Virus record (IMG/VR): IMGVR_UViG_3300045988_158467
Coordinates: 1-54,823 of that record
Length of the DNA: 54,823 nucleotides
Strand: one strand, 5' to 3'
Origin: a virus
In this document: positions 1-54,823 of the stretch, one piece after another
Position numbering within the stretch: position 1 is the stretch's first letter
How the letters are laid out: the number at the start of each line of letters is the position of its first letter
The notes under the pieces: model-generated
What the model saw: only the letters and a program-made list of their open reading frames with translations
Told to the model about the DNA's origin: nothing
Databases searched by the model: none
Program-made: the position numbers and the translations under genes

Positions 1-109
1 TTTTTTTATGCTTGCTTTCTAATTCACTCAAAAAACTCTGAGATAAATTGCATTTTATAGCTAATTCCTTTTGTGTTAATCTTTGTTTTTTTCTTGCTTC
101 TTTTATCAT
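1..109 (-). CDS. XRE-family HTH protein, 5' part (gene wraps the window junction; continues at 54768 down to 54629; 82 aa in total)
   Basis: ATG at 109-107 preceded by GAGAGGAAAAATA RBS. Translation is MIKEARKKQRLTQKELAIKCNLSQSFLSELESKHKK..., a typical XRE helix-turn-helix. The frame continues uninterrupted into the 3' end of the window once the 55-bp overlap is removed. Confidence 0.75.
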   Translation of the reverse strand, partial: MIKEARKKQRLTQKELAIKCNLSQSFLSELESKHKK

Positions 110-122
110 TATTTTTCCTCTC

Positions 123-188
123 AAATGTCATTTATATTTACACTTAAAATGTCAAATCAGGTCGTAAATATCGCTATCAGCGATATTT
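123..188. promoter_or_regulatory. Upstream control region of the XRE-int operon: two AAATGTCA direct repeats and a perfect palindrome
   Basis: AAATGTCA occurs at 123-130 and 147-154. AAATATCGCT-atc-AGCGATATTT lies at 166-188 (10-bp arms). It sits just upstream of the minus-strand XRE start and is followed by a T-run on the plus strand. Confidence 0.4.
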
Positions 189-224
189 TTTCTGCTACAA
201 TTTTATTAGAAAGGGGGAGATGCA

Positions 225-332
225 ATGAAAAAAGAAGAGTTTATTAAAAAAGTATTAAAGATAAAAAAAGAAAACAAAGATGATTATAAAAAAATAATTG
301 ATAAAATTAATGAATTAAGACAAGTAAAGTAA
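225..332 (+). CDS. small hypothetical protein (35 aa, Lys-rich)
   Basis: ATG 225 preceded by AAGGGGGAG RBS. Convergent with the repressor gene. Below the length cut-off of the ORF track. Confidence 0.3.
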   Translation: MKKEEFIKKVLKIKKENKDDYKKIIDKINELRQVK

Positions 333-333
333 T

Positions 334-663
334 TTATTTGTCTTTTCTTTTTTTTATCATAGTTTGAATCATAGTATCAATTAATTCTTTATTGTCTTCA
401 CTTAAATCTGAATACTTTTTATATAAACTACTTATTTCATCATATTCTTTATTTAAATATTCATCATCCCCTCTTAATAGAAAATCTATTGTTACATGAA
501 AGTAGTCAGCTATTTTTATTAATGTCTCGGCATCAGGAAACCTCCTATTTGTTACCCAGTTTGAAACAGATCCACGCTTTACATTTAATGTATCAGCTAA
601 GTCTTTTTGAGTAATACCATTACTTTTTATTAAAAATTGAAGCCTATCACCAAAGCTAGTCAT
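334..663 (-). CDS. CI-like phage repressor, XRE-family HTH
   Basis: ORF 334..678. The start is probably the internal ATG at 663, preceded by GGGAGGTG. The HTH reads ITQKDLADTLNVKRGSVSNWVTNRR. Divergent from a Cro-like gene across an operator-containing gap. Confidence 0.8.
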   Translation of the reverse strand: MTSFGDRLQFLIKSNGITQKDLADTLNVKRGSVSNWVTNRRFPDAETLIKIADYFHVTIDFLLRGDDEYLNKEYDEISSLYKKYSDLSEDNKELIDTMIQTMIKKRKDK

Positions 664-721
664 ATCAACACCTCCCATTACTTCAAATATACCATAATTA
701 ATAATTATATGAAAGTTATAG

Positions 722-815
722 CTTCAATATGAATATTTTTTCGAAAAAAATTAAAAATAATATTGACAACTTCAATATGAAGCATTAATATATAAGTATA
801 AACTTCAATATGAAG
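722..815. promoter_or_regulatory. Three operator-like copies of the palindrome CTTCAATATGAAG
   Basis: Copies at 770-782 and 803-815 are exact (CTTCA-ATA-TGAAG). The copy at 722-734 is near-exact (CTTCAATATGAAT). All lie in the repressor/cro intergenic region. Confidence 0.7.
763..791 (+). promoter_or_regulatory. Sigma-A-type early (lytic) promoter
   Basis: TTGACA (763-768), a 17-nt spacer, then TAATAT (786-791). Operator copy 2 fills the spacer and copy 3 lies just downstream. Confidence 0.6.
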
Positions 816-843
816 CTAGAACAAATTAAAGGAGGTTGTATAA

Positions 844-1074
844 ATGCCAAACAATGTTGCTGGATTTAGAGCAAAATACAAAATACCTCAAAGGGTATTA
901 GCTGATTTATTAAAAATAAAATTGCCAACATATTGCAATAAAGAAAATAATGTCAGAGCTGAATTCACAAGAAGCGAAATGGTTTCAATAACAATATTTT
1001 TCAAGCAATATGAACCACAAATAACAATGGATGACTTATTTTTTTATCCAAAAGTGCTTCATAAAGAAGCATAA
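844..1074 (+). CDS. Cro-like HTH regulator
   Basis: AGGAGG RBS. First gene of the rightward early operon, divergent from the repressor. Contains IPQRVLADLLKIKLPTYCNKEN, an HTH-like segment. Confidence 0.6.
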   Translation: MPNNVAGFRAKYKIPQRVLADLLKIKLPTYCNKENNVRAEFTRSEMVSITIFFKQYEPQITMDDLFFYPKVLHKEA

Positions 1075-1113
1075 CATATTAAGTTAACAAAAACATTAGG
1101 GGGATGATGGAAT

Positions 1114-1293
1114 ATGAAGAAAGTTTTAACAGTCAATGATGTGCAAGAAATACTACAAATATCTCAAAAAACAGCTTACAACTTAGTAAGACAAGCTTTA
1201 ACAACAGGAGATATGTTCAAAGTAATAAAAATAGGTGGAGTTTATAGAATTCCAACTGAACCTTTTTTAAATTGGTTAGACCAAATGGATTAA
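1114..1293 (+). CDS. excisionase-like / MerR-type HTH_17 DNA-binding protein (59 aa)
   Basis: GGGGGATG RBS. MKKVLTVNDVQEILQISQKTAYNLVRQ...VIKIGGVYRIPTEPFLNWL is the classic Xis/AlpA-type pattern. Confidence 0.6.
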   Translation: MKKVLTVNDVQEILQISQKTAYNLVRQALTTGDMFKVIKIGGVYRIPTEPFLNWLDQMD

Positions 1294-1439
1294 AAGGAGG
1301 GGAGTAATAAATGTCAGTAACTTGGATACTTAAGATTTATTGTAATCTTATAAGAACAGGTGAGGCAGAAAATGACTGGGGAGAATATTTTAAATTTCAA
1401 GATATGGTATTAAGAAAAATAAATAAGGGGGAATAGTAT

Positions 1440-2174
1440 ATGTCAGATTTATATAGCAGTTACAAAGTTTTAAAAAATAATGAAGGACAAGCAGTACAAA
1501 CAATACCTAGCTATGAAGTAGCTAAAATGATGGGGAAAGAACATTGGGAAGTATTAAGGATGTTAGAAGGTAGTAAAGATAGAAAAGGAATTATACAAAC
1601 ACTTAACGACCACCAAATGGGGGTGGTTGAATATTTCGTTCCCAGTACTTATGTGGACGATAAGGGTGAAACTAGAAAATGTTATGAATGTACTAAAATG
1701 GGTTGTGATATGTTAGCTAATAAAATGACAGGCGAAAAAGGAATATTATTCACGGCAAAATACGTTAAAAGATTTAATGAAATGATAGAAAATCCGTTTG
1801 CAGGTATATCAACTGAATTAAGAGCAATATTGATGCTAGACAAAAATCAGCAAGAACTTGATAAAAGAGTAACTGGTATAGAAAATAAGATGACAATAGA
1901 CTATGAGTTAGCAGAAAATCTAAGAAATGCAATAAGTTCAAGAGCAGTATATTTACTAGGTGGAAAACATACAGATGCTTATAAGAAACTAAGTAAAAAG
2001 TTGTTTGCAGAATTTTACAAAGGATTAAAAACTTCATTCAAGGTTAATAGCTATAAAAATATAGCACAAAAGAATTATGATAATGCACTTAAATATATAG
2101 AAAATTGGAAACCTAGTGAGATGTTAGTATATGCCATACAAGGATTGAATGGTCAATTAAGTTTTGAATATTAA
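1440..2174 (+). CDS. Rha-family phage regulatory protein with ORF6C-like C-terminal domain
   Basis: N-terminal ...EVAKMMGKEHWEVLRMLE...CYECTKMGCDMLANKMTGEKGILFTAKYVKRFNEM resembles Rha/antirepressor proteins. Confidence 0.6.
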   Translation: MSDLYSSYKVLKNNEGQAVQTIPSYEVAKMMGKEHWEVLRMLEGSKDRKGIIQTLNDHQMGVVEYFVPSTYVDDKGETRKCYECTKMGCDMLANKMTGEKGILFTAKYVKRFNEMIENPFAGISTELRAILMLDKNQQELDKRVTGIENKMTIDYELAENLRNAISSRAVYLLGGKHTDAYKKLSKKLFAEFYKGLKTSFKVNSYKNIAQKNYDNALKYIENWKPSEMLVYAIQGLNGQLSFEY

Positions 2175-2337
2175 AGGGGGATAAATAATGGAGGATTATA
2201 TTAAACATTTGCAAAGTTAAATAGATTACTGGAAAATGATAAGTGCAGCAGAAAGAGAAAAGAACATTAAATTAGAAGAAATCATTAAGAAAATTGAAAA
2301 AAAGATATACAACTTAGAAGATAAGGAGGATAAATAA

Positions 2338-2661
2338 ATGAAAAATATATGCAATACTTGTAAATATGAAATATATGAATTTTGCAAAAAAGTAGGGTTG
2401 GAAAGTATAGATAAAAATGGAAAATGTTTTATTTATAAAGAAGATGTCTATAAAGAACATGGACTAAGAAAAGTTGAAGTAATAGAAATAAATCGTTATA
2501 GAGAGCTTGATAGCGATACGCCTAATAATAAAAGTTTCATAGCTTATTTTCATAAGTGGTTTGAATCTGAAAATGAATTATATGCAATTGTAGAAGACAC
2601 GAAAGGGAATGTTGAAAAATTAAATGCATTTGATTTTAACTTTAAATTTATAAATATCTAA
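2338..2661 (+). CDS. hypothetical early protein
   Basis: AAGGAGG RBS. Co-directional tight packing. Confidence 0.5.
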   Translation: MKNICNTCKYEIYEFCKKVGLESIDKNGKCFIYKEDVYKEHGLRKVEVIEINRYRELDSDTPNNKSFIAYFHKWFESENELYAIVEDTKGNVEKLNAFDFNFKFINI

Positions 2662-2682
2662 TAATTAAAGGAGGATAAATAA

Positions 2683-2988
2683 ATGAACTGGATATTAGAT
2701 GAAGTCAGAGAAAGTATTAAAAATAAGATTACAGTATGTGAGAGTTTCATGGAGTTATGTGATGAACAAATTAAAAATTATAAAAATAGATATGAAACTA
2801 ATAGAGTAGGAGAAGCAGCAAACCATGAATACTGGAGAGCATGCAAAATAAGAACAGCATACGAAATCAAGGACCTAAAAGAAATATTACAAGAAATTGA
2901 TGAAATGATGCAAGAAGAAGTAAGGGACCTTGAGGAAGCAGATGAAGATGAAAGAGAAAATAGAGTAGATGCTTACATGGGAATATAA
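2683..2988 (+). CDS. hypothetical early protein (acidic C-terminus)
   Basis: AAGGAGG RBS. Co-directional. Confidence 0.5.
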   Translation: MNWILDEVRESIKNKITVCESFMELCDEQIKNYKNRYETNRVGEAANHEYWRACKIRTAYEIKDLKEILQEIDEMMQEEVRDLEEADEDERENRVDAYMGI

Positions 2989-3066
2989 AAATAAGCCCTA
3001 TAAAATAGGACCCAATGGAAATTGATACTAAGTTAATTATACCACAATAACAAAAGAGGTGTAAAT

Positions 3067-3345
3067 ATGAGAATTAGAGATAGTTATTTAAATCAAGAGC
3101 CGACTTTTGAAAATAAACTACTTTATGCAATGTACACCAATAAATACGATGATAATGCAGAGGAAGCATGGGGTTTTATTGATGGAGCAAGGGAATGTTT
3201 AGAAGGATATAAACCTATTGAAGAACTTGAAGAATATATACAAAAGTATGAGATAGATAACAGTCCTTTGACAATATATGACAAAGGATATTTACAAGCA
3301 TATAAAGACTTTGTAAAACAAGAAAAAAATAAGGAGAGTGCATAA
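3067..3345 (+). CDS. hypothetical early protein
   Basis: AGAGGTG RBS. Confidence 0.5.
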   Translation: MRIRDSYLNQEPTFENKLLYAMYTNKYDDNAEEAWGFIDGARECLEGYKPIEELEEYIQKYEIDNSPLTIYDKGYLQAYKDFVKQEKNKESA

Positions 3346-3558
3346 ATGAATAATAAAGAAATAAATGAACTTATATTTTGCTTAGGTAAGGTTACTTTAG
3401 AAATTTATGAATATAAAAAGATGAAAGAAAAATTAGATACTGACTATAAAGAAGCAATTGAATATTTAGGTTTGCCTGATTCAATACTAGATTCTTTCGA
3501 ACAAAATCAAGAATTTATTATTAATGAAATAATCAAGGAGCGTGAAGCTAATGAGTAA
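3346..3558 (+). CDS. hypothetical early protein
   Basis: AAGGAGAG RBS. Start abuts the previous stop. Confidence 0.5.
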   Translation: MNNKEINELIFCLGKVTLEIYEYKKMKEKLDTDYKEAIEYLGLPDSILDSFEQNQEFIINEIIKEREANE

Positions 3559-3886
3559 TAAAATAGTTTTTGAAATTGGCATCGGTTTTAGTACCTATAC
3601 AGTAATAAAAACCAAAGTGGAAATAAATGATATAAATTTTGTGTTTGAATATTACCCATCATTTGGGATGTTGACAATAGATAGAGTTTACAATGTTTTT
3701 AATGGAGATGGATTGGAAATGAAAGCGTTTAGAGAAAATGTAATAAATGTAAACGAAACAGAGTTTGATATTGAAACTTTTGATGTTGAAACTTTTGCTA
3801 GGGAATATGTTCACGAAAACTTAGTGATGCAAATATATGATAAAAATGAACATTCTGTATTAAAGGAGGTGACTTTAAGTGAATAA
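3551..3886 (+). CDS. hypothetical early protein
   Basis: ORF 3542..3886. ATG 3551 is better spaced from the AAGGAG RBS. Confidence 0.5.
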   Translation: MSNKIVFEIGIGFSTYTVIKTKVEINDINFVFEYYPSFGMLTIDRVYNVFNGDGLEMKAFRENVINVNETEFDIETFDVETFAREYVHENLVMQIYDKNEHSVLKEVTLSE

Positions 3887-4769
3887 TGCATTACAACTGG
3901 CAACTTATACATTAGAAGGTGGACAAGTATTATCAGCCACAACTGTTAAGAATTATATAGCACCAGGAGCTACTGACCAAGAAGTTTTATATTTTATTGA
4001 ATTATGTAAGGCCCAAAAGCTTAATCCATTTGTAAGAGATGCATATCTTGTTAAATATGGAAATCAACCGGCTCAAATTATAGTAGGCAAAGATGTATTT
4101 CTTAAAAAAGCTGGAGAAAATCCATACTTTGATGGATTAAAGGCTGGAATAGTAGTGGTTGATAAGAATGGAGAAGTAAAAGAACGTGAAGGCTCATTGA
4201 AAGTTCCAGGAGATGAATTAATAGGTGGGTGGTGTGAAGTATATCTAAAAAATAGAGAATATCCTACTAAGTGCTTAGTTAGTTTAGAAGAATATATACA
4301 AAAGAAAAAGGACGGAACAGTAAATAGTATGTGGAGTAGTAAACCATGCACAATGATACGAAAAGTAGCACAATCACAAGCTTTAAGAGAAGCTTTTCCT
4401 AATGAACTTAGAGGTTTATACGAAAAAGAAGAAATGGGAATAGATACAAAATTACCGGAAAAAGAAATAGTTCCAGGCATGGCATCAACTAAGCAAAAGA
4501 ATAAGATAATGGCAATGGCATCACAAAAGGGATTATATGATTTCAATAATCCTAAAGACATAAAAGAGTTAGAGTGTTTCTGTACTAGCAATGGATACGA
4601 TTTAAAACATCTTAAATTTGAAGAAGCAGACGAAGTATTACAACTTTTAATTGAATATGATCCAAAGGTTGATGATGTAACTGTAGATGATGAAATACAA
4701 GATGTAGAGTTTGATGAAGTCACTGAAACTGATGAAAATAATATAGAAGAACAAGTTAGTTTATTGTAA
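3879..4769 (+). CDS. recT: RecT/Bet-family single-strand annealing recombinase
   Basis: QKLNPFVRDAYLVKYGNQPAQIIVGKDVFLKKAGENPYFDGLKAGIVV... matches the RecT-family core. Acidic C-terminal tail. Confidence 0.75.
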   Translation: MNNALQLATYTLEGGQVLSATTVKNYIAPGATDQEVLYFIELCKAQKLNPFVRDAYLVKYGNQPAQIIVGKDVFLKKAGENPYFDGLKAGIVVVDKNGEVKEREGSLKVPGDELIGGWCEVYLKNREYPTKCLVSLEEYIQKKKDGTVNSMWSSKPCTMIRKVAQSQALREAFPNELRGLYEKEEMGIDTKLPEKEIVPGMASTKQKNKIMAMASQKGLYDFNNPKDIKELECFCTSNGYDLKHLKFEEADEVLQLLIEYDPKVDDVTVDDEIQDVEFDEVTETDENNIEEQVSLL

Positions 4770-4823
4770 TAGGTTGAGGATTAATTCCTCTTCCTAATCA
4801 AAAGACAAAGTGAGGTGAAAGAA

Positions 4824-5675
4824 ATGTCAGATAATAAGAAGTATTATTACTTAAAGTTGGCAGACAATTTCTATGATAGAGATGAAATGATAATATTAGA
4901 AAGCATGCCGGATGGATATATGTATTCAAATATATTATTAAAACTCTATCTTAGAAGCTTAAAAAATGAAGGTAAATTATTATTCAATGATAGAATACCA
5001 TATAATTCTCAGATGTTAGCCAATATTACCAGATTTCCAATAGGAGTTATAGAAAAAGCTCTTAAAATTTTCCTAGACTTGGGATTGATAGAAATTCTTG
5101 ATAATGGAGCAATTTATATGCTTGATATACAAAATTTTATTGGAAAAAGTACAACTGAAGCTGATAGAAAAAGGGACTACAGGAAAAGAATAGCAGATGA
5201 TAAAAAGAAATTGGGACAAATGTCCGGACAATGTCTAGACAAAACTACACCAGAGACAGAGACAGAGATAGAGACAGAGCAAGAGATAGATTTAGAGACA
5301 AAGACAGAAATAGAGACAGAACTAGAGCAACAACAAGAGATAAAGAAAGAAGATGTTGTTGGTAAGGTTAGGTTATATATGCCTTATTTAAATGAAGAAG
5401 ATATAAATACCATTACAAATGAATTTTTAAAAACTAATAAAGATATGTATTATTTATCAGAAAAATTAATTATAACAACGGATTCTAAAAATATAGAAAA
5501 TAAAGTAGGTTATCTTATAAAAGCAATAAAAGAAGATTATAAACTTAGATTAGTTACATCAGTAAAGAATTTAGTTCTTGTATGGGAACAGGAAATGAGA
5601 GAAAAGCCGAATAACCCTATCATTGCTGATAAGGTTAAGTATTTTAGATATTTGAGTTCAAAAAAAGAATATTAA
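4824..5675 (+). CDS. phage replisome organizer (Phage_rep_org_N-type N-terminal domain)
   Basis: YYYLKLADNFYDRDEMIILESMPDGYMYSNILLKLYL...RIPYNSQMLANITRFPIGVIEKALKIF is the typical N-terminal domain. ATG 4824 follows a GTGAGGTG RBS. Confidence 0.75.
   Translation: MSDNKKYYYLKLADNFYDRDEMIILESMPDGYMYSNILLKLYLRSLKNEGKLLFNDRIPYNSQMLANITRFPIGVIEKALKIFLDLGLIEILDNGAIYMLDIQNFIGKSTTEADRKRDYRKRIADDKKKLGQMSGQCLDKTTPETETEIETEQEIDLETKTEIETELEQQQEIKKEDVVGKVRLYMPYLNEEDINTITNEFLKTNKDMYYLSEKLIITTDSKNIENKVGYLIKAIKEDYKLRLVTSVKNLVLVWEQEMREKPNNPIIADKVKYFRYLSSKKEY
5251..5330. repeat. Degenerate GAGACAGA/GATAGA tandem repeats inside the replisome organizer gene (ori-like)
   Basis: The sequence cagagacagagacagagatagagacagagcaagagatagatttagagacaaagacagaaatagagacagaactagagcaa encodes ETETEIETEQEIDLETKTEIETELEQ. 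Confidence 0.6.
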
Positions 5676-5746
5676 ATTATATGAATATTATATGCAATTG
5701 CTTTTAATATATTCCAGGGGATTTCCTCTGGTAAGGGGGAGTAATT

Positions 5747-6244
5747 ATGAAATACAAACATATGCCAGTAAAGAAATACCATTCTAAATATACAGATCCA
5801 AACGACAATACATCACTTAACTATCTTGCTTTAGCAGCAGCAATACTAGACCCAAATCCAAAGAAAGATTCAAGGAGTTACATGCTACCAGAGTTATTTA
5901 ATCCAGAGGAAGGACAAAAGAGAATTCGAGAAATTGACAATATAAGAGCAACTGGAGGAATAACAGAAGCGGAAATGATTGCCATTAATGAAGAAAATGC
6001 TAATTATGATATAAAAGTCAGAAAAGAATTAGAGGCAATTAAAAAAAGAAGAGTTTTCAAGAGAAGACAAATTAGAGTGATTAACAAGTATGCAGGAGAA
6101 GAGAGAATATTTTCTTCTATGAAGGAAGCTTGTGAAGAATACGATTTAAATTACAACAGTGTACAAAATACATATAAATATTATCAAAAGAGATACGGAG
6201 CAAACAAAATTAAATATCATGGATTAATCATAGAGAAGATGTAG
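5747..6244 (+). CDS. hypothetical protein with NUMOD1-like C-terminal DNA-binding segment
   Basis: GGGGGAG RBS. The C-terminal ...ERIFSSMKEACEEYDLNYNSVQNTYKYY... resembles NUMOD/IENR HTH modules. Confidence 0.45.
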   Translation: MKYKHMPVKKYHSKYTDPNDNTSLNYLALAAAILDPNPKKDSRSYMLPELFNPEEGQKRIREIDNIRATGGITEAEMIAINEENANYDIKVRKELEAIKKRRVFKRRQIRVINKYAGEERIFSSMKEACEEYDLNYNSVQNTYKYYQKRYGANKIKYHGLIIEKM

Positions 6245-6257
6245 AGGGGGAACAAAT

Positions 6258-7232
6258 ATGATTATCGATAAAAATATTGTTGAATTGTTTAAAAAGGCTC
6301 AAAAGGGAGATAGAGAGGCTGTAACAAGCATTGTTGAGGATAATATAGGGCTTGTATATAAGCAAGCAAAGAAATTCAAAGGTAAAGCAATAAGTTACGA
6401 TGATGCAATTCAAGTTGGAAGTCTAGGATTATTATATTCCATACAAAATTATGACCCAGAACTAGGAATAAAATTTTCAACTTATGCAACAAGCAATATA
6501 ATAGGTAAAATAATGCATACTATAAGAGACCATAGAGAAGATGTACCATTTAGAATACCTAGAAAAAATTTTGATGAATATAGACAAATCAAGCAAATTA
6601 GAAAAGAATTCGAGAAAATACAAAGAGAACCCACACTAAAAGAAATGTCAGAAATTATGGGAATAACAATCGAAGAAATTACAAAGACACTTCATCTTAT
6701 GGAAGGCAAAATTCCTATGGATAGCACAATGAGAGCATCTAAACATAAAACAAAGGCTGTAAAATTTTCAGAAACATTAGAAAGTAATAGCATATCAGAA
6801 GACCAAATAATTTTCAAAATAGACATCCCTAATGCTATTAATAAGCTACCAGAAAGGGAAAAATTAGTAATAATAAAAAGATTCTACGAAGAAAAAAGTC
6901 AGTCAGAGATTGGAAAAGAATTACAAACAAGTCAAGCACAAATTCACAGAATAGAAAAAATAGCACTGAAAAATCTAAAAGATATTTTGAACGGAAAGAA
7001 TATAGAAATATTGGACTTGGACAAGCCAGTAGCTAGAAAATACAAATATATAGATATGGCTACAACAGATTTAAGTTGCCTTACGGAGCGACAAAAGAAG
7101 TGTGTTGACTTAGTATTTGGCAAAGGACTAACACAAGCTGAGGCAGGCAAAATATTAGGTGCGAGTAAACACAATGTATATGCAGCAATAACAGAAGTAA
7201 TGAAGAAGTTAGAGAAAAAGAAAATTAGTTAA
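6258..7232 (+). CDS. sigma-70-family sigma factor (SigF/G/B-like regions 2-4) with an extra C-terminal sigma-4/LuxR-like HTH
   Basis: Region 2: NIGLVYKQAKKF...DDAIQVGSLGLLYSIQNYDPELGIKFSTYATSNIIGKI. Region 4: LPEREKLVIIKRFYEEKSQSEIGKELQTSQAQIHRIEKIALKNL. Then a second module: LTERQKKCVDLVFGKGLTQAEAGKILGASKHNVYAAI. Confidence 0.8.
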   Translation: MIIDKNIVELFKKAQKGDREAVTSIVEDNIGLVYKQAKKFKGKAISYDDAIQVGSLGLLYSIQNYDPELGIKFSTYATSNIIGKIMHTIRDHREDVPFRIPRKNFDEYRQIKQIRKEFEKIQREPTLKEMSEIMGITIEEITKTLHLMEGKIPMDSTMRASKHKTKAVKFSETLESNSISEDQIIFKIDIPNAINKLPEREKLVIIKRFYEEKSQSEIGKELQTSQAQIHRIEKIALKNLKDILNGKNIEILDLDKPVARKYKYIDMATTDLSCLTERQKKCVDLVFGKGLTQAEAGKILGASKHNVYAAITEVMKKLEKKKIS

Positions 7233-7246
7233 GGGGATGAAAACTA

Positions 7247-7429
7247 ATGAAAAATATTGTTGGTGCTAAAGAAAATGTGTGCCCTCATTGCCAAGGCACA
7301 ATGTTATACATAAAAATCAATAAAGCTAAAGTTATTAGTCAATGTAAATGTGGATGCACTATAGATGGAAGAGCAAAAGATGAAGTTAGAGTATGGAGTT
7401 ATGATCCAATAACAGAAGAGGTGAAGTAA
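7247..7429 (+). CDS. small zinc-ribbon protein
   Basis: CPHC...CKCGC cysteine pairs. GGGGATG RBS. Confidence 0.5.
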   Translation: MKNIVGAKENVCPHCQGTMLYIKINKAKVISQCKCGCTIDGRAKDEVRVWSYDPITEEVK

Positions 7430-7698
7430 TGAAATTAACAGGATTACAAATAAGAAATATGCAAATGATAGAGGACCTAGAGAAATATATAAAAGAACTT
7501 GAGATAAAAAGGATAGAGCATGATTTATTAAATAAAAACAAATATGCTGAACTATATAAGGTTTATCATAGATTGTTAGAGGGGATTAGATGAAAGAAGT
7601 TATAAAGTTTGCTAAATTCTACTATGAGCTAGGATATAGCTTGAATGAAGCTATAACTATGGCTATTAATATAGCTAGAGAAGTGGAGATGAGTAAAT

Positions 7699-8052
7699 AT
7701 GAGTGAAGCACAAGAGCAGAAAGCAGTCATAGAATGGTGTAATTGGAACTCAAATAGATTTGAAGAGCTCAAATGGATATTCCATTGTCCTAATGAAGCA
7801 AAAAGAAGTAAGACAACAGGAGCAGAATTAAAAAGACTTGGTATGCGAGCTGGAGTTCCGGATTTACTACTTTTATCGCCTAAAGGTAAATACATAGGAC
7901 TAGCAATAGAGATGAAATATGGAAAGAATAAATGCACCATAGAACAAGTTAAATGGCTAGATTGGTTATATAAGCAGGGATATATGTGCAAGGTTTGCTG
8001 GAGTGCAGATGATGCAATAGCAGTAATAAAAGAGTACTTGGGGATTAAATAG
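7699..8052 (+). CDS. VRR-NUC domain nuclease
   Basis: ...GVPDLLLLSPKGKYIGLAIEMKYGKNKCTIEQVKWLDWL... carries the PD-(D/E)xK D...E.K arrangement typical of VRR-NUC. Confidence 0.7.
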   Translation: MSEAQEQKAVIEWCNWNSNRFEELKWIFHCPNEAKRSKTTGAELKRLGMRAGVPDLLLLSPKGKYIGLAIEMKYGKNKCTIEQVKWLDWLYKQGYMCKVCWSADDAIAVIKEYLGIK

Positions 8053-8298
8053 TTTTGTAATAAAAGAAAGGTGATATATTATGAAAGAATTGCTTTTGAA
8101 AATTGAAATTACAGATGATCCAACGGAAAAGTTAAGACTATACAGAATTTTAAAAAGAATAATAAACATTCAGATGATGAATTTAAAAAAACAATTGGAA
8201 AAACAATAAAATAACAACTAAATAGGGGATTATGCAATACTAGTGTAGTTCCCTATTCTTATTTACTAATGATAGTCAAATGAAAAGGAAGTGATTTT

Positions 8299-8568
8299 GT
8301 GGAAAATATTCAATTGAACATATTAGATAAAGTAGAAGAAGAAAAGTCAGCATTAAAATTTGATAATGAAGAATTTACAGACTATGTAAATAAATATAAA
8401 GAGGCTTCAGATAAAATACTTAAAGCTAAGTTAGCAATAGACGAACTAAGAGAAATTCAAAAAAGAATAAAAAACTTAAATATTAAATTTGATAAAGAAC
8501 AGTTAAAAGAATTAGAAGTGTACATGGATAAGCTTGATTATTGTGTTAGTTATATAAAAAGATTGTAA
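8299..8568 (+). CDS. hypothetical protein (GTG start)
   Basis: AAGGAAGTG RBS. Coiled-coil-like composition. Confidence 0.45.
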   Translation: MENIQLNILDKVEEEKSALKFDNEEFTDYVNKYKEASDKILKAKLAIDELREIQKRIKNLNIKFDKEQLKELEVYMDKLDYCVSYIKRL

Positions 8569-8712
8569 AAAGAGGTGATATTATGCTAGACGAGTTAAAA
8601 GAGATACTTAGCAGTTTATATTGCCAACTAGGATTGACAGATGACATTTTAAGACTTTCACAAGTAATAGATGAACTAATTAATCAAGAGATGAAATAAG
8701 GGGGATTTAAAT

Positions 8713-9078
8713 ATGTTATTAAATAGAAAATATATAAATGACCTTATAGAAGAATTAGAGAGAGCACAAGAAACAAATAAACATTTACACAAAATGATTG
8801 ATTTTTTAAAGAACAGAAATAGTAAGTTAAAAGAGGATATAGAAGTTAAAGAGGACTCAATAGAAAATTTACTAGATGCAAATAGAGAACTAAGCCTAGC
8901 AAATACTTACTTAGAAAAACAAATTAGATTGCTTACAAATGAAAATGCAATGTTGGAAAAAGAATTACAAGAGTTAAAAACTAAACATAGCAAAACTACA
9001 GGACAATTGGACAAGTTAAGAAATTACTGTAGACAGTTAACAGGCATAGATATATTAGGAACAGGGGAGGATGAATAG
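8713..9078 (+). CDS. hypothetical coiled-coil protein
   Basis: AAGGGGGA RBS. Heptad-like Leu/Glu/Lys composition. Confidence 0.5.
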   Translation: MLLNRKYINDLIEELERAQETNKHLHKMIDFLKNRNSKLKEDIEVKEDSIENLLDANRELSLANTYLEKQIRLLTNENAMLEKELQELKTKHSKTTGQLDKLRNYCRQLTGIDILGTGEDE

Positions 9079-9285
9079 ATGGAAATTAGAATAACTGTAA
9101 CAGATGTTGGAGGAACTTATAGAGATGTAGCAGATGCAGCAAGAACTACAATAGGATTAGAAGAAGGGGAAAAAGAAATATCAGAAAGTTATATGTACAA
9201 AATGTATAAATGCGAACATAGTCCAATCAGATTAAGAGAATTTAAGATAGTAATAGAAAATTGTCCTTCATGGGTAGCAACGCAT
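9079..9285 (+). CDS. ThyX-like (flavin-dependent thymidylate synthase fold) protein, exon 1
   Basis: ...CEHSPIRLREFKIVIENCPSWVATH aligns by eye with the ThyX block HETPFEH...VARQW just before the RHR signature. The ORF is cut by a stop directly after the proposed splice site. Confidence 0.65.
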
Positions 9286-10345
9286 TAATTACAAAGTGCC
9301 ATTGTACAGTAATGTACATTGAAAATCCCGTTAACTAGAAAATTCTAGGTGTGTAGATAACGATAGTTTGGATAGGAAATGATTCATTAATATCTATGCT
9401 AACAGGGGAAGCCTAAGTTGAAAAATATGGTAATCCTGTGCTATTTATATTAAGTGTCTTATTGAATAAATACCCAATATATAATATAATTATATTGAGG
9501 TGATAATATGAAAAAAAATAATATAATCGGCAAAACATTTAAAAATAATGCTGGGCTTGAATTTGAAGTGATTAAAAAAGTTGAAAGAATAAAAACTGAA
9601 ACATACTATAAAATTAAATTTTTAAAAAGTGGAAGTGTAAAAAAAGCTGAAAAAAGGAATATAGTAAATGGAAGAGTTAGAGATGATTTTGATAAACATA
9701 TCTACGGTGTAGCTTGTAAAGGAAATGCAAGCACAGTAAAACCTTTAATTAATAAGATAGCCTTTAAAAGATGGTATGCAATGATTGAAAGATGTTATTG
9801 CAAAGATTCTATAAGTTATAAGTCATATGGCGATAAAGGTGTATTTGTAAATGAAAGATGGCTATGTTTTGAAAACTTCATATATGATTTAAAAAATATA
9901 AAAGGATTTGATTATAACAAATATATAGCAGGAGAAATACAATTAGATAAAGATTTAATTGAAAACGGAAATAAAGAATATTCCCTAGAGAAATGTATGT
10001 TTATAGATACTTTTAAAAATAAGTCATATGAACCAACCAAAAGAAAAGAATTTATAGCAATAAGTCCAGAAGGAAAAGAATTTATTTTTAATAATCAAAA
10101 TGAATGTGCTAGAACTTTTAATTTAACAGCTAGAACAATAAGTAAAGTTTTAGCAGGACAACTTAAAAGTCATAAAGGATGGACTTTTAAATATAAGTAG
10201 TCAAACGACTATCCTAATATGGAGTAGGGGCAAGGTGAAACTCCTTGCTTCGAAAAGCGGGAAGTCCTTTTTGGAAGGATTGTGATATAGTCTAATCCCA
10301 CTGATAAAAAAGTGTTAAAGTACTAGGAAACTAGGGGTATAAATG
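9286..10345 (+). mobile_element. Group I intron 1 (in the ThyX-like gene) carrying a homing-endonuclease ORF
   Basis: The 5' splice site follows U9285. Guide sequence TACAAA|GTGC (9290-9299) pairs with exon 2 TTTGTA (P10, 6 bp) and exon 1 GCAU (P1, with a U:G wobble). P7 halves are ACGACTA (10205-10211) and GATATAGTCT (10284-10293), like Tetrahymena AGACUA...GAUAUAGUC. A CTAG-GAAA-CTAG hairpin follows, and the terminal base is G10345. Confidence 0.8.
9508..10200 (+). CDS. intron-encoded putative homing endonuclease with NUMOD-like C-terminal HTH
   Basis: Lies wholly inside intron 1 and has its own GAGGTG RBS. The block W..MI.RC...YK.YG.KGV.V...W is shared with the HNH ORF at 25780. C-terminal FNNQNECARTFNLTARTISKVLAG. 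Confidence 0.6.
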   Translation: MKKNNIIGKTFKNNAGLEFEVIKKVERIKTETYYKIKFLKSGSVKKAEKRNIVNGRVRDDFDKHIYGVACKGNASTVKPLINKIAFKRWYAMIERCYCKDSISYKSYGDKGVFVNERWLCFENFIYDLKNIKGFDYNKYIAGEIQLDKDLIENGNKEYSLEKCMFIDTFKNKSYEPTKRKEFIAISPEGKEFIFNNQNECARTFNLTARTISKVLAGQLKSHKGWTFKYK

Positions 10346-10699
10346 TTTGTAAGACATCATATAGGAGTAGAAAAGTTTGTATCAACCCAAAGAACAGATA
10401 GAACAGGAATAGATAGAAATAAATTACCACAGGATGCACCTGTAAGATTGCAAATGAATTGTAATGCTCAAGCAATAATAAATATATCAAGAAAAAGATT
10501 ATGCAACTGTGCTTCAAAGGAGACTAGAGAGATATGGAAAGAAGTTATTAATACTTTAGCTCAAATAGATAAACCATTAGCTGATTGTTGTGTACCAGAA
10601 TGTGTTTATAGAGGGCATTGCCCAGAATTTAAAGGATGCGGGTATGATAAAACTGAAGCTTTTAGAAAAGAGGTTAAAAAATATAGGGGGTTAGAATAA
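10346..10699 (+). CDS. ThyX-like protein, exon 2
   Basis: FVRHHIGVEKFVSTQRT corresponds to ThyX RHRxxSxxxxSxR. NAQAIINISRKRLCNCASKETREIWKEV corresponds to ThyX NARSL.NF..LR....AQ.EI. Cys-rich C-terminus CCVPECVYRGHCPEFKGCGY. Joining to exon 1 keeps the frame (69 + 117 codons). Confidence 0.65.
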   Translation, partial: FVRHHIGVEKFVSTQRTDRTGIDRNKLPQDAPVRLQMNCNAQAIINISRKRLCNCASKETREIWKEVINTLAQIDKPLADCCVPECVYRGHCPEFKGCGYDKTEAFRKEVKKYRGLE

Positions 10700-10887
10700 T
10701 GGCTTGTAGAAGAAAAACAAAAGGAGAACGTGAATTAATAGCAGATATAAACAAGAGATTTAAAGTATTCTGCAATGAGTCTTATGATTTAGATGGAGCG
10801 GGTTGTATGAATTGTGAATTAGATTTTGAAGATGAAGAAAGTTGTGAAATACAATATATAAAAATGCTAATAGGAAAGGATGAATAG
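10699..10887 (+). CDS. hypothetical Cys-containing acidic protein
   Basis: GGGGG RBS. ATG overlaps the preceding stop. Confidence 0.45.
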   Translation: MACRRKTKGERELIADINKRFKVFCNESYDLDGAGCMNCELDFEDEESCEIQYIKMLIGKDE

Positions 10888-11187
10888 ATGAATATAGAAG
10901 AAATTAATGGAGCTATAAAAGAAATAGCAGATAATTTTAAGAATCCATCGCAACAACTTAAGTTAATAGAAGAGCTAGGAGAATTATCAAGAGAATTGTC
11001 TAAAGATATAGCAGTAGGTAGAAATATATCTACTGCTACAATATCAGAAATAGTTGATGTAGCTATACTAATTGAACAAATATTATATTTAGCGGAAGAA
11101 GAAGCAGCGGAATTAGCAAGAGAACAACTAGAATATAAACTTCAAAGAACATTGAAAAGAATTGAGGAGGGATATTATGAAAAATAA
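10888..11187 (+). CDS. MazG-like nucleotide pyrophosphohydrolase
   Basis: LIEELGELSRELSKD...SEIVDVAILIEQ follows the EExxE...ExxD metal-binding pattern of small phage MazG proteins. Confidence 0.5.
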   Translation: MNIEEINGAIKEIADNFKNPSQQLKLIEELGELSRELSKDIAVGRNISTATISEIVDVAILIEQILYLAEEEAAELAREQLEYKLQRTLKRIEEGYYEK

Positions 11188-11380
11188 AGTTGAAACAATA
11201 AATATTAATTTAAGAACAGATTACGCTTATGCACTAGCGTCATTTCTAGGTATACAGGGAATAGAAGATACAAGAAAAATCATTGAAAAATATAAGTTAA
11301 ATATGAATGAATATGAGATGGAAGACATATTACAACATTTATATGATCAATTATATTGTGAATTAGAATTAGAAATGTAA
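11177..11380 (+). CDS. hypothetical protein
   Basis: ORF 11162..11380. ATG 11177 follows a GAGGAGGG RBS. Confidence 0.45.
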   Translation: MKNKVETININLRTDYAYALASFLGIQGIEDTRKIIEKYKLNMNEYEMEDILQHLYDQLYCELELEM

Positions 11381-11412
11381 ATAAAATAATTCTTTTATAG
11401 GAGGTAAATAGT

Positions 11413-11928
11413 ATGGGATATAAAATAGGTGATTTAGTTAAAATAAAAGAGAGTATACAAGCAGGGGAAAAATATGGAGAGTGTGATGTTAACGAGCCCA
11501 TGCTAAAATTTAGAGGTGCAGTTGATACCATAGTAGATGTAGATATAGACGGTGATTTCTATTTAGCCGATAAAAATAATCCTTATTCATGGAATAAAGA
11601 TATGTTAGAACCATTCGTACCTGAGAATCCTTTAATGCGACTTAAAATGGATAGATTAGGAATATATCAACACCTATTAGCAAACTTGGAGGAAACTTAT
11701 AAAAATAAAAATAATGATTATGGTAATAGTGTTGCAGACACATATGAAAAATTTGGTAATTTATCATTTTTAGTAAGAATTACAGACAAATATAATAGAC
11801 TATTAACATTGTGTAACCCAAATGCCCCAGAACAAAAGGTAAAGGACGAAGCTATAGAAGATACAATATTGGACTTAGCAAACTATTGCTTACTGTGGTT
11901 AGTTGAGAGGGAGTATAGAAATCAGTAA
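11413..11928 (+). CDS. DUF1599 (nucleotide-modification-associated domain 1) protein with SH3-like N-terminal domain
   Basis: YKNKNNDYGNSVADTYEKFGNLSFLVRITDKYNRL...EDTILDLANYCLLWLV matches the KN.DYG...DK..R...DT..DL.NY pattern. Confidence 0.55.
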   Translation: MGYKIGDLVKIKESIQAGEKYGECDVNEPMLKFRGAVDTIVDVDIDGDFYLADKNNPYSWNKDMLEPFVPENPLMRLKMDRLGIYQHLLANLEETYKNKNNDYGNSVADTYEKFGNLSFLVRITDKYNRLLTLCNPNAPEQKVKDEAIEDTILDLANYCLLWLVEREYRNQ

Positions 11929-12047
11929 TAAAGTTTATAAAATACCATTGATTTTATATCATCTTATAAAAAAATAACGGAGAATAATATGACAGTATAT
12001 GTACTTGTACTAGGTAAAAGTTTGATTTTATAAGGAGTTGAGGGAGT

Positions 12048-12446
12048 ATGGAGAAAAGAGAATTACAAGAATACATAGAAACCAAAAGAGAATTAGATAT
12101 TATAAAGGATAAAATAGAGTACCTAGAAGAAAAGAAAACAAGCATTAAAAGTATGATAATAGATGATATGCCAAAAGGCGGAAGTTTTGAAAATGATAGA
12201 TTAGGAGCATTGCTAGGAGAAATAGAAGAACTACTTAATATATACAATGAAAAACAGATAAGATTACTTAAGCAACAAAGGGCAATAGAAAATACAATAG
12301 ATAAATTGGAAGATGCAGTAGATAGAAATATAATGAGATTAAGATATATTGACGGATATACGTGGGAAAGACTATGTGTTTTGATGAATTACAGTTGGAA
12401 TGGAATACATAAAAAGCATAGAAAAATATTAGAAAAAATAAAATAG
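12048..12446 (+). CDS. sigma-70 region-4-like / DUF1492-type putative late transcription regulator
   Basis: C-terminal NIMRLRYIDGYTWERLCVLMNYSWNGIHKKHRKILEKI resembles region-4-type phage activators. Last regulator before the structural genes. Confidence 0.5.
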   Translation: MEKRELQEYIETKRELDIIKDKIEYLEEKKTSIKSMIIDDMPKGGSFENDRLGALLGEIEELLNIYNEKQIRLLKQQRAIENTIDKLEDAVDRNIMRLRYIDGYTWERLCVLMNYSWNGIHKKHRKILEKIK

Positions 12447-12458
12447 GGGAGTGAAGTA

Positions 12459-13043
12459 ATGAGAAACTGTATATATAGATTAATTGGAGATAATAGACAA
12501 ATTCTTTATATTGGTAAAGCTAGTAATTTAAAGCAAAGATTGAGTAATCATATACATTTACCAGAAGGATGCTATGAGGAAACAAAAATAATTGAGTATC
12601 ATTCATTCCTTACAAAAGCAGATATGGATTTCGCTGAAAAGTATTATATAGCAAAGTATAAGCCTTTTTATAATGACTTATTAAAAGAAGATATAACAAT
12701 ACAAGTTGAGGAATTAGATGATGCTGAATTTATTCTATATAAAAAAACACAAAAAGGGAAAAGAAAAAATAAGAATAAAAACCTAATAAGAGAGGCTGAA
12801 CTATATATTAAATACAATTCTTTTGATAAGTATACTCTAGAAGATGGTATAACAAGATATAGAGTTCCTAAAGATATTATAGAAACTCTGGAAGAAAAAT
12901 TTAAAAATGTACACATTTACTATGATGGAACTGATGGAATTGTACTACATGGAGAACAATATGAACAAGTTTTTTATGGAGTATATTCTGAAGAATGTGA
13001 AGGCAAATTCTATGTATATTATGAAGATAAGCCACCATTTTAG
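12459..13043 (+). CDS. free-standing GIY-YIG nuclease
   Basis: CIYRLIGDNRQILYIGKASNLKQRLSNH...AEKYYIAKYKPFYN carries GIY...YIG...R...E...N motif spacing. Confidence 0.7.
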   Translation: MRNCIYRLIGDNRQILYIGKASNLKQRLSNHIHLPEGCYEETKIIEYHSFLTKADMDFAEKYYIAKYKPFYNDLLKEDITIQVEELDDAEFILYKKTQKGKRKNKNKNLIREAELYIKYNSFDKYTLEDGITRYRVPKDIIETLEEKFKNVHIYYDGTDGIVLHGEQYEQVFYGVYSEECEGKFYVYYEDKPPF

Positions 13044-13589
13044 ATATAAAGAGTTGATAGAAGTGTACTATTTATGTGTGATATATTTAAAGTAGGAAGA
13101 TTAGTAAAGCATACCACACTATGCTGGAGAAATGAGAACTTAATTCCACTCAAATTAAGTTTCTGTTCGAGGGATAAGAGTAGAGGTACTCTTCCCTCAA
13201 TATGTTGCTATGGGATTTATATACAAGTGGATTATTAAATTGTCGACTATATATGAAACAAGTATATACTCGTGTTCAACTCATGAGGGCGACTAATATA
13301 TATATTAAAACATAGTAGTAGGAGTGAGAGGACCACTTTAAAACCTCCGGAGTAAACCGTGATAAAATCAAAATATTCACATATATTGTGTGTTAAAAAA
13401 ATCTATATATCATAATTAGTATTATTAATTACTTATTGTTTTACATTATATTTGCAGAAGGAAAACTGCTTAAACCATTATAATTTAATAAAAAATAATC
13501 CGATAAAATAATTTTAACTATATCTTTAATAAAAACTTTTTAAATATGAACTTGATCTTTGATTTAATTATTTTTTTTAAAATATTATT

Positions 13590-13736
13590 AACTCCAATGC
13601 ACCCAAATCAATGGGTGCAATATGGAATTGCTGGAGCATAGTAAAGTTCGATTCTTTACAATTCCAAAGATACCAAACAATTGCTTTGATTCATTACTCC
13701 CACAAAGAGCACTAATAATTTAGTGTTCTTTTTTTA
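13590..13736 (+). ncRNA. candidate structured RNA: 7-bp hairpin, tRNA-like acceptor/T-arm minihelix, intrinsic terminator
   Basis: Hairpin TGCACCC/GGGTGCA (13598-13619). GGAATTG (13624-13630) pairs with CAATTCC (13659-13665). These enclose TAAAG-TTCGATT-CTTTA (13642-13658), a canonical T-arm with a UUCGAUU loop, plus discriminator A. There is no D arm or anticodon arm. A terminator follows. Confidence 0.3.
13706..13736 (+). terminator. Rho-independent terminator
   Basis: AGAGCACTA/TAGTGTTCT forms a 9-bp stem (one G:U), with a 6-nt loop and a T7 run. Confidence 0.6.
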
Positions 13737-13758
13737 TTTTGTTAAAAGGTGTGATTAT

Positions 13759-14142
13759 ATGGTGAAAAGATGGAAGGAAATAGATGAAGTTATAAAACCT
13801 ACAATAGAAGTTCCAAAAGAATTATGGAAGCTAGACCAACAAATGAAAGAAGTGCCGAATTTTAATAAAAGTCAAGGAAGCAGGAAAATCTTTCAGAGAA
13901 AAGAGTATAGTATATACAAGGCTAGTGGTGGCTACATCATACATAATACCAATGGAGACTTTAGAAACCATCACACTCATGTTAGAACATTTAGTAAAGC
14001 TAAGAGCATAGTTGACTTATGTATTAGAAAGAAACTTCCAAATACGCCTCGCAAGTGGGAGATAGAAAGCTTAATGAGATTAACAAGAAATAATGCTTAT
14101 TATAATAAGCTAAGGGATTTATTGGAAGGGCTAGGTGAATAA
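13759..14142 (+). CDS. hypothetical protein
   Basis: ORF 13723..14142. ATG 13759 follows AAAAGGTG. The upstream codons overlap the terminator T-run. Confidence 0.5.
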   Translation: MVKRWKEIDEVIKPTIEVPKELWKLDQQMKEVPNFNKSQGSRKIFQRKEYSIYKASGGYIIHNTNGDFRNHHTHVRTFSKAKSIVDLCIRKKLPNTPRKWEIESLMRLTRNNAYYNKLRDLLEGLGE

Positions 14143-14397
14143 ATGTTTAGATGTATATCAATTACTTATTTTACTTTTGTAATAGCATCTTTAATAGTAT
14201 ATGCATTATATCTATTGAGATTAGATGAAAAACTAGCAGAAGAAGATTTGAGACTTGTATTGAATAAGTGGATATTTATAAGCTTATTATATTGTTTTGT
14301 ACCTTTGTATCATATGTATTTTAGTTACATTACTTATAGATATGCAGTAGTTGTAAATGATGAAGAGTTTGAAAAATTTATTAATGGTGATTATTGA
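14143..14397 (+). CDS. small membrane protein (2 predicted TM helices)
   Basis: Hydrophobic segments ITYFTFVIASLIVYALYLL and WIFISLLYCFVPLYHMYF. Confidence 0.45.
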   Translation: MFRCISITYFTFVIASLIVYALYLLRLDEKLAEEDLRLVLNKWIFISLLYCFVPLYHMYFSYITYRYAVVVNDEEFEKFINGDY

Positions 14398-14422
14398 AAA
14401 ATATTAATAGGGAGGTGGCATT

Positions 14423-14872
14423 ATGAGCTTGACAGCTAAACAAGAAAAATTTGTACAAGCATTAATAAGTGGCAAAAGTCAAAGAGTTGCATATAAAGAA
14501 GCTTATAATGCTGCTAATATGAAAGATGAAGTAATAGATGTTAGAGCTTCAGAATTACTTAAAAAGAGTAAGGTAAAGGTAAGGTATGAGGAATTATTAG
14601 AAGAACATAAGGAAAAAGCTTTATACACAAGAGAAGAAATGGTAAACGACTTAATTTGGGTAAAGGAAAAAGCTAAAGAGGATATAAATAATCCTAAAAA
14701 AGGACTAAGACAGGCGAATGGAACTATATTCATAAATGCAATAAAGGAATTGGGCGAACTTAATGAATTATATCCAGCAAAAAAACAAGATGTAAGTTTA
14801 AACGGTGAAATAAGTAATCCATATGCAAACTTCACTTATGAAGAATTAAAGAAAATGATAGACGAAGATTAG
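14423..14872 (+). CDS. terS: terminase small subunit (Terminase_2-like)
   Basis: MSLTAKQEKFVQALISGKSQRVAYKEAY... is the typical N-terminal HTH of this family. Directly upstream of terL. Confidence 0.75.
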   Translation: MSLTAKQEKFVQALISGKSQRVAYKEAYNAANMKDEVIDVRASELLKKSKVKVRYEELLEEHKEKALYTREEMVNDLIWVKEKAKEDINNPKKGLRQANGTIFINAIKELGELNELYPAKKQDVSLNGEISNPYANFTYEELKKMIDED

Positions 14873-14887
14873 GGAGGTGACGATGGG

Positions 14888-16280
14888 ATGGCAAATGAGA
14901 AATTAAAGAAATTAGGTGCAAGATGTGAATTAGCTCGCAGAAGCTTCTTTTGGTATTGCAATTTAAAAGCACCAGACTTTTATAAAACTAGCAGGGAGTA
15001 TTTAGTTAAATTATGCAATACATTTCAAGCGTTTTATGAAAGTAATGACGAAGTTATGATTATTAATATGCCTCCTCGTCACCGGCAAAAGTAGAACAGC
15101 ATCTTTATTTGTAGAATGGATATTAGGACAAAATAAACAAGAAAAAGTAATGACTGGAAGCTATAACGAGACATTATCAACTACATTTTCTAAAAACGTA
15201 AGAAATGATATACAAGAGGCAAAAGCAGATATATATAAGCCTGTATATAGTGATGTTTTCCCGGGCGTAAAAATAAAACGTGGTGATGGGTCCATGAACT
15301 TATGGAGCTTAGAAGGTGGATATAATAATTATTTAGCAACTTCACCAACAGGAACTGCAACTGGTTTTGGAGCTTCTATACTTGTTATAGATGATTTAAT
15401 TAAAAATGCTGAGGAAGCTCATAATGAAAATATAAAAGAAAAGCATTGGGAATGGTTTACTAATACAATGTTATCAAGATTAGAAGAAGGCGGAAAAATA
15501 ATAATTATTATGACTAGATGGGCAAGTAATGATCTAGCAGGAAAAGCATTAGAATTTTATAAAGAAGAAGGTAAAGAAGTAAATCATATCAATATGAAAG
15601 CATTACAAGATGATGGAACTATGTTATGCGATGAAGTCTTATCATTAAGAAGCTATGAATCTAAAATAAAAGCTATGGGTGAAGATATAGCTTCAGCTAA
15701 CTATCAACAAATACCAATAGATTTAAGAGGAGTTTTATATACTTCATTTAAAACTTATTCTGAATTGCCTCCATACTTCCAACAAATTAAAAACTACACA
15801 GATACAGCTGATACAGGAGATGACTATTTATGTAGTATCACTTATGGGATTTATAATGGAGAGGCTTATGTATTAGACGTAATATTTACAAAAGAAGCTA
15901 TGGAAATTACAGAAGATTTAACAGCCAAAATGTTATTTGATACACAATGTAATAGAGCTGATATAGAAAGCAATAATGGAGGTAGAGCATTTGCAAGAAA
16001 TATTCAAAGAATATTAAGAGAAAAGTATAATTCAAATAAATGTTATATCAAACCATTTCATCAATCTAAAAATAAGCAAGCTAGAATATACTCAAATTCT
16101 ACTTGGGTAATGCAACATATATATTTCCCAATAAACTGGAGAGATAGATGGTATGAGTTTTATAAAGATGTAGTGTCATATCAAAGAGAAGGTAAGAATA
16201 AGCATGATGATGCTGAAGATGTATTAACAGGAGTCGCAGAAAAATGTAATATAGGAATAGGAATAGGAATATTTAAATAG
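14888..16280 (+). CDS. terL: terminase large subunit, interrupted by a +1 frame break at about 15083
   Basis: Frame A (14888..15094) ends ...MIINMPPRH-RQK*. Frame A+1 continues GKSRTASLFVEWILGQNKQEKVMTGSYN... into ORF 15150..16280. Together they restore the Walker A PPRHGKS. The nuclease half is intact. Confidence 0.8.
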
Positions 16281-16292
16281 GAGGTGATAAAA

Positions 16293-17681
16293 ATGTTAGA
16301 AGATGGGCTACTTTTACAAAGAATACAAGCTAAAATATTAAACAATCAAAGTAAGGCAGATACGATAAGAACTGCCAAAAACTATTATAATAATAAAAAT
16401 GATATTTTACTTAAAGGAATAATACCAAAAGGAGAAGGTAAAGATCCATTAAGAAATGCAGATAATCGAATACCACATAATATTCATCAAATACTAGTAG
16501 ATGAAAAAATATCATACCTATTTACATACCCTCCTATAATTGATATAGAAGACAATGAAGAAATTAATGAAAAAGTTAATCAAAGTTTAGGTGATGGATT
16601 TGAAAGAAAATTAAAAAATATCGGAATAGAAGCAAGTAATTGCGGAACTGCATGGATGCATTATTGGATTGAAATAGATGAAGACACAGGAGAAAGTAAA
16701 TTTAAATATGAAGTAGTAAATACAGAAGAAATTATACCAGTATATGATAATGGATTAGAAAGAAAGCTAAAAAACATAATTAGATATTACAAAGTAAAAG
16801 AAGAAGTTTTAAATCAATTAGATGAAATTACATATGCTTATATTGAATATTGGACAGATAATAAAATGATTAGATGGAAAATGAAAGATAGCTTCACTAA
16901 TACTCCAATAGAAGAAAGTGAAGATATAACACATACCTTAGGAGATGTTCCGTTTATCGAATTTTCCAATAACAAAGAAAAACAAAGTGACTTAGAAAAA
17001 ATTAAAAGTTTATTGGATTTAAAAGATGTGGTTGTTAGTGGTTTTGCTAATGATATAGAAGATATACAGCAAATAATATATATACTTGAAAATTATGGGG
17101 GAACTGATTTAAATGAATTCTTATCAGATTTAAAGAGATATAAAACTGTCAAAACAGAATCTATTGATGGAAACAGTGGAGGATTGTCTACATTAAGTAT
17201 AGATATACCTGTTGAAGCTAGAAATGTACTTATAGAATATCTTAAAAAGCAAATATATGAATCTGGACAAGGATTACAACAAGATATAGAAGTTACAGGA
17301 AGTGTAAGTGGAGTCGCTCTTAAATTTTACTATAGAAAGTTGGAATTAAAATCTGGTTTATTAGAAACTGAATTTAGAACATCTATAAATCATTTAATAA
17401 AGGCTATTTTAAAATTTTTAGGAATAACAGAAAATTATAAAATATCTCAGACTTATACTAGAAATATGATATCTAATGATTTAGAAGCAGCACAAATAGC
17501 TCAAATGTCTACTGGAATAATATCTAAGAAAACAATACTTGAAAATCATCCTTGGGTAGAAGATACAGTAAAAGAAGAGGAAAGGTTAGATGAAGAAAAA
17601 CAACAAGAAGAGTCAATATTTGAACAACCTTATGAAATGCAACAAGAACCTACTCTAGGAGGTGAAGAAGGTGAATCATAA
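16293..17681 (+). CDS. portal protein (SPP1 gp6-like)
   Basis: Position after terL, size about 460 aa, acidic C-terminus, AGGAGGTG RBS before ATG 16293. Confidence 0.75.
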   Translation: MLEDGLLLQRIQAKILNNQSKADTIRTAKNYYNNKNDILLKGIIPKGEGKDPLRNADNRIPHNIHQILVDEKISYLFTYPPIIDIEDNEEINEKVNQSLGDGFERKLKNIGIEASNCGTAWMHYWIEIDEDTGESKFKYEVVNTEEIIPVYDNGLERKLKNIIRYYKVKEEVLNQLDEITYAYIEYWTDNKMIRWKMKDSFTNTPIEESEDITHTLGDVPFIEFSNNKEKQSDLEKIKSLLDLKDVVVSGFANDIEDIQQIIYILENYGGTDLNEFLSDLKRYKTVKTESIDGNSGGLSTLSIDIPVEARNVLIEYLKKQIYESGQGLQQDIEVTGSVSGVALKFYYRKLELKSGLLETEFRTSINHLIKAILKFLGITENYKISQTYTRNMISNDLEAAQIAQMSTGIISKKTILENHPWVEDTVKEEERLDEEKQQEESIFEQPYEMQQEPTLGGEEGES

Positions 17682-17817
17682 ATTAAAAAATATAATCTCT
17701 TGGATAATTGTTTGGACAGTACTTATATTATTTTTAATAGCCATACTATCATTTATTGCATTTTTATATATATTATCAATAAAAGCAAAAGTAAATATAA
17801 TAAAGCATTTTCTATAA
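17671..17817 (+). CDS. small single-pass membrane protein (48 aa, GTG start)
   Basis: AGGAGGTG lies 5 nt upstream of GTG 17671. Hydrophobic core IISWIIVWTVLILFLIAILSFIAFLYIL. Confidence 0.4.
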   Translation: MNHKLKNIISWIIVWTVLILFLIAILSFIAFLYILSIKAKVNIIKHFL

Positions 17818-17829
17818 AAGGTGAAGCTT

Positions 17830-18849
17830 ATGAATAACAAACAGTATTGGATAGATAGAGAAAATCAGAAACTCAATAAAGGCATTAAGGATTGCAATAA
17901 TTTAGCTAAGGAATTAGAACATCATTATAAACTAGCAAATAAAGAAATAGAAAAAGAAATTAATAATCTATTTGAAAAATATGCAAAAGATAATCAATTA
18001 ACTTATGCAGAAGCAACTAAATATTTAACAGGTGAAGAGTTTAAGGAATGGAGAACGGACATAAAAGGATATCTTAAAATGATTGAAGATAATCCGGAGT
18101 TATTATTAGAGCTTAATACTTTAGCTATGAAAAGTAGGATAACGAGATTAGAGGCTTTACAATATGAAGTTGACAAACAGCTTAATAAATTAGCTATAAC
18201 AACTGAGAAAGAAACCGAGGAGCTTCTAACGGATACATTGAAAGACAATTATAATAGAAATATATATAATATATCTAAGAAAACTGGATTTTTAGCAAAC
18301 TTTAGCGGAATAAACAATAAAACTATTGAAAGAATTTTAAGTTATGAGTGGAGTGGCAACAATTATTCGGGCAGAATATGGAATAATAAACAACAGCTAA
18401 GTAAAACAATCAAAGAAGAAATAATACAGATGTTAATCAGAGGAGAGAGTAGTAAAAAAGTATCACAAAGAGTTGCTACTAGAATGAATGCAAGCTATAA
18501 AAATGCAGTCAGATTAGTTCAAACTGAACATAGTTATGTTATGGAACAAGCTAATAAAATTACTTATGAAGATTTGAAAATTGAAAAGTATCAATTTCTT
18601 GCTACTCCAAGTGAAAGAACATGTGATGTTTGTGGTAATTTAGATTTAAAAATATTTAATGTAAAAGATATGATATCTGGTAAAAATTGTAGCCCAATGC
18701 ATCCTTCGTGTAGATGCACTTCTTTATTGTACTATGAAGATGAAGATGATGAAAATAGCACAAGATTTGCAAGAGATAAGAATGGAAAAAGAATTGAGAT
18801 ACCAAGCAATATGACATTTAATGAATGGAAGAAAAAATATATTGATTAG
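17830..18849 (+). CDS. head morphogenesis protein (SPP1 gp7 / Mu F-like)
   Basis: Position after the portal. The C-terminal ...CDVCGNL...SPMHPSCRCT is characteristic of the gp7 family. Confidence 0.75.
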   Translation: MNNKQYWIDRENQKLNKGIKDCNNLAKELEHHYKLANKEIEKEINNLFEKYAKDNQLTYAEATKYLTGEEFKEWRTDIKGYLKMIEDNPELLLELNTLAMKSRITRLEALQYEVDKQLNKLAITTEKETEELLTDTLKDNYNRNIYNISKKTGFLANFSGINNKTIERILSYEWSGNNYSGRIWNNKQQLSKTIKEEIIQMLIRGESSKKVSQRVATRMNASYKNAVRLVQTEHSYVMEQANKITYEDLKIEKYQFLATPSERTCDVCGNLDLKIFNVKDMISGKNCSPMHPSCRCTSLLYYEDEDDENSTRFARDKNGKRIEIPSNMTFNEWKKKYID

Positions 18850-18857
18850 GAGGAAAT

Positions 18858-19103
18858 ATGAAATTACAAGATACAATAGAATTAATGAATAGTGGTGACT
18901 TTAAAGAAAGATTTAAAGCAGAATATTATCAGTTACAAATAAGACATGAAGGCTTAGCAAGGATGTTAAAAGGATATAAAGAGGGGACTTTAAATTTTAC
19001 CCCAACTTGTAGCTATGAATTGCTTCATACTCAATTGGTATATATGGAATGCTATATGAATGTATTAGAAGAAAGAGCTAAAATAGAAAATATAGAATTA
19101 TAG
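18858..19103 (+). CDS. hypothetical protein
   Basis: AGGAGG RBS. Confidence 0.45.
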   Translation: MKLQDTIELMNSGDFKERFKAEYYQLQIRHEGLARMLKGYKEGTLNFTPTCSYELLHTQLVYMECYMNVLEERAKIENIEL

Positions 19104-19114
19104 GAGATTATTAT

Positions 19115-19381
19115 ATGGCAAGATATAAAACAAGACCTTGTGAAATAGAGGCATTTCAATTTACAAGAGATAATTTTAAAGAAATAGAAAAGTTTACAAA
19201 TGGAAATGCTTTTGATTTCTATTTTAATGAACAATTACCAAATAATACTTCATGTAAAATACATACATTAGAAGGAGTAATGGTGGCGAGTGAATACGAT
19301 TATATAATAAAAGGCTTAAGAGGAGAATATTATCCTTGTAAACCAGATGTTTTTGAGAAGAAATATGAGGAGGTTAAATAA
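19115..19381 (+). CDS. hypothetical protein
   Basis: TAGGAG RBS. Confidence 0.45.
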   Translation: MARYKTRPCEIEAFQFTRDNFKEIEKFTNGNAFDFYFNEQLPNNTSCKIHTLEGVMVASEYDYIIKGLRGEYYPCKPDVFEKKYEEVK

Positions 19382-19643
19382 TATGAATGAACAACAATTT
19401 TTAGACTGGTGTAAATATGAAGTAGTAAAATATACAAATAGTCATCTAGATAAATCAGATAAAAAGGAAATAACAAAAGAAATATATTGACTAGGAGAAA
19501 ATAATGCGTTTTATAAACTTTATTAAAAAATTATTTTGTCAACATGAATATGAAATAGAATGTTACTTTCACGGTGATATGAAAAACTATGGTGCAGGAA
19601 TTGAGAGATGCAAAAAATGTGGGAAAGGTAAAGTGATTAAATA

Positions 19644-20201
19644 ATGAATTTATATTTTGATACTGAATTTACGGGACTACACAAGGAAACAACATTAATT
19701 AGTATAGGAATTATAAGTGAAAAAGGCGATAAATTTTATGCCGAATTAACTGATTATAATGATGAACAAGTAGATAATTGGTTACAAAAAAACGTAATAG
19801 ACAATTTAATTCTAACTAAACTGATAAATAAAAATTCACGCGAATTATATAAAAATAAAGAAAATTCAAACAAATATTCAATTAGTTGTAGAGGTGACAT
19901 TCATTATGTTTCAGATGAACTTAATAAATGGGTAGAACAATTTGATAAAGTAGAAATATGGTCAGATTGTCTAGCTTATGATTGGGTATTATTTAACCAT
20001 TTATTCGGTCATGCTTTTAATTTACCTAATAATATTTATTATATACCTTTTGATATTTGTACATTATTTAAAATTAAAGGAATTGATCCAGATATATCAA
20101 GAGAAGAATTTATCAATAATTCAGTAAAAGGTAAAAGACATAATAGCTTATATGATGCCAAGGTTATAAAAGCTTGTCATGAAAAATTAATAAAAATATA
20201 A
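19644..20201 (+). CDS. DEDDh 3'-5' exonuclease (DnaQ/RNase T-like)
   Basis: ExoI DTEFTG, ExoII SDCLAYDW, ExoIII HNSLYDAK. Confidence 0.7.
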   Translation: MNLYFDTEFTGLHKETTLISIGIISEKGDKFYAELTDYNDEQVDNWLQKNVIDNLILTKLINKNSRELYKNKENSNKYSISCRGDIHYVSDELNKWVEQFDKVEIWSDCLAYDWVLFNHLFGHAFNLPNNIYYIPFDICTLFKIKGIDPDISREEFINNSVKGKRHNSLYDAKVIKACHEKLIKI

Positions 20202-20221
20202 GTAAGACGGAAGTCATAGTA

Positions 20222-20246
20222 AAGGACAAATTACTGTCCTTTTTCA
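20222..20246 (+). terminator. Rho-independent terminator
   Basis: AAAGGACA/TGTCCTTT forms an 8-bp stem followed by a T-run. Confidence 0.55.
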
Positions 20247-20348
20247 TTGTCTTTTTTTAGTATTTACTAGACGTAAAAGAAGTAAATGCTGCTAAAATAA
20301 TTCGACAAGTAAAAGTCGTATAAAAACGTAAATTATGGAGGTATTAAA

Positions 20349-20966
20349 ATGAAAAGAATTTTTTTAAAAGAGCTAGGAATAGATAGTGAAGTTATAGATA
20401 AAATCATGAGCGAACATGGCAAGGATATCGAAAGATATAAATCTGAAATAGAAGATTACGCTTCTGAGATAAAAGAACTTAAAGCTAAAACTGTTGATTC
20501 AGAAAAAGCGATACAAGATGCTATATCTAAAAAAGAAGAAGAATTGAAACAAAAATATGCTGATAAAGAAAAAGAATTCAAAGAAATGCAAAAGAAAGCT
20601 GAAAAGGCAGAGGAGTATTCAAAAGAACTAGAGAGCTTAAAACAAGCTCAAAGTGATAGAGAATACACAGAAGCTATAAATAATTATTTCAATGATAACA
20701 AGATTGATTTTACAAGTAACTTTGCTAAAGAAGCTATACTTAGCAAATTTAAAGAAAAGAAATTTGAATTAAAAGATGGTAAATTTAGTGAAGATGCTTC
20801 TAAATTCATAGAAGAACTTAAAAAGAGTGATGAAGGAGCGTTCAAAATGACTGAACCGCCTAAAAATAATTCAAATACACAAACGTATCAATATACACCT
20901 AAGGGAACTAATACAGAAGATACAGATTCAATGTTGTCCCAAGTCAATTCTATTTTGGGATTATAA
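20349..20966 (+). CDS. scaffolding protein (GP20-like)
   Basis: Highly charged, coiled-coil, immediately upstream of the capsid gene. Confidence 0.7.
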   Translation: MKRIFLKELGIDSEVIDKIMSEHGKDIERYKSEIEDYASEIKELKAKTVDSEKAIQDAISKKEEELKQKYADKEKEFKEMQKKAEKAEEYSKELESLKQAQSDREYTEAINNYFNDNKIDFTSNFAKEAILSKFKEKKFELKDGKFSEDASKFIEELKKSDEGAFKMTEPPKNNSNTQTYQYTPKGTNTEDTDSMLSQVNSILGL

Positions 20967-20991
20967 TTAAATTTAAAAGGAGAGGATAAAC

Positions 20992-21357
20992 ATGACAGCT
21001 ATAAATACATTAGCTTATGCACAAATATTACAACAAGCTTTAGATCAAAAAGCAATACACACTTTATTAACAGGATGGATGGACTCAAATGCAGGACAAG
21101 TAAAATATACAGGTGGAAATGAAATAAAAGTACCTAAAATGTCAGTAGATGGATTAGGAGATTACAACAGAAGTGAAGCAGGAGCAGGATACACTTTAGG
21201 GGCTGTAAATTTAACATACCAAACATTAGAAATGACTCAAGATAGAGGCCGTAAATTCCAATTAGATGCTATGGATGTAGATGAAACTAACTTTGTTGCT
21301 ACTGCTACAAGTGTTATGAATGTCTTCCAAGAAGAGAAAGTCGTGCCAGAAATCGAT
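20992..21357 (+). CDS. major capsid protein, exon 1
   Basis: Follows the scaffold gene with an AGGAGAGG RBS. The ORF stops a few codons after ...EEKVVPEID, and the rest of the protein is 620 nt downstream in frame. Confidence 0.7.
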
Positions 21358-21977
21358 AAATTAAGTGTCGCTTAATATAGTAATATATTAATGAAAAGTT
21401 GGTGAACCTGTAAATGCAGGGTGTGTATACTACGTTTAGTAATTGCAGGATAATGGCAATTAAAGTATATGCTAACTGGGAAAACCTAAGTTATATATTT
21501 AAAATTATGTGTTATCATATATATGAGGGATAATTAAGGAAGTAGCTAGCCTTAATGATAAGAAAGTTATCCGAGCTTTCTTCCCTTTTACTTAATCGGA
21601 TTAATGCTATCGGAGGTGTTATTATTATGGCAGAAAAACTTTCTATTCAACAAGTTAGAAAATTTTGAAATTGTTAAAATGCATGATGAAATTAAAAATA
21701 AATTTTGTGAAGAACATAATATAACACTAATTAGAATCCCTTACTGGGAACGTAAAAATTTAAACATAATACTAAAAAGTATTTTTTAAATATATAATAT
21801 GGCAATCCAGTGCTAAGTCTACTATGTATAGTAGGAAAGTCAAACGACTAAATTGAGTTGAGATACTCTAAGAGGTTCAAGGCGAAATTCCTTGTCCCGT
21901 AGTGCCAACCACCCTTTATAGGGTGATGATATAGTCTACTCCCTTATTTAAATATCGGGAAACCGAGGGTATAAAGA
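21358..21977 (+). mobile_element. Group I intron 2 (in the major capsid gene) with a decayed HEG; boundaries +/-4 nt
   Basis: Guide TAAGT|GTCG (21362-21370) pairs with exon 2 GCTTA (P10) and exon 1 CGAU (P1, with a U:G wobble). P7 halves are ACGACTA (21844-21850) and GATATAGTCT (21928-21937). A TCGG-GAAA-CCGA hairpin is followed by GGGTATAAAGA, as in intron 1. Confidence 0.7.
21627..21789 (+). pseudogene. remnant of a PD-(D/E)xK-type homing endonuclease gene
   Basis: GGAGGTG RBS plus 13 codons (MAEKLSIQQVRKF*). After a frame change, ...DEIKNKFCEEHNITLIRIPYWERKNLNIIL matches the C-terminus of the intron-3 HEG (DNIKSEFAKQYKIKLIRIPYWEFNNIDKIL). The central ~240 codons are missing. Confidence 0.65.
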
Positions 21978-22556
21978 GCTTATAGACTTTCTAAATTAGC
22001 AACTATAGCTATGGCAGTTACAGGAGATGCAAATGTTGAATATGGATATACTCCAGCAGCAGCAACTGTATTAGCTAAAATAAAAGCTGGTATAAAAGTA
22101 ATAAGAGAAAAAGGATATCAAGGACAATTAGTAATACATGCTAACTATGATGTAGTTAATGAACTAGAATTAGCTTTATCAGGTAAAATAGCAACTACTA
22201 CTTTCTCTGTAAATGGAATAGATACACAAGTTCCATCTATAGATCAATGTCCAATAATACCAACTCCTGCAAATAGAATGTACTCAGCTATAACTTTATA
22301 TGATGGAGCAACAAGTGGACAAACAGCAGGAGGATATGTGAAAGGAACTGGAGCAAAAGATGTAAACTTCTTAATAGTTGCTTCAAATGTACCTATAGCA
22401 GTAACTAAACAAGATAAAATGAGAGTATTTTCACCTAATGTAAACCAAGAAGCGAATGCATGGGCTATGGACTACAGAAGATACCATGATTTATTTGTAT
22501 TAGATAATAAAAAAGAATTAGTATTTGCTAATATAAAAGATACTAAAACTGCATAA
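21978..22556 (+). CDS. major capsid protein, exon 2
   Basis: The frame is open from 21975 (RAYRLSKLATIAMAVTGD...). There is no RBS before the track's ATG 22011. It continues the exon 1 protein in frame. Confidence 0.7.
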   Translation, partial: AYRLSKLATIAMAVTGDANVEYGYTPAAATVLAKIKAGIKVIREKGYQGQLVIHANYDVVNELELALSGKIATTTFSVNGIDTQVPSIDQCPIIPTPANRMYSAITLYDGATSGQTAGGYVKGTGAKDVNFLIVASNVPIAVTKQDKMRVFSPNVNQEANAWAMDYRRYHDLFVLDNKKELVFANIKDTKTA

Positions 22557-22566
22557 GGTTTAAACC

Positions 22567-22812
22567 ATGATAGAACTAAAAAAAGATAATATTCATAGAG
22601 TAGTTGAAACAGATGAAGAAGCTAAAATGCTTATGAATAAAGGCTTTATATTAGTTGATATATCTAATATATCTAATGAAGATAAAAAATCTAATACAGA
22701 TATAGATTATTTAAAATTAAGTATTAAAGAATTGAAAAAGATAGCTAAAGAAAAAGGATTAGCTTATTCAAAATTAAGTAAAGAAGAATTAATAAAATTA
22801 TTAAAAAAATAA
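22567..22812 (+). CDS. small protein with Rho_N/SAP-like C-terminal motif
   Basis: LSIKELKKIAKEKGLAYSKLSKEELIKLLKK. Confidence 0.5.
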   Translation: MIELKKDNIHRVVETDEEAKMLMNKGFILVDISNISNEDKKSNTDIDYLKLSIKELKKIAKEKGLAYSKLSKEELIKLLKK

Positions 22813-22834
22813 GAGGGCTTTATGCCCTCTTTTA
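22811..22834 (+). terminator. Rho-independent terminator
   Basis: AAGAGGGC-tttat-GCCCTCTT followed by a T-run. Confidence 0.6.
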
Positions 22835-22853
22835 AAAAAGAGGGTGATAAAGT

Positions 22854-23267
22854 TTGATTGAAAATATTAAATTAATTATAGGACTAGAAAAAAATACTTA
22901 TGATGATTTAATTAGCTTCTATATTGATAAGGTAACCAAAAGAGTAAAAGGTTATTGTAATATAGAAGATTTTTTAGTTCTTCCACAGATAGATCAAGAT
23001 GCTATAAATGAATTTATAGAAGATAAAGTAGCTAATATAATGGCGTATAAATTAAGTTCTCTAGGGGAAGACATAGACGGCTCAGGAACTTCTACTCCAG
23101 CTAATCAAGGAGCTATAAAATCTATTACAAGAGGTAGTGTAAGAATAGAATACAACTATGATAGTGTATCATCAGAAAGCATAAGCAATTCCAGTACAAA
23201 AACATCCCCAGAATTAACAGACGAAGAAATGAAGATACTTAATAAGTACAGAAAATTAAGATTTTAG
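22854..23267 (+). CDS. head-tail connector (gp6-like, Phage_connect_1)
   Basis: TTG start after GAGGGTGA. Assignment rests on position and size in the head-completion block. Confidence 0.55.
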   Translation: MIENIKLIIGLEKNTYDDLISFYIDKVTKRVKGYCNIEDFLVLPQIDQDAINEFIEDKVANIMAYKLSSLGEDIDGSGTSTPANQGAIKSITRGSVRIEYNYDSVSSESISNSSTKTSPELTDEEMKILNKYRKLRF

Positions 23268-23278
23268 GAGGTGTTATT

Positions 23279-23632
23279 ATGGCAAGCGAAGCGGATATAA
23301 TAGCAACTCTGTATTTTGATAGCATGGATATATACAGAAAAGAAAAAGTAAAAGATCCTAATACTGGAGTTACAACTATGAAAGAAGTGTTAAAATATTC
23401 TGATCTCAAATGTTCATTAGACAAAGGGAGCGAAACAACAGTAGCAGGCGAAACAGGAACAGCCTATATTTCAGCAGCTTATAAATTATTTTGCAGACCA
23501 ACAGTAGATATACAAGTTGGAGATAAGTTAGTTATAACTTACAATGGAAGAACAGAAGAATTTGAGGCCGGCGAACCTTATCCATATAAATCTCATATAG
23601 AAACTCCAGTCACTAAGAAGGTGAGAGTATAA
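23279..23632 (+). CDS. head closure / head-tail adaptor protein
   Basis: AGGAGGTG RBS. Assignment by synteny. Confidence 0.55.
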   Translation: MASEADIIATLYFDSMDIYRKEKVKDPNTGVTTMKEVLKYSDLKCSLDKGSETTVAGETGTAYISAAYKLFCRPTVDIQVGDKLVITYNGRTEEFEAGEPYPYKSHIETPVTKKVRV

Positions 23633-24015
23633 TGGCTAATGATTATTTTTATTTCAAGAATTTAGATATTATAGGAATGCTTGATGATATGGAGAGCAAT
23701 TTTGCAAAAGAATTACAGAAATCACTTGAAAAGCATGGAGGTATTTTATGGAAAAATGCTAAAATGAAATCCCCAGTTGATACAGGACAATTAAAAACAA
23801 ACTGGCAATTAGAAAAAGGTGATTTATATGTAAAGGTATTTAATAATACTGAATATGGGTTGCATGTTGAATATGGACATAGAATTGTAGGAAGAGATGG
23901 AAAAGTTAAAGGAGTAGCTGAAGGAGTTTATATGTTAAAAACATCTTTTGAAAAAACTAAAAAAGATTTTGAAAATGACTTAGAAAAGCTATTAAAAAAA
24001 TACGGCTTCAAATAG
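23632..24015 (+). CDS. HK97 gp10-family tail-component protein
   Basis: The DTGQLKTNW motif resembles gp10-family TG.L..S. The start overlaps the preceding stop (TAATG). Confidence 0.6.
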   Translation: MANDYFYFKNLDIIGMLDDMESNFAKELQKSLEKHGGILWKNAKMKSPVDTGQLKTNWQLEKGDLYVKVFNNTEYGLHVEYGHRIVGRDGKVKGVAEGVYMLKTSFEKTKKDFENDLEKLLKKYGFK

Positions 24016-24026
24016 GAGGTGATTAA

Positions 24027-24590
24027 ATGATACCTCTAAAAAGTATATTATTCGCTACTACGAAAGCAGTAGCAGAAAATTTTCCGCAAGATGTATATAT
24101 AGAAGATGACAATACGCAAGGCTTTGATAAGTCTTGTTTTTTTGTGCAAATATTGCCTATTTCAAGTTCAGCTATAACTAGAATATCTAACCTAAGAACT
24201 ATATCAGTATCAATAAAGTATCTACAACAAGCAGGAGAAAGTATAACAAATATATATGATGCCAGTGATAGACTTGAAAGAATATTTGGAAGGACTTTAT
24301 TTGTAGATGATACTTATCTGACAGTAGATGATATAGAAAGCAATATATATTCAGATGAAGTAGGTAGAATACTTGATTTTATGATACATCTTGATTTTGA
24401 TGATATTAAATATTCACAATATACTGGTCCGTTGGATAATCCGGATAGCGAACCAACAGAATATGAATTAATGAAAGAATTACATTTACAACTTAATGAA
24501 TTAAGAAGTATAACAATAGAAGCTGATGATCCTACTTTGCCAATAGTGGACAAAGCTATTGTAGATATTTCAAAATTATTAGAGAATTAA
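24027..24590 (+). CDS. putative tail completion/terminator protein
   Basis: Assigned by synteny, immediately before the sheath gene. Confidence 0.45.
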   Translation: MIPLKSILFATTKAVAENFPQDVYIEDDNTQGFDKSCFFVQILPISSSAITRISNLRTISVSIKYLQQAGESITNIYDASDRLERIFGRTLFVDDTYLTVDDIESNIYSDEVGRILDFMIHLDFDDIKYSQYTGPLDNPDSEPTEYELMKELHLQLNELRSITIEADDPTLPIVDKAIVDISKLLEN

Positions 24591-24606
24591 AAGGAGAGTG
24601 AAATAA

Positions 24607-25692
24607 ATGGCTTTAGGATTACCAAGTATAAGCATTAAATTTATACAAGAAGGTATTACTGCTATAAGCAGAGGATCCAGAGGTATAGTTGCGATGATAA
24701 TAAAGGAAGAAAAAGCTATATCTCCTGCAACTATAGTTGATGTAACTGATATACCTAGCGATGTGACAGATAATAATAAGCAACTTATAACGAATGCTTT
24801 AATAGGAAATACAAGTGCACCACTAAGATTAGAACTATACATTATAAGTGGAGAATTAACTTTGCAGAATGCTTTAAGTCATTTTGAAAATACACAATTT
24901 GACTATTTATGCTACCCATCAGCTGTAGATGAAGATAAAACAGCAATAGTAACATGGATTAAATCGCAAAGAAATTTAGGGAATATGGTTAAGGCAGTAT
25001 TAGCTAATGAAACAGCTGATTATGAAGGAATAATAAATGTAACTCAAAGTGGAGTAGTTGTAGGAGAAAAAACTTATACTGCTGCTGAATTTACTGCAAG
25101 AGTTGCAGGATTAATAGCTGGAACAGATTTAAGAATGTCAACCACTTATACTTCTGTACCAGAAGTTGATTTGATACCTTATGAATCAAGAACTGAAACA
25201 ACTGAAAAAGTAGGGAAAGGCGAATTTATTCTTTATAAGGAATCAGGAAGAATAAAAGTGGCAAGAGGAGTAAACAGCTTAACTACTGTATCTGATACAA
25301 CTGTAACAGATATACAAAGCAAAGGTGATTTATTTCAAAAAATTAAGACTGTTGACATAATGGACTTAATAGCAAATGATATAAGAAAAACTGCAAGAGA
25401 TGCATATATTGGAAAATTAAGTAACAGTTATGATAATAAAATATTACTAATTACAGCTATCCATGGTTATTTTGATGGATTGATTAATGATGGACTAGTT
25501 GAAAAAAATACAGTAACAGTTGATATAGATATGGAAGAACAAAAGAAATACTTAAAATCAAATGGAGTTAGTATATCTACTATGAGCGATCAACAAATCA
25601 AAGAAGCTAACACAGGCGATCAGGTATTTATAGCAGTAGAATGTAAAATTCTTGATGCGATAGAAAGTATTTCGATTAGAGTATTTATATGA
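24607..25692 (+). CDS. contractile tail sheath protein (XkdK-like)
   Basis: Position before the tube gene, size 361 aa. The N-terminal MALGLPSISIKF...GSRGIV is typical of this sheath family. Confidence 0.7.
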   Translation: MALGLPSISIKFIQEGITAISRGSRGIVAMIIKEEKAISPATIVDVTDIPSDVTDNNKQLITNALIGNTSAPLRLELYIISGELTLQNALSHFENTQFDYLCYPSAVDEDKTAIVTWIKSQRNLGNMVKAVLANETADYEGIINVTQSGVVVGEKTYTAAEFTARVAGLIAGTDLRMSTTYTSVPEVDLIPYESRTETTEKVGKGEFILYKESGRIKVARGVNSLTTVSDTTVTDIQSKGDLFQKIKTVDIMDLIANDIRKTARDAYIGKLSNSYDNKILLITAIHGYFDGLINDGLVEKNTVTVDIDMEEQKKYLKSNGVSISTMSDQQIKEANTGDQVFIAVECKILDAIESISIRVFI

Positions 25693-25779
25693 CACAATAG
25701 AAACAAAGAATCAGATGGTTTGTATAATATTCCATAAAATGTCTATAATATAAATAAAGATATTATGGAGGTGTTTTTT

Positions 25780-26604
25780 ATGGAAGAAAGATACGGACAT
25801 TTAACAATTATAGAAGCAACTAAGGAAAGAAAAAATTCTTACGTTGTTTATAAATGTAAATGTGATTGTGGTAATATAGCATATAGAACGAAATCAAGTC
25901 TTAGAACAAGTGTTAAAATATCTAAGAATGGTGGACCTTTTTGTGATGAATGTGCAAAAGCAATAGAAAGACAATCAAATATAAAACATGGAATGTGGGC
26001 TCAAAATGCTAGACTTTATAGGATATGTAAAGGGGCAAAAGGTAGATGTGAAGATCCTAAAAATACTTCATATAAAGATTATGGAGCAAGAGGAATAAAA
26101 TTTAAATTTAATTCTATACAACATATGTATGAATGGTCTTTAGAAAATGGATATGCAGATAATTTAAGTATAGACAGAATAAATAATGATGGTGATTATG
26201 AACCTTCTAATTGTAGATGGGTAGATATATATACTCAAGCTAATAATAAAAGAGATACAGTTCAATTTCATGGGATTAAAGGAACTGAAAATGTAGCAAA
26301 ATACTTAGGAATTTCTGTTAGAAGATTTGCCAATATGTTATATAGAGATAAAATGACATTAGATGAAATATATGAAAAGTCTAAAACCGATCCACTATTC
26401 TATGCTACAAATACAGAGAGAAGATCTTTTGCACAAAGAAAAAGAAAAGATGAATGGAAAATCAATAAAGAAGAAGCTATAGAAATAGTTAACAATATAA
26501 AAAATGGTTCATCTATCAATAGAGAAGCTAATAGAATGAAAGTAGATTTTAAAACAATAAAAACTGCAATAAAAAGACTTGAAGATGGAATATATGATTT
26601 ATAA
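25780..26604 (+). CDS. free-standing HNH (HNH_3/AP2-type) endonuclease
   Basis: ...YKDYGARGIKFKF...LSIDRINNDGDYEPSNCRWVDIYTQANN. ATG 25780 follows GGAGGTG. Inserted between the sheath and tube genes. Confidence 0.7.
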   Translation: MEERYGHLTIIEATKERKNSYVVYKCKCDCGNIAYRTKSSLRTSVKISKNGGPFCDECAKAIERQSNIKHGMWAQNARLYRICKGAKGRCEDPKNTSYKDYGARGIKFKFNSIQHMYEWSLENGYADNLSIDRINNDGDYEPSNCRWVDIYTQANNKRDTVQFHGIKGTENVAKYLGISVRRFANMLYRDKMTLDEIYEKSKTDPLFYATNTERRSFAQRKRKDEWKINKEEAIEIVNNIKNGSSINREANRMKVDFKTIKTAIKRLEDGIYDL

Positions 26605-26667
26605 ACAATTTTTAAGGACTTAATTTTTATTAAGTTCTTTTTTATTTTATATAGGAGGTGTTTTTAA

Positions 26668-26703
26668 TTGAAAGCTAACGAAGTAATAAATGGTACTTGG
26701 GGT
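26668..26703 (+). CDS. tail tube protein (XkdM-like), exon 1 (12 codons, TTG start)
   Basis: AGGAGGTG RBS 7 nt upstream. Encodes MKANEVINGTWG, the conserved N-terminus of XkdM-type tubes. Confidence 0.75.
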
Positions 26704-28051
26704 AAGTGTATTACTTCTATCCAACTTTGCCCCACTAAGTAGAAATATTTAGTTAAAAAACGGGAGAATTCAAAGAAAACCTAAGAATAATAACTATATT
26801 TATGATATAATATAAGTATAGGATAGTTAGGAAAGTCGCGAGTCTTAACGAAAAGGGATTATCCGAAGTCCCCTTCCTATTTATAAGTATTCGGAAATAA
26901 AAAACTATCGGAGGTTTTATTTTTATGAAGAAATACACTTTTGATAAAATAAAAGAAATAGTAGAAAGTAATGGATTTGAATTACTAAACGCAGATGATC
27001 CAAAGTTAAATGCTAAAATTACAATAAAATGTTCTGAAGGACATATAAAAACAGTAACATTTAATAGTTTTCTAAAAAGACCCATCTGTTATAAATGTAA
27101 GCCTCATTGGAATGCTATGAGCGAAAAAGAGTTTTTAGAAAAATTAGCAAATTCTAATACAAATTGCAAATTGATAAGCAAATATACAAAAGCATCTAAT
27201 AAAATGAAATTTAAATGCTTAGGATGCGGTAATAAATTTTATGCTAGAGGACAACATATATTAGATGGACATAAATGCAGAACATGCGCATTATCAGAAT
27301 ATGGAGATAAAAAAAGAAAATCACATGAGGTATTTGAAAATGAAATAAAAGAAAAGTATGGAGATGAATTTATTTTACTATCTGAATATAAAGGGGATAA
27401 AGAAAAGATAAAATGTCTACATACTAAATGTGGTAAAATATCAGAAAAAAATGCAGGAACATTATTAGGAAATGGAGGATGCAAATATTGTAAAGAAAGC
27501 AAAGGAGAAAATGCTATAAAACTATTTCTTGAAAATAATCATATTCAATACGAGAGAGAATATAGAAATAAAAAATGTAAATATAAATATACTTTACCTT
27601 TTGATTTTGCTATATATAAAGATAATAAATTGAAATTTTTAATTGAATATGATGGAGAGCTACATTATAAACCAGGAAGATGGAAAGAAGCTAAAAATAA
27701 ACTTGCTTCTAATTTAATGAAGGACAATATCAAAAGTGAATTTGCCAAACAATATAAAATAAAATTAATAAGAATACCATATTGGGAATTTAATAATATA
27801 GATAAAATATTATATCATGAATTAAGAACTCTTTTATAGGGTTCTTTTTTATTTATGGCAACTTTGAACCGAGCCTAACAAATATCATAAAAGTAGTTAG
27901 GAAGGCGCAACGACTAACTCTTGCGGAAGATAACCAATAATAGAGACACGAGCACCCGTTACCTTACTATTAAGTTAAAGGTAAAGACATAGTCTGAACT
28001 CATGGGAAACCATGAGAAATGTAGAATAAAATGCTACATGATAACAAAATG
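26704..28051 (+). mobile_element. Group I intron 3 (in the tail tube gene) with an intact HEG
   Basis: Guide AACTTT|GCCCCA (26723-26734) pairs with exon 2 GAAGTT (P10, 6 bp) and exon 1 TGGGGU (P1, 6 bp, with a U:G wobble at the splice site). P7 halves are ACGACTA (27910-27916) and GACATAGTCT (27986-27995). A CTCATGG-GAAA-CCATGAG hairpin follows, and the terminal base is G28051. Confidence 0.85.
26925..27839 (+). CDS. intron-encoded homing endonuclease: triple Zn-ribbon N-terminal region plus DUF559/Vsr-like PD-(D/E)xK domain
   Basis: Three C..C/H...C..C modules, then PFDFAIYKDNKLKFLIEYDGELHYKP...KLIRIPYWEF. GGAGGT RBS. Lies wholly within intron 3. Confidence 0.7.
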   Translation: MKKYTFDKIKEIVESNGFELLNADDPKLNAKITIKCSEGHIKTVTFNSFLKRPICYKCKPHWNAMSEKEFLEKLANSNTNCKLISKYTKASNKMKFKCLGCGNKFYARGQHILDGHKCRTCALSEYGDKKRKSHEVFENEIKEKYGDEFILLSEYKGDKEKIKCLHTKCGKISEKNAGTLLGNGGCKYCKESKGENAIKLFLENNHIQYEREYRNKKCKYKYTLPFDFAIYKDNKLKFLIEYDGELHYKPGRWKEAKNKLASNLMKDNIKSEFAKQYKIKLIRIPYWEFNNIDKILYHELRTLL

Positions 28052-28435
28052 GAAGTTTGGATAAATGATGTATTAGTTGATGAAATAGCAGCTTTCCAAG
28101 CCAAAATAGAATTTGACAAAGAAGATATAGATATATGTGGTGAAATGATGACTCAACATAAAATAACTGGATATAGCGGAACTGGCTCTATGACGCTTAA
28201 AAAGACAAACTCAAGAATGATAAAATTGTTAGCTAATTTTATGAAAGATGGTCTAGAACCGGATGTAACAATAGTTGGAAAATTAGCTGACCCAGGTAAT
28301 GGAGGAAGTGAAAGAATAAGTATATCAGGAGTATCCTTTGATGATTTAACTTTGTTTGATTTTGAAGTTAAAAAATTAGGAGAAGTGGAATGCCCATTCA
28401 CTTTTACAAAATATAAATTTATAGATTTAATATAA
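28052..28435 (+). CDS. tail tube protein, exon 2
   Basis: EVWINDVLVDEIAAFQAKIEF...TGSMTLKK... continues exon 1 in frame. The track's ATG 28031 has no RBS and lies inside the intron. Confidence 0.75.
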   Translation, partial: EVWINDVLVDEIAAFQAKIEFDKEDIDICGEMMTQHKITGYSGTGSMTLKKTNSRMIKLLANFMKDGLEPDVTIVGKLADPGNGGSERISISGVSFDDLTLFDFEVKKLGEVECPFTFTKYKFIDLI

Positions 28436-28500
28436 AAAATAATATCATAAAGGCTTTGGTGTTTCTAACTAAAGCCTATTTTTATTTTAGGAGGTAATTT

Positions 28501-28899
28501 ATGAATGTAATAGATAAATTAATGAAAATAGATGCAGGGACATTAGAAACACCAACTGCTATACATAAAATGTATGTAAAAAAAATAGGTGAAGAACTAG
28601 AATTTGAAATACAAGCTATAAATGCAGAAAAGGCCACAGAAATACAACAGAAAGCTATAAAAATTGAAGATGGAAACGTATCAGACATAGATGTATATAA
28701 AACAAAAGTATTAACTATAATGGAAGGTTGTCCAATATTCAAGGATAAGGCACTTAGAGAACATTTTGATTGTGCTACTCCAAAAGAACTTATAAATAAA
28801 TTGCTTCTTAAAGGAGAAGTAGAGGACTTAGTAAATGCAATAAATAATTTATCAGACTTAAAGAAAATAGAAAAAGTAGATGAAGAAATAAAAAACTAA
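28501..28899 (+). CDS. tail assembly chaperone (XkdN/gpG-like)
   Basis: Lies between the tube and tape-measure genes. AGGAGGT RBS. Confidence 0.7.
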   Translation: MNVIDKLMKIDAGTLETPTAIHKMYVKKIGEELEFEIQAINAEKATEIQQKAIKIEDGNVSDIDVYKTKVLTIMEGCPIFKDKALREHFDCATPKELINKLLLKGEVEDLVNAINNLSDLKKIEKVDEEIKN

Positions 28900-29087
28900 T
28901 TGAAACAGATAGTGAAATAGCAACAATGTACTATCTGTTTAAATATAAAAATATAATGCCATCTCAATATTATAATATGAAATTTGGAGAAAAAACTGTA
29001 ATAAAAAGCTTTATAAGAAAAGAGTCAGAGGAATTTTATAAAATCTCAAAAAATAAAAATATTTTCCCTACTATAAATATTAAATAA
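28890..29087 (+). other. -1 programmed frameshift site (A_AAA_AAC) and gpT-like extension of the chaperone
   Basis: The heptamer A AAA AAC (28890-28896) lies one codon before the stop. The -1 frame is open for 63 further codons (LIETDSEIATMYYLFKYKNIMPSQYYN...) and ends at 29087, just before the TMP RBS. Confidence 0.7.
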
Positions 29088-29101
29088 GAGGAGGTGAGGC
29101 A

Positions 29102-31067
29102 ATGGCAAATGATAAAACACTAGAAGCAATCATTCGCCTTCGAAGGTGACGAAGTTTCAAAGCCTTTAAATGAAATACAAAGTGAAATGAAAGACTTAAA
29201 TAAAACATCTAGTGATGTAAATAGTGCTATGAAAGATGTACAAAAGGCAACTGGGGACACAGCTAATTCAATGAATGATTTAACAGATATAGCAAAAGAT
29301 ACAAATAATTCATTAAAAGATACAAATGGAGCAGCAGACCAAGCAGCTAAAGGTATAAAAGCTATGGGACTTATGGAAGCTGGTCAGAAGATGATGGAAT
29401 TTGGAGGAAAAATTATTGATGTAGTTAAAAATTTGATGGATTTAACAGAAGCTACTAAAGAATTTAATTCTCTGCAAAGTAAATTACAAGGATCAACTAA
29501 ACAAAATGGATATAAACAGAAAGATGCTAATAAAAATGCTGGACAAGTATATGGATATACTGGTGATGATATGATGGCAGTCAATGTTGTTTCCAATTTA
29601 CAAAAGATGGGGCTATCTCAAAGTGAATTAGATAAAACTATCAATGCTTCGCTAGCAGTATGGAGTGCATATGGAGATAGTATCCCTATTGAATCACTAA
29701 CCGAATCGATTACTGAAACAGCACAAGTTAGTAAGGTTACAGGAAACTTAGCAGATGCTTTGAACTGGGCTGGAATAAGTGAAGATAGTTTTAATAAGAA
29801 ATTAGAGGCATGTAAAACTGTATCTGAAAAAAATAAACTTATAACAGATACCTTAAATCAAGCATACGGAAAAAGTAAAGAAACGTATGATAAAACTAAT
29901 AAATCCATGATTGATTATAATAAATCTTTATGGGAATCACAAAAGGCACAAGCAGAATTAGGTTCAGCATTAGCACCTTTAAATTCAGCAATTAATGGAA
30001 TTAAATCGGCTTTTGCAGAAGCATTAGCACCAGCTATAAAACAAATTGCGGATGCTATACAACCAGTAATTCAAAAGTTCCAAGAATTTATAAAGGAACA
30101 TCCTCAATTAGTATCAGGCATAACAATGGTAGTAGCAGCTATAACAACTCTAATAGGAATTATCGGAACTATAATAGTTGTAGTAACAACGGTAAAATTA
30201 GCATTTACTGGCATAAGTACTGTTATGGGAGCCTTAAGTGCCCCAGTTTTAATAGTTATAGGCGTAATAGGAGCACTTATAGCCATAGGAGTCCTATTGT
30301 ATAAAAACTGGGATACAATTTGCGCAAAAGCTACTGAACTAAAGAATTGGGTAGTAAGTAAATGGAACGAGTTATGTGCAGCATTAGCACCAATTATTGA
30401 ATTTATTAAAGCATTAGTTATAAGAAAATGGACTGAGATGAAAGCTAGTATAACTTTTGTATTAAATATAATAAAAGGAATAGTAATCGTAGCATGGAAT
30501 GGAATAAAAACAAATATAACTATTGTATTAACTATAATAAAAACAATTGTAACTACAATATGGAATGGAATAAAAACTGCCATATCAACTATTATATCAA
30601 CAATTAAATCTATAGTAGTAGAAAAATGGAATGCTATTAAAAATGCTATAAAAAATGCAATGGATGCTATTAAAAATACTGCTATAAATGCTTTTAATAA
30701 TGTAAAAGAAAAAATATCAGGTGTAATTAGTGATATAAAAAGTGCATGGCAAGGATTAAAAGATAAAATCACAAATAATCCTATAGTTGCTACAGTTAGA
30801 AAGGTTACAGAGTCATTAACTGGAGCAGAAGATGGAAACCATGCAGCAGGACTTCAAAGAGTTCCTTATAATAATTATTTAGCTAATTTGCACCAAGACG
30901 AAGCAGTATTGAGCCGTAGAGAGGCTGATAAATGGAGACAAGGCAAGGGTAATACTCCTCAAATCAGTATAACGATGAATGGACCTATAATAAGAGAAGA
31001 AGCGGATATAGAAAAAGTAACATCAGGAATAGTCAGAAAACTGAATGAACAAAAAATAATAACTTAG
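29102..31067 (+). CDS. tail tape measure protein, with a +1 frame break at about 29141
   Basis: A strong RBS (GAGGAGGTGAGG) precedes ATG 29102, which encodes MANDKTLEAIIRL then RR*. The +1 frame continues EGDEVSKPLNEIQSEMKDL... into ORF 29187..31067. ATG 29187 has no good RBS. The centre is hydrophobic, as is typical for TMPs. Confidence 0.75.
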
Positions 31068-31088
31068 CAAGGGAGGTAATATTGCATT

Positions 31089-31757
31089 ATGGAGATGTAT
31101 TTAAAAAATGATAAGCATATATTTAGATTTCCAATATTGCCTTCTACTATAAATGTACAAGATTATGCAATAATAAATGACAGTAATATAACAGGATTAG
31201 GAGATGTTGCAATATTTGGAGGTAAAGGATTAAGAACAATAGAGATATCATCATTTTTCCCAAATCCAAAAAGAAAATATAAATTTGTAAATTATTCTAA
31301 TTATCCAAAACAATGGACTTGTGTATCTAAAATAAGAAGTTACATGAATAATGGTGAAGTAATGAGATTTATAGTAACTGGCACAGAAATAAACTTCCAA
31401 GCAAGAATAACTGATTTTACCTTTTCTCAACAAGATGGCACAGGAGATGTATATTATACTATCAATCTAAAGGAATATAGAGAAATTAAAATATCATCAA
31501 CAACTCCAGCTAAAAAGAAAACTGATAACAAAAATAGGACATCTTCAAAGGATAAAAACAATAATAAAAATAAAACTTCAACCAAAAGTAAACAAACAAT
31601 TCATACAGTAAAAAAGGGAGATACACTATATGATATAGCAAAGAAATATTATGGAAAAGGATCAAGCTATAAAAAAATAATAGAAAAAAATAAATCTAAA
31701 TATCCTTCATTAGCTAAAAATACAATAATTAAAGCTGGATGGAAGCTGGTGATATAA
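31089..31757 (+). CDS. XkdP-like tail protein with C-terminal LysM domain
   Basis: C-terminal HTVKKGDTLYDIAKKYYGKGSSYKKIIEKN...IIKAGWKLVI is a LysM domain. Confidence 0.7.
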   Translation: MEMYLKNDKHIFRFPILPSTINVQDYAIINDSNITGLGDVAIFGGKGLRTIEISSFFPNPKRKYKFVNYSNYPKQWTCVSKIRSYMNNGEVMRFIVTGTEINFQARITDFTFSQQDGTGDVYYTINLKEYREIKISSTTPAKKKTDNKNRTSSKDKNNNKNKTSTKSKQTIHTVKKGDTLYDIAKKYYGKGSSYKKIIEKNKSKYPSLAKNTIIKAGWKLVI

Positions 31758-34171
31758 TGATAACACTAAAAATAGTTGATAGAAATAATAAAAAAACAGA
31801 TATAACACAGTTAGTAGAAAAAGTTACTTGGAGTGGAGATTATAAACAAGCATCAAGAAAGCTAGAATTTTCAATAATTTCAAATAAATACGATAAAAAA
31901 ATACCAAAAGTCGATATTAAAGAAGGCTATATGGTTTTTTTTTATGAAAATAAAAAAGAATTATTTAGAGGATTTATATACAGTATAGAAAAAACTGCTG
32001 ATACTACAAGCTACATGGCTTATGACCATGCACAAAAACTAGTTAATATTAAAGTTAATTACAACTTCAAGAACAAGACTGCTAGTCAAATAACTACTCA
32101 AATGCTAGATGATTATTCAAAATATGGACTTAAAAAAGGAAGCATTGTAAGTGATGGTGTTTCATGGAGCAAAGTATTTATAGGAGTAAGCATGTATGAC
32201 ACTATAATGAGTGCTTATACAAATTCTCATGCTAGTAACGGCAAAGAATATATGTGCTATGCTAAGGAAGGCAAGATATGCACAGCCCTAAAAGGAGATA
32301 TAAAGTTAGATGTTCAATTCAAAGAAAAAGAAAATATAATATCAACAACTTATAAATCTAGTATAGAGAATGTAGTGAATAGAGTAATTATAGTAGATGA
32401 CTCAGGGAATAAAATAGGAGAAGAAAAGAATAGTAATTCAATAGATTTGTATGGATTATTTCAAGAAGTTGTAAAAGCTGAAAGCCAAACATCAGAAACT
32501 ACACAATCAGCAACATCTGAAATATCAACAATGGCAGTTTCCGCTTCTACATCTTCAACTACTAAAAACAACTCTTTTTCATTAAATACTACTAATTCAA
32601 TAGCAAAATCTATATTTGATTTCTGTATAGGCAAAGGTTGCACTCCACAGGTTGCAGCTGCAATAGTAGCTAATGCAGAATGTGAAAGCTCATTCAATAC
32701 AAGTTCTGTTAATAGTATAGGAGCTAGTGGTTTACTTCAATGGTTAGGAGTAAGATTAACAAGTCTTAAAAGAAAAGCTTCTAAAAAGGGAGTAAGCTGG
32801 ACAAACTTAAATCTCCAATTACAACATATGTGGGATGAATTAAATGGAGAAGATAGCACAACTAAATCATTGCTTAATAGTAAAGTAGGAGGAGTAAGCA
32901 AATTTATAAAGCTAACAGATGCTTATAAAGCTGGTTATTATTTTGGCACTTGCTTTGAGAGAGGTGGAGGAAATACACTCAGAGGAAATAAAGCAAATGC
33001 TTGGTATTCAAAAGTTGCTATTGGAGGTAAAAAAATATCAAATTCAAATACATCAACAGATGTAACTGGCAATAACCAAACAACAACTACTACAGTTATA
33101 GATTTAGAAAGTGCTAGAAAAGAAGCAAAGAAAAAATTAAACGATAGAGAAAGAAGTGCATCTTTGGATGGATATGGAGATACAACTTGTATTACTGGAT
33201 ATGGTGTGACTGTTACAGACTCATCAACAGGATTAAAAGGACTATTTTATATAGATACAGACTCTCATACTTGGGAAAATGGAGAATATAAAATAGCGCT
33301 TAATCTTAATTATAAAAACTTAATGAACGAAGTTGAAGCAGGAGAAGATGAAGAAAAACAAGAAACAATATACAATGATAATAATTACAATGATGGAGAA
33401 AAAGTATTAAATGGCAAGAAAGTAAAAGCTATTTTTACTGCATATTGGCCAGGACCTGGAATAGAAGGTGGAATATATCAAAGCATGGGTGGAAAATTAG
33501 ACCCTAGCAAACGTACATGTGCTGCACCTAAGAGTATTCCATTCAGAACAAAAATACAACCAAGTGGTACGGGAAGTTTTATAGATGGTAAAACTTATAC
33601 TGTAACCGACAGAGGTGGAAAAATCGTAGTTAAAAATGGTGTATATCACATAGATATATTAATGAGAACTGACAAAGAATGTAGAGCCTTTGGCATTAAA
33701 CATGGATATATCATAATAGGCGATGGAACTGGATACAAAGAAGTCCCAGCTACTTCAAATTTACCTTTAAATAAAAAACAGGAAAAATTAATCTCTGTTG
33801 CAAAAGCTAAACTTGGAACACCTTATGTATGGGGTGCTTCAATAAATTCTACGACATCATTTGACTGTTCATCATTTACTCGCTATGTGTATAAAACAGC
33901 ATTAGGAATAACATTGCAAAGAACTTCTAATATACAAGGTGAACAAGGTAAAAAGATAACAAGCACATCACAATTACAAGCTGGAGATTTAATTTACTTT
34001 AATACTTATTCAACAGATAGAGCAAATGGAATAACTCATGTTGGTATGTATATAGGAAATGGGCAAATGATTCATGCTTCATATAGTTATAAGAAAGTCA
34101 TGATAGTTAATTTGAAATCATACTTATCTTACAGAGGAACAAAATTTATATGGGCAAGAAGACATATATAA
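31757..34171 (+). CDS. XkdQ-like tail/baseplate hub protein with peptidoglycan hydrolase domains (lysozyme-like, 3D-like, NlpC/P60)
   Basis: C-terminal GTPYVWGAS...FDCSSFTRYVY...THVGMYIGNGQMIHAS is NlpC/P60. The central ...AAAIVANAECESSFN...GLLQW block is tail-lysozyme-like. ...TAYWPGPG...TVTDRGG is 3D-domain-like. ATG 31757 overlaps the previous stop. Confidence 0.7.
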   Translation: MITLKIVDRNNKKTDITQLVEKVTWSGDYKQASRKLEFSIISNKYDKKIPKVDIKEGYMVFFYENKKELFRGFIYSIEKTADTTSYMAYDHAQKLVNIKVNYNFKNKTASQITTQMLDDYSKYGLKKGSIVSDGVSWSKVFIGVSMYDTIMSAYTNSHASNGKEYMCYAKEGKICTALKGDIKLDVQFKEKENIISTTYKSSIENVVNRVIIVDDSGNKIGEEKNSNSIDLYGLFQEVVKAESQTSETTQSATSEISTMAVSASTSSTTKNNSFSLNTTNSIAKSIFDFCIGKGCTPQVAAAIVANAECESSFNTSSVNSIGASGLLQWLGVRLTSLKRKASKKGVSWTNLNLQLQHMWDELNGEDSTTKSLLNSKVGGVSKFIKLTDAYKAGYYFGTCFERGGGNTLRGNKANAWYSKVAIGGKKISNSNTSTDVTGNNQTTTTTVIDLESARKEAKKKLNDRERSASLDGYGDTTCITGYGVTVTDSSTGLKGLFYIDTDSHTWENGEYKIALNLNYKNLMNEVEAGEDEEKQETIYNDNNYNDGEKVLNGKKVKAIFTAYWPGPGIEGGIYQSMGGKLDPSKRTCAAPKSIPFRTKIQPSGTGSFIDGKTYTVTDRGGKIVVKNGVYHIDILMRTDKECRAFGIKHGYIIIGDGTGYKEVPATSNLPLNKKQEKLISVAKAKLGTPYVWGASINSTTSFDCSSFTRYVYKTALGITLQRTSNIQGEQGKKITSTSQLQAGDLIYFNTYSTDRANGITHVGMYIGNGQMIHASYSYKKVMIVNLKSYLSYRGTKFIWARRHI

Positions 34172-34183
34172 GGTGGTGATCTA

Positions 34184-34594
34184 ATGGAAAAAAATCCTTA
34201 CAATGAATTTCTATCTATAATTAAAGAAACTTCTAAAAGTAATATAACAGAAAATAAATTATTGAATATAGGAATTGTTGTATCACCTCTTCCAAATTTA
34301 ATAATTAAAACATCTGAAATAGAATTAGATAAAGATAATCTCATGATAGATAAATGGCTCTTAGATAGACATAAGGAAACACAAACATATACAAAAGGAG
34401 AACATACTCATAGTGGTGGAGGCCATGCAACAGGAGAAGGTGGAGGAGATGGAACACATACTCATACAGGAGGAGGACACTCTCATAAATCTAAAGATTA
34501 TGTAAACAAGCTGAATATTGGTGATAAAGTTGTAATGCTTAGAGAAGATGATATTTTTTATATTATATCAAAGGTGGTGAGTATAGATGGATGA
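34184..34594 (+). CDS. XkdR-like (DUF2577) baseplate/spike protein with His/Gly-rich insert
   Basis: Assigned by synteny. Contains GEHTHSGGGHATGEGGGDGTHTHTGGGHSH. Confidence 0.55.
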   Translation: MEKNPYNEFLSIIKETSKSNITENKLLNIGIVVSPLPNLIIKTSEIELDKDNLMIDKWLLDRHKETQTYTKGEHTHSGGGHATGEGGGDGTHTHTGGGHSHKSKDYVNKLNIGDKVVMLREDDIFYIISKVVSIDG

Positions 34595-35048
34595 AGAATA
34601 CAATGATAGTTTTTATCCCTTTATTGACTACATTACTGAAAGTGTATCAGACATAGAATTAGAAGAAGATGACACATTGCCTTTGTATAGAGAAATAGCA
34701 TGGGATTTCAAGAATGAACATCCTCTTGTTGTTAACAATGAATTTAAGATAGTAGAGGAAAATGAAGCTATATGTGTATGGATATGGCACGCTATAAAAA
34801 CATTTAGATATTATTTTTCAATATATTCATGGGATTTTGGATGTGAAATAGATACATTGCTAGGACAAAATTATACTCCTGAACTTACTAAAATGGAGGT
34901 TACTAGATATATAGAAGAAGCATTATTGATAAATCCTTATATATTAGAAATAAATAAACTTGAAGTAGATTTTGATGGAGATACATTACAAGTAGATATG
35001 AGAGCAATAACAATTTATGAAGAATTGGAGGTGAATTTTGTTGTTTAG
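34587..35048 (+). CDS. XkdS-like (gp25/GPW-type) baseplate wedge protein
   Basis: Assigned by synteny and size. Overlaps both neighbouring genes. Confidence 0.55.
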   Translation: MDEEYNDSFYPFIDYITESVSDIELEEDDTLPLYREIAWDFKNEHPLVVNNEFKIVEENEAICVWIWHAIKTFRYYFSIYSWDFGCEIDTLLGQNYTPELTKMEVTRYIEEALLINPYILEINKLEVDFDGDTLQVDMRAITIYEELEVNFVV

Positions 35049-36093
35049 CGAGCAAACATATGAAGCCTTAATTGAAAGAATTTTGGAAAATACAAGTGCT
35101 AATAATTTAGATACTAGAGAAGGTTCAGTATCATTTAACCTATTAGCACCATTGGCAGAAGAATTAGCAAAGGCCTATATATCCATGGGTGACATACTTA
35201 ATTTAGCATTTATAGAAGATACCTTCGATGATTATTTAGACAAAAGGGTTAATGAATTTGGAGTATACAGAAAAGATGGAGAAAAGGCAACTGGTGCCAT
35301 AAAGGTAACAGGATTAGATGATACATTTATAGGCAACAGTACAATAATTACATCTAATGGATTAGAATATATAGTATTAAACGATATACTTTTACCAAAT
35401 GAAGATACTTTATATGTAGAAGCAACAGAAATAGGATATAAATATAATTTACCAGCTGGGTCCACTTTTGAATTAGTAGAACCTATCACTGGAGTTACTT
35501 CGTTAATAAATGAAAGTGCATTTGAAAATGGTATAGATACTGAAACAGATGAAGAACTTAAGGAAAGGTTTAAATATATAATTCAAAATCCAAGGACATC
35601 AGGAAATGTTAACGATTATAAAGCATGGGCATTAGAGTGTGACGGAGTAGGAAGAGTAAAAGTATACCCTCTTTGGAATGGCAATGGAACAGTAAAAGTG
35701 CTTATTATAGGTAATGACAATCTTCCATGTAGTAAAGAAACTGTAAATACAGTTATATCATATATAGAAGAAAAAAGACCAATAGGAGCAACTGTAACAG
35801 TTGATACTCCACAATTATTAAAATTAACATTTGATATTAAAATAAAACTAGATAGTGCTTATTCACTAGATGATACAAAGGAACTAATATCAACAGTGCT
35901 ATCAGATTATGTAAATAATTTGGAAGATGAAGATATTATATATTACAAAGCATTATCGGTAGTTGGTGATTTGGGAGCAGTAGATGATATAGTAACATAT
36001 ACAATAAATAATAAACAAGAAAATATACCTATTGGAGATTATTTTATTCCTGTTATAGATACAATTACAATTTCGGTGAGCGAGGTGGTTTAG
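35038..36093 (+). CDS. baseplate J-like protein (XkdT-like)
   Basis: The size and the block ...ETDEELKERFKYIIQNPRTSGNVNDYKAWALECDGV... are typical of the baseplate J family. Confidence 0.7.
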   Translation: MLFSEQTYEALIERILENTSANNLDTREGSVSFNLLAPLAEELAKAYISMGDILNLAFIEDTFDDYLDKRVNEFGVYRKDGEKATGAIKVTGLDDTFIGNSTIITSNGLEYIVLNDILLPNEDTLYVEATEIGYKYNLPAGSTFELVEPITGVTSLINESAFENGIDTETDEELKERFKYIIQNPRTSGNVNDYKAWALECDGVGRVKVYPLWNGNGTVKVLIIGNDNLPCSKETVNTVISYIEEKRPIGATVTVDTPQLLKLTFDIKIKLDSAYSLDDTKELISTVLSDYVNNLEDEDIIYYKALSVVGDLGAVDDIVTYTINNKQENIPIGDYFIPVIDTITISVSEVV

Positions 36094-36888
36094 TTGGATT
36101 TAATCGATAAACTGCCTTATTTTTATGACAATGGATATACTAAACCTATTATAGAGGCTGAACAAAAAGAAAGAGATATATTAGTTGAAGAAATAGAAGA
36201 TGTATTAAGACAAATGTATGTTTTAACTGCAACTTGGGGTTTAGATTATTGGGAAAATATGCTGTGTTTGCCAAGAGGAACAGGGAAAACATATGAAGAA
36301 AGAAGAAGTATAATTTTAACTAAAATGAGGGGTAGCAAAACAACTACTATCGAAGTAGTAAAGCAACTTGCATACTCCTTTTTTGATGTTGAAAATGTAA
36401 CAGTTGAAGAAGATAATGCACATTACATTTTTAATCTTACTTTAGAAAATGCAAAATTTGAAAGCAGTAATTTTTCAGATCTTATTAATGCAATTGAACT
36501 ATATAAACCAGCTCACCTTAATTACTCATTTGCTTTTGCTTCAAAGGGAACAGTAGTAATTAATAGCAATCAGAGAATAGCATTATCTAAGTTGCCGGAG
36601 TGCAATACATTTAGAGTTGGTACTTGGTGGAAATCTTATTCAGACGGATATGGCAATATAGGAAAAGTAATACAAGCAAGAACTTATGATGGATATAGCA
36701 ATTTACCTATTTGTGGACTATATAAAAATATAATAAAAATGTCAAAAGAGGAATTTGAATTAATACATAATCCAAGTAAAAATAATATTGTTGATTATGC
36801 TTTTGTTGATTATGCTATTGTAACAGAAACAGAAAGTATAAGTTCTAAAATAGGCGAATTAAAGATAGGATATAGCAAAATTTTATAA
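36094..36888 (+). CDS. XkdU-like (DUF2313) baseplate/tail-fibre connector protein
   Basis: LPYFYDNGYTKPIIEAEQKE...WGLDYWENMLCLPRG...ERRSIILTKMRG matches this family's pattern. TTG start. Confidence 0.65.
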   Translation: MDLIDKLPYFYDNGYTKPIIEAEQKERDILVEEIEDVLRQMYVLTATWGLDYWENMLCLPRGTGKTYEERRSIILTKMRGSKTTTIEVVKQLAYSFFDVENVTVEEDNAHYIFNLTLENAKFESSNFSDLINAIELYKPAHLNYSFAFASKGTVVINSNQRIALSKLPECNTFRVGTWWKSYSDGYGNIGKVIQARTYDGYSNLPICGLYKNIIKMSKEEFELIHNPSKNNIVDYAFVDYAIVTETESISSKIGELKIGYSKIL

Positions 36889-36906
36889 CTGAAAGAAGGT
36901 GAATAT

Positions 36907-39900
36907 ATGGCATATAAAAAGAAAGTATGGAAAACCGGCGATATTATGAAACAAGAAGATATTAATAATATTGAAAATGGGATATATGAAGCGCATCAAG
37001 AATTGAAGAATCTGCATAATTATGATGACACAGAAATAAAAAATATAATAGGATCTGGAACGTTATCTACATTAGCAAAAGATTTAAAAGGTGCAATAAA
37101 TGAGGTTTTTCAATATGCCAGTAATGGTAAAACTTTAATTGCTCAAGCTATTACTGGCAAAGGGGTAGCAACAAGTAATACAGATACGTTTCAAACAATG
37201 GCTACTAATATAAGCTTGATAAGTGGGAAGGTTACTGGGAAAATATTAACACTTGATAATAAAAAATATACATTATCTGAGGATGATAATGGGAATATAA
37301 CTGCTACAATAATCAAATTTAGTATAACTAATAAATTAACTAATGTAAGTAATAGTAACTCTGCAATACAAATAGATTATGGGAATAGTTACTCTGCTAC
37401 TATAACTGCCAATAGTGGGTATGGAATAAATTCATTAAGCATAACTATGGGTGGAGTTGATATAACTTCTACTGTATATTCAAATGGACAAATTAATATA
37501 AGTTCTGTCACTGGAAATATAATTATTACAGTAACAGCTAGTGCAACTATTGATATATCAGGAAGTTTTGGATCTATACTTGGCACTATAACAGAATGGG
37601 AAGTAGTTGGAGATAGTATAACAGATGAAGGTATGCTACCATTAACTAAATATCCAACAATCTTAAAAAATCAATATACTAATATATCAACTGTAAACAA
37701 TTGTGCTAAAAGTGGAGCACATATAACTAATAAAACAACAGGATATAAAACATTTTCAACATTAATAGATGAAGGGTTAAGTGGGGCTTCTGCCAATGCA
37801 GGTCTGGTGACTATATTTGGTGGTGTCAATGATTATTTGCAAAATTGTGATATAGGTACAACTAATGATACAGAAGATACTACATTTTATGGGGCATGCA
37901 AAAAACTTATAGAAAAAATCAAAAATAAATTTGCACAAGCTGAAATCATATGGATAATACCACTTAACATGACGAATGGTACATTTAATACTAACTCAAA
38001 TGGAATTAATAATGCTGGTAACACATTGGACGATTATAGAACTGCTATTAAAAATGTATGTACTACTAACAATATTAAAATAATAGATGTACATGAAGAT
38101 AGTGACTTGCAACCAAGCACATTAAGCAGTGACGGTCTACATCCAACAGCTGACGGACAAGGATTACTAGCAAGTAAGTTTAGAAAATATATTCCACGCA
38201 TTCCAGCGCAGTCAACTACAGAATTAACAGTAAGCAATATTGCAGATATAACAACAGTAGAAAAAATCACTTTTAACATAGTTTATTCAACATCAAAGTC
38301 AGTTATAAAACATGAAGTATCATGGGATGGAGGAAATACATTCTATGATAAAACAAGTGATGTAACATCCAATAATTTAACTTATACGTTTACACATGAC
38401 GCCAATGCAAATGCAGGAACTTATAATATGGCTATAAGAGTAACTACAAGTGACGGTGAAATAGCTACAAGTAATATATTTACATTAACGGTAATGGCAA
38501 GTCCTACACAAGATACTTATACTAATGCGGTAATATCAGATTTTAAAACAGTAGGTAAAGTGGATGATTTAATCATAGACAGTAGTTCTAATTTAACTGC
38601 ATCATCTGTTGGACAATGGGGTATGTGTTATTTAAATAAAAATATATCTAAATTAAAATTCACATTAAGACCAAATGTTGCAGACTATGCGTGTTTATGC
38701 TGGTATATATATAATGATAACGGCGATGGTACTTATAATATGATAGCATTAGGAATAGGAAGTGACCATGGACAAGAATTCAAAATGACAATACCAGGAA
38801 CGGGTGCTTCAAAAATAACAAAATTAACATTACCTGATATAAATAAAAATGACATATTAATCGTAGAATATAATGGAACTTCACAAAAAATTACAAAAGA
38901 AGATGGAACAGCTTTAATTACATTAGAAGGTAATATGAGTGGTTGGTGTGGACAATCTTCTAGTTCAATACCATTTTGCTCTAATGTAAAATATATTGAA
39001 AAAGAAAATACTGATACGGTTTTATTAGATTCTAATGGTGCATATATTGTAGATGATTTTTCAAGCAATATAGTAGATCCAAGTAAATGGTCTTATGAAC
39101 TAGGATATGTTAGAAATAGTGAAACACAAAATTATGTAAATACTAATGCGATAATTAATGACGGTATTTTAGAATTAAGAGGTTTGAAGGATAGTAGTGG
39201 GAATTGGACTTCATCTTCTATTATATCAAAAGGTCATTTTGCATTCATGTATGGGAAAATAGAGGCACGTGTTAAATTATGTAACTTAAATGGAGCATTT
39301 GGAGCATTTTGGACTTTAGGAGATAGTTTTGAATTTGGATATAAAGAAAATGGTAGCCCGGATACTTTGGGAGAATGGTGGGCGTATTGTGGAGAATTTG
39401 ATATAGTTGAATTTTATAATAAAAAATTAACTTGCGGAACATTCTTCAATCAAAAGGAAGAAAGTGGTCGTGTATGGTATGATAATTATACAACTGGTGA
39501 TTGGCATATATTTGCAATGGAATGGAAAACGGATGGTACATTAATTTTCTCTATTGATGGAAATGAATTATCAAGAACAAGTGCTACTGATAATAGAGCC
39601 TTCCATATACCACACTTTATTTTACTTAACCAAGCGATAGGAGCTAGTGGTGGTACTCCTGATAGTGATACAACTGAAATAACTCAATATGTTGATTGGG
39701 TTAAATATTATCCATTGAGTACGGATAATGTAGTACTTAATAGTAGTGATTTCACAATTCAAGCAACAGATTTCAATGAAAATAATTGCGTAGTTAGAGC
39801 AACGTTTAATGATAACTGTATCAACAAAGCTTTAAGCTGGAAATCAAATAATGAAAGTGTTATTACTGTTCATAGTGGATTTTGTGTTGCAGCTAGTTCA

Positions 39901-39990
39901 AGTGGTTCAGCTACTATCACAGCAACTTCTAAGAGCGGTGTTTCAAAAAGCATAACATTAAATGTCAGCAATAACGCTATATCACATTAG
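36907..39990 (+). CDS. tail fibre / receptor-binding protein with SGNH esterase, GH16/ConA-like glucanase and Big_2 domains
   Basis: SGNH blocks VVGDSITDEG, FGGVNDY, SSDGLHPT. GH16 catalytic-type motif GEFDIVEF (ExDxxE) at about 39394-39411. C-terminal Ig-like ...SGSATITATSKSGVSKSITLNVS. Confidence 0.7.
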   Translation: MAYKKKVWKTGDIMKQEDINNIENGIYEAHQELKNLHNYDDTEIKNIIGSGTLSTLAKDLKGAINEVFQYASNGKTLIAQAITGKGVATSNTDTFQTMATNISLISGKVTGKILTLDNKKYTLSEDDNGNITATIIKFSITNKLTNVSNSNSAIQIDYGNSYSATITANSGYGINSLSITMGGVDITSTVYSNGQINISSVTGNIIITVTASATIDISGSFGSILGTITEWEVVGDSITDEGMLPLTKYPTILKNQYTNISTVNNCAKSGAHITNKTTGYKTFSTLIDEGLSGASANAGLVTIFGGVNDYLQNCDIGTTNDTEDTTFYGACKKLIEKIKNKFAQAEIIWIIPLNMTNGTFNTNSNGINNAGNTLDDYRTAIKNVCTTNNIKIIDVHEDSDLQPSTLSSDGLHPTADGQGLLASKFRKYIPRIPAQSTTELTVSNIADITTVEKITFNIVYSTSKSVIKHEVSWDGGNTFYDKTSDVTSNNLTYTFTHDANANAGTYNMAIRVTTSDGEIATSNIFTLTVMASPTQDTYTNAVISDFKTVGKVDDLIIDSSSNLTASSVGQWGMCYLNKNISKLKFTLRPNVADYACLCWYIYNDNGDGTYNMIALGIGSDHGQEFKMTIPGTGASKITKLTLPDINKNDILIVEYNGTSQKITKEDGTALITLEGNMSGWCGQSSSSIPFCSNVKYIEKENTDTVLLDSNGAYIVDDFSSNIVDPSKWSYELGYVRNSETQNYVNTNAIINDGILELRGLKDSSGNWTSSSIISKGHFAFMYGKIEARVKLCNLNGAFGAFWTLGDSFEFGYKENGSPDTLGEWWAYCGEFDIVEFYNKKLTCGTFFNQKEESGRVWYDNYTTGDWHIFAMEWKTDGTLIFSIDGNELSRTSATDNRAFHIPHFILLNQAIGASGGTPDSDTTEITQYVDWVKYYPLSTDNVVLNSSDFTIQATDFNENNCVVRATFNDNCINKALSWKSNNESVITVHSGFCVAASSSGSATITATSKSGVSKSITLNVSNNAISH

Positions 39991-39993
39991 GAG

Positions 39994-40302
39994 GTGATAA
40001 ACTTGAGAACTCTTACAGATAAGGCACTTAATAAATTAGCAAATTATTATATTAGCAAACTAAAAAATGTGAAATATACACTTGATGGAGAAGAAAAAGA
40101 AATAGATTTTTTTTCTAAAAAAGTAATAGGGAATACTGCTTGTGCTTATGTATTCTTTGATGAGAATTACAAAGGAAAAATTACAAATATAAGAGTAATA
40201 GATAAAGATGGGGATATAGTAGCACAAGACAAGAAAGTCTATGAAAGAACTACTGATAAGGCATTGTATATAGCATTTAAGCATGAATTTACGGAGGTGT
40301 AA
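39994..40302 (+). CDS. hypothetical tail-fibre-associated protein
   Basis: AGGAGGTG RBS. The start may be TTG 40003. Confidence 0.45.
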   Translation: MINLRTLTDKALNKLANYYISKLKNVKYTLDGEEKEIDFFSKKVIGNTACAYVFFDENYKGKITNIRVIDKDGDIVAQDKKVYERTTDKALYIAFKHEFTEV

Positions 40303-40305
40303 AAA

Positions 40306-40617
40306 ATGAGTATATATACAAAGAATGAATGGATAGACCATATAGAAGATGTTGATACAGGAGAAGTATTGCAAGTTGGTACTTTGTATTGTGCTAGACT
40401 CATGAATCATATGGAAGATGGCATAGAATCAGCACATAGTGAAATGATTGTAATGGAGACAGCTGTAAAAAATATGCAAACAAAAGTAAAAGTATTAGAA
40501 GACAATCTTATAAATAATATGCCTCATAACAATTTCTTAGAAGACTTAACTACTCTAGATGATATTAATATTGTTGATGGGATTTATAGTCCAATTTTAG
40601 GTAAGGTTTATTATTAG
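40306..40617 (+). CDS. hypothetical protein sharing the fibre N-terminal anchor-like motif
   Basis: ...ARLMNHMEDGIESAHSE resembles NNIENGIYEAHQE (36907) and NNMENGIEAAHQN (42393). Confidence 0.5.
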   Translation: MSIYTKNEWIDHIEDVDTGEVLQVGTLYCARLMNHMEDGIESAHSEMIVMETAVKNMQTKVKVLEDNLINNMPHNNFLEDLTTLDDINIVDGIYSPILGKVYY

Positions 40618-40632
40618 AAAGGAAGTGATTGG

Positions 40633-42030
40633 ATGGCAGTAGGTGATATAAAAAAAATTGGGACATTGCAAATTAATGAGGTAAAATATGAACAATCACA
40701 AATAATTGAATGTGCAATAAACACAAATTTTACTTTTGTTGATGATTCAACTGGCAATTATGATTGGGAATGGATTGAAGCTAATTTAAATGGGACAAAA
40801 GCATATATTTCTAAAGCATCACCACTTCATGGTATGTCTCCAAATAATATGTTGGGTCAATGTAAAAAGGTCACTTTAGGTGGTATTTTATATAGAATAG
40901 CTTTAATTTCAGCGAATGACTGGATAAATTTACCTAAAACTGTTTTAGCAAAAATGCTTAAAATAGGAGCTTTTGACTTTGATGTAACTACATCAGATTT
41001 CTTTTATAAAACTGGTATGGATAGAGATGAAGTTAGAATAGTAACTCTTAAATTTGACTATGTAATAGATAACGGTTCATTTCCTGCAAATTCTGCAGGG
41101 CAAAATCTATATTACTGGCCTGTATTAATTGTTGATAATAATGTTCCTATTATAAGTGGAGAAGATGAAAACTTAGGAAATAAAACAAGTTCATTTAATA
41201 TAACTTATTCTGTATCAGATACAGATGCCGGGCAAGAATTAACAGTAAAAGAAAAATTAAATGGAAGTATCATAAGAACATTAAAAAATCCAACTCAAAA
41301 TTCAACTTTAACATTTACAATAACAGATGAATTATTTGTTTCTCTTAGCATGAATACTACCAATACCATAGAAATAGAAGTTACCGACGGAAGTGCTACT
41401 ACATATAGAAGATATACATTTGTAAAGACTAATTCAGCACCATTTATAACTTATACAGGGCAAGCAGACTTAGGAGAGTTAACAACTAAACCTAGTATTA
41501 CTTATTCAGTTAAAGATAATGAAGGAGATGCAATAACTGTAACTGAAAAATTGAATGGTGAAGTAATAAACCAATTTAGTGCAACTTCAAATACAAACTA
41601 TACAGTAGGAATAACTGATACGTTCTGGCTTACTTGTGGATCTAATACAAATACAGTAGAAATAATAGCAAGTGATGCTCTTGGTGGAAGTAGTTCAAAG
41701 ACTATTACATTTTCAAGAAAGATAACAAAACTACAAATAGTTATGAAAAATGCAATAGAAACAGATGCAAAAGCAACAAAGATATTAGTATCCCCTCAAT
41801 GGACCACAAGTGGAGGAGTAGGAAAAGTAGAAGTATGTAACAATGGATTTGACCCTAATCCTACATGGGAAGATGCAACTACTATGGTGGTACTTAATAG
41901 ACCTCATTTATTTACTAATACAAGCAAAACTGCTTCCAAATGGGGAATAAAAATAAGAATAACAGTTACAAAGAATCAAGGATATGATGGAGAAGTTGCA
42001 ATATTTGGATTTGGGGGGGCATATGAATGA
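40633..42030 (+). CDS. tail-associated protein with two tandem ~95-aa Ig/cadherin-like repeats
   Basis: ...FNITYSVSDTDAGQELTVKEKLNGSIIRT... and ...PSITYSVKDNEGDAITVTEKLNGEVINQ... are internal repeats. Confidence 0.55.
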   Translation: MAVGDIKKIGTLQINEVKYEQSQIIECAINTNFTFVDDSTGNYDWEWIEANLNGTKAYISKASPLHGMSPNNMLGQCKKVTLGGILYRIALISANDWINLPKTVLAKMLKIGAFDFDVTTSDFFYKTGMDRDEVRIVTLKFDYVIDNGSFPANSAGQNLYYWPVLIVDNNVPIISGEDENLGNKTSSFNITYSVSDTDAGQELTVKEKLNGSIIRTLKNPTQNSTLTFTITDELFVSLSMNTTNTIEIEVTDGSATTYRRYTFVKTNSAPFITYTGQADLGELTTKPSITYSVKDNEGDAITVTEKLNGEVINQFSATSNTNYTVGITDTFWLTCGSNTNTVEIIASDALGGSSSKTITFSRKITKLQIVMKNAIETDAKATKILVSPQWTTSGGVGKVEVCNNGFDPNPTWEDATTMVVLNRPHLFTNTSKTASKWGIKIRITVTKNQGYDGEVAIFGFGGAYE

Positions 42031-42185
42031 TGAAAATATTTCATAAAAAATCGTTGATAGAAATAAATAAGGAAAAAGAAGAAAATGGAAAACTAAAAAA
42101 GGAAGTTGAAGAATTAAAATCAGAATTAGAACTAACTCAAACTGCATTGAATGATTTATTATTTGGAGAAGAAGGAGGTGAATAA
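42027..42185 (+). CDS. small coiled-coil protein (52 aa)
   Basis: The ATG overlaps the preceding stop (ATGATGA). Below the ORF-track cut-off. Confidence 0.4.
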   Translation: MMKIFHKKSLIEINKEKEENGKLKKEVEELKSELELTQTALNDLLFGEEGGE

Positions 42186-42187
42186 GA

Positions 42188-42325
42188 ATGGCTGGATATT
42201 TAGCATTGCAAATAATGAAAGGTAACCTTAGTTATGCAAAGGTTATGAGTAAGTTTAGCAAATATAAAGAACAAATAGACATTATATTAGTAGCAGAAGG
42301 CAGAGAAGATTTAATAGAAAATTAA
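42188..42325 (+). CDS. XkdX-like small protein (45 aa)
   Basis: GGAGGTG RBS. It ends a fibre module and is followed by a terminator. Confidence 0.45.
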   Translation: MAGYLALQIMKGNLSYAKVMSKFSKYKEQIDIILVAEGREDLIEN

Positions 42326-42350
42326 TCTTCTCTTTTTTTATTATCATTTA

Positions 42351-42378
42351 AGAGGATCTTCATAGGTCCTCTTTTTTA
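42351..42378 (+). terminator. Rho-independent terminator
   Basis: AGAGGATC/GGTCCTCT stem followed by a T6 run. Confidence 0.6.
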
Positions 42379-42392
42379 TAAGGAGGGATAAA

Positions 42393-43478
42393 ATGTCTTA
42401 TAATAAAAAAGTATGGAAAAGTGGAGACAGAATTACAAAAGAAGCGTTAAACAATATGGAAAATGGTATAGAGGCAGCACATCAAAATTCAGGTGGAACA
42501 GGTTCGGTAGCAATAGTAGATAATTTAAACAGTGATAGTTCAACATCTGCTTTAAGCGCAAAGCAAGGTAAAGAACTTAATAATAAAATGCCTGCTAAAT
42601 CTATAGTAGAAGGTGGAAAAATATACCTAGCAAAAGAGGATGGAACAAAATTAGATAGCGGAACTGAATTACCTGCAGGTGGAAGTACAATAGAAGTTGT
42701 AAATAATCTAGAAAGTGACTCAACTACTGCTGCTTTGAGTGCTGCACAAGGTAAAACACTTAATACGCAATATAAAGATATTGCGAGTAAAAAAATTGAT
42801 AATGTTACACTTTCTAATAATGTATTAACATTTTTTGCTAATAGTAAAAATATAAAAGCTATTACTTTACCAACATCTACGACTAGCGAAGGCACAAACG
42901 GAAAAGAAATAGAACTGCAAAAAAGTACAACTCATATACAGTGGAGATATGTAGGTGATGCAGATTGGATTAATCTTGTCGCATTAGCAGACTTGAAAGG
43001 GGCAGATGGGGCGAAAGGTGATAAGGGTGATACTGGAGCAACTCCAAACTTACAAATCGGAAATGTTACAACACTAGATAATGGTAGCAATGCTACTGCA
43101 AGTATTACAGGGACTGTGGAAAATCCATTACTTAATTTAGGAATACCTAAAGGGGCGAAAGGTGATAAGGGTGATACTGCTTCTAGTGGTGGAAGTACCC
43201 TAGTGACTACTAATATATCCGGTACTACTTTAGCACTAACAACAGATAAATATCAAACTGCTACTGTTGTAGATGCCACTGAAATTACATTGCCAGCAGT
43301 TACTTCTTTTATAGAAATTCATTTATTTTTTAGTACGACAACAGATTTAACATTAACATTACCGGCATGTAAATGGCAAAATGGGAATATCCCCGCAATA
43401 TTAGCTAATAAAACATATGAATTTATTTTTACTTATACTACAGAATGGTTAGGTGGGGTGATTGAGTATGTCGCATAA
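42393..43478 (+). CDS. second tail fibre protein with collagen-like Gly-X-Y stretches
   Basis: The N-terminal MSYNKKVWKSGDRITKEALNNMENGIEAAHQN is paralogous to the 36907 N-terminus. Repeats SDS.T.ALSA.QGK.LN (x2). GADGAKGDKGDTGATP and GAKGDKGDTASSG. Confidence 0.7.
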   Translation: MSYNKKVWKSGDRITKEALNNMENGIEAAHQNSGGTGSVAIVDNLNSDSSTSALSAKQGKELNNKMPAKSIVEGGKIYLAKEDGTKLDSGTELPAGGSTIEVVNNLESDSTTAALSAAQGKTLNTQYKDIASKKIDNVTLSNNVLTFFANSKNIKAITLPTSTTSEGTNGKEIELQKSTTHIQWRYVGDADWINLVALADLKGADGAKGDKGDTGATPNLQIGNVTTLDNGSNATASITGTVENPLLNLGIPKGAKGDKGDTASSGGSTLVTTNISGTTLALTTDKYQTATVVDATEITLPAVTSFIEIHLFFSTTTDLTLTLPACKWQNGNIPAILANKTYEFIFTYTTEWLGGVIEYVA

Positions 43479-44028
43479 ATTATTATTTAATAACGTTAAA
43501 AATAAAATAAATGTAGATTATGTATCTTATATAGAGAGTTCTGGAAACCAATATATAAATACTAATTATGTTCCGAATATAAATAGTGTGTTTGAGTTTA
43601 ATTATACTCCCTTAGCCGATAGAAGTTTTGAATTTGGTAATTCACAAATTAAAGGATTTAGAAATTATGATAATAGATATGCATTAACAGTAAATTCAGT
43701 TGTGTATTATTTTTCTAATTGTAAATATAACGTTCCACATATAATTAAAAGTAAAAATAAGTCTTTTACAATAGATGAAGTAGAAACTGTTGAAGATGGT
43801 ATGGTTTTTAATTTCGATAGTACAGAACCAATATACATATTTGGCAGTAATTCTAATAAATCATATGCACGAATGATTTTGAATTATTTTAAAATATCAG
43901 AAAACGATAAACTTATTAGAGATTATAGACCCTGCTTAGATAATAAAGGAGTAGCTTGTTTGTGGGATGAAGTAACACAACAATATTTTTATAATTTAGG
44001 TACAGGTAAATTTTCTTATAAAAAATAG
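43468..44028 (+). CDS. hypothetical fibre-associated protein
   Basis: ATG 43468 follows GGTGGGGTG. Overlaps the end of the fibre gene. Confidence 0.5.
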   Translation: MSHKLLFNNVKNKINVDYVSYIESSGNQYINTNYVPNINSVFEFNYTPLADRSFEFGNSQIKGFRNYDNRYALTVNSVVYYFSNCKYNVPHIIKSKNKSFTIDEVETVEDGMVFNFDSTEPIYIFGSNSNKSYARMILNYFKISENDKLIRDYRPCLDNKGVACLWDEVTQQYFYNLGTGKFSYKK

Positions 44029-44041
44029 GAGGTAAAATAAT

Positions 44042-44407
44042 ATGTATGCAAAATTAAATAATGAAGCATTAGAATATGCTCCACAAAATTACAAATTAAA
44101 TGATGGTAGAACAATAGTAGGTTTTAACAAATCTGTTGCACTAATGACTAGATATGGATTTAAAGAAGTGATAGACCAACAACCAAGTTATAATGCAGAT
44201 ACTGAATATCTAGTAATAACAGGATATACAGAACAAGATACAACAATAACAATCGTGTATGCGGTAAAACAAATGGATTTAATAGAACAAGAACTGACTA
44301 TAGATGAAAAAATAACACAACTTAAAAATGTGGACACTGAACATGAAGAGGCATTAGCAGAATTAACTGAAATGATTCTAGCTTTACAAGAAGGAGGTGC
44401 TAAATAA
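44042..44407 (+). CDS. hypothetical protein
   Basis: AGGAGGT RBS. Confidence 0.5.
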   Translation: MYAKLNNEALEYAPQNYKLNDGRTIVGFNKSVALMTRYGFKEVIDQQPSYNADTEYLVITGYTEQDTTITIVYAVKQMDLIEQELTIDEKITQLKNVDTEHEEALAELTEMILALQEGGAK

Positions 44408-44541
44408 TGGCAAGAATATATGCTAATTTAATTATAAAGAAACTTAGAACAATAGAACAAGTACCAAAAATGTTTAAAGATGAAACTCTTAAAATATTAG
44501 AAAAAGATGGATATGATGGGTACGGTGAACCTTTAGTGTAA
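44407..44541 (+). CDS. small XkdX/CD1375-like protein (44 aa)
   Basis: MARIYANLIIKKLRTIEQVPKMFKDETLKIL. The start overlaps the previous stop (TAATG). Confidence 0.45.
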   Translation: MARIYANLIIKKLRTIEQVPKMFKDETLKILEKDGYDGYGEPLV

Positions 44542-44625
44542 ATTGCACAATCTGAATCAATTGCGTAATAAAATGTTTATAAAAATGAAGTCATGTTAAT
44601 ACTCTAAATAAAAAGGAGTGTTGGC

Positions 44626-44724
44626 ATGGCTTTATTATATATAGCATTAGTATTATGTTTAATAGGCATATTAATAGGTATTCTGTCTATAATAGGGATA
44701 ATTGTACTTTATAAATCAATATAG
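44626..44724 (+). CDS. 32-aa hydrophobic peptide
   Basis: AAAAGGAG RBS. MALLYIALVLCLIGILIGILSIIGIIVLYKSI. Its own terminator follows. Confidence 0.45.
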   Translation: MALLYIALVLCLIGILIGILSIIGIIVLYKSI

Positions 44725-44732
44725 AAAGTTGA

Positions 44733-44761
44733 AGGATCTAAAGAAATTTAGGTCCTTTTTT
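44733..44761 (+). terminator. Rho-independent terminator
   Basis: AGGATCTAAA-gaaa-TTTAGGTCCT followed by a T5 run. Confidence 0.65.
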
Positions 44762-44784
44762 AATACAAAAAAAGGGGTGATATT

Positions 44785-45060
44785 ATGGATTTTCATTGCT
44801 GGAATGAAGAAGGGTGTACAGTAGAATTAGATGAAAGAGAGAAACAAGCATATATAGATTATGTTCAAAAGAAAAATCCAGGACAACAAATTAAAAGCCT
44901 GGTTGTAAAATTGGATGGCGATTATGTTGATTTGAAATATGAAGTAGTTCCAATTCCATTTAAAAGAATTCGCAGAATTACAGGCTATTTGGTAGGTGAT
45001 ACAACGACTTGGAACGATGCAAAATTGAATGAACTCAAGGATAGAGTAAAACATAGTTAA
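44785..45060 (+). CDS. orphan NrdD-type glycyl-radical-domain protein (91 aa)
   Basis: C-terminal RRITGYLVGDTTTWNDAKLNELKDRVKH matches the class III RNR C-terminal signature R.(C/T)GYL......(W/F)N.(G/A)K..E...R..H. The candidate radical Gly codon is at 44983-44985. Confidence 0.55.
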   Translation: MDFHCWNEEGCTVELDEREKQAYIDYVQKKNPGQQIKSLVVKLDGDYVDLKYEVVPIPFKRIRRITGYLVGDTTTWNDAKLNELKDRVKHS

Positions 45061-45077
45061 GAATAGAGGTGTTGTCT

Positions 45078-45302
45078 ATGAATACAGAAATAATTGTTGC
45101 AATATTAGCATTTGTTGGAACCCTAGCAGGTTCTTACTTTAGCAATAACAAGACAACTGCAGTAATACAAGAACAGATAAAAAATATAAAAGAAGATATA
45201 TCTATTCTGAGTAATAGGGTGGATAAGCATAATAATCTTATAAGTAGAATGAGTGTTGTTGAAGAAAAAATAAAGGAATTAGAAAATAAAGGAGAGAGAT
45301 AA
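45078..45302 (+). CDS. XhlA-like membrane protein (lysis-associated)
   Basis: N-terminal TM segment IIVAILAFVGTLAGSYF followed by a coiled coil. Lies directly upstream of the holin gene. Confidence 0.6.
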   Translation: MNTEIIVAILAFVGTLAGSYFSNNKTTAVIQEQIKNIKEDISILSNRVDKHNNLISRMSVVEEKIKELENKGER

Positions 45303-45575
45303 ATGTTAGATTTAAGTGTTATAAGTAATTATTTAGTAGTTGCAGTAATATTAGTATGTTGTTGTATAGGATATGTAATAAAAACAAGTTTAGATTTTAT
45401 ACCTAATAAATATATACCATTAATCATGGCCTGCATAGGAGTGGTTTTAAACTACTTTATAGCAGGCTATTTTAATGTAAATGTATTACTAGGAGGAATG
45501 TTGAGCGGTTTAAGTTCTGTAGGACTTCATCAAGCTTTTAAAAATTTAATTGAAAATAAAGAAGGTGATAAATAA
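45303..45575 (+). CDS. holin
   Basis: 90 aa with 2-3 TM segments and a charged C-terminus. Lies directly upstream of the endolysin gene. Confidence 0.7.
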   Translation: MLDLSVISNYLVVAVILVCCCIGYVIKTSLDFIPNKYIPLIMACIGVVLNYFIAGYFNVNVLLGGMLSGLSSVGLHQAFKNLIENKEGDK

Positions 45576-46450
45576 TGAAAACTCAAGGTGGTTTTACCTT
45601 ACTTGAAAATGAAAAGGATGTTAAAAATTGGCTTGCAAAACAAAAGGTAAGTAGAAGAATAACAAGATTACAAGTACACCATATGGATATGCCTAGCTAT
45701 TCTACATGGGAAAAAACTGATAAAAAAGTATTTTCAGAGCCACACTTTGGGAGAACACAATCGCTAGATGATTATGGAAAAAGAACATGGCATTATAGTG
45801 ATGGACATGGTCATTACATAGCACAACATTTTAATGTTTTTTTAGATGGGAAAATAACAACTGGTAGAAACCTTAATAGTACTCCAATCGGTATTAGAGG
45901 TTGGAATACAAATGCTATCTGCATAGAAATATATGGATGCTTTGACAAGGGCAAAGACAAAATGACATCCGCACAAAAGAAAGCCGTTATATATCTATAT
46001 GGAGAGTTATGTAAAAGATTTAATATCCCAGTTAACACTTCTCATATAAGACCTCATTGTTGGTTTACTGCTGGAGGAACTTACTTAGGTAAATATAATC
46101 CTTCAAGAAGTGCTAAAACTTGTCCCGGCACTAACTTCTGGGGATATGGATGTTCTCCTGACGGATTTGCTCACTTCATAAAGGATGTAAAAAACTATGT
46201 AGATGGTAAAAAAGCAGAACCTAAGAAGGAAGAACAAACTAAGGCAACAAAATTTGAAATAGTAACACTTGATAAACTTAATATAAGAAAAGTAGCAGAT
46301 TGGGATGCAGATCCAGTTACTACAGTTAAGAAGGGGCAACATCTACAAGTAATAGATACAGTAGATGCTAAAAACGGAAGTACTTCTATGTATCGCTTAG
46401 AATCAGGTTTATACATAACTGCATCTGATAAATATGTAAAGAAAGTATAA
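45575..46450 (+). CDS. endolysin: N-acetylmuramoyl-L-alanine amidase (Amidase_2/PGRP-like) plus SH3-like C-terminal domain
   Basis: ...RLQVHHMD...AQHFNVFLDG...CIEIYGCFD...SHIRPHCWF...KTCPG. C-terminal LNIRKVADWDADPVTTVKKGQHLQVID. Confidence 0.75.
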   Translation: MKTQGGFTLLENEKDVKNWLAKQKVSRRITRLQVHHMDMPSYSTWEKTDKKVFSEPHFGRTQSLDDYGKRTWHYSDGHGHYIAQHFNVFLDGKITTGRNLNSTPIGIRGWNTNAICIEIYGCFDKGKDKMTSAQKKAVIYLYGELCKRFNIPVNTSHIRPHCWFTAGGTYLGKYNPSRSAKTCPGTNFWGYGCSPDGFAHFIKDVKNYVDGKKAEPKKEEQTKATKFEIVTLDKLNIRKVADWDADPVTTVKKGQHLQVIDTVDAKNGSTSMYRLESGLYITASDKYVKKV

Positions 46451-46454
46451 TAAA

Positions 46455-46496
46455 AAGGCTGGTAGGGATTAATTTCCTTACCAACCTTATTTTTAT
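46455..46496. terminator. bidirectional terminator between convergent genes
   Basis: AAGGCTGGTAGGGA-ttaatt-TCCTTACCAACCTT, a 14-bp stem with G:U pairs, flanked by an A-run and a T-run. Confidence 0.65.
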
Positions 46497-46530
46497 TTAT
46501 TATTCCGATAATTTTCTACCGCAAAATGTT

Positions 46531-47190
46531 TTACTTATCTAATTTATACCACATACCAGGTATACATCCATCATATATTTCAGATGTATTATTTGTTGGT
46601 ACATGGTATATTTTAACTCCTGTTATCTCTATTCTTTCTGTACTTTTTTCTTTTAGGTACAACGTTATTTTTCTAGTTTCTCCAGCTGATATATTTTGTT
46701 CAACACCATTCCATGGTATACAAGTATTGTTTTTATCATATTCTTTAAAATCTATTTCTAAATAATTTATATCATTTCCTGTATTATTAGTCCATGTAAA
46801 TTCAAAACTTGGAGAAATTTCATCATCTAGATAAGTTTTTTCTATACTATCAAGTTGTTTAGCTATATATTTTTCAGCTTCTACTTCATTTCCACTATAA
46901 TTTTCAGGTATTTTTAAATTTACACCATCTTGATAATATTTAGCTTCTTCTTCTATTTTCCAGTCGTGGTTATTTAAAAAATTAATCTCATCCTCTGTTA
47001 ACAACTTTCTGTATGCTTCTGTTAATTCATCCCCTTCTAATCCTTGTAAAGTGGCAATTCTATCTTTTTCAGTCATATGTTCTTCTTTTATAGAGCTTTC
47101 AGCTTTATTCTTATTTATATTATCACTACAACCTACCATACTTACTGCTAATATCCCTGATGTTAAAATGCTTATTAATTTTTTATTCAT
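46531..47190 (-). CDS. prophage lipoprotein
   Basis: MNKKLISILTSGILAVSMVGC is a signal peptide with a lipobox (VGC). ATG 47190 is well spaced from the GGGGG RBS. Confidence 0.7.
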   Translation of the reverse strand: MNKKLISILTSGILAVSMVGCSDNINKNKAESSIKEEHMTEKDRIATLQGLEGDELTEAYRKLLTEDEINFLNNHDWKIEEEAKYYQDGVNLKIPENYSGNEVEAEKYIAKQLDSIEKTYLDDEISPSFEFTWTNNTGNDINYLEIDFKEYDKNNTCIPWNGVEQNISAGETRKITLYLKEKSTERIEITGVKIYHVPTNNTSEIYDGCIPGMWYKLDK

Positions 47191-47254
47191 AAATAACATC
47201 CCCCTTAATAATTTATATTTTAGAATTCTATTTTATTTGACAATTTCCTCTTTG

Positions 47255-47971
47255 TTATTCATATCCATTCTCTCGTGCAAACTTATGAAATTTATCATAC
47301 GATACTTCAAACACTTTTTTCTCTTTTCTTAGTTTTTTAGATTTTTTATATTTATCCCTTAAAAGTTCCATAAAATCGTATTTTGAAAATGGAATACCTA
47401 TAAAATACTTAAATCCTTTATTGTATTTATTCCTCATATGAGCTACTATTGTATTTTCTCCAATTTGGAAAAATAAATCGACATTTGAAGGGATATGAAG
47501 GTTACCAAACTTATAAGCCCATTTCCACTCATAAAGTTTTTCATATGGATTTTTCGGATATTTTGTTATATCTCTTATTTCTTTATCCATAACATTAAAT
47601 ACCCAAACTAAATTATTATTTTTACTATAAAATGTACTTCTTTCGATAAAATCCTGAGATTTCAAAGGAGATTTTTGAAACTCTATGACTAAATTCCCTG
47701 CTTTTATATCAGCTCTATGTTTCTCGCCTTCTTCATTTAAGACAATTTCTCTAAATTGTTCAGGAAAATGTTCTTGCCAATACTTGTGCCACTCACTCAT
47801 TTCATACCAGTCATCGCAATTAACTTTTGTTTTATGAGCAAAATGCCATTGATTCACTATTCCTTTCTTTAGTATTAATTTCCCGTGGCAACAAGGACAA
47901 TAATAGTTATTTCCTTCAACAGCATCTTTTATATTGATTCTATTTTTTAAATCGTCATAAGCATAAAACAA
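47255..47971 (-). CDS. CoiA-like competence-family nuclease
   Basis: YYCPCCHGKLILKKG...WHFAH... then HRADIKAGNLVIEFQKSPL...ERSTFY...LVWVFNV matches the CoiA-family Zn-finger plus PD-(D/E)xK pattern. TTG start. Confidence 0.65.
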   Translation of the reverse strand: MFYAYDDLKNRINIKDAVEGNNYYCPCCHGKLILKKGIVNQWHFAHKTKVNCDDWYEMSEWHKYWQEHFPEQFREIVLNEEGEKHRADIKAGNLVIEFQKSPLKSQDFIERSTFYSKNNNLVWVFNVMDKEIRDITKYPKNPYEKLYEWKWAYKFGNLHIPSNVDLFFQIGENTIVAHMRNKYNKGFKYFIGIPFSKYDFMELLRDKYKKSKKLRKEKKVFEVSYDKFHKFARENGYE

Positions 47972-48034
47972 TTATTAATCATCCTCCTCATAGACTACTC
48001 AAAAGAGTAGCCTACTTTATTATATTAATCCTAT

Positions 48035-48838
48035 TTATCTTATTAAGTCTAAGTCTTTTTCTATTGTAGGTAAAATCTCTTTTTCTTTTAAAAACTCATA
48101 CAAGAATAATCTTCCCTTTTGAGTCCATTTAGTAATAATGCTCACATCATCTCTTCCGTCTTTATGTTTATAATTTACTGTTTCAGAATGAGTATATCCC
48201 TTATTTTGATATTTTTTATATAAAAACCATTGATTACCTAATCTATATTGTATTTTAAAATCACAAAGTAATTTATTGAACTCTTGAGCAGACATTCCAT
48301 AATCTTTTGCTATTGATGTTACTTTGATTAATCCTTTATTTTGTAAAATTATATCTGTATAATGTGCTTTAGGTTTTAATACTTTTATTTCATCGTGTAG
48401 TGGTTCAGTTACTACTTTTTCAAAATCTTTGATTGCTATGGCTTGTTCTATATCTGTTCTTGAATTGATTATATTTAATATTGCTTGGTCGTGTTTTGTT
48501 AATTGTGGTTTTGGATTGAAATAATTTTCTTCTAATGCATCAAACATTTCCCATGCTTTATCAGTTCCTAACATTTTACAATGTCTACTTGCACCCCTCT
48601 TAGTCCATAGATATAGTGTTCTAGTTTTAGGTGATATTTGTAATTCGAAATTTTCTAGTCGCAAATTTTTAAGTTCTTCACCTTCGATTTTATAATAATG
48701 TTTGTCTTTTATAAATTTATCTTTGTTATTGTTGAAGTTTTGTTGTATTTGTAGTACATCACATTCATACACCTCAGCTAATATTTTAGTAGTTATAACA
48801 ACTTCCTCTTTGTAATTTATAGGTTTTAATTCTTTCAT
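48035..48838 (-). CDS. phage antirepressor (ORF6N/KilA-N-like N-terminal domain plus KilAC/ANT C-terminal domain)
   Basis: ...VITTKILAEVYECDVLQIQQNFNNNKDKF...YLWTKRGASRHCKMLGTDKAWEMFD... and ...VTSIAKDYGMSAQEFNKLL... Confidence 0.65.
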   Translation of the reverse strand: MKELKPINYKEEVVITTKILAEVYECDVLQIQQNFNNNKDKFIKDKHYYKIEGEELKNLRLENFELQISPKTRTLYLWTKRGASRHCKMLGTDKAWEMFDALEENYFNPKPQLTKHDQAILNIINSRTDIEQAIAIKDFEKVVTEPLHDEIKVLKPKAHYTDIILQNKGLIKVTSIAKDYGMSAQEFNKLLCDFKIQYRLGNQWFLYKKYQNKGYTHSETVNYKHKDGRDDVSIITKWTQKGRLFLYEFLKEKEILPTIEKDLDLIR

Positions 48839-48959
48839 ACTCTAATCCTCCAATTGTTTTTTATCTTGGAGACTGTTATAATGTAAATAGAGATTTTGAT
48901 TAAGTCTCCATTTGTTTAAAGATATCCTATGCTTTCTCAGGGCGAATAGGGTATCTTTT

Positions 48960-49103
48960 TTATTTATCTTTGTCAACGTACTTAATTATAAATTCTGTAA
49001 TAACTTCTTTCATCGTCCGTTCATCTTCTAAAAGTTTTATTTTGAGTTTTTTATAAAGTTCAGGACTAACTCTAACTGTTATCTTTTTTTCTTCATTTTT
49101 CAT
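48960..49103 (-). CDS. ribbon-helix-helix (CopG/Arc-like) protein (47 aa)
   Basis: GGAGGTG RBS. KKITVRVSPELYKKLKIKLLEDERTMKEVITEFI shows a beta-strand plus two-helix pattern. Confidence 0.5.
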   Translation of the reverse strand: MKNEEKKITVRVSPELYKKLKIKLLEDERTMKEVITEFIIKYVDKDK

Positions 49104-49238
49104 CTTTATCACCTCCTTTACTATTTATACTATAATGGTAGTCCTTAAGGAAAAAGCCGTCAACTATATTTTAAAAAATATTCCAATAATCGTTCGACAT
49201 AAAAAGACTAGAGAAGTCAATCCCTAGCCTTTCCTTTA

Positions 49239-49445
49239 TTAGCAACTATAATATTTATTTTCTATATTATTATATCTCTTTAGAAGAATATCATTTTCTC
49301 CCCAAAATCTTGCTTCTACTTGGTCAATATCAACTTTTTCTTTACAAATTTCTCTAAATAGATTAATTGCACTTACATAATCAGTCCAACCACTATATAG
49401 TTCTAAACCTTCATTATTTATCCAACTAACTTGAAAATTATTCAT
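49239..49445 (-). CDS. hypothetical protein (68 aa)
   Basis: Translationally coupled (TAAATG) to the upstream 47-aa ORF. Confidence 0.45.
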   Translation of the reverse strand: MNNFQVSWINNEGLELYSGWTDYVSAINLFREICKEKVDIDQVEARFWGENDILLKRYNNIENKYYSC

Positions 49446-49589
49446 TTATTTGCCCTCCATGTCTTTTAATATTATATTTATAAGTTCTTCCTTAGTAAAT
49501 TCATCTCCTGGATAATATCCTCTTGCATCATAGAAGTATTCTTTTAACATTTCCATGCTAGTTTTTTCTAACATTTCTTTCATTTTCAT
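49446..49589 (-). CDS. hypothetical protein (47 aa)
   Basis: AAGGGGGA RBS. First gene of a leftward mini-operon. Confidence 0.4.
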   Translation of the reverse strand: MKMKEMLEKTSMEMLKEYFYDARGYYPGDEFTKEELINIILKDMEGK

Positions 49590-49805
49590 ATCCCCCTTTT
49601 TCTTTTATAGTAATATATATGCAGTGATTAAATAAAAATTACATAAATTTATATAAAAATTAAATAATTTTTTATTAATTTTATGTAACACTTATAGAAG
49701 AATTGCATAACTTAATATTAAAGAAGGATTTTAATAAAAAATAAATAATATAATTATTATACATTTTTTAAATAAATCTTGAATAAAAATTAGTGAGGTG
49801 AGATT

Positions 49806-49976
49806 ATGGCAAAAGAAAAACCAACTATAATCAATATAAGCTTCAAAACACAAACACTAGATGATAAGATGCTCTTAGATTGGCTAGAAGTCAAATTTAA
49901 AGAATATGGGAAATCAAATTATATAAAGAATGTGCTTAGAGAAAAGATGTATAAAGAAATAAATAAAGAAGAGTAA
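49806..49976 (+). CDS. small RHH-like protein (56 aa)
   Basis: GTGAGGTGAG RBS. PTIINISFKTQTLDDKMLLDWLE. Followed by a terminator. Confidence 0.45.
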   Translation: MAKEKPTIINISFKTQTLDDKMLLDWLEVKFKEYGKSNYIKNVLREKMYKEINKEE

Positions 49977-49986
49977 ACAAAAGAAA

Positions 49987-50016
49987 AAGCCGAGAACGAA
50001 TATCTCAGGCTTTTTT
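49987..50016 (+). terminator. Rho-independent terminator
   Basis: AAGCCGAGA/TCTCAGGCTT stem (one bulge) followed by a T6 run. Confidence 0.6.
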
Positions 50017-50154
50017 ATTATGTTAAAATAGAATTTTTTCTATTATATCTAGAGCAATAGCACACCCAAACCAAAATACAGCTTGACCCATTCTAATTCA
50101 CCTACTTGCGATTTTGTGTATTAATATTATTTGCAAATTTAAGGAGGTTTATTC

Positions 50155-50523
50155 ATGAAATCTTATACTTTTTCTGAATACAAGCAATTACAAGAATTGA
50201 GTACCTTAGATAGATTTATAGGAAACTTAAAGAAGAATAAAAAAGAGTACGCTAGATTAGTATTTTTATTAGCTATAACAATTCCAAAGCCTATATTTGC
50301 CCAAAATAATGACATGGGACTAGGAGATGTAGCATGGGAAATAATTCACATGGTCCTTGTATTTGCTAAATATGGTTGCTTAGGGAAAGGTATACTATGC
50401 ATGACCAATGAAATGTTAGCAGGAGCTAATTTAAAAGAAGCTAGCTCTGCTGGATTACAATATTTTATTTTTTATATTATATTAAATATTTATCCAAGAT
50501 TGTTTAGTATGGTTAAATTTTAA
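50155..50523 (+). CDS. small membrane protein with long leader and two hydrophobic helices (VirB2/TrbC-propilin-like architecture)
   Basis: AAGGAGG RBS. A charged 30-aa N-terminus is followed by RLVFLLAITIPKPIFA|Q (candidate cleavage after A49). Two hydrophobic helices follow in the remaining 73 aa. Confidence 0.55.
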   Translation: MKSYTFSEYKQLQELSTLDRFIGNLKKNKKEYARLVFLLAITIPKPIFAQNNDMGLGDVAWEIIHMVLVFAKYGCLGKGILCMTNEMLAGANLKEASSAGLQYFIFYIILNIYPRLFSMVKF

Positions 50524-50535
50524 GGAGGTATTTAT

Positions 50536-50745
50536 ATGGATAAATTAAATGCTTTTTTAGGTAAATTTACAGTTGAGTGCTTAGAAACTTTAAGTATCGT
50601 TTGCTATGATTGGCTAGTAGTAGCTGGATTGATAGCTTTAGTTTTATATATATTTGGTTGGGAAAAAGGAAAGAGAGTAGGCTTAATGTGTCCTGCTATA
50701 TATATCATAATCAACATATTAAGCAAGGTGTTATGCCATGCTTAA
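50536..50745 (+). CDS. small two-TM membrane protein (VirB3-like position)
   Basis: AAGGAGG RBS. TM segments WLVVAGLIALVLYIFGW and LMCPAIYIIINILSKVL. Confidence 0.55.
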   Translation: MDKLNAFLGKFTVECLETLSIVCYDWLVVAGLIALVLYIFGWEKGKRVGLMCPAIYIIINILSKVLCHA

Positions 50746-53020
50746 TATAATTCCTAGTAAACCTAAAAGTATGAAATTAAGTGATTATTACGAATATAGA
50801 AAATGCGAATATTCAATTATCAGATTAGTTCCTACAAAGAGCAACAAAAATAATAATACTGAACAAATAGCATCTCTAATTAATAAAATGTTTAAGCAGT
50901 CTAATAAATATATAAATCAAGCTAGTAAAAAGTTAATTATCGTTCAAAAACCCAAAGTATCCTTTTATATTCATATTACAAAAGGAAAGGTCCAATTTTA
51001 TTTTATAATTCCTAAATTATATCTAAATCAATTTAAAATAAAATTTCAAGAGGTTTGGAAAAATATAGAGATTGAAGAAGTGGATAATATTCCAATGGAT
51101 ATTAATAGCTGCAGTAAATTTGATTTGCATTATAAATATGATGAGTCATTATCTCTTGCGGTTGATAAAAGAAATAATGACTTACTCAATAGCAACATGA
51201 CGATTACATCTATATTGGAAGAAAATGAAATGGTGGGAATATTATATAATTTTATACCGACTAGTGAAAAAGAATCCAACTATTTTAGATCTAATACCTA
51301 TCCAAGAGCAATTCAAAGATACAAAAATGGAGAAAATCTAAAAAAGTCAAAAAATATTAAAGATTTATCTGTAATAGCATTAAAAAATTTTATCTCACTC
51401 ATAAACGACCTCTTAAATTGTATTTTAAACGTACCACAAAATAATCAGCTTATACTTAATCCTTTACAATGCGAAATCTCTCATAGCACTAAAAGAAAGG
51501 GTGAGAAGGCAATTTGTAAAAATCAGAGTATAATTTTAACCAAATCTAGTGAGAAATCAAGAGAAATTGAACTTTCTAACGCTTTTTCTAATACTTTCAA
51601 GATAATTTCAGATGATAATGAGTTAATCATTAATGAAATTACTAAAAACATTGATATAAAAAAGACAACTATAAATCATGTGAATGTTAATAAAACAACA
51701 ATTGAAGAAAGCAGTAATTTTATAAGTATGCCTAGTCTAGAGGTTATAGATCAATTTAAGATGATTGAACATAATAAGTGCCTAGAGTTGAAAGCCCCTA
51801 AATGTTTAGAAGGTGGAGAAGTAAGAATTGGAACTGTAAAGAATAAAGAAAACAAACAAGAGGTATATTACTCCATGGATGAGCAAATGAAAAGATTAGG
51901 AAGAGTATTGCTTGGCAGTATGGGTAGTGGTAAATCTTATTACATGCAAAATATGGCAAGTGATATTATAAAGGCTGGTAGAGGATTAGTAGTAATAGAT
52001 TATATAGATAAATGTCAGCTATCAGATAATATAAAGAAAATAACTTCAAAGGATAAATTAGTAGAAATTAATTTCAATGATCCTAAGCAAGTTCAATCAT
52101 TTAACTTTAATGAGTTAATATTTAATGAAGATGATAACATATACTATAAGGTTAATATAGCTATGCAGAAAGCTGAACAAATGCAATTATTATTAGACAG
52201 TATAAATGATGACAATAGTAAACTTACACCAAGAATGCTTAGATATTTTTATGCAGCTGCTACAGTAGTATATTATAAGAATGTAAATGCTAGTTTTAAA
52301 GACATTATTAATATATTGAAATATCCAGATAAAAGATTTGAGTTAATAAAGAATGTACCGGATATTTTAATAGAAGAAATAGAAGATTTAAAAGATCTAG
52401 ATAAAATAGATAGCAAAGGTAGAGTAGAGAATTATGATAGCAAGATAGATGGAATACTGGACCGTGTTAGCTGGTTAAAAACTAATTTATATACAAAACT
52501 AGCATTTAATAAAGAAGCTGATAATAATATTAATTTTGTAGAAGCTATGAAGCAGAATAAAGTAATTCTGATAAAAATACCTGAACAGTATTTTAAAAGC
52601 AGAATGATTAGAAATGTAATTGCCACATACTTTTTAAATAAAGTTTGGATTAGTAAGCAAATAGATTGTAGTACACATACAGAATTATTCTTTGATGAGA
52701 TACATCAATGTTACAACTGCCAACTACTTATGCAAAACATATTGGTAGAATGTAGAAAATTTCAATTAACTCCTACTTTAGCTTTACATTATTTAGATCA
52801 GTTAACTCCTAAGTGCAAAAATAGTGTATTGGCATCTGGATCTAGTTATTTATTATTGCAAGGATGTAATGTAAAAGCATTTAAAGAATTATCTACTTAC
52901 TTTGAAAAAGATGGATATAGTGAAATTGATTTAGCTGAATTAGATAGATACAACGCTTTATGTCTAATAAAGAATGAAGAACAAGGATATAGCTCGTTTA
53001 TATGTAAGCTGCCTAGTTAG
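50738..53020 (+). CDS. 760-aa P-loop ATPase of the FtsK/HerA-VirB4/VirD4 (AAA_10/TraG-D_C-like) type with an uncharacterised ~370-aa N-terminal region
   Basis: Walker A GSMGSGKS (51914-51937). Walker B LFFDE (52685-52699). Downstream ECRKFQLTPTLALHYLDQL...SYLLLQG. Overlaps the preceding gene by 8 nt. Confidence 0.65.
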   Translation: MLNIIPSKPKSMKLSDYYEYRKCEYSIIRLVPTKSNKNNNTEQIASLINKMFKQSNKYINQASKKLIIVQKPKVSFYIHITKGKVQFYFIIPKLYLNQFKIKFQEVWKNIEIEEVDNIPMDINSCSKFDLHYKYDESLSLAVDKRNNDLLNSNMTITSILEENEMVGILYNFIPTSEKESNYFRSNTYPRAIQRYKNGENLKKSKNIKDLSVIALKNFISLINDLLNCILNVPQNNQLILNPLQCEISHSTKRKGEKAICKNQSIILTKSSEKSREIELSNAFSNTFKIISDDNELIINEITKNIDIKKTTINHVNVNKTTIEESSNFISMPSLEVIDQFKMIEHNKCLELKAPKCLEGGEVRIGTVKNKENKQEVYYSMDEQMKRLGRVLLGSMGSGKSYYMQNMASDIIKAGRGLVVIDYIDKCQLSDNIKKITSKDKLVEINFNDPKQVQSFNFNELIFNEDDNIYYKVNIAMQKAEQMQLLLDSINDDNSKLTPRMLRYFYAAATVVYYKNVNASFKDIINILKYPDKRFELIKNVPDILIEEIEDLKDLDKIDSKGRVENYDSKIDGILDRVSWLKTNLYTKLAFNKEADNNINFVEAMKQNKVILIKIPEQYFKSRMIRNVIATYFLNKVWISKQIDCSTHTELFFDEIHQCYNCQLLMQNILVECRKFQLTPTLALHYLDQLTPKCKNSVLASGSSYLLLQGCNVKAFKELSTYFEKDGYSEIDLAELDRYNALCLIKNEEQGYSSFICKLPS

Positions 53021-53253
53021 GTAGCTTATTTTTATGTAAATTTGTATTAAAAAAAGGAGCACATGTATAAGCACGCACTCCCCTATGGACACTGACCATA
53101 TCATAAACCGTGTATTAAATATCTAAACAAGTTTAGAACGTTTCACTTATCAAATACACTTGATATAGTGTATGCAAATCACTGGCTAAAAATTGCATGT
53201 CCTTTCATATTTAACACATATTTAACATTTAATTCCTAACTGCTATGATTGCC

Positions 53254-53514
53254 TGTGGATAAAATTGTGGATAAAATATAATAACTGACTTTTTACTGAC
53301 ATTTTAAATGTATTCATGGTTGTATTGCTGAATATAACTTAAATTGATAAACATAGTCAATCACACGTACAGTGTGACAAAGACCATTGCAAACTTTGGT
53401 GTTGAATGGCAAGTGCAAGTATTTTTAGTACTTGCACTTGTAACTAATGGTAACTTTTACTATATTTAAGACTGGCAATACACTGACAACTGACAATCAA
53501 ACTGACAACTGACA
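53254..53514. repeat. attP-like repeat cluster adjacent to int
   Basis: TGTGGATAAAAT x2 in tandem (53254-53277). ACTGAC x2 (53284-53300). A 12-bp inverted repeat CAAGTGCAAGTA/TACTTGCACTTG (53410-53440). ACTGACAACTGACA x2 (53482-53495 and 53501-53514), abutting the int stop codon. Confidence 0.5.
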
Positions 53515-54636
53515 TTACTTTTTAAATAGCATATCTTCCAAATTATCACTTGCTTTTTTATCCATTTCATCAAGTGTATGAGTATATATATTTAATGTGG
53601 TTCTTATATCTGAATGACCTAGTCTAGTTGATACTGTTTTTATATCTGTGCCAGCTGCAATTGATAGAGTAGCAGATGAATGCCTTAAATCATACATTCT
53701 AATTCTTCTTAAATCATATCTATTGCAAAATCTAGCAAATTGATGAAATAATGTATTCATTTTCCACATTTCCAATCTTGTATTTAAGCATACTAAATTA
53801 TACTGATTAAATAAAACACCATCATTTATTAGTCTATTTTGCCTTTCTTTCTCTTTTATCATTTTTTCAATTAAATAATTAGGTACAGTTATTATTCTTT
53901 TAGAATTCTCTGTTTTAGGATCTTTAAAATAAGAGTTTCCTTCAAGCTCATAAATACTTTTATTAACAAAAATAGTATTTTTTTCGAAATCAACATCATC
54001 CCAACTTAATGCCATAGCTTCACCTTTTCTAAGGCCTGCGAGTAACATTAACAATAAAGGTAATTCTAACGCTTTATTTTCTACACATTTAATAGCTTTT
54101 AATGCTTCTTCTTTGGTCCAACTGGTAGCCTTAACCTTGATGTTTTTTTTAGGAACTTTTATAAAATCTGTTATATTTTCACTTATTTCTTTAAATCTAT
54201 AAGCATCTCTTAAAACTACTCTAAGAGAAGCATAGCGAGCTTCTGCACTACTCCCCCCGTGTTCTTTATATATTTTATTTACCCATTGCTGTAATTGATA
54301 TACAGTCACATCATTTAATTTAGTATTCGTAAAAAAAGGCTCTATAGATACCTTTATGATGCTTTTTCTTTTCTTGATAGTATATGGGGATAAATTATTA
54401 GTATTATCTTCTAAAAATTTATAACATCTATCTACTAATGTTATATCTTTACTTATCACAAAGCTGTTTTTATTAATAGAACTTTTTAGATCAATAAGAT
54501 GTTTATCTGCTTCCTTTTTAGAATCATATTTGCCAACACTTTTTTGTTTTAGTTTCCCTTTTTCATCATAGTATTCAACTATAACATTATAATTGTTACC
54601 TCTCTTACGAATAAATGTGCTTTTTATATTATCCAA
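53515..54636 (-). CDS. int: tyrosine recombinase / phage integrase
   Basis: The C-terminal ...LRKGEAMALSWDD...RMYDLRHSSATL...LGHSDIRTTLNIYTH carries the R...H..R...Y catalytic signature. TTG start overlaps the XRE stop. Confidence 0.85.
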   Translation of the reverse strand: MDNIKSTFIRKRGNNYNVIVEYYDEKGKLKQKSVGKYDSKKEADKHLIDLKSSINKNSFVISKDITLVDRCYKFLEDNTNNLSPYTIKKRKSIIKVSIEPFFTNTKLNDVTVYQLQQWVNKIYKEHGGSSAEARYASLRVVLRDAYRFKEISENITDFIKVPKKNIKVKATSWTKEEALKAIKCVENKALELPLLLMLLAGLRKGEAMALSWDDVDFEKNTIFVNKSIYELEGNSYFKDPKTENSKRIITVPNYLIEKMIKEKERQNRLINDGVLFNQYNLVCLNTRLEMWKMNTLFHQFARFCNRYDLRRIRMYDLRHSSATLSIAAGTDIKTVSTRLGHSDIRTTLNIYTHTLDEMDKKASDNLEDMLFKK

Positions 54637-54823
54637 TCTTGAACACTCCTAGTTCTTCTGAAAATTCAACTTTATTCAATTCTTTATCTATAAGCCAATC
54701 ACTAAGTTCATAAGGACTTATTTTCAATTTATTTGAAATATTTATTATCTGCTTAATTGTCACATTCTTTTTTTTATGCTTGCTTTCTAATTCACTCAAA
54801 AAACTCTGAGATAAATTGCATTT
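54629..54823 (-). CDS. XRE-family HTH protein, 3' part (same gene as 1..109)
   Basis: Stop codon at 54629-54631. The frame is continuous with 1..109 after removing the duplicated 55 bp. Confidence 0.75.
   Translation of the reverse strand, partial: KCNLSQSFLSELESKHKKKNVTIKQIINISNKLKISPYELSDWLIDKELNKVEFSEELGVFKIG
54769..54823. repeat. 55-bp exact terminal redundancy with 1..55 (circular closure / assembly overlap)
   Basis: TTTTTTTATGCTTGCTTTCTAATTCACTCAAAAAACTCTGAGATAAATTGCATTT is present at both ends. Confidence 0.95.

Follow-up and report, generated by a model that had tools for sequence, protein, structure and literature searches.

The window, 54,823 nt of an IMG/VR virus record (IMGVR_UViG_3300045988_158467), has a 55-nt terminal direct repeat, an overlap that indicates a circular assembly. 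Its genes for an integrase, an anti-repressor, a tail sheath, a portal and a terminase characterize a temperate myovirus, and its G+C content is 29%; the host phage is a temperate, Clostridia-type gut myovirus. Two of its genes are interrupted by group I introns, a ThyX-like gene (thyX intron, positions 9286 to 10345) and the major capsid gene.

The capsid open reading frame (ORF) is in two parts, 20992 to 21357 and 21978 to 22556, with 620 nt between them. Exon 1 ends in ...EEKVVPEID, after which the unspliced genomic frame continues KLSVA to a stop, ending at 21375; exon 2 starts with AYRLSKLATIAMAVTGD (AYRLSKLA...) and has its stop at 22556. Joined, the two parts encode a 314-amino-acid (aa) protein with a single continuous match (E = 1e-102) to phrog_422, the major head protein, spanning residues 4 to 312 of the joined protein and profile positions 2 to 296 of 297. 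Coordinates and match agree with the original prediction of a split capsid ORF that resumes in frame 620 nt downstream.

Capsid junction and intron structure

The position of the insert was defined by protein homologues and by an intron-less sister allele. A search of 5.8 billion proteins retrieved 3822 relatives of the joined protein, the best 120 of which were aligned with it; all of these 120 are uninterrupted and have 306 to 316 aa. E120, D122, Y124, R125, and S127 are present in all 121 aligned sequences (the joined protein plus 120 homologues) and A123 in 120 of 121. The homologue consensus across the junction is PE[IVL]D-[A/T]YR, with zero indels in the 120 uninterrupted homologues. The intron-less sister allele (L141), whose protein is 92% identical, reads GAA ATA GAT/GCT TAT AGA without interruption. 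This allele and the homologue alignment delimit the inserted DNA as exactly 21358 to 21977 and place the insertion point between the Asp122 (GAU) and Ala123 (GCU) codons of the major capsid gene.

The last intron base is consequently A21977, located between G21976 and G21978. Shifted boundaries cannot reproduce GAU GCU, because an A follows exon 1 and an A precedes exon 2. The original prediction favored the junction 21357/21978, closed by A21977 rather than by G, and had allowed for a misplacement of a few nucleotides. Such a misplacement is excluded, and 21357/21978 is the sole junction that gives ...PEIDAYR... and matches the DNA of the intron-less allele; the comparison with intron-less homologues that was proposed as a check upholds it through both the 120 proteins and the L141 DNA. 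Reads of a message spliced at 21357/21978 are expected to show CCAGAAATCGAT/GCTTATAGACTT, and alternative junctions would give ...GATAGCTTATAG and ...GATCTTATAG. Five candidate products, spliced or mis-spliced, were sought by exact match in a 15-billion-protein collection; none was present, which counts neither way.

Profile searches and covariation identify the insert as a group I intron of the IA type, as had been predicted with regard to the group. At the gathering score, Rfam gave no match in the whole window, and a permissive whole-window scan detected neither intron; local scans alone detected them. In the local scan, the window copy scored 27 bits against Intron_gpI (RF00028; E = 1e-4), and an ORF-less allele from pig gut (L399) scored 52.1 bits against a gathering score of 50 (E = 1.9e-12). 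The low score of the window copy is explained by the remnant of an endonuclease ORF that interrupts P5, and the L399 core is that of the window intron except for a few loop substitutions. The IA assignment follows from the presence of P7.1 and P7.2, extra helices between P7 and the 3' strand of P3.

The helices (Table 1) are supported by comparison with related introns. P7, P7.2, P8, P9, and P9.1 were recovered by RNAalifold analysis of 30 family members, in which 14 of the 22 pairs vary in a compensatory way; each P7.2 pair has 6 to 12 such changes in 30 sequences. P4 covaries with that of the thyX intron (ACUGGG/UCCAGU here versus ACAGGG/UCCUGU in thyX). P2 of the thyX intron (AUUGUACA-GUAA-UGUACAUU) lies in the same place, and its pairing is preserved by compensatory changes. 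The distal P3 strands form a fully complementary 5-bp pair in 42 of the 71 related loci that have both flanking motifs, in 20 distinct combinations, and the proximal pairing UGCUA/UAGUG is considered probable. Overall, covariation of P3, P7.2, and P8 extends over more than 100 phage relatives. Counterparts of the peripheral hairpins occur in the thyX intron and in Enterococcus phage introns. The guanosine-binding pair of P7, G21846-C21936, is G-C in all 30 aligned family members, including the window intron.

The thyX intron is fully canonical, carries an I-HmuI-like endonuclease gene, and served as an internal control for reading P1 and P10. Its P1 is GCAU/GUGC, its P10 has 7 bp (UUACAAA/UUUGUAA), and it ends in ...GGGUAUAAAUG. 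The capsid intron contains every element predicted to be common to the two introns: ACGACTA, GATATAGTCT, a GAAA-capped hairpin (CGGGAAACCG), and a GGGTATAAA tail. The predicted pairings of the guide UAAGU/GUCG with exon 1 CGAU and exon 2 GCUUA were likewise located at 21357/21978. P1 (CGAU/GUCG) includes the pair U21357·G21367, and the thyX and Enterococcus phage introns are laid out alike. P10 (UAAGU/GCUUA) was found by an unconstrained minimum-free-energy (MFE) fold of the ORF-less allele; it directly adjoins P1 on the guide, and both helices name the same junction. A consistent P9.0 pairing was sought to fix the omega position, and the family tails (AAAGG, AAAUG, AAAAG) support no single pairing.

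Table 1. Predicted features of the split capsid gene and its intron (window coordinates)
Feature	Position	Strand	Basis
Capsid exon 1, 122 codons, ending ...VVPEID; last base U21357	20992..21357	+	Aligns to the N-terminal 122 residues of 120 uninterrupted homologues
P1 5' strand CGAU; U21357 forms the U·G wobble at the 5' splice site	21354..21357	+	Sequence; thyX intron likewise (GCAU/GUGC)
Group I intron, IA type, 620 nt, ending in A21977	21358..21977	+	Boundaries from L141 and homologue alignment; RF00028, 27 bits
Internal guide, P10 part UAAGU; partner exon 2 GCUUA, 21978-21982	21362..21366	+	Sequence; unconstrained MFE fold
Internal guide, P1 part GUCG	21367..21370	+	Sequence
P2 hairpin UUAAUAUA-GUAA-UAUAUUAA	21372..21391	+	Fold; thyX counterpart
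P3 distal 5' strand GUUGG; partner CCAAC, 21905-21909	21398..21402	+	Complementarity among related loci
Peripheral hairpins within P3 5' strand: CCUG..CAGG; GUAUAC..GUAUAU enclosing AAUUGC..GCAAUU	21407..21469	+	MFE fold
P3 proximal 5' strand UGCUA (probable pairing with UAGUG, 21900-21904), then P4 5' strand	21470..21480	+	Rfam alignment
P4 5' strand ACUGGG (P element); partner UCCAGU, 21806-21811	within 21470..21480	+	Rfam alignment
P5/P5a 5' strand CC...UUAUAUAUUU; partner 21788-21802 (AAAUAUAUAA..GG)	21485..21500	+	Sequence
Homing-endonuclease gene remnant, P5a loop	21501..21787	+	phrog_559, E = 9e-10
P4 3' strand (Q element, AAUCCAGUGC), P6, P6a hairpin CUACUAU-GU-AUAGUAG	21806..21840	+	Rfam alignment, fold
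P7 5' strand (R element, ACGACUA)	21844..21850	+	Family alignment
P7.1 (GAGU..ACUC), 21855-21868, and P7.2 (CAAGG-CGAAAUU-CCUUG), 21878-21894	21855..21894	+	P7.2 covariation
P3 3' strand UAGUG + CCAAC	21900..21909	+	Rfam alignment and P3 complementarity
P8 hairpin CACCCU-UUAU-AGGGUG	21910..21925	+	Compensatory changes at all four predicted pairs
S element and P7 3' strand (GAUAUAGUCU)	21927..21937	+	Rfam and family alignment
P9 (CCC/GGG), P9.1 hairpin CGGGAAACCG (21956-21965), tail GGGUAUAAAG	21938..21976	+	Kept in at least 121 related introns
Omega position, the final base of the intron: A (G in the aligned column of relatives)	21977..21977	+	Copy and family comparison
Capsid exon 2, AYRLSKLA... 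to stop; first five bases GCUUA are the P10 strand	21978..22556	+	Sequence and homologue alignment

The endonuclease ORF in a peripheral loop and the occurrence of intron-plus and intron-minus alleles mark the capsid intron as a mobile intron. Three intron forms occupy the one site: 1411 nt (L404, L432, and partial L431), 620 nt (window), and 347 nt (L399, positions 1228 to 1574). The intact 317-aa endonuclease of L404 and L432 matches phrog_559 (E = 4e-65), and the ORF is cleanly absent from the 347-nt form. Alignment shows that the 620-nt form lost 791 nt between two copies of TAGAAAATTT, the joint in the window copy being this 10-nt repeat (21656 to 21665), and this deletion in the endonuclease ORF means that the window copy is no longer autonomous. 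The start of the remnant, MAEKLSIQQVRKF followed by a stop, is at 21627, and the C-terminal fragment is the ORF from 21604 to 21789. Intron-minus capsid alleles (P0001 and P0124) coexist with the intron-plus alleles.

Mobile IA introns are common in Firmicutes phages, and the capsid intron has many relatives there. The 18-nt motif consisting of P9.1 and the tail occurs in at least 121 related introns in IMG/VR, and the 3' domain matches 243 records, from phages of Enterococcus, Listeria, Staphylococcus, and Bacillus. Where Enterococcus phage records were inspected, the match fell inside a large terminase gene that is split. The nearest known counterparts are phage IA introns with endonuclease genes, from these four groups and from T4 (td, nrdB, and nrdD), SPO1, and Twort. 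Like these, the capsid intron has ACGACUA and GAUAUAGUC in P7, P7.1/P7.2, a GAAA-capped P9.1, a GGGUAUAA tail, an endonuclease gene in a peripheral loop, and a U·G pair at the 5' splice site; unlike these, which end in G, it ends in A.

Terminal adenosine of the capsid intron

Textbook accounts hold that all group I introns end in a guanosine and that the second splicing step requires it; this guanosine is the one canonical group I feature absent from the capsid intron. The terminal A is present in every copy (L003 to L007, L138, L399, L404, L431, and L432), in at least 12 independent assemblies, which cover several capsid alleles and come from pig gut and human-associated samples. Five independent contigs of 54.7 to 58.3 kb, from different studies and assemblers, and one IMG/VR contig have the identical 3' end AAAGA/GCTTATAGA. 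All three intron forms end in ...GGGTATAAAGA/GCTTATAGA, with different exons and with ribozymes that differ from each other at about eight loop positions. The 127-aa product that consists of exon 1 and the intron tail is indexed in 109 assembly-collection blocks, and its protein cluster also contains diverged exon 1 copies with the same intron tail and intron-less full-length alleles. Nevertheless, the conservation of the A has a shallow evolutionary depth, since all intron copies are close relatives separated by about eight ribozyme substitutions. A protein-based IMG/VR scan of 80 loci added one more split-capsid copy and no diverged intron copies, and a loose 3'-junction pattern gave only chance matches in metagenome_contigs and genome_contigs.

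Of the 121 related introns, 112 have G in the aligned terminal column; in the remaining nine a G lies at most 2 bases away, and none reads AGA. L018, the closest relative, matches at 83% identity over the 3' domain, shares the endonuclease C terminus, and is located in a homologous capsid gene 24 codons upstream, with the canonical end AAAGG. With G-ended closest relatives at this identity, the intron clearly belongs to the family by descent, and the simplest history would be a G-to-A change at the last position in an ancestor of the capsid intron, retained since. No compensating change was found in P7, J6/7, or J8/7 in comparison with G-ended relatives, and J6/7 and J8/7 are identical to those of one such relative (L017). 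An adenosine-adapted pocket, with A-U in place of G-C in P7, was rejected, as the pair of the capsid intron is G-C.

Taken at the sequence level, these data make it likely that the junction used in vivo is 21357/21978, after an adenosine; splicing there is presumed to be efficient enough to supply capsid protein. The best-surviving alternative, though an improbable one, is that a neighboring G (G21976 or G21978) serves as the terminal G, so that the message is one base off and the capsid truncated, and that the element is defective or yields a little capsid through mis-splicing. Both bases flanking A21977 are indeed G, and either would be within geometrical reach given a family tail length of 10 to 13 nt. 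Exon ligation is held to require the terminal G (PMC3679873), and in a mutational library of a clostridial IStron all alternative 3' splice sites were G-ended (PMC13521648); both reports make G21976 and G21978 plausible competitors. In addition, the large terminase gene of this phage contains a frame break, which could be taken as a sign of decay. Nevertheless, use of G21976 would give GAU AGC UUA UAG and use of G21978 would give GAU CUU AUA GAC UUU CUA AAU UAG, so that either leads to a stop within 3 to 7 codons, and with either as the terminal base P10 is out of register. Rescue of a mis-spliced message by frameshifting was rejected, as GAU AGC offers neither a CGG codon nor a slippery site. 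Furthermore, the terminal A has outlasted decay and loss of the endonuclease gene, in several capsid alleles and many samples and beside intron-less alleles, and the terminase break, kept in two diverged alleles at the sole in-frame CGG among 54 long ORFs, resembles recoding rather than decay.

It is still less probable that both splice sites are shifted and a terminal G is kept. Junctions at 21353/21977 (...PEI-AYR), 21356/21977 (...PEIEAYR), and 21362/21977 (...PEIDKLAYR) are all in frame and would leave an intron ending at G21976. The first of these was the alternative put forward in the original prediction and is not supported, since it would drop the invariant Asp and P1 pairing is absent. 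More generally, shifted junctions conflict with an Asp122 that is invariant in 121 of 121 sequences, at a site with no indels; guide pairing is found at none of the shifted 5' sites, P10 is lost, and cleavage at 21356 would follow an A-U pair beside the canonical U·G pair. When every in-frame junction with a U-ended exon 1 and a G-ended intron was considered, guide pairing was absent and the invariant PEIDAYR was altered in all of them, and these junctions were rejected.

Absence of splicing, with the halves translated separately or the terminal A being a sequencing or assembly error, is hardly credible: ORF callers do give two products, of 127 and 181 aa, but the ATG at 22011 has no upstream ribosome-binding site, separate translation loses the 11 residues AYRLSKLATIA with the invariant A-Y-R and Ser127, and the same terminal base recurs in at least 12 assemblies from different assemblers and studies.

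Precedents and proposed splicing mechanism

The literature searched contained no A-ended phage or bacterial intron, and a natural terminal A was found only for the hexacoral mitochondrial ND5-717 intron. That intron ends in A, yet its exons are perfectly ligated in vivo; its splicing is less efficient than that of a neighboring canonical intron, and its authors suggested that the terminal A prevents 3'-site hydrolysis and circularization (PMC6545197, PMC8146996). Unlike the capsid intron, ND5-717 is mitochondrial, obligatory, and vertically inherited, holds whole mitochondrial genes in P8, and lacks an endonuclease gene. Its dependence on host factors is presumed, and its sequence and setting are unrelated to those of a mobile phage intron.

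The location of the capsid intron has precedents in phages. Group I introns in capsid genes are already known, e.g., in LittleE and Tuc2009, and the LittleE intron has an endonuclease gene inside it and splices efficiently (PMC3706429). As in mycobacteriophage LittleE and lactococcal phage Tuc2009, the major capsid gene is interrupted and late expression is expected to need splicing. What sets the capsid intron apart is its terminal A: by descent it is an ordinary phage group I intron, with one canonical feature missing.

An engineered precedent also exists: in work associated with Been and Perrotta (1991) and Michel et al. (1989), a Tetrahymena ribozyme with G264A:C311U and G414A is said to ligate exons after a terminal adenosine. 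In that ribozyme the binding pair was changed to A-U for adenosine, whereas the pair of the capsid intron is still G-C.

Splicing after A21977 could proceed as follows. The late transcript would fold, and exogenous guanosine, bound at G21846-C21936 of P7, would attack after U21357, at the 5' site marked by the U·G pair of P1; this first step would be standard. In the second step, the freed 3'-OH of U21357 would attack the A21977-G21978 bond, which P10 would align directly against P1. For this, an adenosine would have to occupy the guanosine pocket, with the pocket itself unaltered. The combination of a terminal A and an unaltered pocket suggests that the 3' site is chosen mainly through P10 and the geometry of the P9 tail, possibly with the aid of a protein; the contiguous P1-P10 helix, and possibly a protein, would replace positioning by recognition of the terminal G. 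The ligated message, ...GAU/GCU..., would be translated into the full 314-aa capsid protein.

A more speculative and rather doubtful proposal is that, because of the terminal A, exon ligation relies not on the pocket but on some other factor, for example docking driven by P10 or a protein of the phage or its host. Capsid synthesis would then be throttled or checked by the terminal A, which would also block 3'-site hydrolysis and intron circularization; together with the +1 break in the terminase gene, two defective-looking recoding steps would regulate essential late genes.

The capsid intron could reveal what allows a group I ribozyme to choose its 3' splice site and complete ligation there when no terminal G is present. 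The only other natural exception in the literature searched, ND5-717, is giant, host dependent, mitochondrial, and hard to study; the capsid intron is small, has an unaltered guanosine pocket and close G-ended relatives, and offers for experiments a natural 347-nt form without an ORF. In addition, it is located in an essential, highly expressed gene. The capsid will be annotated wrongly by tools that require a terminal G and by those that treat its halves as two genes.

Phage genomes and the terminase gene

The phage looks alive, a going concern, to judge from its genomes. Contigs of the 50- to 200-kb class are present in at least 24 sample blocks, and those that were read are 54.7 to 58.3 kb long; copies from different samples are circular permutations of one another within this size range, and the capsid block is identical in the circularly permuted copies. 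Neighboring structural genes are mosaic, with 43 synonymous versus 31 nonsynonymous changes in one copy (L003). A decaying prophage is accordingly a weakened explanation, given the circular assemblies, the mosaic but selected neighbors, and the conserved recoding site in the terminase gene.

The large terminase gene has a +1 frame break in its Walker A motif (...MPPRH / GKSRT; DNA CAC C GGC). The extra C is present in all eight IMG/VR contigs with the same allele and in all four ENA copies, and the break is common to a second allele that has 73 differences within the 302-nt tract spanning the site (14872 to 15173). The extra C creates the sole in-frame CGG codon among the 54 long ORFs counted (13,897 codons), and the break resembles programmed +1 frameshifting at a hungry codon more closely than it resembles decay.

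Lineage of the capsid intron and loss of its endonuclease gene

The intron most closely related to the capsid intron occupies a homologous major capsid gene in another IMG/VR virus (L018 1-620; IMGVR_UViG_3300050190_000058) and is inserted inside D|NETNF, 24 codons upstream of the site used in the window. The endonuclease of this relative is of the same type as that of the capsid intron, and its terminal G is canonical. The capsid family has therefore been entered at least twice by this intron lineage. Another group I intron from the family of the capsid intron interrupts a ThyX-like gene in the window, and the predicted spliced product of that gene matches Pfam Thy1. This second intron is canonical (P1 GCAU/GUGC, P10 of 7 bp, last base G10345), and the endonuclease gene in its P6 is intact.

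Comparison with L404, a copy whose 1411-nt capsid intron retains an intact endonuclease gene, shows that the gene in the window intron has lost 791 nt between two occurrences of the 10-nt repeat TAGAAAATTT (window 21656-21665), a deletion that inactivated it. A separate deletion in the pig gut form (L399) removed the whole endonuclease ORF and left a 347-nt ribozyme.

The scaffold-capsid block

Comparison of window 19635-23186 with four other contigs (L003, L005, L006, and L266) shows 100% identity across a scaffold-capsid block of at least 2.4 kb that surrounds the intron, and the blocks on both sides of it differ by 1 to 6% among those genomes. The pattern is consistent with a recent spread of the block by recombination or homing. 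Directly upstream of the scaffold protein gene, positions 20260-20330 (plus strand) match the Rfam GP20-b RNA motif below threshold (E, 0.012; 30.2 bits, with the gathering score at 36.2). In a scaffold with a related capsid allele (L433; ERZ28659121), a run of Ns falls exactly at the expected intron position and may reflect a mix of intron-plus and intron-minus reads in the sample.

Frame breaks in the large terminase gene

The large terminase gene is interrupted inside its Walker A motif, where one frame ends in ...IINMPPRH and the next frame continues with GKSRTASLFVEW... (DNA, CAC C GGC AAA). The extra C was present in all 8 IMG/VR contigs and all 4 ENA contigs with this allele and likewise in a second allele, which differs at 73 positions in a 302-nt tract (14872-15173); more distant relatives read CAC GGC in frame. 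The codon CGG is absent elsewhere from 54 ORFs (13,897 codons). One possible reading of the break is programmed +1 frameshifting at a hungry codon, for which no precedent in a terminase was found in the literature searched.

In a variant of the window phage (L318 and L319), the small and large terminase genes are separated by a gene for a GIY-YIG/NUMOD3 homing endonuclease (L318 2978-4100; ERZ27272292). The start of the variant's large terminase gene bears a divergent tract of ~300 nt, which looks like co-conversion. The same variant has a second frame break, ACC CG GGG TCA, with CGG once more in frame, after which the original frame is regained. The window shares its 194-aa GIY-YIG-like ORF, another present-or-absent nuclease gene, with some variants, and contig L317 lacks it.

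Genome completeness and gene content

A 55-nt direct repeat at the termini (window 1-55 and 54769-54823) is the overlap from circular assembly, and the window is thus a complete circular genome of ~54.77 kb.

Features of the window, with coordinates
Feature	Coordinates	Strand	Remarks
Sigma factor	6258-7232		
Second group I intron	9286-10345		Same family as capsid intron; in ThyX-like gene
I-HmuI/NUMOD-like endonuclease gene	9508-10200		Intact, 230 aa; in P6 of thyX intron
GIY-YIG-like ORF	12459-13043		Free-standing, 194 aa
Large terminase gene	14888-16280		+1 frame break at 15080-15094, inside Walker A motif
Scaffold protein gene	20349-20966		
Tail sheath protein	24607-25692		
Anti-repressor	48035-48838	Minus	
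Integrase	53515-54636	Minus

Follow-up and report, generated by a model that had tools for sequence, protein, structure and literature searches.

Group I introns have been documented in tail-tube, tape-measure, terminase, portal and head genes of phages (PMC2504315; PMC11878797), so that the statement in the first-pass annotation of the present locus that introns are uncommon in virion structural genes was too strong. The gene orf142 of phage Twort, since identified as the tail-tube gene, carries three group I introns, and a tail-tube intron is common to prophages of B. weihenstephanensis KBAB4 and B. cereus B4264 (PMC11878797; PMC2504315). The terminase gene of Staphylococcus Kayvirus phages (MSA6, fRuSau02) contains an intron that encodes I-MsaI (PMC5618024), and I-Bth0305I, of the EDxHD family, sits in the recA intron of Bacillus phage 0305phi8-36 (PMC3239194).

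The window analysed here is the whole 54,823-nt stretch of IMG/VR virus record IMGVR_UViG_3300045988_158467. Its tail-tube gene appears to be split by a mobile group I intron of an IA-like type, which would splice out of the transcript and encode a homing endonuclease; we put the probability of this reading at about 90%. By published description, the Twort and B. cereus-group elements are similar in being in-frame group I introns in the tube gene of a Firmicutes myovirus or prophage, with a stop codon soon after the 5' splice site and a patchy distribution among related phages, whereas the present intron belongs to another, metagenomic phage lineage, is inserted after codon 12 and encodes an I-MsaI-type endonuclease. 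Since tail-tube group I introns are already known in phages, the intron is an ordinary kind of selfish element, and the current understanding of group I introns is unchanged by these findings. With the Kayvirus intron it shares a location in a late structural or packaging gene, an ORF of the same protein family with the same triple zinc module and PFDF...IEYDG..H motifs, and an upstream TGaTATAAT promoter-like element; it differs in the host gene (tube gene rather than terL) and in the host genus. Like I-Bth0305I, the encoded protein is intron-borne, has a C-terminal Vsr-like nuclease domain and is specified by an ORF that interrupts P5, but I-Bth0305I has a NUMOD/HTH N-terminal DNA-binding region in place of zinc modules, there is no detectable sequence similarity, and its structure, 3r3p, lies outside the top 50 fold matches. 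The features of the locus are as follows.

26654-26658, plus strand: ribosome-binding site GGAGG of the tube gene, read from the sequence; this site and the TTG start are also used by the uninterrupted alleles
26668-26703, plus strand: exon 1 of the tail-tube gene, TTG start, 12 codons, encoding MKANEVINGTWG, last base U26703
26698-26703, plus strand: exon strand of P1, the final 6 nt of exon 1
26704-28051, plus strand: group I intron, 1348 nt, IA-like, with the endonuclease gene inserted in P5 (RF00028; absent exactly from 12 near-identical alleles)
26723-26734, plus strand: internal guide sequence AACTTTGCCCCA; 26723-26728 pairs with exon 2 (P10), 26729-26734 with exon 1 (P1)
26735-26753, plus strand: P2 hairpin, holding the in-frame stop TAG 26740-26742 (sequence and Rfam alignment of allele L019)
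26760-26785, plus strand: 5' strands of P3 (ACGGG, 26760-64), P4 (UUCAAAG, 26769-75) and P5 (CCUAAG, 26780-85), from the Rfam alignment of L019
26803-26811, plus strand: extended -10 promoter-like element TGaTATAAT, putative function, read from the sequence ahead of the endonuclease cassette
26816-26914, plus strand: structured leader of the endonuclease gene, a three-way junction (covariance model R1, covariation, int-alpA matches of relatives)
26818-22/26876-80, 26827-32/26843-48 and 26852-58/26869-75, plus strand: leader helices P1, P2 and P3
26860-66, plus strand: leader P3 loop UAUCCGA, with complementary UUCGGA downstream at 26890-95
26910-14, plus strand: leader Shine-Dalgarno GGAGG
26925-27839, plus strand: homing-endonuclease gene, 304 aa, with three zinc-finger modules (residues ~1-190) and a PD-(D/E)xK nuclease domain (~190-304)
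27824-27846, plus strand: predicted terminator-like hairpin with a T-run; it overlaps the stop codon of the endonuclease gene and lies immediately ahead of the P5 3' strand
27852-28051, plus strand: 3' ribozyme domain (Rfam matches and covariation)
27852-58, 27862-68 and 27869-27905, plus strand: P5', P4' and P6/P6a
27910-27916 with 27990-27995, plus strand: P7, ACGACUA with UAGUCU; P7.1 at 27918-21/27942-45
27955-59, plus strand: P3'; P8 at 27960-65/27978-83
27999-28016, plus strand: P9, GAAA-capped hairpin; P9.1 at 28019-24/28034-39; terminal G at 28051
28052-28435, plus strand: exon 2 of the tail-tube gene, EVWINDV... through the stop (matches of the spliced product, uninterrupted alleles)

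In the proposed mechanism, folding of the late transcript would bring both exon ends into pairing with the guide 26723-26734. P7 would bind an external guanosine, which would attack after U26703, and the freed exon 1 would then attack after G28051. Translation of the ligated mRNA, starting at TTG 26668, would yield an XkdM-type tube protein of 139 aa. The P5 loop houses a self-contained cassette of promoter-like -10 element, structured leader, ribosome-binding site and 304-aa ORF, and the terminator-like hairpin 27824-27846 inside the intron could lower read-through into exon 2. During a mixed infection, the endonuclease would cleave tube alleles that lack the intron, near ...ACTTGGGCT-GAAGTTTGG... 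(here and below the hyphen marks the junction), and repair from the intron-bearing copy would insert the intron together with nearby exon markers.

The TTG start with its ribosome-binding site, the 12-codon exon 1 and the resumption of the tube gene at 28052, all proposed in the first-pass annotation, were each found in place. An in-frame TAG (26740-26742) ends the reading of unspliced RNA, and joining of the exons yields 139 aa that match the Pfam DUF2001 (tail tube) profile over positions 3-139 of 139 (E 1.8e-46, 158 bits). The solved XkdM-like tubes 8v3t and 6gkx align with residues 1-139 of the spliced product (E ~1e-41), and both keep the junction motif GTWG-E(V/L)W. In 12 IMG/VR alleles with 95-98% identical DNA the tube gene runs without interruption, and their sequence ...ACTTGGGCT-GAAGTTTGG... 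spans the junction at exactly the same point. Intron-less alleles come in two variants at this point, TGGGCT-GAAG and TTTGCT-GAAG. The proposal that splicing restores a 139-aa XkdM-like tube ORF is thus borne out by colinearity with uninterrupted homologues and by end-to-end agreement with DUF2001 and the solved tubes. Judged on the sequences, the match of coordinates, motifs and predicted spliced product far exceeds chance. The spliced RNA would read ...GGTACTTGGGGT-GAAGTTTGG... at the junction, or ...AATGGTACTTGGGGT-GAAGTTTGGATA... in longer form, and the expected peptides are NGTWGEVWINDV and NGTWGEVWINDVLVDE across the junction and MKANEVINGTWGEVW at the N-terminus. Megablast of the phage collection revealed no cultured close relative of the phage, and a scan with the tube protein of one genome per bacterial species found distant relatives only, with 46-54% identity; identity to a Clostridium MAG was 54%.

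The 304-aa ORF matches PHROG 559 over residues 3-301 (E 1.6e-54) and I-MsaI in BLASTP, with 37% identity over 238 aa (E 4e-35); it shows the repeated Cys4 modules of I-MsaI-like proteins. Pfam and NCBIfam gave no match for the window's own protein. Among 50 homologues, DUF4379 was found in 40, CapR in 33 and DUF2726 in 20 (E<1e-3), with the DUF4379/CapR zinc modules N-terminal and DUF2726 at the C-terminus; the C-termini of homologues 35-46% identical to the protein match DUF2726 (PF10881) at 25-34 bits, the threshold being 24.7. DUF2726 has been placed in one group with Vsr, 3hrl and 3r3p (PMC3424549). Because the three zinc modules diluted the signal of the full-length model in the fold search, the C-terminal domain was re-modelled alone. 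The AlphaFold model (pLDDT 92.6, pTM 0.84) consists of a helix, three strands, a helix, a strand and a helix, and its best Foldseek match is Vsr 1cw0 (TM 0.69, probability 0.99), the other top matches, 3hrl (probability 0.99), the R2 RLE domain and TnsA, all having the restriction-endonuclease-like fold. Searches of the PDB by phmmer and profile (E<=10) returned noise and zinc-ribbon matches and neither 3r3p (I-Bth0305I) nor 1cw0 (Vsr), and PF11645 (I-Ssp6803I-type) was absent both from the window protein (E<=10) and from the families matched by the homologues (E<=0.001). Homology and modelling support assignment of the ORF to the I-MsaI family, with a triple zinc module and a putative Vsr/DUF2726-like PD-(D/E)xK domain, in agreement with the first-pass annotation, which had proposed a Zn-ribbon plus PD-(D/E)xK endonuclease. 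This family is widespread, with at least 1500 database matches, I-MsaI included, and it combines a Vsr-like nuclease with zinc-finger modules that elsewhere accompany nucleases of the GIY-YIG type (CapR relatives).

One could suppose that the intron splices but that the 304-aa protein is maturase-like, only binds DNA or is inactive, the intron being now immobile and merely inherited. This explanation, which we consider improbable, though it is the best of the alternatives, draws on the annotation of the named relative I-MsaI as 'function unknown', on the absence from the literature searched of any assay or biochemical characterisation of a member of the I-MsaI-type family, on CapR, a zinc-module relative that is a domesticated DNA-binding repressor (PMC8096241), and on the weak Foldseek E-values of the nuclease domain (0.02-0.08). 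Against it, E195, D227, E241, H247 and K270 are invariant in all 50 homologues, down to ~30% identity, and are candidate catalytic residues; D243 and D267 are at least 90% conserved. Copies whose protein sequences differ by 5% have also kept an intact ORF.

The distribution of the intron argues against immobility as well, since it occurs patchily among tube genes of 95-98% identity and has exon markers linked to it, the pattern that active homing produces. Intron-bearing loci with an intact endonuclease gene comprise the window and four others (L018, L021-23); the gene is frameshifted in L020 and mostly deleted in L019, and 12 near-identical loci are intron-less. Near-identical metagenomic phages therefore show each stage of the homing cycle, empty, intact, frameshifted and mostly deleted, at one site. 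Two exon-1 SNPs, GAA at codon 5 and GGT at codon 12, are present in 7/7 intron-bearing and 0/12 intron-less alleles, and the codon-12 G completes P1. A free-standing HNH gene adjoins this region and is polymorphic independently.

The catalytic RNA is seen most clearly in L019, a natural allele whose 374-nt intron has lost most of the endonuclease gene. It matches the full RF00028 model (positions 1-253) at 80.7 bits (E 4.3e-21), and the alignment places P1-P9 in the expected order and draws the same P1 with its U:G wobble. The window and L019 are identical in the first 97 intron bases and match at 195/214 positions over the 3' half of the ribozyme and the beginning of exon 2. In a scan of the short region, the window copy itself scored 39.4 bits (E 3.6e-8, 3' half only), below the RF00028 gathering threshold of 50 bits, because the endonuclease cassette, an insert of ~1.07 kb, sits between the P5 strands. 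Rfam reported nothing in gathering mode for the whole window and six intron-bearing loci, nor in an E-value scan of the whole window; the intron was found only by short-region scans. The first-pass annotation had suggested a search with Rfam/Infernal group I models and had held that their failure to fold the region would count against an intron; the default scan is indeed silent and the window copy falls short of the threshold, but the L019 allele is recognised in full, and we take the silence to be an artefact of the search filter, brought about by the ORF in P5. The whole-window negatives are for the same reason uninformative on other introns in the window.

Each of the motifs read earlier for P1, P10, P7, P9 and the terminal G is present in its place. 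P1 consists of 6 bp, UGGGGU (26698-26703) with GCCCCA (26729-26734), and has the wobble U26703:G26729 at the splice site, and P10, GAAGUU (28052-28057) with AACUUU (26723-26728), contains one G:U besides 5 Watson-Crick pairs. In the 3' domain, as compared across 14 related introns, 95.7% of cells are paired, versus 30-41% with the partners slid; 15 pairs are altered on both sides, and the observed covariation score was reached by 0/500 shuffles. Compensatory changes occur in P6a, P7.1 (CUCU/AGAG, UGAG/CUCA, UGGG/CCCA, CGAG/CUCG and AAGG/CCUU), P8, P9 and P9.1, with P7 invariant. A search by nhmmer with the 5' 107 nt of the intron against 61 loci picked by P7/P9 sequence pattern found the same phage lineage only; since the 5' halves of the related introns are too diverged, partners of P3 and P4 were sought by complementarity, and these helices also covary. 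The IA-like assignment refers to the P7.1/P7.2 trait, here one covarying hairpin (27918-27945) between P7 and the P3 3' strand, where a single helix was identified. The full-model match of L019 with the proposed P1 and the covarying helices make it well supported that the insertion is a real group I intron of the self-splicing class, and splicing can be expected from this structure.

A dead intron or other non-splicing insert, leaving either a truncated 134-aa tube protein made from ATG 28031 or a pseudogene in a defective phage, is very unlikely. An ORF with that ATG (28031-28435) does exist and matches DUF2001 at 138 bits, the Rfam score of the window copy lies under the threshold, and endonuclease genes have decayed in some relatives. 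However, ATG 28031 lies in the P9.1 loop without a ribosome-binding site, and the ORF covers DUF2001 positions 15-139 only; positions 3-14 of the profile are missing, and with them the GTWGE motif of the solved tubes. Exon 1, the ribosome-binding site and the TTG start are unchanged across all seven intron-bearing alleles, and every core helix is intact and compensated, which argues for an intron that still splices. Joining of the halves by a group II intron, IStron, insertion sequence or translational bypassing, for which nothing speaks except that the gene is in two pieces, appears effectively refuted by the RF00028 match and covariation. There is no match to RF00029 or to any Rfam family besides group I in 26600-28150 (E<=10), and no reverse transcriptase or transposase ORF was found. 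The insert has group I boundaries, guide sequence, P7 and terminal G, and with 1348 nt it far exceeds the classic T4 gene 60 bypass gap of roughly 50 nt.

Within the intron, the endonuclease gene is preceded by a leader that scores 85.3 bits on covariance model R1, with covariation in alignment A6. The TGaTATAAT element is also found upstream of the leader in relatives; a two-hexamer promoter scan did not pick it up at 26803-26811. The leader motif precedes homing-endonuclease genes of three nuclease families, often within group I introns. The int-alpA RNA (RF02996), an orphan motif, is a candidate structured RNA reported upstream of integrase and alpA genes. Leaders that R1 groups with that of the window match its full 71-position model, namely L223 (R1 58 bits, int-alpA 38.8 bits) and L243 (R1 50 bits, int-alpA 31.9 bits), relative to an int-alpA threshold of 35.8, whereas the window leader has no int-alpA match at E<=10 and stands before a homing-endonuclease gene, as do its relatives. 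The MSA6 copy was not detected by R1. RNAalifold on the MAFFT leader alignment gave only a trivially invariant pairing of loop and Shine-Dalgarno sequence, since the GC-rich members were badly aligned, a fault that the covariance model removed. Folded alone, the window leader is not unusually stable (z = 0.22), and its MFE fold differs from the one supported by covariation. We tentatively propose, at somewhat less than even odds, that the leader is a conserved three-way junction with a pseudoknot, a divergent branch of int-alpA, acting as a general cis-acting switch that limits translation of HNH, GIY-YIG and PD-(D/E)xK homing endonucleases. The invariant UAUCCGA loop would pair either with a nearby UCGGA 'decoy' or with a UCGGA overlapping the Shine-Dalgarno sequence. 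In the literature searched, no structured RNA ahead of homing-endonuclease genes was described; if the proposal is true, it would provide the first functional context for int-alpA and a regulatory module common to phage mobile nuclease genes.

For annotation, the consequence is that the tube gene would be called truncated or missing and that a default Rfam scan overlooks the intron. In related GenBank phage records, split tape-measure, portal and terminase genes are annotated as two separate CDSs. The capsid gene in the window is also split, by a second intron-like insertion (region 21300-22050).

The tail-tube gene is interrupted after its twelfth codon by 1348 nt (26704–28051) that we interpret, with a probability of about 0.9, as a spliced group I intron. 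The first-pass annotation had located the ribosome-binding site, the TTG start, the guide, P1, P10, P7, P9 and the terminal G, and the region reads exactly so:

26654–26658, plus strand: ribosome-binding site GGAGG of the tube gene (read in the sequence)
26668, plus strand: TTG start codon (read in the sequence)
26668–26703, plus strand: exon 1, 12 codons MKANEVINGTWG, ending in U26703 (read in the sequence)
26723–26734, plus strand: guide AACTTTGCCCCA, complementary to both exon ends
26740–26742, plus strand: TAG in the exon 1 frame of unspliced RNA (read in the sequence)
26925–27839, plus strand: intron ORF of 304 aa, matching PHROG 559
27910–27916 and 27990–27995, plus strand: P7 strands ACGACUA and UAGUCU, paired with the usual bulged base
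27999–28016, plus strand: P9, a hairpin with a GAAA cap

P1 is formed by the last six bases of exon 1, UGGGGU, and GCCCCA in the guide, with a U26703:G26729 wobble, and in P10 the six bases 3' of G28051, the final base of the insert, are GAAGUU, complementary to AACUUU of the guide. Joining the exons (26668–26703 and 28052–28435) yields a protein of 139 aa that matches Pfam DUF2001 ('Phage tail tube protein') over positions 3–139 of the 139-position profile (158 bits, E 1.8e-46). Its residues 1–139 align with the Clostridioides difficile tube CD1364 (8v3t) and with an XkdM-like protein (6gkx), both with E ~1e-41, and PBSX XkdM (2guj) is also matched; the junction motif GTWG^E(V/L)W (the caret marks the junction) is kept in 8v3t. 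A search of IMG/VR using the spliced protein gave 61 loci, 12 of which carry an uninterrupted gene, 95–98% identical in DNA and with the same ribosome-binding site and TTG, that reads ...GGTACTTGGGCT^GAAGTTTGGATAAAT...; these alleles settle the question of the real junction and, together with the profile and the solved tubes, agree with the in-frame 139-aa product proposed at first reading. Six more IMG/VR loci, from near-identical phages, have the insertion at the identical position. An ORF starting at ATG 28031 is an unlikely alternative as the tube gene: it covers only DUF2001 positions 15–139 (138 bits), and its ATG is without a ribosome-binding site and sits within a ribozyme hairpin loop.

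Comparison with Rfam covariance models, which had been proposed as a check, gave a divided result. Rfam in default mode reported nothing in the window or the six related loci, and a whole-window scan at E ≤ 0.001 was empty, missing both the tube-gene intron and the intron-like capsid-gene insert, so that the window may hold further introns despite negative whole-window results. A scan restricted to 26600–28150 placed the group I intron model RF00028 at 27768–28016 with 39.4 bits (E 3.6e-8), below the family threshold of 50; P6, P7, P8 and P9 were positioned correctly, and the 5' half was forced onto coding sequence. This low score and misplacement arise because the ~1.07-kb endonuclease cassette parts the P5 strands. 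In one related allele, L019, most of the ORF is lost and the intron is 374 nt long; this copy was missed at the gathering threshold, yet in a scan confined to 441 nt it matches the complete model with 80.7 bits (E 4.3e-21). In this alignment P1 is UUGGGGU^...GCCCCA, followed by P2, P3 (ACGGG/CCCGU), P4 (UCAAAG/CUUUGA), P5, P6, P7, P8 and P9. The window and L019 are identical in the last 14 bases of exon 1 and the first 97 bases of the intron, and 195 of 214 bases agree in the 3' half of the ribozyme plus the first part of exon 2. Several substitutions compensate each other: where the window has CUCU/AGAG in P7.1, L019 has UGAG/CUCA, and a U-A pair in P8 of the window corresponds to C-G in L019. 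The full-model match and the covarying helices thus support the group I interpretation.

The P7–P9 sequence was found in 61 IMG/VR stretches, from many phages and some giant-virus bins. In an alignment of 14 distinct 3' domains sharing the same architecture, standard pairs occupy 95.7% of cells of the named structure, versus 30–41% with partners slid by 1–3 columns, and both sides change in 15 of 38 pairs. The covariation score of 0.406, compared to 0.04–0.10 for slid partners, was reached by none of 500 shuffles; the signal comes mostly from P6a, P7.1, P8 and P9.1, P7 being invariant. P3 and P4, the 5' strands of which were located in related introns via complementarity, also covary:

P3 and P4 strands in the window and in related introns at three of the loci compared
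Window: P3 ACGGG/CCCGU; P4 UUCAAAG/CUUUGAA
L078: P3 UCGGGU/GCCCGA; P4 UGCUGG/UCAGCA
L128: P3 UUGGGU/GCCCGA; P4 UUCUGG/UCAGAA
L082: P3 AUUCGG/CCGAAU; P4 AAUUGG/UCAAUU

In L078, L105 and L128, an insert of 650–800 nt likewise separates the P5 strands. A hairpin between P7 and the P3 3' strand suggests subgroup IA.

The 304-aa ORF itself has no match in Pfam or NCBIfam. Its residues 3–301 match PHROG 559 (E 1.6e-54), further matches, to smaller families, carry the names 'homing endonuclease' and 'intron encoded nuclease', and it shares 37% identity (E 4e-35) with I-MsaI, encoded in a terminase-gene intron of Staphylococcus Kayvirus phages and annotated as of unknown function (PMC5618024). At least 1500 database proteins are related at E ≤ 1e-5. 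Among 50 aligned homologues, DUF4379 (treble-clef zinc finger) occurs in 40, the CapR homology domain in 33 and DUF2726 in 20; in five analysed in detail, zinc and CapR matches lie in N-terminal repeats and DUF2726 is C-terminal, exceeding the Pfam threshold in four. CapR is a cysteine-dependent DNA-binding domain that also occurs in GIY-YIG/T5orf172-type homing endonucleases of vibriophage ICP1 (PMC8096241), while DUF2726 belongs to the PD-(D/E)xK superfamily, one classification grouping it with Vsr, DUF559 and I-Bth0305I (PMC3424549). The predicted structure of the full protein (pLDDT 92.5) comprises three strand-rich zinc-module repeats and a helix–three strands–helix–strand–helix domain. 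This C-terminal domain, modelled separately (pLDDT 92.6, pTM 0.84), had only restriction-endonuclease-fold proteins as top matches in the PDB, at weak E-values (0.02–0.08); the best superposition was with Vsr (1cw0; TM 0.69, rmsd 3.5 Å, probability 0.99), followed by 3hrl and then the restriction-like domain of R2 elements and TnsA. In the homologue alignment E195, D227, E241, H247 and K270 never vary, and D243 and D267 hardly ever do. The initial assignment as zinc ribbon plus PD-(D/E)xK is therefore upheld at the homology and fold level; that the ORF acts as an endonuclease is less certain than the group I intron reading. Membership in the EDxHD (I-Bth0305I) and I-Ssp6803I families was ruled out by sequence; the ORF resembles I-Bth0305I in that both genes are placed in P5 (PMC3239194). 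A terminator-like hairpin with a T-run (27824–27846) overlaps the ORF stop, 5 nt before the P5 3' strand; if it were a working terminator, transcription would end before the ribozyme 3' half and exon 2.

The endonuclease gene is preceded by a structured leader:

26803–26811, plus strand: TGaTATAAT element (from sequence)
26816–26914, plus strand: leader of ~100 nt, between TGaTATAAT and ATG 26925

The leader recurs in the capsid-gene insert of the window (21523–21616), in the compared locus L001 (7547–7641), in Bacillus phage LY4 (1514–1606) and in about 25 loci of IMG/VR; a loosely defined pattern, searched against that database, gave at least 118 stretches, about 43 with the expected stem among the matches listed. 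A covariance model, R1, built from 16 copies, found copies outside the pattern selection in L001 (73.9 bits) and LY4 (61.8 bits). In 27 distinct sequences (GC 29 to 60%), the alignment of which was fitted to the model and so favours the structure, 94.5% of the cells of the three-way junction are paired, 17 of 19 pairs show compensatory changes and the covariation score is 0.667, versus ≤0.20 for slid partners. The P3 loop UAUCCGA is invariant and complementary to a downstream UCGGA (the decoy) and to another UCGGA that overlaps the Shine–Dalgarno sequence. In the alignment, read by eye, the position after the loop core covaries with the base before UCGGA: an A there goes with U in 9 of 9 cases, while a G goes with C in 5, U in 4 and A in 8. 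The P2 loop usually holds a 4–6-nt palindrome (TCGCGA, TAGCTA, TCATGA, CTGCAG). Leaders follow a promoter-like TGnTATAAT motif and precede the start codons of endonuclease genes of the HNH, GIY-YIG and PD-(D/E)xK types, HNH and GIY-YIG having been assigned from motifs in the sequence and a single GenBank annotation, not from profile searches. Two of the leaders match Rfam int-alpA (RF02996), that of locus L223 with 38.8 bits, above the 35.8-bit threshold, and that of L243 with 31.9 bits; the window's own leader had no int-alpA match in the scan of 26600–28150, and its single-sequence folding is unremarkable (z = 0.22). One could speculate that the decoy UCGGA competes with the ribosome-binding site, whereby the leader would control translation of the endonuclease gene.

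Among close relatives, with sheath proteins 97–99.7% identical to that of the window, two elements vary independently, the tube intron and a free-standing gene:

25765–26604: HNH endonuclease gene between the sheath and tube genes (PHROG 374, E 2e-43)

The HNH gene, which is without a structured leader, occurs at full length in some of these phages, survives as its last 34 codons in others and is missing from the rest, and all combinations with the intron are seen. The intron carries an intact endonuclease gene in the window, L018 (100%) and L021–L023 (94.7% protein identity), a frameshifted one in L020 (1349 nt) and a mostly deleted one in L019, and is absent from 12 loci. Exon 1 and the first 44 nt of exon 2 are identical in all seven intron-bearing alleles, in which codon 5 is GAA and codon 12 GGT, whereas all 12 intron-less alleles have AAA and GCT. 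The G of codon 12 completes P1, so the intron-less sequence would give a C:C mismatch. These exon 1 differences could reflect co-conversion accompanying homing, selection for a fully paired P1 or a combination of the two.

An intron-like insertion, possibly a second group I intron, splits another gene:

20992–22556: putative major capsid gene 3' of the scaffold gene, split by ~620 nt according to homology with uninterrupted genes

The insert lies at about 21358–21977, where uninterrupted 314-aa IMG/VR homologues read ...PEVD^AYRLSKL.... It contains a weak RF00028 match (21729–21958, 27 bits, E 1e-4), typical P7 sequences, the motifs CAAACGACUAA and GAUGAUAUAGUCU, and a decayed remnant of the tube-intron endonuclease family (21628–21789). 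Its boundaries are only approximate, because homology places the last base at A21977 rather than at a G; ends in G require an unusual 5' site or changes of 1–4 residues.

The first-pass annotation considered self-splicing introns uncommon in virion structural genes relative to nucleotide-metabolism genes. This view is overstated, as the late genes of phages offer many documented group I introns (PMC2504315; PMC11878797). For the Bacillus cereus group, a survey described one in the prophage tail-tube gene of KBAB4 and B4264, listed several others in genes for tape-measure proteins and terminases, and noted early in-frame stops (PMC2504315), and orf142 of phage Twort, which contains three introns, has since been recognised as the tail-tube gene (PMC11878797). 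The tube-gene intron therefore adds a case to a known kind; the little that goes beyond this is the population snapshot, the leader RNA and an endonuclease family not yet characterised. Pieces of the intron or cassette also match split tape-measure genes of Clostridium perfringens phages, the split portal gene of Streptococcus phage Javan576 (RF00028, 59.8 bits) and the split terminase gene of phage vB_CpeS-1181. All of these split genes are annotated as separate CDSs, two each in the GenBank records of phiCP13O (tape-measure), Javan576 and vB_CpeS-1181, and in LY4 a terminase CDS is followed by an HNH gene. Since the intervening DNA in these four phages matches parts of the intron or cassette, it likely represents unannotated group I introns.

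Follow-up and report, generated by a model that had tools for sequence, protein, structure and literature searches.

The closest described systems are GrcA (YfiD) of E. coli and Y06I of phage T4, which are small stand-alone radical parts encoded away from pyruvate formate-lyase and are thought to be activated by the activase of the parent enzyme and to replace its radical domain once this has been cleaved by oxygen (PMC13450708). GrcA consists of a disordered N-terminus and a folded C-terminal domain, and a review of June 2026 describes spare parts as known for formate lyases only, with the situation for other glycyl radical enzymes undetermined (PMC13450708). Among the ribonucleotide reductases (RNRs) the class II enzyme NrdJa/NrdJb of Pseudomonas aeruginosa is split, with a C-terminal functional part encoded as a separate polypeptide, and two surveys of the RNR family mention split enzymes for class II only (PMC4520616, PMC9669993). 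In the full-text literature, with most subscription journals lying outside the search, we found no description of a stand-alone tail of the class III enzyme NrdD or of a split class III RNR.

The gene described here lies in a window of 54,823 bp, by which we mean the whole stretch of DNA that was analysed, and encodes a protein of 91 amino acids. Like GrcA/YfiD and Y06I the product is a small stand-alone protein that contains the glycyl-radical part only and no barrel, and like Y06I it is encoded by a phage. Unlike GrcA/YfiD it carries a tail of the NrdD type and not that of pyruvate formate-lyase (PF01228, motif RVxG[FWY]). Its layout is also reversed in comparison with GrcA, with a folded N-terminal domain and a flexible tail, and its bacterial relatives, unlike GrcA, appear to be obligate subunits in some species. 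It resembles NrdD in its last 35 residues, F-x-RIRRITGYLVG...WN.AK..E..DRVKH, which correspond to the glycyl-radical tail, and differs from NrdD (PF13597, TIGR02487, 8p23) in having no barrel, cysteine finger loop, ATP-cone or four-cysteine zinc ribbon; because the barrel and the zinc ribbon are lacking it cannot be called an NrdD. NrdJa/NrdJb is likewise a natural RNR with its C-terminal part on a separate polypeptide, but it belongs to the adenosylcobalamin class and what its detached part carries is not the radical site but reducing cysteines together with a zinc finger. By analogy we infer, without biochemical evidence, that the protein may work in the manner of GrcA/YfiD and T4 Y06I while standing outside that family.

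Genomic setting of the small gene

The window is a complete viral record with direct terminal repeats, and the antirepressor and tyrosine integrase encoded in it indicate that this gut phage is temperate. A megablast comparison of 20 kb of the window with known phages returned one short gut-virome record and nothing else. The features discussed below are collected in Table 1 together with two further proteins of the phage.

The initial annotation had described a 91-aa ORF with its own ribosome-binding site starting just after a terminator. Both the ORF and the ribosome-binding site are borne out by the ORF list and the sequence, and the terminator stands in part. A hairpin followed by a run of U residues does end about 24 nt upstream of the start codon and has a predicted folding energy of -13.7 kcal/mol (z = -3.85), with none of 200 shuffled sequences folding equally well, but a simple consensus scan did not call it as a terminator. 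A simple consensus scan also recognised no promoter between the hairpin and the small gene. The 32-aa peptide ORF that ends at the hairpin belongs to a block that moves together with the lysis genes among related phages and comprises, in addition to this ORF and the small gene, a membrane/coiled-coil protein of 73-77 aa, a holin matching PF16079 and an amidase endolysin matching PF01510. The tail-fibre genes lie on the upstream side of the small gene and the membrane/coiled-coil protein, holin and endolysin on its downstream side.

Table 1 Features of the small gene, its product and their surroundings, with positions counted from the first nucleotide of the window
Feature	Position	Strand	Basis or remark
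Co-moving block in related phages	44546-46528	+	88.6-92% identity where tail modules differ
32-aa hydrophobic peptide ORF with own ribosome-binding site	44627-44725	+	Just 5' of the small gene
Hairpin (44731-44758) plus U run, terminator-like	44731-44764	+	Folding; closes the upstream 32-aa peptide cassette
Ribosome-binding site AAGGGGTG	44772-44779	+	5 nt 5' of the ATG at 44785; read from the sequence
Gene for stand-alone NrdD-type glycyl-radical protein, 91 aa	44785-45060, stop codon included	+	ORF list
N-terminal domain, residues 1-56	44785-44952	+	AlphaFold2; proposed docking domain, function inferred
Glycyl-radical tail, residues 57-91, IPFKRIRRITGYLVGDTTTWNDAKLNELKDRVKHS	44953-45057	+	hhalign to NrdD C-termini
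Gly67 (GGC codon), predicted radical site	44983-44985	+	Aligns with the radical glycine of the NrdD RITGYL motif
238-aa protein	47255-47971	-	Matches N-terminal and nuclease-like domains of competence protein CoiA
760-aa protein	50738-53020	+	Common to all related phages; without Pfam match

An NrdD-type radical tail on a domain without detectable relatives

The C-terminal end of the product reads ...FKRIRRITGYLVGDTTTWNDAKLNELKDRVKHS; it had been quoted correctly in the initial annotation except that the final S was missing, and had been taken there as a stand-alone NrdD-type glycyl-radical domain. This assignment is now supported by Pfam, NCBIfam, PHROG, the solved structure 8p23 and hhalign, all of which match the tail. 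Residues 59-90 match the final 30 profile positions (533-562 of 562) of the Pfam family NRDD (PF13597) with an E-value of 4.1e-7 and a score of 29.5 bits against a cut-off of 26.2. The same residues match the NCBIfam NrdD models with E-values of 7.6e-10 to 7e-7, at scores of 28-38 bits against whole-protein cut-offs of 326-764 bits, and also match PHROG 487, while the tail matches residues 708-738 of the solved Prevotella copri NrdD (8p23) with an E-value of 1.8e-5. The alignment against NrdD C-termini that had been suggested as a check was performed with hhalign for 14 of them and gave an E-value of 5.2e-26 and a probability of 99.7, over residues 57-91 only. The absence of any significant NrdD profile match, which would have refuted the assignment, is thus not what these profile comparisons return.

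The motif R-x-x-G-Y-L ... N-x-x-K ... E ... R-x-x-H of the NrdD C-terminus is present in the protein, and the tail is 64-91% identical to the tails of fused NrdDs from 14 Clostridia genomes. NRDD was the sole significant family, with no match to Pfam Gly_radical (PF01228) at E-values up to 10. Judged by PF13597 and the NCBIfam models the ten-stranded barrel with its catalytic cysteine loop is absent from the 91-aa protein, in agreement with the initial annotation, and neither a barrel nor a second NRDD match was found in the complete 54,823-bp phage record. NrdG was not found in the record either. Across 118 aligned family members R63, R64, I65, G67, Y68, L69, N77, K80, E83, R87 and H90 do not vary, and within the N-terminal part the same holds for E19 and Y23.

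Residues 1-56 are predicted to form a strand (2-6), a helix (17-30) and two further strands (34-44 and 47-56), and AlphaFold2 modelled them from 118 sequences with a pLDDT of 82-90. The tail reached a pLDDT of 43-64 in the isolated model, i.e. it has no confident fold alone. When residues 1-56 were compared by hhalign with the 110 residues that precede the tail in NrdD no alignment was obtained, nor did they align to the zinc-ribbon region of NrdD, and a Foldseek search of the model against the PDB gave nothing better than an E-value of 0.5. Given the lack of a Foldseek match and the restriction of the hhalign match to residues 57-91, we regard the protein as a domain without detectable relative fused to an NrdD tail. 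Cys5 and Cys11 are confined to the phage subgroup and are not conserved across the family, so there is no zinc ribbon; a zinc site formed by H4, C5 and C11 was considered and rejected on the basis of the alignments, in which these residues are not conserved. In a separate observation, six stretches of a 3,015-aa protein (P0161) match residues 29-79 of the small protein and could represent a repeated domain related to its N-terminal part.

Family size, distribution and selection

A word-indexed search returned 6,712 clusters at 90% identity among 8,000 scored candidates, with the listed matches nearly all 86-102 aa in length. An exhaustive HMMER search of 1.84 billion representatives gave 1,252 clusters at 50% identity with E-values up to 1e-3, of which 210 had E-values up to 1e-10; most were of 85-140 aa, and no full-length NrdD was present among the best 150 of these clusters. 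The family is characterised by a length of 85-100 aa, by the conserved N-terminal residues E19, Y23, D44-G45, L50 and Y52, and by F59, RIRRITGYL, N77, K80, E83, D86-R87 and H90 towards the C-terminus. The phage protein holds every conserved residue of this family of NrdD tails of about 90 aa and is 45-62% identical to bacterial chromosomal members among the matches listed.

Members are present in at least 590 species genomes and, in the survey of phages that the initial annotation had proposed, on at least 512 viral contigs. The species genomes lie mostly within the Clostridia, in records labelled Oscillospiraceae, Ruminococcus, Eubacteriaceae, Anaerovoracaceae and Christensenella, and some records are labelled Erysipelotrichaceae, Acholeplasmatales, Megamonas and Coriobacteriia. 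When the phage protein served as query, 10 species in an even sample of 400 from the class contained a family member at E-values up to 1e-12. The chromosomal copies appear to be single genes in ordinary chromosomal surroundings, away from nrdD, nrdG and lysis genes. For 16 phage copies the median pairwise dN/dS was 0.156. Conservation and purifying selection across many phages and bacteria rule out a stray fragment of nrdD, and the second outcome that would have counted against the initial annotation, a piece of host nrdD without conservation in other phages, does not apply.

Tail-less NrdD and separately encoded tails in bacteria

Five genomes with the small gene were inspected for their NrdD and in four of them a fused NrdD with its own tail was found. 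In the fifth, the cultured Ruminococcus isolate G003, NrdD ends in ...AHERMKRISCCK followed by a terminator, stopping exactly where other NrdDs go on with G-Y-L. The same ending extends across the genus of this isolate (16 species), in which NrdD genes end in ...ERMKRIsCC and a stop codon at the glycine position; it was read directly in 14 of the 16, with one more gene at a contig end and one genome with small-protein matches only. Between one and four small tail proteins are encoded in 15 of the 16 genomes, NrdG matches were found in all 16 (15 of them over the cut-off), and a class I or II RNR was found in none. In the absence of any class I or II RNR the tail-less NrdD is the only RNR found in this genus and the small protein the only carrier of the radical motif. 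As far as can be judged from sequence, some bacteria appear to have no radical-bearing part of class III RNR other than the small protein.

In other genera nine more genomes pair a tail-less NrdD with the small protein, and here the cores end 0-5 residues past E-R-I-x-R-I-x. Among 151 sampled genomes of the bacterial family to which the Ruminococcus isolate belongs, a separate tail was found in 47 of the 48 with a tail-less NrdD and in 13 of the 86 with a fused NrdD only (Fisher p 6e-23, from hand counts and uncorrected for shared ancestry). The sole genome with a tail-less NrdD and no separate tail is incomplete, at 1.1 Mb.

The majority of the separate tails belong to another type, in which an ORF of about 45-60 aa with an AGGAGG site and an ATG of its own follows downstream of the core at a distance of 15-470 nt. 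Many genomes of one Clostridia family thus have a class III RNR made up of two genes. The adjacent tail ORFs read M..MQKQSVVGKDVPFERIRRITGYL... (loci L218-L233, e.g. G097:C9:11200-12200 and G140:C22:46900-47900), and the nrdD cores of this type carry a short C-terminal extension with a decayed appearance. In two NrdD genes tandem glycyl-radical tails (RIRRITGYLVGT...DRVKH twice) were found in a single reading frame (L257, G075:C98:3700-4516; L258, G096:C417:1000-2000). The adjacent-type cores bear extensions that resemble decayed first tails, and together with the tandem tails these suggest a route from duplication to split; the tandem tails themselves could be a built-in spare or an intermediate toward the split form. 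A split intein or intron was also considered and was rejected both for the tail-less cores, since those of the remote type end cleanly (one with a terminator) and have no intein-sized extension, and for the adjacent tails, since these have their own ribosome-binding sites and start codons.

In 14 genomes the tail of the small protein was compared with that of NrdD from the same genome, giving 0.80 for the own tail versus 0.76 for others (permutation p 1e-4). This difference is small and confounded by shared ancestry and is not used here as evidence. Our analysis supports, in the absence of biochemical or expression evidence, a model in which small proteins of Clostridia in all likelihood supply the radical tail to tail-less NrdD in trans. 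The natural tail-less cores end almost at the residue that is cleaved by oxygen and can, by analogy, be regarded as the closest available counterpart of the GrcA rescue experiment.

NrdR operators upstream of chromosomal copies

In order to count as an NrdR box a site had to show 3 or fewer mismatches to the operator consensus. Of 97 chromosomal small genes, 40 had such a match in the 300 nt upstream, with the gene of the Ruminococcus isolate G003 among the 40, versus 17 of 485 control windows taken at these loci (p 5e-22). No match was found at any of 21 phage-type copies and only 2 were found at 47 other viral loci; near the small gene of the present phage (about 44.7 kb) there is no NrdR-like box. 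We propose, with no expression evidence to draw upon, that the phage copy is expressed under the control of the phage and not of NrdR. The initial annotation had likened the protein to GrcA, and this comparison gains support from the link to NrdR and from the clades in which NrdD ends at the glycine position and the radical motif resides on a separate protein.

Phage lineages and the probable host

All six phage genomes checked, the window and five others, carry the small gene and no NrdD core. Four of the five others are complete and three of the five measure 231-251 kb, with complete genomes of 148-251 kb among those checked. In two more distant phage lineages the small gene lies directly upstream of unrelated holin/endolysin pairs, an assignment based on the order of the ORFs and their N-terminal sequences and not on a family search. 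Among near-identical copies (L090-L112) the phage gene is a mosaic in which three short variable cassettes occur in many combinations: SLVV, SLIV or YITV; VVPIP, VKPMP or VKSMP; and, in the loop after GYL, VGDTTTW or the one-residue-shorter SEVKQF.

Related prophages lie inside the gene for an NMT1-type binding protein, of which a 179-aa stub of the 341-aa protein is present (L234:19461-20000, L280-L289), and the genes flanking these prophages allowed the host species to be traced. With the flanking host protein as query the best match in a class-level sample had 51% identity, and in an order-level sample a match of 100% identity identified the species genome G771. The NrdD loci of G771 have a G+C content of 28%, close to the 26-32% of the phage. 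The assignment of G771 was made via mosaic relatives of the phage and not via the phage itself, and as the G771 reference genome contains no related prophage the host of the present phage is inferred.

G771 encodes a fused NrdD carrying the tail KFDRIRRITGYLVGTVDRFNDAKKAEVRDRVKH, with NrdG immediately downstream of it, as well as two class I/II RNR genes, and no small gene was found in it. The phage tail is about 70% identical to the tail of the host NrdD, with the biggest difference in the loop after GYL. Given a host with a fused NrdD, NrdG and other RNRs, the phage copy would be an accessory part and not an obligate subunit. As a separate observation, a second nrdD of G771, of the E. coli type, carries an interruption of about 1.25 kb that falls between Pfam positions 279 and 280 (L297 / L299, G771:C20:36842-42867); the same interruption occurs in a second species (G836:C25), and an Rfam search of the interrupted host nrdD returned no family at gathering score.

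Proposed function and alternatives

Glycyl radical enzymes are destroyed by oxygen via cleavage at the radical glycine, and in E. coli oxygen truncates NrdD at this residue. Our preferred reading, to which we would give a probability of about 0.62, is that the gene encodes an autonomous glycyl-radical module for class III RNR that acts as an accessory part for host NrdD. It draws on the homology to NrdD tails, the conservation of the family, the natural tail-less enzymes, their co-occurrence with separate tails and the link to NrdR, all of which are observed. In a putative sequence of events the host activase NrdG, together with S-adenosylmethionine, would abstract a hydrogen from Gly67 of the free protein. 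The tail would then enter the barrel of a host NrdD that lacks its own tail or in which this tail has been cleaved by oxygen or has swung out, and the radical would be passed from the inserted tail to the active-site cysteine, while the N-terminal domain would dock on the NrdD surface and so replace the lost covalent tether. In this way the phage copy might keep up or restore the anaerobic synthesis of dNTPs in a lysogen or infected cell, for instance when the cell has been exposed to oxygen in the gut. Radical installation by host NrdG and repair after oxygen damage are inferences, and for activation, docking and any benefit to the phage there is no biochemical or expression evidence. The wider proposition that class III RNR is naturally a two-piece enzyme in many Clostridia with a detachable and exchangeable radical tail, and that temperate and jumbo gut phages spread free tails as an accessory gene, which would plug into host NrdD and sustain the anaerobic synthesis of DNA precursors after oxygen damage, we hold with somewhat less assurance, at a little above even odds.

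This reading is not without difficulties. With two class I/II RNR genes and a fused NrdD in the host the gain for the phage is not evident. The small gene moreover travels with the lysis cassette, behind a terminator-like hairpin and without a recognisable promoter of its own. It may be expressed late with the lysis genes, and late expression would be a poor fit to a role in dNTP supply. Also to be set against the reading are the identity of only about 70% between the phage tail and that of host NrdD, the low confidence of the tail in the isolated model, the assignment of the host via mosaic relatives and the lack of a correction for ancestry in the co-occurrence statistics.

The alternative that survives best, although we consider it improbable, is that the protein is a decoy or inhibitor, a free tail that would bind host NrdG or the NrdD barrel unproductively and thereby throttle or re-route anaerobic dNTP synthesis or titrate the activase. 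Such a role would be compatible with a phage that has neither an NrdD core nor NrdG, with a host NrdD that is already complete, with the absence from phage copies of the NrdR operators found at chromosomal ones and with the swapping of the loop after GYL (VGDTTTW versus SEVKQF) among close phage relatives. A decoy could however dispense with the radical glycine, though it would still require the activase-binding residues, and Gly67 is kept along with all of the other invariant positions. In addition purifying selection acts on the phage copies just as it does on chromosomal copies, bacteria with tail-less NrdD have no possible radical carrier other than close homologues of the protein, and less dNTP would hurt replication of the phage. 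The hijacking of NrdG, which the initial annotation had offered as an alternative to the maintenance of dNTP supply, is not excluded.

No better placed, and if anything a shade less probable than the decoy, is another partner or role, for example as an oxygen-sensitive switch tied to the lysis cassette or as a radical donor for another enzyme, with specificity residing in the N-terminal domain. The gene moves as a block with holin and endolysin and lies directly 5' of unrelated holin/endolysin pairs in two distant lineages, and its N-terminal domain has no known relative, all of which would suit such a role. The weight of the association with lysis is reduced by the fact that in temperate phages the slot between tail fibres and lysis genes often holds accessory genes. 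Against this role, moreover, the chromosomal members lie away from lysis genes and are tied to NrdR and to tail-less NrdD, and the sequence of the tail is NrdD-specific.

That the gene is a non-functional nrdD remnant or a chance ORF is contradicted by the data, since although the match to NrdD is limited to about 35 residues and such genes carry the plain label NrdD in public records, the gene has a dN/dS of 0.156 and an intact ribosome-binding site, its N-terminal domain is conserved and confidently predicted, and thousands of full-length homologues exist in bacteria and phages.

Implications

If the accessory-part reading is true, the protein would for the first time extend spare parts, or separate radical subunits, beyond pyruvate formate-lyase to another glycyl radical enzyme, and the question of spare parts would become open to direct testing for the enzyme on which strict anaerobes depend for their DNA precursors. 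Natural test systems are available in the cultured Ruminococcus isolate, in which the sole RNR is tail-less, and in the phage gene with its host that has a fused NrdD. The label "anaerobic ribonucleoside-triphosphate reductase" in public records hides both truncated NrdD cores, whose function is inferred, and small radical subunits. For phage biology the gene would represent a very compact auxiliary metabolic gene carried on a large number of viral contigs (at least the 512 counted here), and it may influence the response of gut anaerobes and their prophages to transient oxygen.

Follow-up and report, generated by a model that had tools for sequence, protein, structure and literature searches.

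VirB3 has the role of a membrane anchor for VirB4 in T4SSs. The FtsK-HerA superfamily ATPases TraB of Streptomyces and SpoIIIE/FtsK move DNA across the septum with very few accessory proteins; these pumps contain a transmembrane (TM) domain of their own besides one for DNA recognition, and no pilin-like subunit. VirB2 assembles on a VirB6 platform in every T4SS studied, and in Gram-positive T4SSs two-helix proteins of the VirB2 type have been shown to function (preprint 10.64898/2025.12.18.695078). In phages, the 2018 re-annotation of SPP1 proposed that gp31.1, gp31.2 and gp32 might form a "trans-membrane translocon" (Godinho et al. 2018, PMC6316719). SPP1 gp32 was reported to be TrwB/VirB4/FtsK-like by HHpred and to lack a TM segment, and gene 32 to be a non-essential part of the early PE5 operon (PMC6316719).

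We analyzed a stretch of viral DNA of 54,823 nucleotides (IMG/VR record IMGVR_UViG_3300045988_158467), which is termed the window. Its genes at 49806-53020 are a copy, in a temperate myovirus, of a conserved four-gene accessory module. The type example of this module is the set of SPP1 genes 31, 31.1, 31.2 and 32. The window module is homologous to it and is neither an isolated oddity nor a dead conjugation fragment. The genes have the same order and similar sizes (94/126/105/836 aa in SPP1, 56/122/69/760 aa in the window), and each phage has an overlap between the last two. An earlier note on this DNA had called the system a candidate undescribed one, which is half true, because the three SPP1 proteins had already been flagged as a possible translocon; that work (PMC6316719) does not mention the pilin-like design of gp31.1 or the homology of gene 31. 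We lean slightly towards reading the module as a minimal membrane machine derived from a T4SS, a reduced relative of the inner-membrane core of such systems. SPP1 grows without gene 32 (PMC6316719), an observation that speaks against a T4SS-like reading.

Organization of the module and its setting in the phage

The features of the locus are:
49731-49760, plus strand: promoter-like site TTAATA-18-TATTAT upstream of G0, from a consensus scan
49806-49976, plus strand: G0, ORF of 56 aa, soluble, with a beta-alpha-alpha (RHH-like) pattern; first gene of the conserved module
49990-50008, no strand assigned: G+C-rich hairpin in the G0-G1 interval with an A-run and a T-run at its sides; the scan scored it on the minus strand
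50155-50523, plus strand: G1, 122 aa, candidate VirB2/TrbC-like prepilin with leader, predicted cleavage site and two hydrophobic helices
50536-50745, plus strand: G2, 69 aa, membrane hairpin with a basic loop between two TM segments; the end of its gene overlaps the start of the ATPase gene
50738-53020, plus strand: ATPase, 760 aa, soluble, with an N-terminal alpha/beta domain (~1-375) and a C-terminal FtsK-HerA-type P-loop domain
53004-53029, plus strand: intrinsic terminator at the end of the operon, with an 11-bp stem, a 4-nt loop and a T-run

The earlier note had reported three coupled plus-strand genes, and the ORF list and the sequence agree with it in their positions (50155-50523, 50536-50745 and 50738-53020), their products of 122, 69 and 760 aa, the 8-nt overlap between the start of the ATPase ORF and the end of the 69-aa ORF, and the motifs of the ATPase. 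The conserved unit, however, comprises four genes, G0 included. Strong RBSs of the AAGGAGG type precede G1 and G2, as had been claimed, but that of the ATPase is a weaker AAGGTG. The site at 49731-49760 is the sole sigma-70-like match placed to drive the module, and such matches are about equally frequent in shuffled sequence. Scanning the interval between the hairpin at 49990-50008 and G1 gave no consensus sigma-A promoter, the nearest being the one upstream of G0. The hairpin itself (plus strand, AAAAAGCCGAGAACGAATATCTCAGGCTTTTTT) might act as a terminator in both directions or as an attenuator. In front of the operon, where the earlier note had placed an RHH-like gene and a terminator, there are this hairpin and the 56-aa gene, which has no match to an RHH family.

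The carrier is a complete temperate, integrative myovirus, and the rest of the replicon is a complete phage, as proposed before. Both here and in TPDSL_ph2, the module adjoins an attP-like region and int at the prophage end and is bounded by terminator-like hairpins. It had been placed between the lysis genes and attP/int; the latter neighborhood is correct, but on the other side a minus-strand block of 3.3 kb (46531-49589, antirepressor included) separates it from the lysis genes.

Neither a relaxase, an oriT nor further T4SS genes were found within the window, and VirB8, B1, B11 and D4 genes are absent from the module. The lack of other T4SS parts, noted before, extends beyond this phage: a VirB6-like polytopic ORF occurs neither in the window nor near the module in 18 loci, including 12 kb on either side of it on pCLK, and in the same set no T4SS locus with VirB6/VirB8-like partners surrounds the ATPase. 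That the VirB6 platform needed by VirB2 is not encoded near the module is an observation against a T4SS-like reading.

Because the module lacks VirB6 and VirB8, its pilin-like and ATPase subunits might plug into the channel of a resident conjugative T4SS, encoded by an ICE or a plasmid, and either export phage DNA or block conjugation. VirB2-like pilins need the VirB6 platform that the module does not encode (preprint 10.64898/2025.12.18.695078), and the pCLK copy of the module sits on a plasmid typed MPF_T. We nevertheless consider such parasitism or poisoning very improbable, since conservation of the module extends over many hosts and elements, whether or not a T4SS is resident, and its sequences are very divergent from the canonical Gram-positive VirB4 families, with no match to the Pfam VirB4 family.

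Models of the ATPase support a VirB4/VirD4-like protein

The ATPase has no predicted TM segment. Its C-terminal domain is of the FtsK-HerA P-loop type, as in VirB4, with Walker A (GSMGSGKS, 393-400), Walker B (LFFDE, ending in DE654) and R673/K674; the motif ECRKFQL is present as well. The protein matches phrog_5156 (7.7e-79), and BLASTP aligns its residues 10-758 with residues 29-804 of SPP1 gp32 (E=2e-19, ~20% identical). G398, K399, D421, R533, R576 and E654 are invariant in 82 ATPase homologues, down to 17% identity.

When the AF2 model of the full-length ATPase (pLDDT 87.9) was compared with the PDB by Foldseek, R388 TrwK/VirB4 was the best match (7e-14), followed by TrwB/VirD4 (3e-11) and HerA (1.7e-10). 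In the fold search, the C-terminal half has TrwB/VirD4 and HerA as further matches. For a model of the N-terminal domain alone (pLDDT 87.6), the top nine matches among the 350,542 chains searched were all VirB4 chains; towards TrwK/VirB4 the values were E 6e-4 to 1.7e-2, probability 0.90-0.99, TM 0.30-0.35 and rmsd 11-12 Å. A PDB profile search found HerA and DotL, and relatives of the ATPase carry the VirD4-type family PF10412 TrwB_AAD_bind (precomputed matches). The curated VirB4 families (Pfam CagE_TrbE_VirB/AAA_10 and the NCBIfam equivalents) matched neither the window ATPase nor 7 relatives. The models support the earlier proposal of a VirB4/VirD4-like ATPase, and suggest that its N-terminal domain is weakly similar to that of VirB4. 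TM-scores of just 0.30-0.35 between the latter two count against a T4SS-like reading.

Comparison of the four proteins with the PADLOC families returned mad8 for the ATPase (E=3.8e-4, 18 bits) and nothing for G0, G1 and G2. This match is too weak to support membership in MADS.

A candidate prepilin, a membrane hairpin and a putative RHH protein

The predicted leader of G1 comprises 49 aa and ends in PKPIFA, followed by Q; a charged n-region of ~33 aa precedes the hydrophobic stretch ARLVFLLAITI. Cleavage at the predicted site, which is of the AxA type, would leave a mature protein of 73 aa with two hydrophobic helices. A long leader, a signal-peptidase-type predicted site and a two-helix mature part of ~70 aa are what is expected of a VirB2/TrbC protein. 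This design is conserved across clades, and in 20/23 aligned members F, Y, L or M followed by A is found at the predicted cleavage site. The match to SPP1 gp31.1 is weak and colinear (BLASTP 0.009; hhalign E=1e-3). The Clostridial-type G1 family has 286 members, of which none among the best 120 is annotated. The pCLK counterpart reaches 28.5 bits on PF04956 TrbC/VirB2, where the Pfam threshold is 27.9. Below threshold, seven SPP1-type members match TrbC (best 1e-4, 13-18 bits), and CP-51 gp97 (19.3 bits) and SPO1 gp29.1 (15.3 bits) match PF18895 T4SS_pilin. Neither of the two pilin families matches window G1 or the Clostridial-type clade. Thus, the prepilin design that the earlier note had seen in G1 finds support in its positional counterparts, one of them above the Pfam threshold, and position, design and weak profile matches would link the Clostridial clade to VirB2 indirectly.

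G2 has hydrophobic segments at ~15-45 and 48-69 with the basic loop GWEKGKR between them. A small TM ORF lies directly 5' of the complete ATPase gene, or 5' of an inserted homing-endonuclease gene, in most loci. As for VirB3, the gene of a small membrane protein stands just before, and is coupled to, that of a VirB4-like ATPase. However, 0/21 members match the VirB3 or PrgI families, the only hits being compositional ones to TM-hairpin families, and similarity to SPP1 gp31.2 is not detectable at the sequence level. The former label of a virB3-like gene is therefore not sustained beyond position and topology, in which G2 may be called VirB3-like. By the positive-inside rule its basic loop would be cytoplasmic and both termini outside, so that in predicted topology it resembles mature VirB2 rather than VirB3. 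This topology, and the fact that window G1 and G2 match no pilin or VirB3 family, are further observations against a T4SS-like reading.

G0 is homologous to SPP1 gp31 (hhalign probability 94.7%, E=5.6e-8, Clostridial G0 profile against SPP1-type gp31 profile). From its predicted pattern we infer an RHH protein, and the label stays putative because none of 16 members has a match to a Pfam or PDB family. The depositor annotation 'Arc/Mnt/CopG' appears once, under the gp32 match in phage LY5.

Recurrence, selection and distribution of the module

About 90 other loci show the same arrangement. In 69 of the 89 loci with a complete ATPase, a TM protein of 105-160 aa and one of 50-125 aa precede it in this order, and most of the remaining ones are variants of the same layout. 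The position of G0 is filled by a TM-less ORF of 50-125 aa in 68/69 of these canonical loci; the genes thus co-occur as a unit elsewhere. A C. botulinum phage-plasmid carries all four (G0 4e-7, G1 6e-9, G2 6.5e-9), and the family comprises 481 clusters at 50% identity (E<=1e-30). All four genes are under purifying selection, with dN/dS against relatives of 0.09-0.45 (G0 0.09-0.19, G1 0.13-0.30, G2 0.17-0.45). These values, together with the recurrence in about 90 loci, indicate that the module is more than chance.

It had been suggested that the genes might be a remnant of a captured conjugative element. A decaying fragment without present function would fit with the absence of other T4SS genes, relaxase and oriT from the window and with the dispensability of SPP1 gene 32 (PMC6316719). 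It does not fit with a four-gene order that is kept in about 90 loci on very different elements, nor with hundreds of diverse full-length family members, catalytic residues that are invariant down to 17% identity and, for each of the four genes, dN/dS values far under 1. The wide conservation of the module, the invariance of its catalytic residues and the purifying selection on its genes effectively refute this explanation.

The carriers are lytic and temperate phages, phage-plasmids and plasmids, so far only of endospore-forming Firmicutes. The phage hosts are Bacillus, Geobacillus, Lysinibacillus, Brevibacillus, Alicyclobacillus, Clostridium and Terrisporobacter, the plasmid hosts Clostridium, Bacillus, Alicyclobacillus, Thermoactinomyces and Laceyella, and genome or metagenome matches come from Romboutsia, Paraclostridium, Metaclostridioides, Paenibacillus and Peptococcaceae. 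Searches sensitive enough for members 19-20% identical gave no family member from phages of non-sporulating Firmicutes. SPP1, SPO1, CP-51 and SP-10 are strictly lytic, and since they carry the same module, lysogenic conversion by a moron, as invoked by the earlier note, is not its general logic. SPO1 (gp29.1 ... gp27.4) and CP-51 (gp97 ... gp91) have extended versions, which are interleaved with an actin-like (ParM-like) partition protein and a Replic_Relax protein. In L017, G1 and G2 are exchanged as a cassette while the ATPase is 94% identical.

Such a swap could fit an arms race, and thus superinfection exclusion or defence, in which a membrane complex in the infected or lysogenic cell would use ATP to block or expel incoming phage, plasmid or conjugative DNA. 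The genes are accessory and non-essential with membrane-located products, and in SPP1 they are early ones, which is the usual profile of exclusion genes (PMC6316719); the prophage-end site near the attP-like region and int, with its terminator-like hairpins, in the window phage and TPDSL_ph2 points the same way, as do the weak mad8 match (3.8e-4) and the defence HerA ATPases among the fold matches (8j4u, 8sub). We nonetheless regard this role as unlikely. A significant match to known defence families was not obtained with PADLOC, and known exclusion proteins are small and single, which leaves a two-domain ATPase of 760-900 aa and a predicted processed pilin-like protein unexplained. Unexplained, too, are the association with ParM-like and Replic_Relax proteins in SPO1 and CP-51 and the restriction to spore-formers.

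The last two features would be accounted for if the module carried the DNA of the element through the sporulation septum or delivered it to the forespore, or if it ensured in some other way that the element is inherited in spores ('virospores'). G0 would mark the DNA and the ATPase would pump it, assisted in SPO1-like phages by the actin-like filament and the Replic_Relax protein. SPO1 does form virospores, and a phage gene for translocation is not known (PMC12991052). Every credible host is an endospore-former, across Bacilli and Clostridia, and none of the members found with searches that detect 19-20% identity belongs to a phage of non-sporulating Firmicutes. Moreover, carriers include unintegrated elements (lytic phages, phage-plasmids, plasmids) that need an active route to the forespore, the SPO1 and CP-51 modules are interleaved with the actin-like partition protein and Replic_Relax, and the C-terminal domain of the ATPase resembles the DNA pumps TrwB, FtsK and HerA. 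This support is purely correlative, however, and the host-range pattern is uncorrected for phylogeny or sampling. The window phage, being integrative, would be carried into spores along with the chromosome, SpoIIIE, FtsK and TraB contain TM domains of their own and do not require a pilin, and to our knowledge DNA pumping has not been described for VirB4. We therefore think a spore-directed translocon distinctly unlikely.

A tentative mechanism

If the module is a T4SS-derived membrane machine, as we slightly favor, G1 would be synthesized as a prepilin whose long leader is cytoplasmic and would insert in the membrane, where signal peptidase would cut after IFA49, leaving a VirB2/TrbC-type subunit of 73 aa with two helices. 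The G2 hairpin, translationally coupled to the ATPase, might serve as the membrane anchor of this soluble protein, which would dock on it and oligomerize at the membrane. ATP could then be used either to extract G1 and build a short conduit from it or to push a macromolecule through the assembly. RHH-like G0 would probably be a DNA-binding regulator or a substrate adaptor.

Comparison with known systems

Gene order and sizes of the module are those of VirB2-VirB3-VirB4 (TrwL-TrwM-TrwK of R388; PDB 7o42, 8rtd). VirB4 is a soluble two-domain ATPase, and TrwK/VirB4 is the best match of the module ATPase, both for the full length and for the N-terminal domain. The long-leader prepilin design of VirB2 is common to G1, counterparts of which match the TrbC/VirB2 Pfam family, and translational coupling of a small membrane protein to the ATPase is seen for VirB3 as for G2. 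In contrast to T4SSs, the module has no VirB6, B8, B1, B11, D4 or relaxase and no Pfam VirB4 match; the similarity of the N-terminal domain is weak (TM ~0.3), and G2 has no VirB3 family match and probably a different topology. The carriers are phages, whereas R388-type T4SSs are found on conjugative elements.

VirD4/TrwB (PDB 1e9r/1e9s; PF10412, PF02534) gives the best superposition of the C-terminal domain by TM-score (~0.6 on the target). However, coupling proteins have N-terminal TM helices, which are absent from the window ATPase, and lack the soluble alpha/beta domain of ~375 aa that precedes its NTPase domain. PrgF of pCF10 has 50-150 aa, two TM helices, a short charged loop and may or may not have a signal peptide (preprint 10.64898/2025.12.18.695078). 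G1 and also G2 fit this description; PrgF works with the pentameric VirB6-like PrgH in a complete T4SS, whereas no such partner is found near the phage module.

TraB, SpoIIIE and FtsK resemble the module ATPase at the superfamily level only and are conceptually near to a spore-directed role. HerA defence ATPases (Sir2-HerA, 8j4u/8sub; mad8 of MADS) belong to the same superfamily, with fold matches of ~1e-9; they have an effector partner (Sir2, nuclease) and a different N-terminal domain, whereas the module has no effector and occurs also in lytic phages. In the SPP1 module, finally, both membrane proteins correspond to G1 and G2 in position, size and topology, the sequence link being weak for G1 and undetectable for G2. 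SPP1 is lytic and has the module under an early promoter, whereas in the window it lies at the end of an integrative prophage, near the attP-like region.

Genomic setting of the module

The window holds a complete temperate myovirus that encodes a portal, a head protein, a tail sheath (2.6e-119), a tape measure and a fibre, together with a holin, an endolysin, a CI-like repressor and a tyrosine integrase. This agrees with the earlier note, which had taken the remainder of the replicon to be a complete phage. ORF calls confirm the positions, the plus-strand orientation and the 8-nt overlap of the three genes that it had read as an orphan virB2/virB3/virB4-like operon, and all motifs reported for their products are present in the sequence. 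The features of the locus are as follows.

49806-49976, plus strand: G0, 56 aa, upstream of the three-gene operon
49990-50008: hairpin behind G0
50155-50523, plus strand: G1, ORF of 122 aa
50536-50745, plus strand: G2, ORF of 69 aa
50738-53020, plus strand: ATPase gene, ORF of 760 aa, overlapping G2 by 8 nt
53004-53029: clean terminator at the operon end
53206-53227: tandem direct repeat, CATATTTAACA twice
53254-53277: tandem direct repeat, TGTGGATAAAAT twice
53410-53440: perfect inverted repeat of 12 nt
53482-53514: tandem direct repeat, ACTGACAACTGACA twice

Inspection of the sequence finds strong Shine-Dalgarno sequences before G1 and G2 and a weaker one before the ATPase gene, and a promoter scan detected no consensus promoter between the hairpin at 49990-50008 and G1. 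The segment that runs from the ATPase terminator to the integrase stop (53030-53514) is non-coding and contains the tandem direct repeats and the inverted repeat, which are probably attP with integrase arm-type sites. The proposed position of the operon between the lysis genes and attP/int holds on the integrase side, but on the lysis side a 3.3-kb minus-strand block that includes an ANT/ORF6N antirepressor gene intervenes. The antirepressor gene (48035-48838, minus strand; ORF6N and ANT/KilAC domains, 1e-20 and 4e-33) sits immediately upstream of the module, in the opposite orientation, and is followed by several tiny minus-strand ORFs. Two more minus-strand ORFs between endolysin and antirepressor, 46531-47199 (222 aa) and 47255-47971 (238 aa), have no PHROG match and represent uncharacterised cargo in the same accessory region as the module. 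The window contains no tRNA gene. DNA-level searches revealed no near-identical DNA to the module region in the phage collection and only trivial 50-nt matches to the structural region.

The ATPase groups with VirB4 and VirD4

Direct scans of G1, G2 and the ATPase with Pfam, NCBIfam and PADLOC yielded nothing useful, and a single-sequence search of the PDB with the ATPase gave no match. The ATPase, which has the motifs GSMGSGKS, LFFDE and ECRKFQL and no TM segment, falls over its full length into phrog_5156 (PHROGs), a family of unknown function. A profile of diverse family members reaches HerA (5.9e-4), DotL/IcmO, TrwB and a defence HerA in the PDB, and many relatives have a precomputed match to PF10412 (TrwB_AAD_bind). 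With a defence HerA among these matches and no useful PADLOC hit, we consider it unlikely, if worth keeping in mind, that the module serves superinfection exclusion or defence at the membrane level.

A confident AlphaFold2 model of the ATPase built from 82 sequences (pLDDT 87.9, pTM 0.68) has its best full-length PDB matches in R388 TrwK/VirB4 (7e-14 to 1e-12), followed by TrwB/VirD4 (3e-11, TM ~0.6 on the target, for the C-terminal domain only) and HerA (1.7e-10). When the N-terminal 375 aa are modelled alone (pLDDT 87.6, pTM 0.81), TrwK/VirB4 fills all of the top nine places among 350,542 chains, but the TM-scores are low (0.30-0.35). The 82 sequences, whose identity goes down to 17%, all keep Walker A, Walker B and two arginines. 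We conclude that the ATPase is a divergent soluble two-domain protein that belongs, within the FtsK-HerA superfamily, to the VirB4/VirD4 branch, with an overall architecture that is VirB4-like and a C-terminal domain that is as close to VirD4. It nevertheless lies outside the curated VirB4 sequence definitions. Whether the ATPase would model as an unrelated family had been raised in the earlier note, and with TrwK/VirB4, TrwB/VirD4 and HerA as best matches it does not. A packaging ATPase was rejected: head and packaging functions have separate genes in this phage, the fold matches are of T4SS and HerA types, and viral packaging ATPases appear among them only at E>=1e-3.

Prepilin-like design of G1, and the small proteins G0 and G2

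The G1 protein of the window has a 49-aa N-terminus ending in PIFA/Q, followed by two hydrophobic helices. G1 proteins of all clades begin with 20-50 charged-type residues, continue with an h-region and end in ~70-75 aa with two hydrophobic helices; in 20 of 23 aligned members the predicted cleavage site carries [FYLM]-A. This layout is the VirB2/TrbC/TraA prepilin design; VirB2 itself has 121 aa, with a leader of 47 aa. The window G1 protein has no family match. Among its counterparts, seven of the SPP1-type clade match PF04956 TrbC almost end to end, and CP-51 gp97 and SPO1 gp29.1 match PF18895 T4SS_pilin, in all cases below threshold. The counterpart on the plasmid pCLK, which overlaps the ATPase gene by 4 nt, scores 28.5 bits against the Pfam threshold of 27.9 for TrbC/VirB2 and is named 'TrbC/VirB2 family protein' by NCBI. 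A G1 profile gave only chance matches in the PDB, to Keap1, and a deep search with a profile of the Clostridial-type clade, to which the window G1 belongs, recovered 286 proteins, of which the best 120 listed bear neither an annotation nor a Pfam domain. A circular-bacteriocin precursor was rejected as the identity of G1, since its one match is at chance level (0.073).

G2 consists of two hydrophobic segments linked by GWEKGKR. It has position and topology in common with SPP1 gp31.2 and no sequence link to it, and it matches neither the VirB3 nor the PrgI family. G0 shows a beta-alpha-alpha sequence pattern and has no family in Pfam or the PDB. Of the RHH-like gene with its own terminator that had been proposed to precede the operon, the 56-aa gene, the hairpin and the pattern stand, whereas a family match for RHH is lacking. 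G0 is homologous to SPP1 gp31 (hhalign 94.7%, E=5.6e-8); its links to CP-51 gp95 and SPO1 gp27.8, which bear on a possible ParR-like identity of G0, are not significant.

The module is conserved in lytic phages, prophages and plasmids

The idea that the module is peculiar to this prophage and its moron slot proved wrong, since the same module is found in lytic phages. In tblastn searches the window ATPase detected homologues in 85 phage records, and SPP1 gp32 did so in 107; strictly lytic carriers include SPP1, SPO1 (gp27.4), CP-51 (gp91) and SP-10. The window ATPase is homologous to SPP1 gp32 over its whole length (E=2e-19), and the alignment of G1 with SPP1 gp31.1 is colinear and weak. The 2018 re-annotation of SPP1 describes gp32 as a non-essential 836-aa protein of the early PE5 operon that is TrwB/VirB4/FtsK-like by HHpred and has no TM segment, and proposes that it forms, with the membrane proteins gp31.1 and gp31.2, a 'trans-membrane translocon' whose function is unestablished (PMC6316719). 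The system is therefore not undescribed in the strict sense, as its SPP1 homologue had been flagged; literature searches for later work, whether about SPP1 gp32 or about VirB4/VirB2 modules of phages, turned up none. New relative to the literature found are the four-gene definition including the G0-gp31 homology, the pilin-family signal at the G1 position, and the wide spread of the family, which covers lytic phages and prophages as well as phage-plasmids and toxin plasmids, with its apparent restriction to spore-formers.

We surveyed gene order in the 89 loci where the ATPase is complete and the upstream sequence long enough. The strict pattern of a 105-160-aa TM protein, a 50-125-aa TM protein and the ATPase recurs in 69 of them, and in 68 of these 69 a TM-less ORF of 50-125 aa is found just upstream. 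Most remaining loci are variants, with an HNH homing endonuclease before the ATPase, a longer G2 or a herellevirus layout. The ORF-chaining rule found no G1 in one clade (L054-L056, L058, L059 and L069), and a profile scan of genomes with a narrower ATPase alignment recovered 5 loci. All four genes are under purifying selection (dN/dS 0.09-0.45), and an exhaustive search for the ATPase yielded 481 clusters at 50% identity (E<=1e-30). A captured, dead fragment of a conjugative element without function, for which the orphan state of the genes could speak, is so improbable that we regard it as excluded, because selection, the recurrent gene order and the 481 clusters argue against it.

In two loci a NUMOD4 and HNH_3 homing endonuclease gene stands exactly between G2 and the ATPase gene (L021, 5295-5963; L031, 5372-5965). 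The locus L017 (IMGVR_UViG_3300045988_137753), from a close relative, has an ATPase 94% identical to that of the window (dS 0.27), while its G1 (130 aa) and G2 (57 aa) are strongly diverged (dS 1.6-2.1), which indicates that G1 and G2 were exchanged as a cassette. A clade with an ATPase ~49% identical to that of the window carries variable cargo just upstream of G0 (L042, 2481-4892; L049, 2232-4895; L047, 2851-4665): a CotH-kinase and Big_2 protein, a GDSL lipase-domain protein and an FAD oxidoreductase. CotH kinases are a spore-coat kinase family.

In SPO1 and CP-51 an actin-like (Alp7A/ParM-type) gene is interleaved with the module, and a Replic_Relax gene follows. The extended herellevirus cluster (CP-51, 575-6550 of L003; SPO1, 933-6990 of L102) comprises a pilin-like gene, the ALP/Alp7A gene for the actin-like protein, a gene with an RHH pattern, three tiny TM genes, the ATPase and Replic_Relax (PF13814), and is reminiscent of the segregation and processing kits of plasmids. 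Furthermore, ~50 plasmids carry the ATPase family, many of them 40-60-kb phage-plasmids, and one C. botulinum phage-plasmid has all four module genes beside terminase genes. The 267-kb botulinum neurotoxin plasmid pCLK (NC_010418) has a copy at 11633-14433 of locus L103, with no G2 between the TrbC/VirB2-family gene and the ATPase homologue and no other T4SS genes within 12 kb; MOB-suite types pCLK as MPF_T, yet non-mobilizable.

Annotations of the family vary. In Clostridium phage phiCp-D (L001, 3983-6398) the ATPase homologue is split into two CDS, one named 'lipid A export ATP-binding/permease' and the other 'TraD coupling protein'; the names are misleading, and the split probably reflects a frameshift or an error in sequencing. 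Family members elsewhere go under 'VFDB virulence factor' or 'DNA helicase or translocase', and a gene-1 counterpart in SplendidRed is labelled 'putative glycosyltransferase'. Our results provide an evidence-based label in place of 'lipid A export permease', 'TraD', 'VFDB virulence factor', 'glycosyltransferase' and 'hypothetical'.

Carriers appear to be restricted to endospore-formers

All credible hosts and sources are Firmicutes that form endospores, and Bacilli as well as Clostridia are represented, an apparent and striking restriction that is uncorrected for phylogeny and sampling. Phage hosts are Bacillus, Geobacillus, Lysinibacillus, Brevibacillus, Alicyclobacillus, Clostridium and Terrisporobacter; plasmid hosts are Clostridium, Bacillus, Alicyclobacillus, Thermoactinomyces and Laceyella; genomes and metagenomes add Romboutsia, Paraclostridium, Metaclostridioides, Paenibacillus and Peptococcaceae. 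The exceptions are a 'Microcystis phage', whose gene resembles those of Bacillus phages, and a single weak match on an Embleya plasmid. The former (MaeS, MT362618.1, match record H85) is the only cyanophage record with a family member, and its host assignment may be wrong because the match groups with PBC4/Basilisk-type Bacillus phages. No members were found in phages of Staphylococcus, Streptococcus, Lactococcus, Listeria and Enterococcus in the phage collection searched, where these phages are heavily sampled; comparably diverged members should have shown, because the searches detect 19-20% identity.

The apparent restriction bears on an open problem, namely how non-integrated phage and plasmid genomes enter spores. 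SPO1 forms virospores, and a phage gene that moves DNA into the forespore is not known (PMC12991052). The module could be a minimal, self-contained translocon specific to endospore-formers that brings phage or plasmid DNA into the forespore or across the septum into the sister cell, with the pilin-like subunit, the membrane hairpin and the VirB4/VirD4-like ATPase as movers, G0 as DNA guide and, in SPO1-like phages, help from the actin-like filament and the Replic_Relax protein. We hold this to be quite unlikely. If true, it would supply the missing phage-encoded step of virospore formation and a T4SS-derived machine working without VirB6/VirB8.

A probable T4SS-like core without the rest of the T4SS

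The best-supported reading of the module, to which we give slightly more credence than doubt, is a minimal T4SS-derived membrane machine. G1 would be a processed VirB2-like subunit and G2 a membrane hairpin that anchors the ATPase, a VirB4/VirD4-like motor that may extract or assemble G1 or drive a substrate through the assembly; G0 may act as DNA-binding regulator or adaptor. What the data show directly is the homology, fold class, gene order, conservation and distribution of the module; the processing of G1, the contacts and oligomeric state of the proteins, and the substrate and biological role of the module are inferred. The family is uncharacterised and widespread: it comprises hundreds of diverse clusters and is present in SPP1 and SPO1, the two best-studied B. 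subtilis phages, and on botulinum-toxin plasmids. The question is directly addressable in B. subtilis, because deletions are known to be viable.

The analogy to a T4SS proposed in the earlier note survives largely for the pilin-like gene and the ATPase, but not for G2 as VirB3. The short basic loop of G2 suggests that both termini are outside the cell, a predicted topology like that of mature VirB2/PrgF-type pilins and not of VirB3 (10.64898/2025.12.18.695078); since a VirB3 or PrgI match is also lacking, 'VirB3-like' is a positional analogy only. VirB2-type pilins assemble on a VirB6 platform in every studied T4SS, Gram-positive systems included (10.64898/2025.12.18.695078). Neither the window nor the surroundings of the module in 18 representative loci, among them +-12 kb of pCLK, encode a polytopic protein of the VirB6 kind, and the module is thus without a pilin assembly platform. 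That the module uses or poisons a resident T4SS we think very unlikely. We rate the module as a putative T4SS-like core, carried by phages, without the rest of the T4SS. If this is right, phages of spore-forming Firmicutes carry a drastically reduced T4SS-like set with no other T4SS parts, which would reveal either that a machine of this sort can work with very few parts or that phages plug into host machinery.
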